Source of the DNA: a virus | Strand: one strand, 5' to 3' | DNA length: 29,972 nt | Virus record (IMG/VR): IMGVR_UViG_3300031964_000784 | Position numbers and translations under genes: made by a program | Part shown: one piece after another, positions 1-29,972 of the stretch | Position numbering within the stretch: position 1 is the stretch's first letter | How the letters are laid out: every line of letters begins with the position of its first letter | Notes under the pieces: generated by a model | What the model was told of the DNA's origin: nothing | The model's database searches: none | What the model saw: the letters and a program-made list of their open reading frames with translations, nothing else

Positions 1-1
1 T

Positions 2-1333
2 GATTCGCGCGAGGACGCCATCAAGGATAGTCTTGCCAACTCGATTAACGACATCAAGGCAAACCTTGACGCGCAATTAGAGCTGTATAAGGGCAACGAC
101 CTGGCGCGGCAGGTTTTGGAAATGCAAGCAGCGGACCAGATCGAACAGGTCAACCGCCAGGCAAATGTCGTCATCGAGGCGCTGGACGCCGACCGGACGG
201 CCAAAGCAAAGCAGCAGGCCGCAGAGCTGAAAAAGGCACTCGAAACGCCGATGGATGGCCTGGCGAAGCAATGGGCAGACACGCAGCAGCAATTGCAAGG
301 GCTGCAAGATCAGTGGGCGAACGGCTTTATCACGTTGCTCGAAACGACCATGCATAAAGGCGAAAGCCGCCTGAAGCAATTCAAGCAAACCGTGTCGTCC
401 TATATGAAGCAAATCCTGACCGGCATCATGGATATTGCTATCAAGAAGGCGATGGGCGATTCGATGAAGACCGTCATCGACTCGGCAACGTCTGGACTTC
501 AGTCGGAGTTTGCGAGCCTGTTCGGCTCGTCGGCACCTAGTGGCGGCACGGGCCTAACGGGATCAAACACGCCCGCGTCCGGCGCGATGACACAGGCGGG
601 CGACTACGGCATGAGTTCGGCGGCGAGCGGCGTGTCGGGTGCGGCGTCGAACGCGGCGTCGACGGCTTCGCAGACGGCAGCGACAACTTCAGCCACGACA
701 GCGTTGACCGGCTTAACAACCAGCGTCACGCCATTGGTAACCGGTTTCGAATCGTTGCTCACTACCGCCATCACGCCATTGACAACCGCCGCGCAAGCGT
801 GCGCGACAGCACTCAACAGCGCAGCTACGTCCGCAGGTGGATCTAGCGCCGGCGGGATAGGCTCGGCCGGCGCCGGCATGATGGGCGGAGCGAGTAGTGC
901 AGGCGCAGCTTCAGATGCGGATATGTTCGCTTCTGCCTTTGCGAACGGCGGGATCATGACCAACGAGGGGCCTTTGTCATTGCGCAAGTATGCGAACGGC
1001 GGTATTGCAAATAGCCCGCAGGTCGCAATCTACGGTGAAGCTGGCCCTGAAGCCTATGTCCCGCTGCCTGATGGTCGCACGATCCCTGTGACGATCAATA
1101 CAAGTGGCGGCTCAAGCTCCGAATCAGCGAGCGCCGCTCCGGCCATCACTGTCAACGTCATCAATCAAAGCGGGACACAAGTGGCGGCGCAGCAGCAGGG
1201 TCAACCGACCATCAACGCGGGTCAAACAATCTTGAACGTGGTTCTGACCGCAGTAACGCAACCCGGTAGCTTCCGTACCGGCATGCAGAACGCGCTCAGT
1301 TCGTCTTCCTCGTCGTCCTCTAAACCAGCGTAA
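2..1333 (+). CDS. Tail tape measure protein, C-terminal part (5'-truncated by the window)
   Basis: Frame is open from base 2; helical Ala/Gln-rich region then FANGGI..YANGGI..GEAGPEAYVPLPDGRTIPV and ITVNVINQSG, typical of lambda-like TMP C-termini; upstream of tail-tip genes. Confidence 0.88.
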   Translation, partial: DSREDAIKDSLANSINDIKANLDAQLELYKGNDLARQVLEMQAADQIEQVNRQANVVIEALDADRTAKAKQQAAELKKALETPMDGLAKQWADTQQQLQGLQDQWANGFITLLETTMHKGESRLKQFKQTVSSYMKQILTGIMDIAIKKAMGDSMKTVIDSATSGLQSEFASLFGSSAPSGGTGLTGSNTPASGAMTQAGDYGMSSAASGVSGAASNAASTASQTAATTSATTALTGLTTSVTPLVTGFESLLTTAITPLTTAAQACATALNSAATSAGGSSAGGIGSAGAGMMGGASSAGAASDADMFASAFANGGIMTNEGPLSLRKYANGGIANSPQVAIYGEAGPEAYVPLPDGRTIPVTINTSGGSSSESASAAPAITVNVINQSGTQVAAQQQGQPTINAGQTILNVVLTAVTQPGSFRTGMQNALSSSSSSSSKPA

Positions 1334-1341
1334 GGATCAAT

Positions 1342-1734
1342 ATGTCAACATCAACCATCAGCACGGCGTCACCGGCGCCTTTCTTCCCTGTTCTCTCGAC
1401 AGAGCAGGACTCGAAATATTACTCGGTCGAAATGGAAGACGTCGCTGTCGTATCCGATACGGATGGCGGTTATATCGTGTCGCGCGCCAGAACGACCAAG
1501 CCGCCGCGTACCAAGTTCACGAGCGGCTTTACGGCAATCAGCAACGCCGATATGCAGTTGCTCCAGGCGTTTTACGCTTCAGTCCAGGGCGGCTCGGTGA
1601 TTTTTGGGTGGAATGACCCGATCTCGGCCACGACCTATCAGGTGCGCTTCATGGACAAAAAGCTCAATTTCAAGTACACCGGTGTCGGCTTCTCTAGCCT
1701 GTGGGACGTACAGTTCACGCTTCAATCGGTTTAA
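1342..1734 (+). CDS. Minor tail / distal tail protein (lambda gpM-like position)
   Basis: 130 aa directly after TMP; FYASVQGGSVIFGWNDP resembles gpM-type F..H.G...F.W..P; SD AAGGA. Confidence 0.7.
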   Translation: MSTSTISTASPAPFFPVLSTEQDSKYYSVEMEDVAVVSDTDGGYIVSRARTTKPPRTKFTSGFTAISNADMQLLQAFYASVQGGSVIFGWNDPISATTYQVRFMDKKLNFKYTGVGFSSLWDVQFTLQSV

Positions 1735-1738
1735 TGTG

Positions 1739-1767
1739 TTGATAAGTCATCGGTGACTTAGTATAAT
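1739..1767 (+). promoter_or_regulatory. Sigma70 promoter with palindromic operator-like site (1743-1760) across the spacer
   Basis: TTGATA (1739-44), 17 bp, TATAAT (1762-67); TAAGTCA-TCGG-TGACTTA. Confidence 0.8.
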
Positions 1768-1773
1768 CGGACT

Positions 1774-2403
1774 ATGCCTAAATCACTTTCCATTGCCAGC
1801 GTAATCGAGAAAAACCGGCTCTCTTCGGGCACGCCTTGGCTTATCTGCATCGATATTTCCGTCATCGATCCGGCGTCTGGTACGCTGGTCGAGAAGATTT
1901 ACCTCGTCCGCAATACGGAAGGGATAGTCTTCAACGGCAACACCTACATTCCAGCCAGCTTCGACATTCAGTTGATCGACGAGTCCGGCAAGCTCAACAC
2001 GGTGAATCTGGTCATCAAGGATTATACCGGCGCCATTCAAGCGCAGATGCAGCTTTATCAGGGCGGTGTTGGCTTTGCTGTCGCGGTCTCTATCGTCAAT
2101 GCGGGCAACCTGTTGCAGCCGCCCGAAGTGGTCGAATACTTTCAGGTTGTCGGCGCGTCATCGAGCGTCTACGCGGTCACCTTCTCGCTAGGCGCACCGA
2201 ACTTGCTGACGAAAGCATTTCCAAATCGCATTCAGTACCGCGACTTTTGTCAATGGCGCTACAAGGGGCCGCAATGCAACTATACCGGCCCGATGAACGC
2301 ATGCGACCTTTCACTGAATGGCGCGCAGGGGTGCGTTGCGCATGGCAACCAGGCGAACTACGGCGCATTCCCTGGCATCAACACTCAAAACACCAGCGCA
2401 TGA
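1774..2403 (+). CDS. Tail tip protein, lambda gpL-like
   Basis: C-terminal four-Cys pattern CQWRYKGPQC..ACD..GC..NYGAFPG as in the gpL Fe-S domain; synteny. Confidence 0.8.
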   Translation: MPKSLSIASVIEKNRLSSGTPWLICIDISVIDPASGTLVEKIYLVRNTEGIVFNGNTYIPASFDIQLIDESGKLNTVNLVIKDYTGAIQAQMQLYQGGVGFAVAVSIVNAGNLLQPPEVVEYFQVVGASSSVYAVTFSLGAPNLLTKAFPNRIQYRDFCQWRYKGPQCNYTGPMNACDLSLNGAQGCVAHGNQANYGAFPGINTQNTSA

Positions 2404-2780
2404 TCGCGCCTAATTACGTCGACCTGATCGGTGCGCCATTCGAGTACGGTGGTCGCGGCCCAGGCAAATTCGACTGTTACGGGCTTGTGATGGAAATGCA
2501 CAAGCGAAGCGGTCTCATCTTGCCCGACTTCGGCTTTGCAGACGACAAGGCGCTCATTTCCGCAATGATGGGCGTGACGATGCCGCAATGGAAGGAAGTC
2601 AAGCCGCGACCTGGCGCCGTTGTCCTGATTCGGATTCAGGGGCACATATCGCACGTCGGCTACATGATTGACCAGCATCAAATGATTCATACGTGGGAAT
2701 GTTCCGGTGGTGTAACGGTCATTCGCGCCGATCGATGGAAGCAACGAATTGTAGGGTTCTACGAATATGTCGGCAACTAA
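2400..2780 (+). CDS. NlpC/P60 tail assembly peptidase (gpK C-terminal-like)
   Basis: ATG 2400 overlaps the previous stop (ATGA); GAPFEYGGRG..FDCYGLV, HVG, IHT catalytic Cys/His/His pattern. The longer track ORF from 1836 is an in-frame extension over gpL. Confidence 0.88.
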   Translation: MIAPNYVDLIGAPFEYGGRGPGKFDCYGLVMEMHKRSGLILPDFGFADDKALISAMMGVTMPQWKEVKPRPGAVVLIRIQGHISHVGYMIDQHQMIHTWECSGGVTVIRADRWKQRIVGFYEYVGN

Positions 2781-5700
2781 ACAGCCAAAGAAGCGCGCCC
2801 GCAAAGCAAAGACGGTATCGGCGGCAAAGATTCAGATACCCGTTATCCGAATCGTCAATCCGTTCAACCCGCGTGAGTTCGTGCGCGAAGAGGTGGTATG
2901 GGGCGCAACCAAGACGCTGAACGACTACTTCCCCGAAGTGCCATCGGTGGTGTCGAACCAGAACGCTGTCGTTTCCATCAACGGCAAAATCGTTCCAAAA
3001 GAGCTGTTTTCTGTCACCTACCTGGACAAGACCGACAACTTGGTCGTTTGCCCGATACCGGCCGGCGGTGGGGGAGGTAGCGGCGGTGGCGGCGGTAGCG
3101 GCAAGATGATTCTTGAAATCGTCGCGATGATCGCGCTCGCTGTCGTTACGGCAGGCGCTGGTCTCGCCATTGCTGGCGCGATTGGTCTCAGCGGAACGGC
3201 GCTGACGGTTGGTGGCGCAATCATTCAAGCTGGCATTATGATGGCCGGCTCGATGCTGATTCACTCGCTTTGCGCTCAAAGTTCGCCCACCCAGACATCC
3301 ACGGCGTCGTCAAGTTACGGGATCGACGGCGCCAAGACGACATCGACCGAGGGTATGCCGGTGCCCGTATCGTACGGCACATTCCGCATGGCGGGCAACA
3401 TCGTTGATATGTACACCATCAATGACGGCAACACGCAATTGCTTTACATGCTGCTTGCCGCCGGCGAGGGCGTCGTTTCCAGTATTACCGACATCGAGAT
3501 CGATCAAAATCCGATCACCGACTACACGCAGATTCAGACCGACATCCGGCTTGGGCAGCCAAGCCAACCTGTACTGCCGTGGTTCAATCAAGTTATTGCG
3601 CCGTTCTCTGTGTCGCAAAGCCTGACGCCAACGCCGATTTACTACACAACGACGGCCAGCATTGACTCTTTCCGCATCGACCTTACGTGCCCAGGCGGAC
3701 TCTATCGTACCGACCAAAGCACCGGCGCCCTGGACATCTGGCCGGTTGGTGTTGTTATCCAGTATTGCCTGACCGGCACGAACGAATGGCAAAACATTCA
3801 GGTGACAAATCAAGTCATCGGCTGGCGCGCGGTCACGGCTATCGTCAGTAACTATCTGGCATCAGGGCTGTCCGATGTTGACGCCGATAATATCCAGATT
3901 ACGGCAGATGGCGTTGCGATGGCACTCAACACGACGACCAATCAATATCAAGTCGTGCAGCCAAACTACCAGTGGGTATTTCCCGCAGGCGCAGAAGATC
4001 CAAATGGCGTAACGTATGCTGATGCCGGTCAGCCTGTCACAGACCCGACACAGCTCGCCTACCTGAACGCGAACTACGCCTATGACACGGCCAACGCGCA
4101 GATTCCCCTGTACGGTTCGGCCCTCACGCAATATGGCGCCGGTCAAGTGGTTCTTCAGGCTGCACAACAGGCCGCCTTCCGCGCCTCGTATTACTCTGGC
4201 GCGATCCCGAACGGAATATACGACATTCGCGTGTCGCGGACGATTCTCAAATCGACCGACCCAACGGTCTCGGACGACACCTGGCTGACCGACGTCAACG
4301 AGATTCAAAACCAGGCAATAAACTACACCAACACGGCGCTGGTTGGGGTCTTTGCGGTTCTCGGCACACAAATCACCAGCGTTCCGAACGTCACCTTCCT
4401 ACACCACGGCATTCTGATCAACGTCTGGGGCGTGCCTGGCACATGGGCGACAGAAGAGCAATGGTATCCTGCCGCCAGCAGCAATCCGGCATGGATTCTA
4501 TGGGATATGCTGACCAATACGCGCTATGGCGCCTCAATACCGGAAGCGCAACTGGATCTGCCAGCATTCCAGAATTGGGCAAACTATTGCGTAGAGGAAG
4601 ACCTGAACTGGAATGGCCCGTTCGACACGGCGTCAAACATCTGGGATGCCTCGCAATTGGTATTGCGCGTCGGTCACGCGCAGCTCGTGTCGATCGGCAC
4701 GATTTACTCCATCGTTACCGAGGCCCCAAGTACGCCGGTAATGATGTTCTCAGTCGCCAACATGATCACGGACACCTACACGGAAACCTGGCTCGGTACG
4801 GCTGATCGCGCGACAGAAATCGACGTCACCTATTTTGATTCGACGGACTTCTACACGCAAAAGACGGTCAAAGTCTACGACCCAACCGCGCTCCAAGCCG
4901 GACGGCCTTCGAATCCGTCCGCGATCACGATGTATGGCGTAACGGACGTAGCGACGGCTTACAAAGAGGCGCAGTTCATGTTGAACATGAACCAGTACAT
5001 CCTCAAGACGGTGACATTCAGCGCCCCGATGGAGGCAGTCGCCTGTAACCTTGGCGATCTGGTTTATATCCAGCATGACATGCCGAACTACGCCCAGGCG
5101 GGGCGGTTTCCGGCCGGCAGCACGACTTCGGTCATTAATCTGGATCGACCAGTCACGTTGAATTACGGCATTCAGTACATTCTGCTCGTGAATCACGACA
5201 CGGCTGTCATGGCGACCGGCACCATCACCAATATCGCCCTCGACACGATATTCATCACCGGCTTTAGCGGCACGCAGACGGTATCGCGCTTTGTGGTTGG
5301 CTCCATCGACACGCGCGTATCGGGAACCTTCGAAATCGCACCTGGCGTCTTTGGGGTAACCGTAGACGACCCAACGGGGCTTGCAGTAGGCGATACCTAC
5401 ACACTCTACGAAACGGATTATGTAGAAACGGCAAACGTCGTCAACGCTACAACGCCGGACTCGCCAGCCGTAACGACCACGCTGACGCTCCAACACCCAT
5501 TGATGCAGGCTCCTGCGCTCTATGCAAATTGGATGTTCGGCGACGTCACCAAGGCGCAGCAGATTTTCCGCATCACGAAGATCGAGGGGTCGCAAGATTA
5601 CCGGCGCGACATTACGGCGCTCCAGTACAACCCCCTGGTCTATGACTTTTCGCGTTACAGCTCGTCCATCCCGCCAATGCTTGAGGCGACATCAGGCCCG

Positions 5701-7905
5701 ATCGGCCAAGTAACAAGCGTGACCGCCTACGAAGAAACCTACGTCGCAGGCCCGACCGTGGTCAGTGAAGCGCAGATCACATGGGTTGCGCCGGCCGACG
5801 GTCTATATGCCGGCGCGGACATCTGGGTTGCGCGCAATGGTGGCGCCAATGCCCTCTACGGCTCAGTCTCGAATGTTGTTAGCGCGGCAATCAGCGCGGT
5901 CAAGAACGACACCATTATCGTGACCGTTGTCGCGTTCGATGTTAATGGCAACAGGGCGCCGCTTACCGGTGCGCCTTCTTCAACGGTCTTCATCACCGGT
6001 ACTCTGCCGGTAGTGAGCGTGGGTGGCGTCACTGGCACCGAATTCCTCTGGGTTGGCCGCGATCTTCTGTTGAATTGGAATTACAACTCGACAACCGCCT
6101 CGTACGAATTCGGATCTGAACCGACCGGCGCCGACGCCGGATCGCTCGACCCGCAATTTCAAGACTATCAAGTTCAAGTGTTCGATCAAACGGGCACCGT
6201 TCTGCGCAGAACCGAGTATGTGACGGCCAATAGCTACTTCTACCCGTATGAACACAACTTCTCGGATGGACTTGAACGCTACCTGCAAGTGCAAATTTGC
6301 ATGCGTGACACGTCCAATAATCTGGGCAAAGTGTCGACGGTAGATTGTTTGAATACGCCGCCAACGATTACCGGCACTACCGCAACGGCGAACTTCGACA
6401 GCGCGGCAATATCGTACACGTATTCGACCTGTGCTGACTTTGCCGGCACGATCGTCTTCATGTCAGAAGCGGAAGAGGATATTTCTGGCGATATCACGTC
6501 GACGGCAATGCAGGCATTCAAGGTATTCGACGGCCCTGACTCGGTTATCAATCTGACAAACTTGATGTTTGCCACGAACTACTTCTATCGCATTGCCGCG
6601 TATGACGTATTTGGCGAGACAGAACTGACGCCGTTTGCACCTTGCGCTTTTGCCACGACTAATCTGAATGTCGCAGCAATTGCCGCTGGCGCGCTTACAA
6701 TTCCAATGCTCAGTACCGATCTGCAAACTCAGATCGAACTGATCAGCGGATCGCCAGATATGGCCGGCAGCGTCGCCGCGCAGATATTGGTGTCGGCAAA
6801 TGCGCAGACGGCGGCATTGGAGGCAGAGGCGCTGGCGCGTGGCACCGCCGTTACCGACCTGACAAACTCGCTCAACACGGCGACGACAGGGATAGCCACG
6901 CAGATCGATACGCTCACTGCGACGACGAACTCAAACGCTGCCGCCATCGAATCAAACCAGGCAGCACAAACGACCATCAATACGTCGACAGCGGCGTCAT
7001 TGACTACGTTGCTGGCTGATGTTGGGGCCAACGGCGCAAGTATTATCGCCAACGCCACTACAGCCGCAACCGCAACCTCGGCCGTCGCGTCCGAAGTTGG
7101 CGCCTTGCAGTCGGCGGTCAGTGGCGCCCAAGCGCTTATCACGACAAACGCCCAAACGGCTGCTGCGGCGAACGCTGCGACAGCGCAATCGCTGAACCTG
7201 CTATCGACTACCGTCGGCAACAATACGACCACCATTGATGAGGCAATGACCTCAATCAACGGGTTGAGCGGCCAATACACAGTCAAGATCGACACCAACG
7301 GCTACGTGGCGGGCTTTGGCTTGGCAACGACGGCAGCGAACGGCGCCCCAACGTCCGAATTCCTCGTTCGGGCCGATTCGTTCGCAGTCACGATGCCAAG
7401 CTACCCATCGGTCAACCCGTTCACCATCGGCGCGGTCAATGGCGTTCCAGAGGTAATCCTGTCAAGCGCCCTGATTGGTGACGCGACAATTTCGACCGCA
7501 AAGATCGGCAACCTTCAGGTCACGAACGCGCAGATGGCAAGTCTAACCGTCGGCACCAATCAAATCACCGGTAACGCGGTTACGCAAACGGCCGCCGCCG
7601 CAGGCTCAAGCTCGGTAAGCGTGCCACTGACAACGATCGGCGGCAACGTCCAGATTCTTTGCCAGGTGACAGGCATCGCGGCGGGCGCAAGCGGCTATCA
7701 AAACACGACAGCCACCCTGACTAGGGTCGTGAGCGCCGGCACCGTGATTACGACAAACAGTTGTGCCGTTGAAAACGGACAGGCGGTGACAATTCCAATT
7801 ATGTGGCTTGATTCGCCCGCAGCGGGCACTTACTCGTACGTGCTTACGACGTCTGGCTTCTCATCCTGCTCAACATTTATCTCGGTACTGGAGCTGAAAA
7901 AATGA
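2767..7905 (+). CDS. Central tail tip / host-specificity protein (gpI-like N-terminus fused to gpJ-like body)
   Basis: 1712 aa; PVPVSYG, SNPAWILWDMLTNTRYG, FN3-like segments, Ala/Thr coiled coil, YTVKIDTNGYVAGFGL..SEFLVRADSF (DUF1983-like). Confidence 0.9.
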   Translation: MSATKQPKKRARKAKTVSAAKIQIPVIRIVNPFNPREFVREEVVWGATKTLNDYFPEVPSVVSNQNAVVSINGKIVPKELFSVTYLDKTDNLVVCPIPAGGGGGSGGGGGSGKMILEIVAMIALAVVTAGAGLAIAGAIGLSGTALTVGGAIIQAGIMMAGSMLIHSLCAQSSPTQTSTASSSYGIDGAKTTSTEGMPVPVSYGTFRMAGNIVDMYTINDGNTQLLYMLLAAGEGVVSSITDIEIDQNPITDYTQIQTDIRLGQPSQPVLPWFNQVIAPFSVSQSLTPTPIYYTTTASIDSFRIDLTCPGGLYRTDQSTGALDIWPVGVVIQYCLTGTNEWQNIQVTNQVIGWRAVTAIVSNYLASGLSDVDADNIQITADGVAMALNTTTNQYQVVQPNYQWVFPAGAEDPNGVTYADAGQPVTDPTQLAYLNANYAYDTANAQIPLYGSALTQYGAGQVVLQAAQQAAFRASYYSGAIPNGIYDIRVSRTILKSTDPTVSDDTWLTDVNEIQNQAINYTNTALVGVFAVLGTQITSVPNVTFLHHGILINVWGVPGTWATEEQWYPAASSNPAWILWDMLTNTRYGASIPEAQLDLPAFQNWANYCVEEDLNWNGPFDTASNIWDASQLVLRVGHAQLVSIGTIYSIVTEAPSTPVMMFSVANMITDTYTETWLGTADRATEIDVTYFDSTDFYTQKTVKVYDPTALQAGRPSNPSAITMYGVTDVATAYKEAQFMLNMNQYILKTVTFSAPMEAVACNLGDLVYIQHDMPNYAQAGRFPAGSTTSVINLDRPVTLNYGIQYILLVNHDTAVMATGTITNIALDTIFITGFSGTQTVSRFVVGSIDTRVSGTFEIAPGVFGVTVDDPTGLAVGDTYTLYETDYVETANVVNATTPDSPAVTTTLTLQHPLMQAPALYANWMFGDVTKAQQIFRITKIEGSQDYRRDITALQYNPLVYDFSRYSSSIPPMLEATSGPIGQVTSVTAYEETYVAGPTVVSEAQITWVAPADGLYAGADIWVARNGGANALYGSVSNVVSAAISAVKNDTIIVTVVAFDVNGNRAPLTGAPSSTVFITGTLPVVSVGGVTGTEFLWVGRDLLLNWNYNSTTASYEFGSEPTGADAGSLDPQFQDYQVQVFDQTGTVLRRTEYVTANSYFYPYEHNFSDGLERYLQVQICMRDTSNNLGKVSTVDCLNTPPTITGTTATANFDSAAISYTYSTCADFAGTIVFMSEAEEDISGDITSTAMQAFKVFDGPDSVINLTNLMFATNYFYRIAAYDVFGETELTPFAPCAFATTNLNVAAIAAGALTIPMLSTDLQTQIELISGSPDMAGSVAAQILVSANAQTAALEAEALARGTAVTDLTNSLNTATTGIATQIDTLTATTNSNAAAIESNQAAQTTINTSTAASLTTLLADVGANGASIIANATTAATATSAVASEVGALQSAVSGAQALITTNAQTAAAANAATAQSLNLLSTTVGNNTTTIDEAMTSINGLSGQYTVKIDTNGYVAGFGLATTAANGAPTSEFLVRADSFAVTMPSYPSVNPFTIGAVNGVPEVILSSALIGDATISTAKIGNLQVTNAQMASLTVGTNQITGNAVTQTAAAAGSSSVSVPLTTIGGNVQILCQVTGIAAGASGYQNTTATLTRVVSAGTVITTNSCAVENGQAVTIPIMWLDSPAAGTYSYVLTTSGFSSCSTFISVLELKK

Positions 7906-8291
7906 CCATGCTGGTTGATCCATCAAATCCCAATAATCCGACTCTGTTTGTGTGTCACGACCAGGCCGGCCTAATCACGCAGGTAGGCGTAGTGCCGGCT
8001 TACGCAATGGCGCTTCTGACGACATCGACAGTAAGCGTGATTGAGGGAACGGCCGATCTCAATTTGGACTACGTGCTTAATGGGGTGGTGACGCCACGCC
8101 CAGCAAACTCTGCGACGATTGCCGGCACGGAGCTGTCGAACCTACCGAACCCTTGCACGATTTCGATCAATGGTTCGCCGTACCCTTGCGCTGACACAAG
8201 CGCCGCGCTCTCGCTTACCCAAAGCGGCACCTACGCTGTAAAGGTGTCGGCCTTCCCCTATCTCGATGCCAATTTTACGGTGACAGCATGA
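7902..8291 (+). CDS. Tail-associated hypothetical protein
   Basis: 129 aa, ATGA-coupled to gpJ; YVLNGVVTPRP..LSNLPNPCTISING..GTYAVKVSAFPY. Confidence 0.6.
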   Translation: MTMLVDPSNPNNPTLFVCHDQAGLITQVGVVPAYAMALLTTSTVSVIEGTADLNLDYVLNGVVTPRPANSATIAGTELSNLPNPCTISINGSPYPCADTSAALSLTQSGTYAVKVSAFPYLDANFTVTA

Positions 8292-8482
8292 TAAAGATTA
8301 CGCACACGGAAGACTACCGCAAGTTGCGGGCGAAAGAATACCCGCCATTGGTGGACTTTGCTGACGCAATGTATTGGCACACGCAGGGGGATGATTCCTC
8401 GTTGCTGGAGGCTTATATGGCTAAATGCGCAGAGGTCAAGAAAAAGTACCCCAAGTTGCCTCTGCCGCCAAAGAAAGATTAA
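8288..8482 (+). CDS. Small tail-associated phage protein
   Basis: 64 aa, ATGA-coupled; YRKLRAKEYPP..ADAMYW..VKKKYPK motif common in small phage tail genes. Confidence 0.65.
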   Translation: MIKITHTEDYRKLRAKEYPPLVDFADAMYWHTQGDDSSLLEAYMAKCAEVKKKYPKLPLPPKKD

Positions 8483-8494
8483 TTGCGGCCTTAT

Positions 8495-8524
8495 ACATAA
8501 GTCACCAATGACTTATGTTAGAAT
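8495..8524 (+). promoter_or_regulatory. Perfect operator-like palindrome with extended -10 promoter upstream of the tail fibre gene
   Basis: ACATAAGTCA-CCAA-TGACTTATGT (10-bp arms, 8495-8518); TGnTAGAAT at 8516-8524. Confidence 0.7.
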
Positions 8525-8551
8525 TTGCAGAATTCGAATTGGTGGAATGAA

Positions 8552-11275
8552 ATGAGTCAAGTTAAGCAGACCTGTAGCGTTACAAGCGGCAGCGCGACGG
8601 TGGTTATTCCTGGCGTAAATCTTACGTCGAGAATTCACCAAAACTCCATTTTCATGGTGGTGGGCGTCCTGACACCCTACACGGTGGCGATTGACTCGAC
8701 ATTCGACGGCAGCAACACCATCGTCACGCTGACCGGCAACTATGTCGGCACCACGAACCCATCGCAGGCGTGCGTCTTCGTCGTTGATTTCACGTACCCG
8801 GACAACTTGCCTCTGCTTTCGCAGGGTGACGTGGGTACGGCGGCGATTTACAACGCTTCGATGCATGCGCTTCAGATCATGATGACCGATGCATCGCCGA
8901 CAGGCTTTGCACAGAATGCGGCCAACGTGGCAATCGTAACGGCAGCGGTCGCAACCATTGCAGCGGATATGGCCTCGGCAACCACGGCATCGACGACAGC
9001 GACGACTGAGGCGACAAGCGCCACAAATAGCGCCACGGCAGCATCCGGCTCCGCTACCGCAGCGGCCACCAGCGCGACCAGCTCCGCTACTTCCGCCACG
9101 AATGCGGCAGGCTCGGCAACGGCAGCGGCGACATCGGCAACAGCACTGACGGCGGGCTTGGCGTCATTCAACGCAAGATGGCTTGGTAGCCAAGCCACCA
9201 ACCCAACGCTGGATTTGAACGGTGCCCCTGTAGCGGTGGGTGCAGAATACTGGAATTCGACGAACCAAATCCTGATGATCTACACGGCAACAGGATGGCA
9301 GGCGAATGATGCGGCAGCGGTCGCGCAGAACACAGCAGCAACGCTGTCTGCGACTCAGGCGGCAGCTTCAGCGTCGTCGGCAGCCACATCGGCAACAACG
9401 GCGACCAATGAAGCCGCGACCGCCGCGACCGAGGCGGGCATCGCTACTACCCAGGCGACAAACGCGGCGACAAGCGCAACCTCCGCTGCTAATTCGGCCA
9501 CGACAGCGACCAGTGAAGCAGGCGTGGCGACGGCGCAGGCTGGTGTTGCAACGGCGCAGGCCACGAACGCAAGCGGCAGCGCCACAGCCGCAGCAGGTAG
9601 TGCCAATTCTGCCGCCAGCTCCGCTACAACGGCAACTAATCAAGCGACGACGGCCACGAATCAAGCCGCCATTGCCACTTCCGAAGCCAGCACCGCAACA
9701 ACACAAGCGACCACGGCAACCACTCAGGCGACAAATGCGGCTGGTAGCGCAACGGCGGCCGCTGCATCGGCTACAAACGCAAGCGGCAGCGCAACATCGG
9801 CGGCGGGATCGGCAAGCGCAGCAGGCAGTTCCGCCGTAAATGCTGCCGTCAGCGCCACCACAGCCACCACACAAGCGACCAGCTCCGCCACAAGCGCAAT
9901 GTCAGCAGCTCAAAGTGCGGCCCAGGCTGCCGAGTCGGCGCAACAGGCGACGGTAGGGCAGATCAATTCTGACTGGAATGCCACAAGCGGCACTGCCGAG
10001 ATCCTGAACAAGCCGACGTTCGCCACAGTTGCAACCTCCGGTTCCTATACCGATCTGACAAACACCCCAACCGTCACAGCGGCGGGAATTGGCCTGGGTA
10101 ACGTCAACAACACGAGTGACGCCAATAAGCCCGTGTCGACGGCACAAGCTGCCGCTGATGCCGTAGTGCTTGCGTCGGCAGAGGCTTACGCGAACTCTAT
10201 CGTTGTCGGCATGTGGAACGACTGCGGATCTTTTAATGCCTCTGTCAACACCTACCCGACCACGGGCGGCACAGGAACGTCCGGGGCCATTGTGAGAGGC
10301 GATATCTGGACAATTGGCACGGTTGCGACAGCGGGGCCGCTAAATGGCGACGCGATTGGCACGACTGTTCGCGCCCTGGCGAACGCTCCTGGGCAGACTG
10401 CCGCAAATTGGGCCGTTGCTGAAGTTGGGCTGGGGTATGTGCCATACAACTCCACAAATCCGGCCGGCTACATCACTTCGACAGCAAATATCACCGGCAC
10501 TTCCTCGAATATCACCGGAATCGCAGCGCCCGCAAATGGCGGCACTGGCGTCAACAACGGCTCTAATACGCTTACAGTTGGAGGCAATATTGCCTTCAAT
10601 GGCGCGTTCGCGACGAATATCACCGCTACCGGCCCGACGAATGTCACGCTGCCGACATCGGGAACGCTTCTCAGCACGGCGTCGGCTATCGGGACGTTTC
10701 CAACGCTTAATCAAAGCACGACAGGCAACGCGGCAACAGCCACAAACATGCCCTGGAGCGGCCTGACCGGAACGGTGCCAACATTTAACCAAAGCACGAC
10801 AGGCAACGCCGCAACGGCGACACTGGCGAGCGGACTTGTGGCAAGTGCGATACTCACGACACCAACCCTTGCGGTCACGCCAGCGACATCCGATAACTCG
10901 CTCAGTGTCGCCGATACCGCGTTTGTCAAGGCAGCAATAACGTCCGCGCTATCCAACGTGACGACGACCTGGACTTACGTTAACGCGGCAACAGTGACAG
11001 CGGCCGGCGGCACCTATATGGCCGTCGCTGGCGGCGCGTACGACATCGACACCAGCACTGGCCCCGTAACCATCACCTTGCCGACGCTCACTGCCAATCA
11101 AACGGTAGCGTGGCGCGACTACGCTGGAACCTTCGCTAACCCCACCGGCAACGCGACAATCGCCCTTAACGGCAACAAGGTCAACGGATCAACAGTCAAC
11201 TTGATTAGCGATATCAATTATGAAACACGTCAGCTCACTTGGACTGACGCTAACGTGGGATGCCTTATAGCATGA
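8552..11275 (+). CDS. Side tail fibre protein (Ala/Thr-rich shaft, C-terminal T4 gp9/gp10-like module)
   Basis: ATG 8552 after GGTGGA; Stf-like A/T/S repeats; fibre motifs SDWNATSG.AEILNKP, GLGNVNNTSDANKPVSTAQ, SDNS..VADTAFV. Confidence 0.82.
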   Translation: MSQVKQTCSVTSGSATVVIPGVNLTSRIHQNSIFMVVGVLTPYTVAIDSTFDGSNTIVTLTGNYVGTTNPSQACVFVVDFTYPDNLPLLSQGDVGTAAIYNASMHALQIMMTDASPTGFAQNAANVAIVTAAVATIAADMASATTASTTATTEATSATNSATAASGSATAAATSATSSATSATNAAGSATAAATSATALTAGLASFNARWLGSQATNPTLDLNGAPVAVGAEYWNSTNQILMIYTATGWQANDAAAVAQNTAATLSATQAAASASSAATSATTATNEAATAATEAGIATTQATNAATSATSAANSATTATSEAGVATAQAGVATAQATNASGSATAAAGSANSAASSATTATNQATTATNQAAIATSEASTATTQATTATTQATNAAGSATAAAASATNASGSATSAAGSASAAGSSAVNAAVSATTATTQATSSATSAMSAAQSAAQAAESAQQATVGQINSDWNATSGTAEILNKPTFATVATSGSYTDLTNTPTVTAAGIGLGNVNNTSDANKPVSTAQAAADAVVLASAEAYANSIVVGMWNDCGSFNASVNTYPTTGGTGTSGAIVRGDIWTIGTVATAGPLNGDAIGTTVRALANAPGQTAANWAVAEVGLGYVPYNSTNPAGYITSTANITGTSSNITGIAAPANGGTGVNNGSNTLTVGGNIAFNGAFATNITATGPTNVTLPTSGTLLSTASAIGTFPTLNQSTTGNAATATNMPWSGLTGTVPTFNQSTTGNAATATLASGLVASAILTTPTLAVTPATSDNSLSVADTAFVKAAITSALSNVTTTWTYVNAATVTAAGGTYMAVAGGAYDIDTSTGPVTITLPTLTANQTVAWRDYAGTFANPTGNATIALNGNKVNGSTVNLISDINYETRQLTWTDANVGCLIA

Positions 11276-13365
11276 GAACAAGTCAACTTTTTAACTCGCA
11301 GAACACACTCCTATCGTTTGTCAACACCGGGTTCCGCACAATTCAGCCTGGGGATAAAGTGTTGCTGGGGTATGACGGAAATGTCAGCGCGCCGCTGTAC
11401 AGAGCGAATTTCCCCGTGACGAACACGACCTCTGGCAACACCTATTTGAAGAATTCTAATAATGCCTCGGCAATGGCAGGATACGGCAAGATAGAATTCC
11501 CCGGCACCGGCTCCGACACCAACCGCGATTTTGTCTACGACACGGAGACTGACTCTCTGTATGGATACCTCGACGGCTCTGCCGGCAATAATGCATGGCC
11601 CTTCTGGACACGGATCAGCAGGACAAATGGGAATCTAAATTACACCAATTTTTCTGTCGCAACACCTTTGCCGTACCAAGTAATGCCATCACAGCCCGTA
11701 AAGATTTTTGATAATAGTGGCGCAAACGATGTTTGGATGACACTTGTAACTTACAACTCTATCGTTTACGCCGTAATGTGTAACGGCTCGACGGGAGCGG
11801 TCATTGGTGGCGAAACCGAAGTATCTGGAACAATCACGACCTCGTACAGCATCGCTTTCGTAAAAGTGCAAAACGGATACGGGGTAATCGCTGGCGAGAC
11901 TGTCGGAGGACTTCAGGCGGTATCTGTTACTTCGGCAGGCGCGCTAACGGTAGGAACCAACCAGCCTGTTGCAACGCTGGGCATTACTGCGGGAGGAGCA
12001 GTTGCAAATATCGATCTTATCCCGCTTGGAAACACTGGAACCTTCTTGTATTTCCGCTCGGATATCGGCACTTACGGCACGCTGTATGTTGTTACCCTGA
12101 ACACATCGGGACTTACCTTTACGATCAATGCCACGTATGCCTTGACTGCTGCGCAGGCAAATTTCACCGGGCGCTCTGGATCTGGTTTCATGCTGTCGCC
12201 TTTGAACTCAAGCAATCAGATTGTTTTGTACCAATACTCTGCTGGAAGCCCCAGCGGAGCAATTGCTGGCGCACTCACTCTGCTGACCTACGTTCCTGGC
12301 ACAAAGACACTGACGATAGGCAATGTGGTTCCAATTCTCGGACCGAACAACACCTTTGTTAATACGCCCACCCCCTCGGCTCCTCTGTCTCGCTGTGGAA
12401 CTGGCTCGCACACGTATTACGATGGTTACAATTTTTACTACATCGAGGCAAACTGTCACCTTAAGATTCCTTTTACAGGGGCGGCTATCACCTCCGGGGG
12501 GATCGTCGCATACTCCAAGGCGTACTCGCCGATAGGTGGAATTAATAATGCGGCGATTGGCTGGGCCTACGCATCAAACAATGCGCCGGTCGGTATCACA
12601 TATATCCCTATGTTCTTCCCAACTACAGCGTCCTCCACCTCCGGTTATGCATCAGGTTATTGGACTACTGCGGAAGAGTCACTAGATAACACCTTTGCGT
12701 ATGGCGTTGAAATAGGAATCGCGACGACAGGCGCAGCAAAGGGCGCTTCTGTGACTGTCGCAGTAAGTAACGCAAAGCTATCAAGCGCACTCGGCACCAC
12801 AGGAACGGTCGGCGCATTATGCGAGAATGGGGCCGCAATATACGTTACGCCAACGCAGCTTTATGCGGTTGCCGATTTCGACTTGGCATATCCGCGTCTC
12901 CCTAGTCAACTAGCTACGGCAGCGCCAAACGCCAGCGTAGCAGACGGCTCCTTAACCTACGCGAGTGGGGCACCCGCCTATAAAAGTCCGCCTTTAAATT
13001 ACGGGCCAATCTGGAATGGGTTGCAAAACCTCTCTGCCACCAAATTGGAGAATGGCAGGCAGTCAATTTTCACGATGAGTTACCCAAACGTCGCATATAC
13101 AACTGTTGGAGCCTCTGGCTCCGATGCATCGATGATCGCTCTTTTGATGAGCTTTGATGGCATCTTTATGCCGCAGGCCGGGTATCTCATTCAAGGAGGA
13201 GGGAGTGCATCCTACGTTGTCGGAAATTTTGACTTTATCGATGCTGTGTATGCGCTTAACCGCTCTGGAAATTGGTCTTTCCGCAATGAATTCGGCATCA
13301 ATCGATACGACAATATTGAAACTTCTGCCTACTATACGCAGCTTCGCTACCAGACAAAGGATTAA
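11272..13365 (+). CDS. Putative secondary receptor-binding / virion protein
   Basis: ATG 11272 overlaps the fibre stop (ATGA); about 697 aa, beta-rich, G/S/T/N/Y-rich; DNA visibly AT-richer than flanks. Confidence 0.6.
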   Translation: MRTSQLFNSQNTLLSFVNTGFRTIQPGDKVLLGYDGNVSAPLYRANFPVTNTTSGNTYLKNSNNASAMAGYGKIEFPGTGSDTNRDFVYDTETDSLYGYLDGSAGNNAWPFWTRISRTNGNLNYTNFSVATPLPYQVMPSQPVKIFDNSGANDVWMTLVTYNSIVYAVMCNGSTGAVIGGETEVSGTITTSYSIAFVKVQNGYGVIAGETVGGLQAVSVTSAGALTVGTNQPVATLGITAGGAVANIDLIPLGNTGTFLYFRSDIGTYGTLYVVTLNTSGLTFTINATYALTAAQANFTGRSGSGFMLSPLNSSNQIVLYQYSAGSPSGAIAGALTLLTYVPGTKTLTIGNVVPILGPNNTFVNTPTPSAPLSRCGTGSHTYYDGYNFYYIEANCHLKIPFTGAAITSGGIVAYSKAYSPIGGINNAAIGWAYASNNAPVGITYIPMFFPTTASSTSGYASGYWTTAEESLDNTFAYGVEIGIATTGAAKGASVTVAVSNAKLSSALGTTGTVGALCENGAAIYVTPTQLYAVADFDLAYPRLPSQLATAAPNASVADGSLTYASGAPAYKSPPLNYGPIWNGLQNLSATKLENGRQSIFTMSYPNVAYTTVGASGSDASMIALLMSFDGIFMPQAGYLIQGGGSASYVVGNFDFIDAVYALNRSGNWSFRNEFGINRYDNIETSAYYTQLRYQTKD

Positions 13366-13367
13366 TC

Positions 13368-13733
13368 ATGTTCGCAACAACCGACCCACCGGCATACGCT
13401 GCCCCACCAGCGCCAGTACCGCCAGCATACCTCTGGTATATGGACGTTGGTGATTTCTTTGACCGCTTCGGCAACTTGCAATTGGCAGTCTTGATGAACA
13501 CCGATCCGGCAGCGCAGGCGATGATCAAAAACATCACCGCGCGAAAGTGGGTGGATCTTCAGAGGGCGGACACGATCGCCGCTGTGAATTACCTGGCGGG
13601 CGTTGCTTTGCCTGGCGTTGGGACGATCACGGTTCCAATTTCGGGCATGACAACAGACCTTGCCAATACAATCCTTACAACGCAGCCAACCGCCACCGAA
13701 CAGCTTACCACCGTCAAGCTATATTTTTCTTAA
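13368..13733 (+). CDS. Hypothetical protein, possible fibre assembly chaperone
   Basis: 121 aa after the RBP gene; SD AAGGA; FFDRF..WVDLQRADT pattern seen in small post-fibre genes. Confidence 0.5.
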   Translation: MFATTDPPAYAAPPAPVPPAYLWYMDVGDFFDRFGNLQLAVLMNTDPAAQAMIKNITARKWVDLQRADTIAAVNYLAGVALPGVGTITVPISGMTTDLANTILTTQPTATEQLTTVKLYFS

Positions 13734-13747
13734 CACTGGAGGAAACA

Positions 13748-14140
13748 ATGAGTCAATTCTTAAACAAATTGCGAGTGGAGTTGGTCGATGACATCACCGA
13801 TGGGACGTGGAGCGTGCTTGAGGCGTTCTCCTACCAATCTGACGTGGCCGCACAAACCTTTACCGTGCCAGTCGGCTTCGAGACGGACTTCTGCTCGGTG
13901 CCGCGCATTCCTGGTGTGTTCGACATCCTGGGTGATCGCGCACGACGGGCCGGAACGGTGCATGACTTCCTATACACGGCCCACCCTGTAGACCGGGAAA
14001 CTGCCGACAAGGTACTGAAGGAAATGGTTCTACTATGCGGCGTGGATGAAGTTGAAGCTGAAGCGTTCTACGCGGCAGTGAGGTTGGGCGGCGCATCTCA
14101 CTGGACGCCAAATTTGTCTTCACAAATAAGTAAGCGGTGA
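13748..14140 (+). CDS. DUF1353-like phage protein
   Basis: SD GGAGG, ATG 13748; VPVGFETDFCSVPR, VHDFLY, RETADKVL, FYAAVRLGG. Confidence 0.82.
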   Translation: MSQFLNKLRVELVDDITDGTWSVLEAFSYQSDVAAQTFTVPVGFETDFCSVPRIPGVFDILGDRARRAGTVHDFLYTAHPVDRETADKVLKEMVLLCGVDEVEAEAFYAAVRLGGASHWTPNLSSQISKR

Positions 14141-14179
14141 CTTGATTAAATCAGCGGAGCCTGATAGACTTCAGGCTTC
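14127..14179 (+). promoter_or_regulatory. Candidate lysis-cassette promoter overlapped by a degenerate palindrome copy and a second inverted repeat
   Basis: TAAGTAA-GCGG-TGACTTG (14127-44); TTGATT (14142-47), 17 bp, TAGACT (14165-70); GGAGCCTGA/TCAGGCTTC arms flank the -10. Confidence 0.6.
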
Positions 14180-14241
14180 TGTACCTTTGCGAGCGAGTGA
14201 CGAAGGAATGACATGGACAACCAGGATCACAAGGAACCGAA

Positions 14242-14598
14242 ATGCCTCCTGACCACTCGCTTGAATCGCAGATGAAGCAGATGCAACAGGACATTCGCGA
14301 CATGCGCGACAGCATGAAGCTGGTTGCGGAAGCAATCACTCGCCTGGCCGTGCTGGAAGAAAGGCATGCCAATACTGCGGAAACCATCAAGCGCCATGAC
14401 GTCGCCATTGGTGCGCTCGAAGAACGTGAGCGCGCAACCGAGCTGAAGCAGGCTGCGAACATCGGCAAAGAGGCTGGAGCCAACCACACGATGAAAGTCG
14501 TCTGGTCAATTGTCGGTGGCGTGGTCACCTTTATAGCAACTCAAATTTTCACGTCCCTATTCGCGGCTCATGGCGTGACAGCTACACCGCCGCACTAA
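14242..14598 (+). CDS. Lysis-cassette membrane protein (coiled coil plus one C-terminal TM; holin/XhlA-like)
   Basis: SD AAGGA; ITRLAVLEER coiled coil; hydrophobic VVWSIVGGVVTFIATQIF; directly upstream of the endolysin. Confidence 0.6.
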   Translation: MPPDHSLESQMKQMQQDIRDMRDSMKLVAEAITRLAVLEERHANTAETIKRHDVAIGALEERERATELKQAANIGKEAGANHTMKVVWSIVGGVVTFIATQIFTSLFAAHGVTATPPH

Positions 14599-14610
14599 CC
14601 AGGAGAAACC

Positions 14611-15138
14611 ATGTTTTTTGGATTCACACACCACGCCGACGTTGTTTTGGTCGAAAAACCAGACTTCCACGTCGCAATCAACCGTCTGCTCGGCAATGAA
14701 GGCGGCTATGTCGACGACCCGCATGACCCAGGCGGCGAAACCAATTGGGGCATCAGCAAGCGCAGCTACCCGACCGTTGACATCAAGGAACTGACTCGCG
14801 AACAGGCAATTGCGCTCTACAAGCGCGACTTTTGGGACGCAGCGCGTCTGGACGAACAAGCGTTCGGCGTCGGCTTCCAGATGCTCGACTTCGCGGTCAA
14901 CTCCGGCATCAGCACAGCAATTCGCGCTTTGCAGCGCGCAGTTGGATGCGCAGACGACGGCCATATCGGCCCCGTCACCCTGGCTGCGGTCAAAGCGATG
15001 GCGGCGCACGATTTCATTATGCGCTTCCTGGCTGAACGTCTGGTCTTCATGACCGGATGTAAGAATTGGGATCATGCTGGCAAGGGGTGGGCGCGACGTA
15101 TTGCGGCAGACCTGCGTTTTGGCGCACAAGATAACTAA
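14611..15138 (+). CDS. Endolysin, glycoside hydrolase family 108 with C-terminal peptidoglycan-binding region
   Basis: EGGYVDDPHDPGGETNWGI, YKRDFW, DFAVNSG, DGHIGPVTL, KGWARR. Confidence 0.93.
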   Translation: MFFGFTHHADVVLVEKPDFHVAINRLLGNEGGYVDDPHDPGGETNWGISKRSYPTVDIKELTREQAIALYKRDFWDAARLDEQAFGVGFQMLDFAVNSGISTAIRALQRAVGCADDGHIGPVTLAAVKAMAAHDFIMRFLAERLVFMTGCKNWDHAGKGWARRIAADLRFGAQDN

Positions 15139-15153
15139 GTCACCGATGAGGTA
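15136..15153. promoter_or_regulatory. Degenerate palindrome copy spanning the endolysin stop and the next SD
   Basis: TAAGTCA-CCGA-TGAGGTA. Confidence 0.5.
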
Positions 15154-15156
15154 AAT

Positions 15157-15588
15157 ATGGAAAAAGTAATGGATTTACTCTCGTTGTTCCGTAAGGGCAA
15201 CGAGGTTGCGAACCCTGAAGCCTGGCACGACGGCGGTAACGCTGCCGCCTTGTTGGCGACGGTACTGACTGCTTTGGTGAAGGTTGCGGGAGATTTTGGC
15301 TATGGTATTAAATTGGACACCCCCACCGCCATCGCAATTGCTTCTGGCATCGTTGCTGTTGTGCATGTCGTGCTTAACAACATCACGAGCAAGAGCGGAG
15401 GATTATTGCCATCCAAAGGAGGCGACGCCGCTCCAGAGAGCGATCCGATCGTCCGCCAAGGAGTGCCAGCCGAAGTTGATCTCCCTAGCGACACTGAAGA
15501 GCGCACTGACACCGAAAGTAGGGTGCGGCATATCGGTCAAGCCGGAGTTCAGGACGACGCAGAGGGAGGAAACGCCTACTTCGGTTGA
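15157..15588 (+). CDS. Putative holin-like two-TM membrane protein
   Basis: SD GAGG; two hydrophobic segments (AAALLATVLTALVKV; TAIAIASGIVAVVHVVL); acidic tail; lies in the lysis cassette. Confidence 0.55.
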   Translation: MEKVMDLLSLFRKGNEVANPEAWHDGGNAAALLATVLTALVKVAGDFGYGIKLDTPTAIAIASGIVAVVHVVLNNITSKSGGLLPSKGGDAAPESDPIVRQGVPAEVDLPSDTEERTDTESRVRHIGQAGVQDDAEGGNAYFG

Positions 15589-15685
15589 GTCGCCAAACAA
15601 CACAACCGAAACGCCGGAACAAATAGCAGCAAATATCCTGACCTCGATTGATGGGGTCATTTTTGAAGTGAAATGTATCAACTGA
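15302..15685 (+). CDS. Candidate overlapping (+1 frame) exported protein
   Basis: GGAG 9 nt before ATG 15302; hydrophobic LLLASLLLCMSCL then ARA|ED; fills the gap 15588-15697. Confidence 0.4.
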   Translation: MVLNWTPPPPSQLLLASLLLCMSCLTTSRARAEDYCHPKEATPLQRAIRSSAKECQPKLISLATLKSALTPKVGCGISVKPEFRTTQREETPTSVESPNNTTETPEQIAANILTSIDGVIFEVKCIN

Positions 15686-15696
15686 AAGGAAATACC

Positions 15697-16002
15697 ATGT
15701 TTAATTTTAGCGCAGCAGTATCGACAGTTGAAGGTGTCGCAGGCTTAATCCCTGCCGGTATCTCGCTGATTAACTCCATCGAGACAAGCCTCGGCCCGAA
15801 CGCGCCAGCCGACACCAAGCTGAACTTGGTCAAAGCTGGCTTGAATTCGGTCTACACGCAGTTCGGCAATGCTGAAGTGGCATTTGAATCGGTCTGGCCG
15901 CATGTCAGCGCCGTGATTGCCGCTTACCAGGCGACTGGCCTGGCTGGCGTTGTTGCCGCAACCACACCGGCTCCAGCAACACCGGTTCCTGCTGCGGCGT
16001 AA
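15697..16002 (+). CDS. Hypothetical protein, last gene before the terminator
   Basis: SD AAAGGA, ATG 15697; 101 aa with amphipathic-helix character. Confidence 0.65.
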   Translation: MFNFSAAVSTVEGVAGLIPAGISLINSIETSLGPNAPADTKLNLVKAGLNSVYTQFGNAEVAFESVWPHVSAVIAAYQATGLAGVVAATTPAPATPVPAAA

Positions 16003-16006
16003 TTGA

Positions 16007-16024
16007 TAAGTCACACATGACTTA
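16007..16024. promoter_or_regulatory. Perfect operator-like palindrome
   Basis: TAAGTCA-CACA-TGACTTA. Confidence 0.7.
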
Positions 16025-16027
16025 GAC

Positions 16028-16058
16028 AAAGGCAGGCTCCTTCGAGTCTGCCTTTTTT
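16028..16058 (+). terminator. Rho-independent terminator ending the tail/lysis unit
   Basis: AAAGGCAGGCTC-CTTC-GAGTCTGCC-TTTTTT. Confidence 0.85.
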
Positions 16059-16079
16059 ATCGACCAAATTTCCGCTTAT

Positions 16080-17408
16080 ATGATTCCAACTGACATGCAG
16101 CGCTTCATCGAGGTCTACAACGACCTTGAGACCTACCCAACACTCGCAGATGTTGCAAGCGAATTGGATGTCTCTATCAAGACAGTACGCAACAAGGCTG
16201 GCACATTGCGCAGTCTTGCCAAGGGCGATTCGACAGCAACCAAGCTGATCTTGCGCGCCTCAATGGCTGAAGTGCCTATGTCGGAAGACGCATCAAAGTT
16301 CATGATCGACTGGACGGCAGAAGACTGCATCAAAGAGCTGCGCCGCATTGCCCAGATCGACACGGAAAAGGTCATCACCCGCAATTACTTCCGCAACCAT
16401 TCAGGTATCTCCGAGTCGACCTGGAACCGGTATTTCGGCACCTTCCTCGAATTCAAACGCCAGGCAGGAATCACCCTGTCGCGCCAGCAACACGGACTTG
16501 AGCGCAGCATCGCCAAGCATGCCTCAGTAGATCACTACCGGCAGATGAACATCGATCGGCAGGATTACGATGTCAAGTACCTGAAGGACGGCAGCGGTCG
16601 ATTCAAGACCATCATGGTCTGCTCGGATCTTCATGACATCGAGATCGACGAGTTCTACCTGCGAGTATGGCTCGATACCGTCAAGCGCGTACAGCCGGAC
16701 ATCATCGTGTTCAACGGCGACATCTTTGACCTGCCTGAGTTCGGCAAGTACGGCGTCGACCCGCGTGAGTGGGATGTAGTAGGGCGCATCAAGTTCGCTC
16801 ACGAGCGCATTCTTGGCCCAACACGCGCCGCCGCACCCCAGGCACAGATCGACTTTATCGAAGGGAACCATGAAGCGCGGCTCTTGCGTCACCTGGCTGA
16901 TGAGTCGCCGGCGATCCGCGCAGTGCTGGCAGACCTGCATGGCTGGACGGTAGCGAAGATATTGGGCCTAGATGCGTTCGAGATCAACTACATCGCCAAA
17001 GCCGACTTGGCCGCCTTCACCAAACGCGACTTCGAAAAAGAGCTGGCCCAGAACTACAAAATCTATTACGACACCTTCGTCTGCCATCACTTCCCATTCG
17101 CTCGTGACTGGAAAATGCCTGGTGTGAACGGCCACCACCACAAGCACATTGTCTGGCCCGACTTCACTCCGATTTACGGCGCGTTCGAGTGGCACCAGCT
17201 CGGCAGCGGTCACAAGCGTAGCGCGTCGTATTGTGAGGGCGAGAAGTGGCATTGCGGCTTCGACATCGCCCATATCGACACGCAGACGCGCGCCACACTG
17301 CACGACTACGTGACGATCACAGACTTTGCGGTGGCGGGCGGGAAGATGTATTGCCGTGCGCCGAGCGAGGTTGATTCGCACGTTGTCAAGGTCTTGCAAA
17401 TGAAATAA
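16080..17408 (+). CDS. Calcineurin-like metallophosphoesterase with N-terminal HTH-like and helical repeat domains
   Basis: SDLHD, NGDIFD, EGNHE, GHHH motifs; TLADVASELDVSIKTVRN HTH. Confidence 0.82.
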   Translation: MIPTDMQRFIEVYNDLETYPTLADVASELDVSIKTVRNKAGTLRSLAKGDSTATKLILRASMAEVPMSEDASKFMIDWTAEDCIKELRRIAQIDTEKVITRNYFRNHSGISESTWNRYFGTFLEFKRQAGITLSRQQHGLERSIAKHASVDHYRQMNIDRQDYDVKYLKDGSGRFKTIMVCSDLHDIEIDEFYLRVWLDTVKRVQPDIIVFNGDIFDLPEFGKYGVDPREWDVVGRIKFAHERILGPTRAAAPQAQIDFIEGNHEARLLRHLADESPAIRAVLADLHGWTVAKILGLDAFEINYIAKADLAAFTKRDFEKELAQNYKIYYDTFVCHHFPFARDWKMPGVNGHHHKHIVWPDFTPIYGAFEWHQLGSGHKRSASYCEGEKWHCGFDIAHIDTQTRATLHDYVTITDFAVAGGKMYCRAPSEVDSHVVKVLQMK

Positions 17409-17432
17409 AAAATAATCCCGCTTTCAGCTTGT

Positions 17433-17461
17433 TTGATAAGTCATCAGTGAGTTATTATAAG
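17433..17461 (+). promoter_or_regulatory. Sigma70 promoter of phoH with palindrome (17437-17454) across the spacer
   Basis: TTGATA, 17 bp, TATAAG; TAAGTCA-TCAG-TGAGTTA; A-tract upstream. Confidence 0.72.
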
Positions 17462-17495
17462 GCTCTGACCAACCAACCATCTGGAAGCGGAATTT

Positions 17496-18269
17496 ATGGC
17501 ACGTAGTGATAAGTCAGACCGTAGCGGCAAACGTCAAGCGAAGCGCGCAGGAATACTCCCCGAACAGCAATTCTCAGATTACACAGTGCCGGCACGTCCG
17601 CTGCGCGCTGCGCCATTTGAACCCAAGACCGACAAGCAGCGCAAGTACGCGGCAGCAATTCGCCTACCGGGTAGCGTTGTGTTCGGGATGGGGCCGGCGG
17701 GTACGGGCAAGACCTATGTGGCGGCTACCCTGGCGGCAGACGCACTGATGGAAAAGAAGGTTGACAAGATTATCCTGACGCGGCCGGCAGTCGAGGCGGG
17801 CGGCGAGAACTTGGGCTTTCTGCCAGGCGACAAGGAGGAGAAGTTCGATGCCTACTTCGATCCGGTGCGCGACGTATTCGAGGAGCGCCTGGGCAAGTCA
17901 TTCGTGGACTATTTGATCAAAGAGGGGCGGATCAAGTGCGAGCCGTTCGCCTACATGCGCGGCAAGACCTTCAAACGCGCCTTTGTGATGCTTGACGAAG
18001 CGCAGAACGCGACACCGGAGCAGTTCAAGCTGTTCCTGACGCGGATCGGTGAGGACGCAACCGTGGTTGTCAACGGTGACGAATCGCAGGTGGACATCAA
18101 AGGGCAGTCTGGCTTTGTCGATGCGGCCAACCGGATCATGCACATATCCTCGGTCAAGGTCGTATTGTTTGAAAAGAAAGATATCGTGCGTAGTGGCTTC
18201 GTGCGGGAGATCGTGGAGGCGTACGAGCAGCCGGCGCCGAGCCGCATCAACCCTGTGCTTTTGCGATAA
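17496..18269 (+). CDS. phoH: PhoH-family ATPase
   Basis: GPAGTGKT, LTRPAVEAG.ENLGFLPGD, AYMRGKTF, DEAQN, LTRIGE, DIVRSG. Confidence 0.95.
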   Translation: MARSDKSDRSGKRQAKRAGILPEQQFSDYTVPARPLRAAPFEPKTDKQRKYAAAIRLPGSVVFGMGPAGTGKTYVAATLAADALMEKKVDKIILTRPAVEAGGENLGFLPGDKEEKFDAYFDPVRDVFEERLGKSFVDYLIKEGRIKCEPFAYMRGKTFKRAFVMLDEAQNATPEQFKLFLTRIGEDATVVVNGDESQVDIKGQSGFVDAANRIMHISSVKVVLFEKKDIVRSGFVREIVEAYEQPAPSRINPVLLR

Positions 18270-18283
18270 GAAACAAAGATGGA

Positions 18284-18413
18284 CAAGTGGGTGGGGCCGG
18301 CGCCTCATTCACTTGGGAATGCCACGCTTAACATAAAGTCTTATCTATAATAAAGAAGTACAGATTTAAAGAAATACAGAATATACGCGGAGAGAGGCGG
18401 TTCCCAAGTGAAT
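18284..18413 (+). promoter_or_regulatory. Structured intergenic region: alternative inverted repeats around an AT-rich tandem repeat
   Basis: 18284-97 pairs with 18302-15; 18307-19 is the exact reverse complement of 18401-13; 16-bp tandem repeat at 18351-82. Confidence 0.6.
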
Positions 18414-19133
18414 CAAGTGGAAGAGAAAGACACGCACGGCCCCTATTTTGGGTCGGAGCTAACCCGGAGTGAATGTGATGTGCTGGCGATAGCGAACATC
18501 GGCGTCAAGCTGCGGGATCGCGAGCAGGCGCTCATGAAGGATAAATGGTTCGACTACCGGCCCATGCACCCGACCCAGGCGACATACCTGTTTGCGCATC
18601 ATTTCAACAGGGCGTACGGCAACTTCATGAATGTCGGGTACGGCAAGGGCGGCGGCTTCATGGCGTCATTCAAGGGCAAAGACTTCATACAGGTGCGGGA
18701 GAAAACGTCGTTCTGGAGTCTTCGTCAAAAGGTCGACGAGCTTGGCGTGCGATACGACTTCTTTTGCCGCAAAGCGATGGATTGGCACCTTGAGCGCGGC
18801 TGGCGACGGCCGCCGCGCCCTTGTCATGTGGTCAACAACAACGACATGATCGTGTATGTCATGAACGCGTGGGCGGAAGAGTGCGCCAGTAAGATCCAGT
18901 TTGCCAAATCGTCGCGCTTTACCGCCGCGCAACACGTCGGCGGCGAAGATCAGCTTGCGTACGAGGATTTCATCGTCGAGCAGATCAAACGCAAACAACA
19001 TCCTAAATTCGCTCTGTACAGTGCGTTATATGTGCATGACGCAATTCGCATTGAGACAGCAATGCTGCACTTTTCTGAGGAGGTTATCTGCGAGGCCCGT
19101 GAATACAATAATTCACTTTCTCAAGAAAGATAA
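18408..19133 (+). CDS. Hypothetical protein heading the replication block
   Basis: 241 aa; GTG start after GAGAGG; aromatic/basic globular sequence; no motif recognised. Confidence 0.65.
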   Translation: MNQVEEKDTHGPYFGSELTRSECDVLAIANIGVKLRDREQALMKDKWFDYRPMHPTQATYLFAHHFNRAYGNFMNVGYGKGGGFMASFKGKDFIQVREKTSFWSLRQKVDELGVRYDFFCRKAMDWHLERGWRRPPRPCHVVNNNDMIVYVMNAWAEECASKIQFAKSSRFTAAQHVGGEDQLAYEDFIVEQIKRKQHPKFALYSALYVHDAIRIETAMLHFSEEVICEAREYNNSLSQER

Positions 19134-19152
19134 GTAAGTGGTGAGCTATAAT
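19131..19152 (+). promoter_or_regulatory. Degenerate palindrome copy overlapping a TATAAT upstream of the Hfq-like gene
   Basis: TAAGTAA-GTGG-TGAGCTA (19131-48); TATAAT 19147-52; no good -35. Confidence 0.5.
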
Positions 19153-19198
19153 TGAATTGTTCGAGTGAATAAGCAATCAGCAAATTACCAGGAGATTT

Positions 19199-19609
19199 AT
19201 GTTTTCAGCCTCAAAAACGCTACACGACAGCGTAGAACGTCAGCAGCAAATCGAAGAGGGCGCACGTCTGGCTCGTGAAGAGGGTGTCACGCCGGTATTG
19301 CAACGTACGACGCTAAAGCTGAAATCTGGCGCCCGTTCGTCTGCGGCACCAAAGAAGGAGCAGCCGAAGGGTCATGAAGCATTCTTGAAAGCGCTGGAGA
19401 CTTCCGGTGCATCAATTATCGTCGAGAAGTGCGACGGTACGGTAGTAAAGGGAGTCGTAAAGCATTCCGACAAGTACACCATCACGCTGCGCGCCCCAAT
19501 CAACGGCGCACCAGAAATGACAATTGATCGTGTCGTCTTCAAGCATGACATCAGCGAGTTCTCACCGGCAACGCCACGCCCAGCAGTCAAGGAAGAAGCA
19601 TGTCTGTAG
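19199..19609 (+). CDS. Hfq-like Sm-fold protein with N-terminal extension
   Basis: HEAFLKAL..DGTVVKGVVKHSDKYTITL (Sm1) and VVFKHDISEFSP (Sm2; compare Hfq MVYKHAISTVVP); SD AGGAG. Confidence 0.8.
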   Translation: MFSASKTLHDSVERQQQIEEGARLAREEGVTPVLQRTTLKLKSGARSSAAPKKEQPKGHEAFLKALETSGASIIVEKCDGTVVKGVVKHSDKYTITLRAPINGAPEMTIDRVVFKHDISEFSPATPRPAVKEEACL

Positions 19610-21051
19610 CAGCGGTAGAGGCAGAAGACGCGGTAGCCGCAATGATCGGCTCGGCCTATTCCCTCACCGCGTCGGCCCCAGGCGTAACGATCGAGGCGGA
19701 CAAGTTCGACTTCGGTGCTGAGTTCCAGACCAAGATCGCCACGCATGTCATGCGTGACATCGGCTTTATGCGCAAGGTTGGGCATCTGGTAATGCCAGAC
19801 TACTTCGAAAACGTGGGAGAGGCGGCTATCGTCAATCTTGCGCTGAAGTATTTCAAGAAATACAACGAGGTGCCAGAGGCGAAAGTCGCGATTCAGTTGG
19901 TCAGGGATGCGAAGACGGATAAGACGATTCGCGGCGACGACCTGGCACTGGCTGGCGAAGCAATGCGGGCCGTATTCAGCAAAGACGCAAGTATCGGCAA
20001 TAGCGACAGCATGGCCGAATCGGTCGCGTCGTTTGCTCGGTATCAAGCAATGTCGGCGGCGATCTTGAAGTCAGCAGAAATGCTCGACAGCAAGATCAAT
20101 AAGGACGAAAAGTTCAAGAAGATCGAGGCGTCGATCAAGCTGGCCGCGTCTGTCGGCATGAACGTCGACGGCGAAGAGTACGACTACTTCGAAAGAATTA
20201 CCGAGCGCACCAGAGAGCGCCAGGAGAAGACAGTGGCGGGCGCGGTGCCGGCCGGAATCACAACCGGCAACATTCAAATCGACAACCTCCTGTACCACAA
20301 GGGTTGGGGGCGTCGAGAACTATCCGTCATTATGGGCGGCGCCAAGTCGGGTAAAACGACCGCATTGCTGCATTTTGGGAAGTGCGCCGCGCTGTCGGGC
20401 CGCAATGTGCTGTATGTGACGTGCGAAGTCGCCGGCAAGATCCTTGCGGAGCGTCTGGACGCGTCGATTTCAGGTATCGCGGTCAAGCAGCTTGAACTGA
20501 AGATCCATGATGTCGAAGACGTGATTCTCAAGCTGCCGAAACATGGCGCATTGAAGATTCACGAATACCCAAGCGGCACGCTGACGCCAGCAATGCTCAA
20601 TGCGCTGATTCAGCGTTACAAGTCGCCACGGTTGAACGCGGACGGATCAACGGCGCCGGCAATCGTATTCGACATGGTAGTGGTCGATTACGCCGACATC
20701 ATGTCGCCGGACTTCCGCACCAATGACGCTATCGAGAATTCCAAGAACATCTGGCTCGGTCTGCGCGCGATTGCGTTCGAAGAAAATCTCGCCATGCTGA
20801 CTGCCACGCAAACCAATCGCGAAGGCAATAAGTCGGCGGTGGCAAAGGCGACAGACGTAGCGGAAGACTTCAACAAGATTCGGACAGCCGATATTGTGAT
20901 TTCGATCAACGCGACAGATGAAGAGCGTGCGGCCGGTGAAGCGCGCCTGTACTTCGCGGCGTCACGTAACCAGGAGTCGGGCTTTACGATCTTCATTAAG
21001 CAGGCGCTGTCCATGATGCGCTTCATCACTTCGATCATCAAGGTGGAGTGA
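19600..21051 (+). CDS. Replicative DNA helicase, DnaB/T4 gp41-like (SF4)
   Basis: GITTG, Walker A GGAKSGKT, NVLYVTCE, IHEYPSG, Walker B VVVDYAD, TATQTNR, VAEDF. Confidence 0.9.
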   Translation: MSVAAVEAEDAVAAMIGSAYSLTASAPGVTIEADKFDFGAEFQTKIATHVMRDIGFMRKVGHLVMPDYFENVGEAAIVNLALKYFKKYNEVPEAKVAIQLVRDAKTDKTIRGDDLALAGEAMRAVFSKDASIGNSDSMAESVASFARYQAMSAAILKSAEMLDSKINKDEKFKKIEASIKLAASVGMNVDGEEYDYFERITERTRERQEKTVAGAVPAGITTGNIQIDNLLYHKGWGRRELSVIMGGAKSGKTTALLHFGKCAALSGRNVLYVTCEVAGKILAERLDASISGIAVKQLELKIHDVEDVILKLPKHGALKIHEYPSGTLTPAMLNALIQRYKSPRLNADGSTAPAIVFDMVVVDYADIMSPDFRTNDAIENSKNIWLGLRAIAFEENLAMLTATQTNREGNKSAVAKATDVAEDFNKIRTADIVISINATDEERAAGEARLYFAASRNQESGFTIFIKQALSMMRFITSIIKVE

Positions 21052-22145
21052 TGCACGACAACGAAGAACTTGACGAGGCGATACGCTCCATCGATATCGA
21101 GAATTGGCTCGATCAGGAGGGTGTTGACTATCGTCAGGCGCGCGGGTCGAGCGGGCGTCAGGCAAACATCAAGACGTGCCCATGCTGCGGCAATTCGAAG
21201 TGGAAGGTCTACGTCGGATTGGAATCTGGGCTAGGCAACTGCTTTGTGTGCGAAATGAAGTACAACAAGTTTTCCTTCATTCGGGCGCAGCTCGGCGTGT
21301 CGGGCAAGGATACGGTCGAGCATATCAAGGCGTTTGCGCGCGAACAGGGCTGGAGACCGGCAAAGCGAATTGGTGCGGCGGTCAGCTTGTCGCATGCCAG
21401 TTTGAAGCTGCCGGCGTCCATCGCCTTGCCGCATGAAGGGCGAAACCTGAAGTACCTGGAGAACCGGAATATCACGGCTGATGTTGCCAAGTATTTCGCG
21501 TTCCGATTCTCGCAGAAGGGTAAGTTCAACTATGAGGATGACAAGCACCGCAAGCTGTTCCAGGACTACAGCAACCGGATCATTATTCCGGTCTTTGACC
21601 TGGAAGGCGATCTGGTCAGCTTCCAGGGTCGCGACATCACCGGCAGGGCGGAAAAGAAATACTTGTTCCCGCCCGGCTTCGCGTCTACCGGCAAGCATCT
21701 GTACAACGGCCACAACGCGGTCGGCGCGGCGCGTATCGTGATCGGGGAGGGGGTATTCGACGTGGCGGCAACAAAGATCGCTCTGGACGGTGATATGGCC
21801 CTGCGTGATGTTGTTCCGGTCGGCAGCTTCGGCAAGCACCTGTCGCACGGCGACGAAGATAGCCAACTCGCCAAGATCATGCGGCTGAAAGAGAAGGGGC
21901 TGAAGGAAGTAACGATCATGTGGGACGCCGAGACTGCCGCGCTGGTTGCCGCTGTCGAGACTGGTATGAGGTTGATTGGCTGCGGGATACGAACGCGCAT
22001 TGCTGTTCTGCCGGCGGGTTGCGATCCAAATGAGACTTCGGCAGCGAACGTGCGCGATGCATTCTGGAAAGCGGAAGTGGTCACTCCAATGATGGCGACA
22101 CGATTGCGGTTACAGGCAAATCGATTAGGCAAGGTTGCAGCATAA
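21051..22145 (+). CDS. DNA primase (Zn-binding domain plus TOPRIM); alternative GTG start at 21048
   Basis: CPCC..CFVC; YLENRNI, RIIIPVFD, FQGRDI, KKY, EGVFD, MWDAE, DPNE. Confidence 0.88.
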   Translation: MHDNEELDEAIRSIDIENWLDQEGVDYRQARGSSGRQANIKTCPCCGNSKWKVYVGLESGLGNCFVCEMKYNKFSFIRAQLGVSGKDTVEHIKAFAREQGWRPAKRIGAAVSLSHASLKLPASIALPHEGRNLKYLENRNITADVAKYFAFRFSQKGKFNYEDDKHRKLFQDYSNRIIIPVFDLEGDLVSFQGRDITGRAEKKYLFPPGFASTGKHLYNGHNAVGAARIVIGEGVFDVAATKIALDGDMALRDVVPVGSFGKHLSHGDEDSQLAKIMRLKEKGLKEVTIMWDAETAALVAAVETGMRLIGCGIRTRIAVLPAGCDPNETSAANVRDAFWKAEVVTPMMATRLRLQANRLGKVAA

Positions 22146-22194
22146 GTCACAAATGACTTCGTTTGCCTGAATGCGGTGAATAAACTATGACTTA
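22143..22194. promoter_or_regulatory. Palindrome copy plus a second half-site after the primase gene
   Basis: TAAGTCA-CAAA-TGACTTC (22143-60); TGACTTA (22188-94). Confidence 0.62.
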
Positions 22195-22227
22195 TCGGTC
22201 AAGCGCACAGTGCGCGGGAGACGTTGG

Positions 22228-22710
22228 ATGTATGAGATTACGACAAACTTTTTAGAGCATGACGGCGGCACAAAGTTTTACGAAACGGTGCGGATCAAGG
22301 TTGTGTCGGACGACCGAACCATTTTGATTAAGCGGTACGGTTCGATGAAGCAAAAGAACGGCGGCGGCGCAACAAAGATCGAGCGCTATAGCAACAGCGC
22401 TGACGCCACGAGGGCGAATTTTGCAATCGTGAAAGAGAAGACCACGCCTCGCACTGGTAAGGGGCAGTACCTAATATCGTCGTTTCCGTTGCATGGCTTT
22501 CACGTTCACAACGGGAAGCCGCCAATTTCGACTGATTCAGTTATCGACACGGTGCGCTACCACTACGCGGACAAGGAAACGAGCGAGGCGATCACGGCAT
22601 ATCTCAGCGTTGACGCCATGCGAGTTTGGATCGACGAGGCGATAGGTATTGTAGATACAACAAAAGACGAAGCGCCAGTAGATCGAGGCGGTTCATGGGC
22701 AAGCTGGTAA
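22228..22710 (+). CDS. WGR-domain-like protein
   Basis: ATG 22228 after GGGAG; TKFY..IKRYGS..IVKEK..KGQY resembles the WGR pattern. Confidence 0.5.
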   Translation: MYEITTNFLEHDGGTKFYETVRIKVVSDDRTILIKRYGSMKQKNGGGATKIERYSNSADATRANFAIVKEKTTPRTGKGQYLISSFPLHGFHVHNGKPPISTDSVIDTVRYHYADKETSEAITAYLSVDAMRVWIDEAIGIVDTTKDEAPVDRGGSWASW

Positions 22711-22723
22711 CAGGAGAATAACG

Positions 22724-23434
22724 ATGATCGAAAATTTACCGACGACGGAAGTCGACAAGAATTACCCGCCAGAACATTCGGCAAGCCCATACAACGCCTA
22801 TTACCTACGCGGGTGCCCTGTCGTTGAGCGCAGTCCGGCCTACGCGTCGTGCCTGTACAAAGTCTCGGAACTGGAAGCTGGTCGACCTGTCGCTACCGCC
22901 GCCGACTGCAACCAGGCGATTCAATGCAGGCGCTGTCAGGCGAAGGATATGCAACAGCAAGAGAAATTGAAAGGCGTAGCACTGTTCTTTTTCCCAAGTC
23001 TGGCGTACCAAAACAAGGCGATAACAAACCTGACGCCGGAAAGCGAACTGCCGCGTCGTCAGAATGGCGACACGCGCCAAGCGCCGTTCGTGAGCAACGT
23101 ATATGGCGCGGCCAACTATCGCGGCCGCTATCAAGAATACGTGCCACCGGCCGGCCGCAAAACTGGTATCGCGGCAGTGCCGACCGTTCCTGCGCTCAAG
23201 TCAACCATCAAGGCGCCGCTTATCGACAGCGGTAGCTACGCGGACGCATTCAACACGGCAATGACTAGCGTGCCAGAAGTGCCCAAGACAACAGTGGCAG
23301 CGATCGCCAGGCCGGCCTCGACCCTGACGATCAAAAGCATTTCAGGGCGGCCAATGATGCTGCCCAACGAATCACCTTTGCAGTACGCGCGGCGCATTGC
23401 TGCAACCCTTAATCAACAAACGGAGAATGTATGA
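22724..23434 (+). CDS. Hypothetical protein (Cys-rich N-terminus, Pro/Ala/Thr-rich C-terminus)
   Basis: SD AGGAG; 236 aa; ATGA-coupled to the ligase. Confidence 0.65.
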   Translation: MIENLPTTEVDKNYPPEHSASPYNAYYLRGCPVVERSPAYASCLYKVSELEAGRPVATAADCNQAIQCRRCQAKDMQQQEKLKGVALFFFPSLAYQNKAITNLTPESELPRRQNGDTRQAPFVSNVYGAANYRGRYQEYVPPAGRKTGIAAVPTVPALKSTIKAPLIDSGSYADAFNTAMTSVPEVPKTTVAAIARPASTLTIKSISGRPMMLPNESPLQYARRIAATLNQQTENV

Positions 23435-24864
23435 AACTCGAAATGAATAGCGACGAAGTGTTTGGACTGATCAAGACGATCGGAGACACGCCAGGCAAGA
23501 ACGATAAGGAAGCGATGCTGAAGGCTTGCGCGAGCAGTGAATTGCTTAAGCGCGTCCTCAAGGCGGCCTGCGACCCGACGATAAGCTACGGCATCAAGAA
23601 GGTTCCGCCGCGCGACGCGCCGGCAGTCGCAACACGAAACTTCAATGAAGACACTTGGGCCGTTCTCGAAGCGATGCGCACGAGAGCGCTAACGGGCAAC
23701 GCCATGCAAAGCGCGGTATCGAACGAACTCAACAGCTTGACGGCAGAGTCGGCCGAGCTTTTCAAGCGCGTCATGCTGAAAGACCTGCGGGCCGGCTTTG
23801 CTGAAAACACGACCAATAAGGCGTTTCCCGGTCTGGTGCCTGACTTCCCCTACATGCGCTGTTGTCTGCCGAAGGACACCGACATGAGCGATTTCGATTG
23901 GTTCAAAGGCGAGATTTCGCAGGAAAAGGCCGACGGCATGTTCTTCAATGTCGATCACGAAGCCAGCGGCGAAGTGTTCTTGTCATCGCGCGCGGGTAGC
24001 CAGTTCCCGACCGATGAATTCGGCGACTTGATCGCGGATGTGAAGCGAACACTCAAACCAGGAACGCAAAGTCACGGCGAGGTCATCGTTGAGCGCGACG
24101 GCTCAACGCTTGCCCGTGAAATTGGCAATGGCATTCTCAACAGCGTCTTGAAGGGCGGCGTGTTCGGGCTAGGCGAGAAACCGGTGTTCCTCGTATGGGA
24201 TCAGATACCACTAACCGCTGTCGTGCCGAAAGGTAAATACGTCGAGCCATACAGAAAGCGCCTGGCCGACATTCTGACGCAGGTCAATGCTGTCAGAGAA
24301 ACTTCTGGCGGCCATGTTCTTTCCTGCGTTCGCTTGATACCGACACGCATCGTCAAGAGCCTCGAAGCGGCTTACGCGCATTACGGGGAACTGCTTGCGC
24401 AAGGCAAAGAAGGCACGGTGTTAAAGCGCGGCAAAGCGATCTGGCGAGACGGCACAAGCAAAGATCAGATCAAGCTCAAGCTGGAGTTCGTGGTGGATCT
24501 GAAGGTTGTCGCGATCGTTCCAGGCAAGGCAAACGGCAAGAACGCTGGGCGCCCCGGTAGCTTGGCGTGCGAAACGTCTGAAGGTTTGCTGCGCGTGGAT
24601 GTGACCGTCAAGAATGAAAAGTTGCGCGACGAGATTGAAGCAAATCCGGCAGACTGGATCGGCAAGATCATCAAGGTGTGCGCGAACGGCATCATGAAAC
24701 CCTCTGACAGCAACACTCTTTACTCGCTGTTCTTGCCGCGCATGGTCGAGGCTTGTTACCGTCTGGACAAGTTTGAACCCGATAGCCTGGAGCGCGTATT
24801 CGAACAAGAGGCTGCGGCCAAGTCCGGTGCGGCCATTGCAGAAGCTATGAAGAAGGCGGCGTGA
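23431..24864 (+). CDS. ATP-dependent DNA ligase (T4-like architecture)
   Basis: Motif I QEKADG, HGEV, FLVWD, EGTVLK, IKLK, SLFLPR, RLDK. Confidence 0.92.
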   Translation: MKLEMNSDEVFGLIKTIGDTPGKNDKEAMLKACASSELLKRVLKAACDPTISYGIKKVPPRDAPAVATRNFNEDTWAVLEAMRTRALTGNAMQSAVSNELNSLTAESAELFKRVMLKDLRAGFAENTTNKAFPGLVPDFPYMRCCLPKDTDMSDFDWFKGEISQEKADGMFFNVDHEASGEVFLSSRAGSQFPTDEFGDLIADVKRTLKPGTQSHGEVIVERDGSTLAREIGNGILNSVLKGGVFGLGEKPVFLVWDQIPLTAVVPKGKYVEPYRKRLADILTQVNAVRETSGGHVLSCVRLIPTRIVKSLEAAYAHYGELLAQGKEGTVLKRGKAIWRDGTSKDQIKLKLEFVVDLKVVAIVPGKANGKNAGRPGSLACETSEGLLRVDVTVKNEKLRDEIEANPADWIGKIIKVCANGIMKPSDSNTLYSLFLPRMVEACYRLDKFEPDSLERVFEQEAAAKSGAAIAEAMKKAA

Positions 24865-25184
24865 TGGACTCATTTATCTTTGACCTGATAAGGCTTGCAA
24901 TCGTCGCGTTCTTACAAAACATGGCGTTCACATGGGTAAGCCGCAGCCGTAACAGCGGCGACCCGAACTATCACCGCTACGCCGCCATCTGCTCGAACGG
25001 CATTTGGTACGTGACAAACATCTTGATCACGATGCAGGTATGGCAGTCAGTCAAGACCGGCAACTGGTGGAACATGGTCGCGGTCGGTGTGGTGTACGTC
25101 GTCGCCACAACCGAAGGCTCAGTTCTGATGATGAAGATTTTGTTGAAAAAAGAAACTGGAAAACGAAAGGTTGGAGCAGCATGA
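24864..25184 (+). CDS. Small multi-pass membrane protein; alternative GTG start at 24861
   Basis: About three hydrophobic segments; basic C-terminus; coupled to both neighbours. Confidence 0.65.
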   Translation: MDSFIFDLIRLAIVAFLQNMAFTWVSRSRNSGDPNYHRYAAICSNGIWYVTNILITMQVWQSVKTGNWWNMVAVGVVYVVATTEGSVLMMKILLKKETGKRKVGAA

Positions 25185-25405
25185 ATGATGAGGAATTTCA
25201 AGCAGTAAAGGCAACGATGCCCTGGACGGAACGCATGTTCCGTACGCCAAAAGGTGGACTTGTCCAGGTCATCGACAAGAACGGCGCCGAAGTGCCAATG
25301 TTCACCATGACCCGCTTTCTGGTCATGATCACCAACAAGATCGCTGCCGGTGCGACCGAGCAGCCTAAAGCAGAAACGCCAACCCCAGCGGAGACGACGG
25401 CATGA
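25181..25405 (+). CDS. Hypothetical protein (74 aa)
   Basis: SD GGAG; ATGA overlaps at both ends. Confidence 0.65.
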   Translation: MNDEEFQAVKATMPWTERMFRTPKGGLVQVIDKNGAEVPMFTMTRFLVMITNKIAAGATEQPKAETPTPAETTA

Positions 25406-25638
25406 CTTTGAAGCGATTTTTAATCGAGCGTACGGTGACCTCCGCAGCAGGCACACAGATATTTTTCGTCGACGCCAATTCGGAAGAAGAGGCTTTGGCG
25501 AAACACAAGAATGGAGACGGTGGGATGTATTCGAGCGAGGTAGAGGTTCAAAGTCTTGGTGAGCCATGCATATCCGGTACTACAAATCTCGATGACGGCG
25601 GAGACTTCGCCAACAACCCAAATAAGGAGGAAGTATGA
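25402..25638 (+). CDS. Hypothetical protein (78 aa)
   Basis: SD GGAG; ATGA overlaps; VDANSEEEAL motif common in small phage proteins. Confidence 0.62.
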   Translation: MTLKRFLIERTVTSAAGTQIFFVDANSEEEALAKHKNGDGGMYSSEVEVQSLGEPCISGTTNLDDGGDFANNPNKEEV

Positions 25639-26297
25639 AGCGCATCACCACATTGACAGGGCCGTCCTGTTCCGGCAAGTCAACCCTCGAAGCGATGATG
25701 GCGGAACGCGGCTGCCTCAAGGCCATTTCCACGACCACCCGTTCACCCCGCGCCGGCGAAGTGAATGGTAAAGATTACTACTTCGTGAGCCAGGACGAGT
25801 TCGCCGCGATGCGTGACGCAGGCGCATTTGTCGAGTATGTCCAGTTCGGCGAACACTGGTACGGCATGTCGACCGATGAGCTGCTGCGGCTTTTCGCGAT
25901 TGGGGATCACGTCGTCATCGTTTGCGAGCCAATTGGCGCCAAGCAGATTTACCAATACTTCAAACATAACGCCAGCTTCAAGTTGGTTCAGGTCTTCATC
26001 GACAATGCCAAATCGGTCATCAATCAGCGATTCTTGAAACGCTTTGGCGATGACTTGGTAAAGGCGCTGGTCAAGGGCGACTTCAGCCACCAGAAGGTTA
26101 TTGAAGACGGCGCAAAGCGCATGGCGATCATGACGACGACCGAGCAGAAGTGGATCAGCGACGCATACATGCCAGAAGGCGATTTCCGCTACAGCCTGGT
26201 GGTGTCGAGCTTTACCGAAGACAACTGCGACAGTGTTGCCAATGCACTGACGAAGACAAAAATGGGATTTCGCAACACTGTGGGGCTACTCTTATAG
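25635..26297 (+). CDS. Guanylate-kinase-like nucleotide kinase
   Basis: GPSCSGKST; ISTTTRSPRAGEVNGKDYYFVS; WYG; SD AAGGAGG. Confidence 0.88.
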   Translation: MKRITTLTGPSCSGKSTLEAMMAERGCLKAISTTTRSPRAGEVNGKDYYFVSQDEFAAMRDAGAFVEYVQFGEHWYGMSTDELLRLFAIGDHVVIVCEPIGAKQIYQYFKHNASFKLVQVFIDNAKSVINQRFLKRFGDDLVKALVKGDFSHQKVIEDGAKRMAIMTTTEQKWISDAYMPEGDFRYSLVVSSFTEDNCDSVANALTKTKMGFRNTVGLLL

Positions 26298-26336
26298 ATT
26301 GACCAGTGGTATCCTTGAGTGTTGGAGGGAAAGTAC

Positions 26337-26984
26337 ATGCCAGCACTCAAGGACGTTGGTCGCATCGCCGGTCTACTCGGCGTTTCGCCACTCTCAACAT
26401 CGCCGCTCTGGAGTCGAGCGGTCGACAAAATCAACACACACGCCATCTATGCTTTCATCGCCCAAATGTCCGGCGATGGCAAGCGCGACCAAGCGGAAAC
26501 AGCCATCAGTATCGCGATCAACGAGGTCAAGGCAGCGGTCGAACGCGGTGAGTTTCCAGAACCACAAATGGTCGATTACAACCCGCCAGAGCGTGTCTAC
26601 CTAACTGCGGGCGAGCTGCGCAATGGACTGCGCTATGCGAAGCAACCGAAAGCGGCAGCCATATTGTTTGCGCTCGAAACGCACCTGACGCCGGCCGAGG
26701 TCGAAGGTTTGACCTGGACGCAGGTAGCGCGCATGAAGCGACAGCAGCAACTCACCGAGCTGGCCGAGAAGTGCCTTTTGGCCTGCCCGCAGCAAATCCG
26801 GTTCAAGTATGCTTTTTGGCAACAAAACGACATTGGCGGCCTGGAGCCGATATTTGGAATCGATCACGCTGTCTTCGATGCGTTTGGCATGATCTGGGCC
26901 GAACTGGAAAATGGCTACGCGAACCTGATTCGAATAGATGGCCCTGCGGATCGAAAATCGGTCGAGACCTATTTGCGGAACTAA
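26337..26984 (+). CDS. Hypothetical protein with degenerate tyrosine-recombinase-like segment
   Basis: SD GGAGG, ATG 26337; YLTAGEL..AILFALETHLTPAEVEGLTWTQV. Confidence 0.55.
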   Translation: MPALKDVGRIAGLLGVSPLSTSPLWSRAVDKINTHAIYAFIAQMSGDGKRDQAETAISIAINEVKAAVERGEFPEPQMVDYNPPERVYLTAGELRNGLRYAKQPKAAAILFALETHLTPAEVEGLTWTQVARMKRQQQLTELAEKCLLACPQQIRFKYAFWQQNDIGGLEPIFGIDHAVFDAFGMIWAELENGYANLIRIDGPADRKSVETYLRN

Positions 26985-27039
26985 TGCTAGTATTTGCTGT
27001 ATGTTGACGATTGGCAACCTTTTTGATCGGACGAAGAAA

Positions 27040-27426
27040 ATGATCTCACGCGCTACCAAAATGGTCGTAGTCCTTACAGCGGTAGGTTTGCAGATGCCGA
27101 CACAGGCTCAAAAACTTCCCATTGCGTGCGAACAGTATTTCGCCGCTTACGCGACTTGTACGCAGAGTCTTGTTGGCTATTATGAGAGAACGGATATTCC
27201 AGCCGCAAACCAGTTGAAGGATCAGCAGGCTCAGATTGAAAAAATGAAAGCCGACATACGCAAGTTGATTGCATCAAAGGGAGAAGACTTCGTTGCGGAA
27301 CGCTGCACCAGTCCTCAATTTGTGAAAGGCATGATGGATGCGTTATCCCTAGAGATAGCGACCATGAGGTTTGCTAACGCTCTCGATACCAAGTGCGTTG
27401 CCAAATTCAACGAAATCGCGCATTGA
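27040..27426 (+). CDS. Putative exported Cys-containing protein (moron-like)
   Basis: MISRATKMVVVLTAVGLQMPTQA signal-like N-terminus; four Cys; start uncertain. Confidence 0.55.
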   Translation: MISRATKMVVVLTAVGLQMPTQAQKLPIACEQYFAAYATCTQSLVGYYERTDIPAANQLKDQQAQIEKMKADIRKLIASKGEDFVAERCTSPQFVKGMMDALSLEIATMRFANALDTKCVAKFNEIAH

Positions 27427-27521
27427 TCCTGCCGAATATACGAATCGACTTATGTGCGTTATACTGGATGCAGGGCGGATGAGAAAATAGGCTGGGCGTT
27501 TATCAAGGCGGATATGTATCG

Positions 27522-27613
27522 TAAGTAATTGATTTTAAATGATTACCAGCGGCCTGCAAAGCCGTGTAGACCGGTTCGACTCCGGTCCCCGCCTCCATAA
27601 TATCAAGGACTTA
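27522..27613. repeat. Imperfect 16-bp inverted repeats flanking the att core
   Basis: TAAGTAATTGATTTTA (27522-37) vs reverse complement of 27598-613, TAAGTCCTTGATATTA (13/16). Confidence 0.6.
27547..27597 (+). other. Attachment-site core: 3' part of tRNA-Cys(GCA), not an intact tRNA
   Basis: Anticodon arm GCGGC-CTGCAAA-GCCGT, T arm ACCGG-TTCGACT-CCGGT, acceptor 3' strand CCCCGCC-T-CCA; no D arm or 5' acceptor strand. Confidence 0.88.
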
Positions 27614-27730
27614 GCCCATGCTGGGCTAGTTCAAGGTGGTTTGGCGCTAGTTCGCCAATGTGGTAATACCCCCTTGAAACGGCCAATTTGCCGTAGACAG
27701 TCTGAAAGCTCGTCGACACCATACTTAATT

Positions 27731-28834
27731 ATGTCGACGATAAAATCATTCCCAAACGGGAAATTCCAATTACGTGTTACGAACAAATCACTCGATAAGC
27801 CGTTCTATGCGACTTTCGAATCTCGCGAGCAGGCACTTGCTTACGGTGCGCAGCTAGAAGGTTTGTTGGCACAGGGAATTGTTCCGACCTTCCTTCTTGA
27901 TCGTAAGCACGGTCTGGAGACTTGGACGATATCCCGATGCATGAACGAATACCTGCGTGATAATTCTGTTCCCGTTTCCGATGTCAAATTGCTGCATACT
28001 ATTCGCCCCTCATTGCTTACCTGCACAACCGGTTTTTTGAATTACGATTGGGCGGAGGGATGGATCCGTGAAATGAAACGAGTCCAGAATCTTTCCCCTT
28101 CTACGATTCGACACCGGCACGGTGCCCTCGCGCGTTGCTTCGATTGGATGATCAGAAAACATCCCGACATCATGGCGCAAAACCCATTGCGTCTTCTCAA
28201 GCGTGGTTTTGCTTCCTATACGGAAGAGGATAGTCAACTCCTCATTGCCATTGGTAAGAAACCTAAATTCGACGTGGAACGTGATCGGCGTCTCGATACC
28301 GATGAAGAAAAACGCATCCTAAAAATTCTGGGGAACACGCCGGACGAAAAAGTCTTCTTCATTCTTGCTCTCGAGACGGCCATGCGTATGCGAGAATGCT
28401 ATACGCTTAGCGTCGATCAGGTTAGCCTGATAAAAAAGACCATTCATCTTGAGCGCAGTAAAAATGGCGACAATCGACAGGTGCCGCTTTCAAGCACCGC
28501 CATCGCGTTATTGGATGACTATCTGAGAATTCATGCAAAAGGAATCAAGGGGAGGGAGGGGCGGTTATTCCCGTTTTGGAACGGCAGCCGGAATGAGCGT
28601 GAACTCGACATTACGACAAGCGATTTGTCGCGTACGTTCAGAGGTATCTTTATAGACTCAGAGGTCGTTGATCTGCATTTCCATGATCTTCGGCATGAGG
28701 CTACCTGCAGATTGTATGAAAAGACCAAGCTGTCCGACGTTTTGATATCAAAGATTACCGGTCATCGGGACGTCAGGATGTTGCAACGTTACGCAAGCTT
28801 GCGTGGGAGCGATCTGGCCATTCATCTTTGGTAA
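27731..28834 (+). CDS. int: Tyrosine recombinase / integrase
   Basis: LALETAMRMRE (R), SKNG (K), FHDLRHEA (HxxR), ITGHRD (H), LQRY (Y); next to the tRNA fragment; ATG 27731 preferred over 27539. Confidence 0.92.
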   Translation: MSTIKSFPNGKFQLRVTNKSLDKPFYATFESREQALAYGAQLEGLLAQGIVPTFLLDRKHGLETWTISRCMNEYLRDNSVPVSDVKLLHTIRPSLLTCTTGFLNYDWAEGWIREMKRVQNLSPSTIRHRHGALARCFDWMIRKHPDIMAQNPLRLLKRGFASYTEEDSQLLIAIGKKPKFDVERDRRLDTDEEKRILKILGNTPDEKVFFILALETAMRMRECYTLSVDQVSLIKKTIHLERSKNGDNRQVPLSSTAIALLDDYLRIHAKGIKGREGRLFPFWNGSRNERELDITTSDLSRTFRGIFIDSEVVDLHFHDLRHEATCRLYEKTKLSDVLISKITGHRDVRMLQRYASLRGSDLAIHLW

Positions 28835-28955
28835 GTCCAGGGTGGGCTCTCGGGCTCCCTTCGGTTGGCCACGATGTCTCGGTGTGTAATTACGCCATTG
28901 TGTAGCGACACGCCTGTATTTGATCCGCCTGGAATGTACCGGATGGGCGTGATTC

Positions 28956-29972
28956 TTATCGACCTGCGGCATTGGCCTTCTGTTGTATGACCCGACAGCG
29001 TTCCAGCAATGTGTCGAACGGTTCAGGGTCATCAAGGAACAATCCGTCATCAATCATGTGTTGATAGTCCGCTGACAATTTCACCAGTGCACCATCGCCA
29101 GGGATAAGTTGCAGGGCGCCCGATACCGCCGCTCGATAATCGATGACGTCACCTTGCGTGTTTTTCTCCGCAAAGAAAGCACTTTTGTGTTCGGCTACCG
29201 CGCTAGCGAGTGCTGTGTCAGCGATGGCAGCATCTACGAAGCCGGCAGCATCCAGTTGAGATACGTCATGCCAGTGACGCGCGAAGCGCTCGCCGCCACG
29301 GAATGCGCCTTGTGCGCAAAACACGTGAATTGCCGTCGCCTTTTCCCTGAATGTGCGTTCAGCACGCATGACTTGTGGCGTAGCGGTTGGAAACTCTATT
29401 CCTGGCAGATAAGCAGCTGCATCGCAGCGTATAGCGCGCGGTTCGCTAGGCTCTCCGGTTGAGCGGGCACCAAACTCCAACATGACTGTAGAGGCGACAT
29501 AGCCGGTGCCTTTTGCTAACGGTATGTAATCGATGAATACGTTGTCGTTTTCAGATCGCACGGTTGCCGGTAATCCCGAGTGCTCAAGATCCTGCTTGAG
29601 TCGAGGCGCGATCTCTGCGTCGACCCAGCCAGCGAGGCGTGTTCGAATTTCCTTGCTCCATCTCTTCTCTTGGCTCTTGGTGACCGGCAAAGGCGAATCC
29701 GCCTCGCCCACAATGTCGGCAGCGATCGCACGGATATCGTAAGTCCAATCCACGTCCTCGGAAAAGCGTTGGATGACACCGTAAGCCTTCGATAGCGAGG
29801 TGCCGCCCTTGAATACCAAGTGGTCAGCGTATGGTCCGGTAAAGAGGTGCCGCAATGTCCAGACCACCCAAACGTCTTTCTCCAAAAGATGCGGCAAAAG
29901 GCCCGATGTGCTGGCGGCCGCGTCGAGGGCGTCCAAGCGTTCGGTCGTAGATAGCTTAAAGAACTCAGTCAT
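28956..29972 (-). CDS. AbiEii/AbiGii-family nucleotidyltransferase (type IV TA / abortive infection toxin)
   Basis: LEKDVWV, FKGGTSLSKAY, RFSEDVD, LEFG.RS, EK, RHWHD; any partner antitoxin would lie beyond the window. Confidence 0.9.
   Translation of the reverse strand: MTEFFKLSTTERLDALDAAASTSGLLPHLLEKDVWVVWTLRHLFTGPYADHLVFKGGTSLSKAYGVIQRFSEDVDWTYDIRAIAADIVGEADSPLPVTKSQEKRWSKEIRTRLAGWVDAEIAPRLKQDLEHSGLPATVRSENDNVFIDYIPLAKGTGYVASTVMLEFGARSTGEPSEPRAIRCDAAAYLPGIEFPTATPQVMRAERTFREKATAIHVFCAQGAFRGGERFARHWHDVSQLDAAGFVDAAIADTALASAVAEHKSAFFAEKNTQGDVIDYRAAVSGALQLIPGDGALVKLSADYQHMIDDGLFLDDPEPFDTLLERCRVIQQKANAAGR

Follow-up and report, generated by a model that had tools for sequence, protein, structure and literature searches.

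A conserved hairpin and a box-bracketed, promoter-like cassette at the head of the replication genes of a peat phage and its uncultured relatives

The locus and its relatives

The sequence under study, referred to as the window (29,972 nucleotides), belongs to a virus record of 35 kb in IMG/VR (IMGVR_UViG_3300031964_000784), of approximately 32% completeness, which stems from peat metagenomes. The genes around the element of interest are all located on the + strand, in the order metallophosphoesterase, PhoH, a protein of PHROG 2500, an Hfq-like protein, a DnaB-like helicase, a primase and a ligase. The element itself occupies the region between the phoH-like gene and the PHROG 2500 gene, and its parts are collected in Table 1.

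Table 1. Features between the phoH-like gene and the replication block, in window coordinates
Feature	Coordinates	Strand	Basis or remarks
phoH-like gene, upstream transcription unit	17496..18269	+	Pfam PhoH 2.1e-72; PHROG 170; stop TAA 18267-69
Hairpin, terminator-like or insulating, at the 5' edge of the cassette	18284..18315	+	14 bp, loop CGGC, no U-tract
Upstream arm (B') of the 13-bp inverted repeat, holding the promoter-proximal box CTTGGG (18312-17) at the -35 position	18307..18319		Inverted-repeat search and relatives
-10-like CATAAAGT, counterpart of family CTATAAGT	18332..18339	+	Alignment of 22 intergenic regions
TATAAT, second conserved TCTATAWT element; may be an alternative -10	18346..18351	+	Aligns with TCTATAT/TATAAC in relatives
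AT-rich leader with two tandem 16-mers AAAGAAGTACAGATTT / AAAGAAATACAGAATA	18352..18383	+	Sequence; relatives carry AAGTA-type repeats here
Promoter-like TTGGGA, 16 nt, TATATT, mirroring the forward unit; may be an antisense/convergent promoter	18380..18407	-	Consensus scan, 9/12 matches
Shine-Dalgarno (SD) region GGAGAGAGG	18389..18397	+	GAGAGG(C/A) followed by inverted box, kept in relatives
Downstream arm (C), inverted box CCCAAG (18403-08) overlapping the GTG start (18408-10)	18401..18413		Sequence and inverted-repeat search
PHROG 2500 gene, first of the replication block	18408..19133	+	GTG start; PHROG 2500 at 2.2e-60
Second, partial downstream box CAAGTG, 9-nt tandem of the first	18414..18419		4 of the 17 CAAGTG hexamers of the window fall in 18284-18419

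With respect to the product of the first replication gene, the AF2 model has a pLDDT of 95. The protein has no match in Pfam and its model no fold match in the PDB (Foldseek, E <= 0.001), the wide VIA-align comparison gave a best Z of only 5.0 over a helical stretch of 72 residues, and the comparison with Atlas gave no usable match.

The order phoH, PHROG 2500 gene, gene for a small protein and helicase gene is common to Pseudomonas phage nickie, Stenotrophomonas phage BUCTxx99, Xanthomonas phage JGB6 and the PBSPCA1 fragment, and is found as well in dozens of uncultured viral contigs of approximately 110 kb. At the nucleotide level, the search of phage records found matches in phoH alone, and scans with single proteins through viral and metagenome contigs found no closer relatives, so that fine-scale covariation in the 13-bp arms is not available. 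Among peat metagenomes, 24 DNA runs contain the stretch or part of it, and no RNA run was found to contain it; in the four DNA runs that were compared the phage is the same, with zero differences across 18270-18420, which leaves no covariation at the population level either. A search of 18150-18550 against Rfam (E <= 1) returned no family match.

The comparison was built on diverged phages, in which the regions from the phoH stop codon to 30 nt inside the next gene were taken from approximately 60 related loci (L numbers). Subsets of these were used for particular questions, namely approximately 30 non-redundant loci for the boxes and the pairing of the arms, 26 loci for hairpin energies and 22 intergenic regions for the alignment. 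Complete relatives of approximately 110 kb, G001 and G004 among them, were scanned for further copies of the cassette.

A conserved hairpin behind phoH

The original prediction, made from the window alone, had described two alternative pairings of one RNA segment, a hairpin closely behind phoH (state 1) and a long-range helix over the start of the following gene (state 2), as a translational switch; its letters and coordinates all proved correct on checking. The 14-bp stem of state 1, formed by arm A (18284-97) with arm B (18302-15), consists of 7 G-C, 4 A-U and 3 G·U pairs, with arm A beginning, as described, at the 15th nucleotide past the stop codon of phoH. The folding energy amounts to -20.7 to -22.3 kcal/mol (z = -4.2), and none of 200 shuffled sequences folds as well. 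The accompanying claim that the stem can work in + strand RNA alone comes close to the truth, as the - strand still folds but at no more than approximately -13 to -14 kcal/mol.

Covariation of the hairpin, as read from a loop-anchored pair table, is extensive. Seven diverged relatives possess uninterrupted stems of 11-17 bp, with 1-4 G·U pairs each and with 2-6 pair types per position. The best hairpin at 26 loci has a mean energy of -16.5 kcal/mol on the + strand versus -11.6 kcal/mol on the - strand, with a Wilcoxon p of 0.0002 that is indicative only, as the loci are related. State 1 is a genuine and conserved + strand RNA hairpin.

Most of the approximately 60 loci have such a hairpin at the 5' margin of the region. 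Where another gene lies between phoH and the PHROG 2500 gene (L019, L055 and L062), the hairpin stays with the downstream cassette and not with phoH, and the boxes and the promoter-like element described below likewise remain with the PHROG 2500 gene. Compared with Rho-independent terminators, the hairpin shares the G+C-rich perfect stem, the loop of 4 nt, the location directly after a gene and the + strand specificity, and canonical forms with a T-run occupy the same position in L040, L042 and L051. On the other hand, a U-tract after the stem is absent from the window (tail GGAATGCCACGC) and from its nearer relatives, the terminator scan gave no hit at the window hairpin, and the base of the stem overlaps the box of the putative promoter that follows, with the CUUG of the first box taking part in the hairpin base in the window, L011, L008 and L016. 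As the U-tract is lacking in the clade of the window, termination is not assured, and the hairpin is read here as a structure that would insulate the cassette from upstream transcription, be it as a terminator or as a 3'-end hairpin.

Mirrored boxes around a promoter-like element

The two segments assigned to state 2, 18307-19 and 18401-13, are indeed 100% complementary over 13 nt. With an 11-nt seed and arms no more than 150 nt apart, this repeat is one of only three inverted repeats in the 30-kb window. A chance origin of hairpin and inverted repeat was considered and rejected on account of the shuffles, the rarity of inverted repeats and the counts of the CAAGTG hexamer.

Comparison of the relatives reveals a common layout of the clade, which comprises, from 5' to 3', (A/G)CTTGGG(G) in 1 to approximately 10 tandem copies roughly 10-12 bp apart, a G+C-rich spacer of short length (GCCGCCA or ATGCCGAC), the conserved TTCTATAAGT, the second element TCTATAWT, 50-60 nt of AT-rich sequence with AAGTA-type repeats, the Shine-Dalgarno sequence GAGAGG and 1-3 inverted CCCAAG boxes. 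The box is conserved as a sequence over approximately 30 non-redundant loci, the PHROG 2500 proteins of which are 38-62% identical to that of the window, and the arms are accordingly kept as CTTGGG and CCCAAG and not merely as complementarity. The 13-bp complementarity of the window arises from the presence of the same site in both orientations. On the tree of PHROG 2500 proteins, the backbone of which is unresolved, the types of box group by lineage, and the tree speaks neither for nor against this protein as the one that binds the box.

The number of upstream boxes varies even among near-identical phages, which carry two (L069), three (L067), five (L066) and approximately ten (L065) copies at a spacing of 10 bp. 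Most other loci have two upstream boxes 11-13 bp apart; the window has only one box upstream, along with two copies downstream, the second of which is partial. In approximately 15 loci the proximal box precedes CTATAAG by exactly 21 nt, and in one clade by 23 nt, a fixed distance that matches the placement of a -35 element or of a site for an activator. The inverted boxes of the relatives, in turn, are located between -35 and +27 relative to the start codon and fall in different reading frames. Across the promoter-like element the spacing of the box pair ranges from 82 to 104 bp, with clusters near 84-86 and 90-92 bp and no clean series of 10.5 bp.

In the window, TAAAGT (18334-39) stands 15 nt after TTGGGA. 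The box and -10 element of the cassette are also present in the cultured Pseudomonas phage PBSPCA1. A simple sigma-70 scan did not flag the forward pair TTGGGA-15-TAAAGT, which is a poor sigma-70 match, and found no -35 element paired with the TATAAT at 18346. Mirrored units in which the box is followed by a -10-like element at an equal distance are restricted to some relatives (L015, L021, L014, L054 and L071).

The cassette is repeated within genomes. The composite box-N14-YTATAAG occurs at 2-3 places in each complete relative of approximately 110 kb, the PHROG 2500 site included. In the 35-kb record, the element in the 18312-18339 region is the sole instance of CTTGGG-N13-17-ATAWAG, and with only one composite there the idea that the box is a general phage promoter motif was rejected for this record. 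The other copies of the cassette have the same AT-rich leader and the same GTATTTnGGAAAACG before the downstream box, and some of them carry perfect palindromes CTTGGGAnTCCCAAG that do not adjoin any start codon.

Two copies in G001 have the perfect palindrome CTTGGGA(C/G)TCCCAAG at the -35 position. One of the two repeats the identical 15-bp palindrome 84 bp downstream, approximately 300 nt from the nearest start of a long open reading frame, so that the bracket is independent of a start codon. A copy in G004 at 73357 is bracketed by a site-specific, perfect inverted repeat of 18 nt, with variant boxes of the GTTGG type and not CTTGGG. As the bracket recurs at other copies, it is a property of the repeated promoter cassette and not of the start codon of this gene.

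Competing readings and their significance

The reading placed first, which is given about an even chance of being correct, is that this stretch forms a cassette regulating the block of replication genes and is composed of a terminator and, behind it, an operator-bracketed promoter that acts on the DNA. Promoter activity, protein binding and termination we infer from the structures, the conservation pattern and the repetition of the cassette, which are themselves observed. Downstream of the insulating hairpin, the promoter would have the box CTTGGG(G) at the -35 position and CATAAAGT (family CTATAAGT) as the -10-like element, followed by the AT-rich leader, the Shine-Dalgarno sequence and the inverted box over the start codon. 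Both copies of the box would be DNA sites for a repressor or activator, or else part of what the RNA polymerase holoenzyme recognizes, and their location approximately 90 bp apart on either side of the promoter would permit repression by looping or by roadblock. The main mRNA should begin near 18345-18360 and would not contain arm B. An RNA that reads through from upstream would adopt state 2 and yield little protein, irrespective of any selection for this effect. Judged from the conservation of the motifs, the start site probably lies downstream of 18320, which is the very situation that the original prediction had named as speaking against itself.

A role on the DNA is favoured by the conservation of the box as a sequence, the tandem arrays at approximately one helical turn, the palindromic sites, the occurrence of the bracket away from start codons and the lack of any strand bias of the arms, the duplex of which has an energy of -26.4 kcal/mol on the + strand and -25.8 kcal/mol on the - strand (p = 0.13), unlike the hairpin. 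Against it stand the poor match of the forward -35/-10 pair to sigma-70 and the missing U-tract of the hairpin in the clade. Moreover, the arms of 13 nt exceed the core of the box, and pairing that extends beyond the core of 6-7 nt is found as well in L008, L011, L058, L060 and L071, as RNA pairing predicts. The site-specific 18-nt arms of the G004 copy fit local pairing or an inverted duplication better than a single shared operator. Finally, the strong compact hairpins of the distant relatives BUCTxx99 and JGB6, which hide the start codon of the homologous gene and are treated below, also count against this role.

Bracketing pairs of operators that repress by looping are familiar from gal OE/OI (approximately 113 bp apart), lac O1/O3 (92 bp) and the NagC operators (approximately 94 bp). 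In common with these, the cassette has the same recognition sequence on both sides of a promoter-like element, at a distance of 82-104 bp and with an AT-rich centre, one site overlaps the -35 position, and sites at other copies of the cassette are palindromic. It differs from them in that the upstream sites form tandem arrays of variable number, the boxes resemble half-sites in opposite orientation rather than two full palindromes, and the spacing has no clear helical phasing.

Second in rank, and not mutually exclusive with the DNA reading, is an occlusion of the ribosome binding site that depends on the promoter used, as in phage T4, where the genes e, soc, 49 and I-TevI have a hairpin that sequesters the ribosome binding site and the 5' strand of which carries a late promoter (PMC3014915). 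Transferred to the cassette, which on the present evidence is unlikely although a serious contender, RNA reading through from upstream would fold into state 2 and hide the Shine-Dalgarno sequence and the start codon, RNA from the internal promoter would lack the 5' arm and be translated, and the downstream box would be kept because it must complement the -35 element of the promoter itself. The layout suits this proposal, as the promoter-like element overlaps the 5' arm exactly as in T4 (PMC3014915), and as RNA begun at an element so placed would lack the 5' arm, folding would be restricted to read-through RNA. Arm C covers the GTG and the spacer behind the Shine-Dalgarno sequence, so the burial of the start that had been proposed for state 2 holds provided that both arms reside on one RNA. 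A hypothetical RNA that reads through 18260-18445 has state 2 as its minimum free energy (MFE) fold, at -47.7 kcal/mol with a pair probability of 0.975, and the mean paired probability from the Shine-Dalgarno sequence to position +5 of the start is 0.87; in an RNA begun at the promoter-like element the start would be only weakly paired (-8.8 kcal/mol).

The evidence from the relatives is divided. The MFE fold pairs upstream with downstream boxes in approximately 20 of 30 relatives, complementarity continues past the box in the window and the five loci named above, and in BUCTxx99 and JGB6 compact hairpins (-32.3 and -20.5 kcal/mol; z = -10.5 and -7.0) hold the ATG of the homologous gene in their 3' arm, with one compensatory change between the two phages. 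In approximately half of the relatives, however, the arms offer a match of the 6-bp core only, and while the arms pair better than shuffled sequences (z < -2) at 11 of 30 loci, at the other 19 they do not. With respect to covariation, the long-range helix is kept mainly as an invariant box, its seventh position and flanks match in only some loci, and L017, L018 and L020 retain the boxes with spacers between them that differ from one arm to the other. Also unaccounted for by occlusion are the missing + strand (G·U) bias of the arms, the up to ten tandem upstream copies, which pairing does not need, and the bracketing boxes at copies of the cassette that lack a nearby start codon or are palindromic in themselves. 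In addition, with a hairpin immediately upstream, read-through is presumably held at a low level.

The likeness to the T4 genes extends to the 3' arm over the Shine-Dalgarno sequence and start, the promoter-like element in or after the 5' arm, and the phage context with its logic of timing. The differences are that the arms of the cassette lie approximately 80 nt apart and do not form a compact hairpin, that the sequence of the arms is conserved and repeated, that pairing is weak in half of the relatives and that the same bracket occurs away from start codons.

A further proposal, which is improbable, takes the cassette for a replication origin of the promoter and unwinding element type or of the iteron type, with the boxes as iterons or activator sites, the AT-rich repeats at 18352-83 as the part that unwinds and transcription of the cassette as the event that primes or activates replication. 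Iteron origins with an autoregulated rep promoter are represented by P1 oriR/incC, pSC101 and R6K, and T4 oriF and oriG combine an activator-box promoter with an unwinding element. What the cassette shares with these systems is the direct repeats at approximately one helical turn over a promoter-like element, which number at least three in relatives such as L033 and L065-L067, the adjacent AT-rich core of 60 nt with tandem repeats behind the boxes and the location directly before the genes for the PHROG 2500 protein, the Hfq-like protein, DnaB and primase. The several copies per genome would resemble phages with multiple origins, a feature in which the cassette departs from the iteron and T4 examples.

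The cumulative GC skew has its minimum 1-2 kb from a copy of the cassette in G001 and G004. In the window, on the contrary, the skew shows no inflection at the site; the skew signals of the relatives are weak (approximately ±0.02-0.05 around most sites), and the strand map failed in high-GC genomes. The single upstream box of the window, the want of a recognizable initiator or DNA-binding fold in the PHROG 2500 protein and the inspection by eye, in which no element resembling a DnaA box was noticed, likewise weigh against an origin.

Less probable again is a pair of convergent promoters, in which the inverted box would serve as the -35 element for leftward transcription from TTGGGA-16-TATATT (18407 to 18380), and the short antisense transcript or the polymerase bound at this leftward promoter would hinder the rightward replication promoter. 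Between the two genes the consensus scan found no promoter-like match other than this leftward element (9/12), the forward and mirrored halves are 55-75% similar over the whole unit, and the five relatives with a -10-like element in the mirrored unit fit as well; yet most relatives have no TAnnnT at the right spacing in that unit, no gene runs leftward, the Shine-Dalgarno sequence and the start would lie outside the antisense RNA, and the hairpin is weak on the - strand (-13 to -14 kcal/mol).

The two-state RNA switch of the original prediction, in which a factor in trans (an antisense RNA, the Hfq-like protein or a ribosome) would tip the balance between A:B pairing (ON) and B:C pairing (OFF) and so set copy number or lytic commitment, is very improbable. 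Its basis in the window is sound, as both helices use 18307-15 and therefore exclude each other, and in the read-through RNA state 1 forms first as the chain grows, with state 2 more stable by the 9.4 kcal/mol that it costs to force state 1. The use of the first box by the hairpin base in four loci is a small point in its favour, and a ribosome terminating at the phoH stop would presumably reach the foot of the hairpin. Exclusivity is, however, not conserved. In the window the sole upstream box abuts the hairpin and hence causes the overlap with arm B, an overlap that relatives do without; in most relatives with two upstream boxes hairpin and long-range helix coexist, as in the MFE folds of L007, L008, L010 and L011. 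In addition, the arms are sequence-conserved boxes of variable copy number, the conserved promoter-like element between them probably starts the mRNA downstream of arm B, no Rfam family and no evidence for a trigger was found, and nothing ties the element to the Hfq-like gene. The leaders of R1 (CopA/CopT), ColE1 (RNA I/II) and pT181 rep resemble the locus in preceding a first replication gene, in their mutually exclusive helices and in a possible - strand promoter, but the cassette has no conserved antisense promoter or terminator, does not conserve the exclusivity and is a repeated promoter cassette.

The DNA reading remains the preferred one, with the T4-like occlusion next to it. A combination of DNA and RNA functions can also be envisaged, in which a phage-specific activator box would replace the -35 element, the promoter would in addition prime or activate replication via the AT-rich repeats and the mirrored box at the start codon would silence translation of all transcripts begun elsewhere than at this promoter. 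As a whole such a dual device is improbable; if true, synthesis of the first replication protein would be tied strictly to the firing of this promoter and origin.

For the calling of RNA switches from one sequence the locus holds a caution, as mirrored boxes recognized by a protein or a polymerase around a promoter are by themselves sufficient to yield perfect "alternative helices". The general arrangement, a terminator followed by the box-bracketed promoter cassette of a phage replication module, is of a kind already known, of which this cassette would be a fresh example. What has been defined is a conserved cassette of hairpin, CTTGGG boxes, CTATAAG element, AT-rich leader and mirrored box, which heads the replication module in a widespread family of mostly uncultured tailed phages of approximately 110 kb, relatives of nickie and SSU5. 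The cassette offers a concrete starting point in the search for the regulator of these phages, for their early promoters and perhaps for their replication origins.

Repeat units and leader of the cassette

In L065, L066, L067 and L069, the upstream boxes of the cassette, which heads the replication genes, are built from 10-bp CTTGGG(TCGA/CTGA) units, and the number of these units upstream of position 1477 (approximately 10 in L065, 5 in L066, 3 in L067 and 2 in L069) is the sole difference among these four near-identical related phage loci. Judged from the sequences, this is a clean case of repeat-number variation via slippage. In the AT-rich leader, the two tandem 16-mers of the window (Table) are identical at 12 of 16 positions. 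The leader of relatives carries AAGTA/AAATA repeats and a conserved GTATTTnGGAAAACG immediately 5' of the Shine-Dalgarno sequence.

Additional cassette copies and gap hairpins in relatives

Several cassette copies are present in two complete relatives of approximately 110 kb, G001 and G004. The CTTGGGACTCCCAAG palindrome of one G001 copy is followed by an identical repeat 84 bp downstream. In the G004 copy, the repeat arms possess variant GTTGG-type boxes in place of the common CTTGGG, and a TAAGTCA...TGACTTGACA palindrome and a putative promoter come next, 5' of the following gene.

In Stenotrophomonas phage BUCTxx99 and Xanthomonas phage JGB6, the ATG of the PHROG 2500 homologue is located within the 3' arm of the gap hairpin, and the two hairpins differ by one compensatory change, C-G to U-A. 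These ATG-containing hairpins could be a sign of translational coupling or occlusion. In those annotated relatives that were examined, the PHROG 2500 gene precedes both the Hfq-like gene and the helicase gene, and its product in the window (18408-19133) is predicted by AF2 as an all-helical protein with very high confidence (pLDDT 95, pTM 0.90); no Pfam domain was found for this protein, and fold comparison of the model with the PDB gave no convincing match (best Z 5.0).

Table. Coordinates of features in the window and its relatives
Feature	Position	Strand	Remark
Strong hairpin	L006:3076-3126 (BUCTxx99)		-32.3 kcal/mol; fills entire short phoH/PHROG 2500-homologue gap
Strong hairpin	L003:2480-2524 (JGB6)		-20.5 kcal/mol; fills entire short phoH/PHROG 2500-homologue gap
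G001 cassette copy with perfect 15-bp palindrome CTTGGGACTCCCAAG	G001:C1:19758-19860		palindrome at the -35 position
Second G001 cassette copy	G001:C1 4600-4700		CTTGGGAGTCCCAAG, CCCAAG downstream
G004 cassette copy	G004:C1 ~73230-73380	-	within site-specific 18-nt perfect inverted repeat (CGGACCAGTTGGTAGTTG)
Tandem 16-mers	window 18352-18383		AT-rich leader
ACTTGGGG, then sigma-70-like TTGACC-16-TATAAG	window 8412-8455	-	good match; gap separating + strand genes
TGATAAGTCA and near variants	window 1740, 16004, 17434, 17507, 22140, 22188		intergenic gaps 5' of several genes
Full palindrome ACATAAGTCA-N4-TGACTTATGT	window 8495-8518		one instance

Promoter-like and ATAAGTC-type motifs in the window

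The sigma-70-like site may represent a leftward or antisense promoter. The ATAAGTC core is common to the TGATAAGTCA-type motif and the CTATAAGT of the cassette, and the TGATAAGTCA-type motif is a candidate operator or -10-type motif that would act phage-wide.

Follow-up and report, generated by a model that had tools for sequence, protein, structure and literature searches.

Many bacteria rely on Hfq as their central RNA matchmaker. In the proteobacterial proteins, an arginine patch on the rim drives RNA annealing; the Gram-positive Hfq proteins do not have this triple-arginine patch. Extra Hfq copies beyond the housekeeping gene include Hfq3 of Bacillus anthracis, which resides on a mobile element, the plasmid pXO1, and Hfq2 of Burkholderia. 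Both have near-canonical sequences, and neither is known to be linked to replication genes.

Hfq-like proteins are also encoded by archaeal plasmids. In Thermococcus and Methanocaldococcus, the genes of zinc-finger/Hfq-like proteins lie immediately downstream of helicase genes, apparently in one transcription unit with them, and the authors of that work speculated that the products have a role in replication (PMC3543421). In phages, Sm/Hfq-like folds have been noted in passing, with the same fold predicted for small proteins such as Adephagia gp39 (PMC11373665). The Hfq label itself already appears in automatic annotation, in JGI and NCBI names and as 'hfq' in phage Nican01. Nevertheless, in our full-text literature searches, we found neither work on the function of any phage Hfq-like protein nor a paper dealing with the protein of the lineage described here.

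In this study, we analysed an Hfq-like protein, which we call HfqL, encoded by the ORF at 19199-19609 of a viral DNA from soil. The window, i.e., the whole stretch of 29,972 nucleotides that was analysed, is part of a 35-kb IMG/VR provirus record (IMGVR_UViG_3300031964_000784) judged to be 32% complete, and it has an integrase near its right end. A preliminary description of the sequence had taken the protein to be phage-encoded, an attribution that is borne out by the provirus record, the integrase, and the kinship of the element to SSU5 and Nickievirus.

Like the archaeal plasmid proteins, HfqL combines an Hfq-like domain with an N-terminal extension and is encoded next to a helicase gene of a mobile element (PMC3543421). 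However, the archaeal proteins carry a C2H2 zinc finger and are encoded downstream of a non-DnaB helicase (PMC3543421), whereas HfqL is bacterial, has a helix and a basic arm in its extension, and is encoded upstream of DnaB. No cysteine is present in aa 1-57 of HfqL and the only histidine there is H9, so that a C2H2 zinc finger is not found. Hfq3 and Hfq2 are near-canonical proteins without a known link to replication genes, whereas HfqL is divergent and encoded in a replication block. The resemblance to Adephagia gp39, and to the proteins annotated as 'Hfq-like domain-containing protein' in the Mycobacterium phages Tonenili and Phabba, is limited to the fold, and those genes stand in other contexts. 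In contrast, nickie gp117 is a true HfqL homologue that occupies the same slot.

Table 1. Coordinates of HfqL, its domains, and neighbouring features in the window
Feature	Position	Strand	Description and basis
phrog_2500 protein	18408..19133	+	241 aa; constant upstream neighbour; PHROG E 2e-60, synteny
Degenerate copy of the dispersed 18-bp palindrome TAAGTCA-N4-TGACTTA	19131..19148	.	3 mismatches; pattern search
TATAAT hexamer	19147..19152	+	47 nt upstream of the HfqL start codon; read in the sequence
AGGAGA, Shine-Dalgarno-like, for HfqL	19190..19195	+	read in the sequence
HfqL gene	19199..19609	+	ATG start, 136 aa plus stop; ORF list, translation, Pfam Hfq, PHROG, homologues
N-terminal amphipathic helix, aa 9-27	19223..19279	+	AlphaFold2 helix; conserved R14, Q17
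Disordered basic arm, aa 36-57	19304..19369	+	RRTL-like motif, then K/R/P-rich stretch; pLDDT 53-55
Sm/Hfq core, aa 58-123	19370..19567	+	helix 58-69 (GHEAFLKALE), five strands, Sm2; AlphaFold2, Foldseek, conservation
Variable loop L4, aa 99-110	19493..19528	+	alignments to PDB Hfq; family length range
AAGGAAG, ribosome-binding site of dnaB	19589..19595	+	within the hfqL 3' end; sequence
DnaB-like replicative helicase	19600..21051	+	483 aa; Pfam DnaB_C, phrog_19; conserved N-terminal tail
DnaG-type primase	21048..22145	+	Pfam DNAG_N, phrog_47; overlaps the dnaB stop by 4 nt

HfqL as a divergent member of the Hfq/Sm fold

HfqL proved to be a true, if divergent, representative of the Hfq/Sm fold, and the Hfq identity proposed in the preliminary description stands. 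Pfam Hfq (PF17209) matches aa 60-126 with an E value of 1.5e-6, a marginal pass of the gathering threshold (28.2 bits against a cut-off of 27), and the protein belongs to phrog_5258, which is listed in PHROG as of unknown function. When 32 relatives were searched individually, 31 matched the Pfam family at E <= 0.01, the best at 1.2e-10. With a profile of 32 relatives, the best matches in the PDB were the Gram-positive proteins of S. aureus (1KQ1/1KQ2; E 3.1e-9) and B. subtilis (3AHU/3HSB; E 3.1e-8), followed by some thirty further Hfq entries. When HfqL alone was aligned to solved Hfq chains with HMMER, the matches were weak (E 0.2-0.8), yet they run without gaps over aa 60-98 and reach the Sm2 motif after a 7-residue insertion, which agrees with the gap-free alignment and longer loop seen when the sequence was first read.

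The predicted structure points in the same direction. An AlphaFold2 model, built on an alignment of 32 relatives, has a mean pLDDT of 80 and comprises a helix at aa 9-27, a low-confidence linker, a second helix at aa 58-69, and five strands. The pLDDT of the Sm core exceeds 90, so the Sm fold, on which the preliminary description had made its reading depend, is indeed predicted. Moreover, the top 50 matches of the model in a Foldseek search of the PDB were all Hfq chains, with target TM scores of 0.8-0.91. The motif at the interface of strand 4 and strand 5 is conserved in the HfqL family, which is suggestive of a homohexamer, and we infer that the protein forms an Hfq-type ring. Judged by its sequence scores, HfqL is not the housekeeping chaperone, because it reaches only 19.3 bits against the 61.7 bits set for the NCBIfam Hfq equivalog TIGR02383 and 20.2 bits against the 95 bits set for NF001602.

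HfqL shares with the S. aureus and B. subtilis proteins the Sm fold, the N-terminal helix, and the Sm2 motif ([YF]KH.I), here FKHDISEF at aa 114-121; tested against the pattern [YF]-K-H-[AS]-[IV], HfqL was scored as carrying an Sm2 motif. The residue map that had been drawn in E. coli numbering is correct throughout, at kept and at changed positions alike. The kept residues are F62, L63, G80, G85, D91, Y93, F114, K115, H116, I118, and S119, which correspond to F11, L12, G29, G34, D40, F42, Y55, K56, H57, I59, and S60, respectively. The changed ones are H59 for Q8; E67, T68, and G70 for R16, R17, and R19; E76 for Y25; T81 for I30; and V82 for K31.

To what extent these residues are characteristic of the family was read from an alignment of 120 sequences. 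G58, H59, E60, F62, L63, L66, G85, D91, K115, and H116 are invariant or nearly so, and the positions of the proximal (pore) face, i.e., G58, H59, E60, F62, L63, F114, K115, and H116, are nearly invariant as a set. Within the Sm2 pore lining (F114, K115, H116, D117, and I118), the lysine is present in 119 of 119 family members and the histidine in 118 of 119. Of the 120 sequences, 114 have K92 and 119 have an aromatic residue at position 93. The triplet D91-K92-Y93, which precedes strand 3, is identical in S. aureus Hfq, a protein whose complex with U-rich RNA has been solved (1KQ2). Thus, among the uridine-pocket positions (Q8, Q41/K41, F42/Y42, K56, and H57), K92, Y93, K115, and H116 are kept in their S. 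aureus-like form, and only Q8 is replaced, by an invariant histidine. The pocket is altered in two branches of the family: the Nickievirus form has K-S in place of K-H and has lost the Sm2 motif, and in the Acinetobacter form, H59 is replaced by Y and K92-Y93 by A-E.

The other two faces differ from those of bacterial Hfq. At the rim, the R16 position is occupied by an acidic residue, Glu (E67), in 110/120 sequences and the remaining positions are not basic, so that HfqL, like the Gram-positive proteins, has no triple-arginine patch (R16, R17, and R19). On the distal face, the residues of the A-R-N site (Y25, I30, K31, Q52, and T61) are E76, T81, V82, R111, and E120 in HfqL, which therefore does not have the A-R-N site of bacterial Hfq. 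The Y25 position is Glu in 97/120 sequences; R111 and E120 are conserved, and the positions corresponding to I30, K31, and Q33 (81, 82, and 84) vary freely. The purine pocket thus has no aromatic residue and presents Glu-Arg-Glu instead, which suggests that it has been turned into a charged surface. The notion of 'rewired RNA-binding faces' put forward in the preliminary description consequently holds for the rim and the distal face, where the changes are conserved across the family, but not for the proximal face, which is nearly invariant apart from the exchange of Q8 for His.

HfqL also departs from bacterial Hfq in having a 57-residue N-terminal extension, made up of the helix and the basic arm, in place of a C-terminal tail, and a long, variable loop L4. 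This loop exceeds that of cellular Hfq by 7 residues, and the corresponding segment ranges from 5 to 23 residues across the family. The core is acidic, with a net charge of -1 and a pI of 6.3, compared with +2 and 9.2 for the Hfq core of Massilia, the likely-host comparator, an assembly of which holds a ~113-kb contig with a related element. The arm, counted as the 22 residues before the core, carries a net charge of +6, which is also the median of the 120 sequences; the basic charge of the rim may thus have been relocated to six flexible N-terminal arms. In the N-terminal helix, R14 is conserved in 102/114 and Q17 in 109/113 sequences, and both residues occur together in 98/120. This helix is accessory, because it is missing in short HfqL forms of 88-111 residues.

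A fixed component of the phage replication block

The HfqL gene starts at an ATG that lies four bases downstream of AGGAGA, and M1 is aligned in 117/120 homologues. The TATAAT hexamer farther upstream is a possible -10 element of an hfqL-dnaB transcript. This reading is tentative because a consensus promoter scan, which found no good -35 element, did not call it. The palindrome copy noted upstream of the gene in the preliminary description was located; it shares bases with the stop codon of the preceding gene and adjoins the TATAAT hexamer. Nine copies of this palindrome were found in the window by pattern search, where 0.5 would be expected. The overlap with the helicase gene that had been described earlier is likewise real: the two genes share the 10 nucleotides from the dnaB ATG (19600) to the last base of the HfqL stop codon (19609), and the overlapping start is supported by the conservation of the DnaB N-terminus from its first residues.

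The family is large. A word-index search with HfqL returned 162 homologues, and an exhaustive profile search with a cut-off of E <= 1e-3 returned 747 clusters, of which 257 reached E <= 1e-10. Among GenBank phages, neither megablast of the region nor tblastn of the whole protein gave a match, and relatives there were reached only via DnaB and the Nickievirus protein. The DnaB of the window has its nearest relatives in Pseudomonas Nickievirus, Rhizobium phages, Stenotrophomonas phages, and the SSU5 phage-plasmid group, all of which have genomes of ~105-120 kb. HfqL itself is carried by Burkholderiales prophages, Pseudomonas Nickievirus, and Acinetobacter phage-plasmids. The same arrangement is present in a Herbaspirillum huttiense prophage, on a 113-kb Massilia contig, and in metagenome-assembled genomes of Paraburkholderia and Betaproteobacteria. 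All Nickievirus phages, whose hosts include Pseudomonas syringae, carry an 89-residue form that is linked to HfqL with an hhalign probability of 92.7%. A form of HfqL was found on 151 Acinetobacter plasmids, those listed being mostly ~90-114 kb in size; Acinetobacter baumannii phage-plasmids are among the carriers, and some of those listed come from clinical samples. A 69-aa protein in the same slot of a Stenotrophomonas phage was considered and rejected as a family member (hhalign 0.1%, no Pfam match).

The survey of gene order that had been suggested earlier shows that the place of HfqL is kept. In all 68 of the IMG/VR loci found with the HfqL profile as seed, the gene lies between the phrog_2500 gene and dnaB, and the order, as far as the contigs reach, is metallophosphoesterase, PhoH, phrog_2500 protein, HfqL, DnaB, primase, WGR protein, orf236, and ligase. 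When phrog_2500 was used as seed, HfqL was found in this slot in 70 of the 73 loci that hold both phrog_2500 and dnaB; the other three have a 96-nt gap instead. In all relatives with both genes on the contig, the HfqL stop and the dnaB start are separated by -11 to +24 nt, and the commonest spacing, found in 21 loci, is -4 (an ATGA overlap). In the one Acinetobacter plasmid examined, the order is RepM initiator, phrog_2500 gene, HfqL, DnaB, and a primase-sized gene. HfqL is thus a fixed component of a replication block consisting of the phrog_2500 protein, HfqL, DnaB, and DnaG primase, in a lineage of roughly 110-kb siphophages, prophages, and phage-plasmids.

Outside this lineage, in SSU5 and the Rhizobium phages, the phrog_2500 gene directly precedes dnaB and leaves no room for HfqL. 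In a DnaB tree, the HfqL-bearing elements form one supported clade (95/97), with Nickievirus as its sister (90/84), and the elements without HfqL fall outside that clade; this fits a single gain of HfqL in a tree that is only midpoint-rooted. The DnaB N-terminal tail motif SVAAMIG is limited to the clade with GHEAFLKAL-type HfqL, and it is absent from the Acinetobacter element, which does have HfqL. The upstream neighbour, which had been called an orphan, is in fact phrog_2500, conserved as far as SSU5. Its product is predicted to be all-alpha (AlphaFold2 pLDDT 94), and neither a PDB profile match nor an Atlas lead was obtained for it; the best structural hits, from Foldseek (E 0.9) and VIA (Z 5.1 over 71 residues), are not convincing. 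Since the protein has no convincing structural relative, the model does not show which protein is the loader or initiator.

The idea that these genes form an RNA-based replication control module, as the preliminary description had suggested, is upheld as regards the conserved gene block, but its RNA basis is unsupported. Rfam gave no family above threshold on the whole window. The search for intrinsic terminators gave one weak antisense hairpin (19235-19210), which is below chance expectation, and no conserved terminator-bearing small RNA was seen near the HfqL gene on either strand in 43 related loci; a conserved cis-antisense or adjacent small RNA was therefore rejected as a candidate. In several distant relatives, an inverted repeat whose CTTGGG core is conserved extends to the first start codon of the block. 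The PADLOC defence models had no match, and a search of public RNA runs listed none that contains this stretch.

Possible functions of HfqL

Two lines of evidence diverge here: the residues argue for a ring that has kept the 3'-end/uridine pocket, and the genomic position argues for a role in replication, because the gene occurs only in front of dnaB, is start/stop-coupled to it, and lies beside an initiator gene in phage-plasmids. In our view, the best explanation, to which we assign a probability of roughly 0.4, is that HfqL forms a ring for binding single-stranded nucleic acid and takes part in phage replication, alongside helicase and primase at the fork or the origin. HfqL would assemble as an Hfq-type ring and hold U-rich single-stranded nucleic acid, or a 3' end, at its S. 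aureus-type central pocket (H59, K92, Y93, K115, and H116), and the six flexible basic arms would aid binding and stand in for the missing rim arginines. As the rim patch and the distal A-R-N purine pocket are gone, it would not match sRNAs to mRNAs in the classical way. As it would be produced jointly with the helicase, phage DNA replication is its most likely field of action, where it may help the helicase-primase to assemble or prime at the origin or may handle an RNA or single strand that arises at this site. General regulation of host RNAs would be less likely. The archaeal plasmids, with Hfq-like genes that apparently share a transcription unit with helicase genes, offer a precedent for this explanation (PMC3543421).

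A stronger version of this explanation, in which the ring is a true part of the replisome, is made as a hexamer one-to-one with the DnaB hexamer, and loads or anchors the helicase or holds origin RNA or single strand, is in our estimation unlikely. The product of dnaB is, like the predicted HfqL ring, a hexamer, and the strict synteny and the start/stop coupling with dnaB fit the helicase adaptor that had been proposed among the roles in the preliminary description. Our best explanation, like any strong claim, must be set against the facts that the pocket is not universal, as seen in the Nickievirus K-S and in the Acinetobacter exchanges at H59 and K92-Y93, and that genes in phage operons are ordinarily spaced tightly, as the overlap of dnaB with the primase gene also shows. 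Likeness to known helicase loaders was not seen either, in fold or sequence: of DnaC/DnaI, lambda P, SPP1 G39P, T4 gp59, and DciA, none is resembled by HfqL, whose matches in Pfam, PDB sequence, and Foldseek searches are to the Hfq family only. Nor do such replisomes generally need HfqL, which is missing from the phrog_2500-DnaB-primase block that SSU5 and the Rhizobium phages have retained. A complex prediction for HfqL and DnaB, with both entered as alignments, scored 0.00, which speaks neither for nor against binding. If the stronger version were true, HfqL would represent a new class of helicase-associated Sm protein, and the archaeal plasmids may have reached the same solution independently with their zinc-finger Hfq-like proteins.

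The nearly invariant 3'-end/uridine pocket could also serve a different purpose. HfqL might be a private RNA chaperone of the element that binds a phage transcript, possibly the replication operon's leader or the hfqL mRNA, and sets the expression of the replication genes while leaving the replisome untouched. Basic disordered arms are typical of RNA chaperones, and the CTTGGG-core repeat at the first start codon of the block could be such a binding site, although a DNA site is just as conceivable. Precedents exist in mobile elements that have RNA chaperones of their own, e.g., FinO for FinP and Rom for RNA I/II. However, the annealing arginines of the rim and the distal mRNA site are absent, and neither an Rfam family in the window nor a conserved small RNA with a terminator in the 43 loci offers a partner. 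We therefore regard the private chaperone as a rather doubtful alternative. The same combination, with the proximal face kept and the rim and distal face lost, is what a non-productive binder would be expected to look like, and HfqL might thus antagonise host Hfq, either by soaking up host sRNAs without annealing them or by mixing into or blocking the host Hfq rings, so that host riboregulation is disabled during infection. A study of pXO1 Hfq3 reportedly showed that an Hfq from a mobile element can perturb a cell. Mixed rings are nevertheless unlikely, because HfqL has only ~30% identity to the Hfq of the likely host and none detectable by BLASTP. Moreover, an antagonist would hardly be fixed in the replication block and never be found elsewhere, its pocket would not be expected to differ in the Acinetobacter and Nickievirus forms, and the carriers are prophages and phage-plasmids, i.e., long-term residents for which a global loss of Hfq function in the host would be costly. 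Taken together, these points make antagonism of host Hfq improbable.

The gene coupling to a hexameric-helicase gene in every relative can be given yet another reading, in which nucleic-acid binding has been lost altogether and HfqL is a hexameric scaffold or loader that docks 6:6 on DnaB or on the phrog_2500 protein. The conserved charged residues of the distal face (E76, R111, and E120) and the N-terminal helix do look like protein-binding surfaces, the DnaB tail motif is restricted to the GHEAFLKAL-type clade, and in SPP1 a loader gene also sits just before the helicase gene. However, some HfqL forms are short and have no such helix, the Acinetobacter element manages without the tail motif, and the protein bears no likeness to known loaders. 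The invariant K-H pair in the pore and the +6 arm argue that nucleic-acid binding has been kept. A protein-only adaptor is the least probable of the functions weighed here.

A phage-specific subfamily and the hfq genes of the hosts

What is new here is a large, phage-specific subfamily of Hfq in which one face has been kept and two have been replaced, together with a link to the replicative helicase that is invariant whether the element is a prophage, a phage-plasmid, or an isolated Nickievirus phage. The apparent relocation of basic charge to an N-terminal arm is new as well. Should HfqL act in replication, a connection between the Sm fold and bacterial DNA replication would be established, and the parallel with the archaeal plasmids would be explained. 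If, on the other hand, it works on RNA, it would be a natural 'proximal-face-only' Hfq with relocated basic arms, which would be useful for dissecting the function of Hfq. Both the Nickievirus phages and the Acinetobacter baumannii phage-plasmids are cultivable systems in which the family occurs.

BLASTP of HfqL against Massilia Hfq gave no alignment, and hhalign gave 30% identity; a recent capture of the host gene was considered and rejected, as BLASTP finds no similarity between the two proteins. Whereas HfqL belongs to the phage replication block, Massilia hfq appears to sit beside hflX, as judged by eye from the motifs of a GTPase-like neighbouring ORF. In a Paraburkholderia genome, three separate loci encode members of the family: a canonical Hfq (103.7 bits), a second Hfq-family match (70.7 bits) that is probably Hfq2, and the HfqL of the prophage (33.4 bits).

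The constant neighbour of DnaB and the repeat at its start

The phrog_2500 protein, whose gene lies just upstream of that for HfqL, the Hfq-like protein, is a constant partner of the replicative helicase. Its gene accompanies that of DnaB as far afield as SSU5, Rhizobium phages and Acinetobacter phage-plasmids. Its predicted structure is all-alpha and very confident (pLDDT 94, pTM 0.90). The sequence has no match in Pfam, NCBIfam or the PDB sequences, and a structure search returned no convincing match. The protein may act as a loader or as an organiser of replication.

At the 5' end of this gene is an inverted repeat (core CTTGGG/CCCAAG), its arms enclosing an AT-rich spacer of 81-95 nt and the right arm overlying the phrog_2500 start codon. 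The same repeat is present in distant relatives (loci L015, L016, L025, L034 and L042), where the flanks of the arms vary from locus to locus while their complementarity is preserved. It could be a pair of DNA sites, serving as an origin or operator, or it could pair as RNA and mask the start codon.

Features of the helicase region and the right end of the window
Feature	Location	Remarks
Inverted repeat, CTTGGG/CCCAAG core	window 18307-18319 and 18401-18413	arms of 13 nt, perfect
phrog_2500 protein	window 18408-19133	241 aa
DnaB N-terminal tail	window 19600-19680	aa 1-27; motif AE.SVAAMIG..F.G
WGR-domain protein	window 22210-22710	weak match; 3' of the primase gene
Phage integrase gene	window 27539-28834	
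AbiEii-family gene	window 28956-29972	- strand, opposite to the integrase; follows it at the right end
ORF in the HfqL slot	L078 (Stenotrophomonas phage BUCTxx99) 2281-2490	69 aa; overlaps dnaB by 8 nt

Variation in the helicase and in the slot before it

Only the clade with GHEAFLKAL-type HfqL proteins has the N-terminal DnaB tail listed above. SSU5, the phages of Rhizobium and Stenotrophomonas and the Acinetobacter phage-plasmid lack it, and the tail of the Nickievirus DnaB differs from it. The tail may be a docking peptide. In the Stenotrophomonas phage, the position between the phrog_2500 gene and dnaB is taken by an ORF with an Sm1-like pattern, as judged by eye, but neither the HfqL family nor any Pfam model is detectably related to it.

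In some relatives (L042, L145, L156 and L158), the DnaB match is interrupted for about 2.4 kb and picks up again at residue 242. The frame stays open throughout in L042, giving an ORF of 937 aa, and the interruption resembles the insertion of an intein or a homing endonuclease.

Downstream genes and a cultured host

The WGR call is supported by the annotated WGR-domain genes that two Rhizobium phages, RHEph10 and RHph_X66, carry at the same position, and by a WGR match in a Herbaspirillum prophage. WGR is a domain of PARP-type proteins that senses nucleic-acid breaks; in the window its gene stands alone and precedes a DNA ligase gene. Farther right, the integrase and AbiEii genes either mark the prophage border, or AbiEii is a defence cargo gene.

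A relative of this phage in the cultured Massilia sp. TN1-12 (L080) forms a separate contig of 112,962 bp, approximately the whole-genome size for its lineage, which is consistent with an element that is extrachromosomal or replicating actively. This strain offers a cultivable host for experiments.
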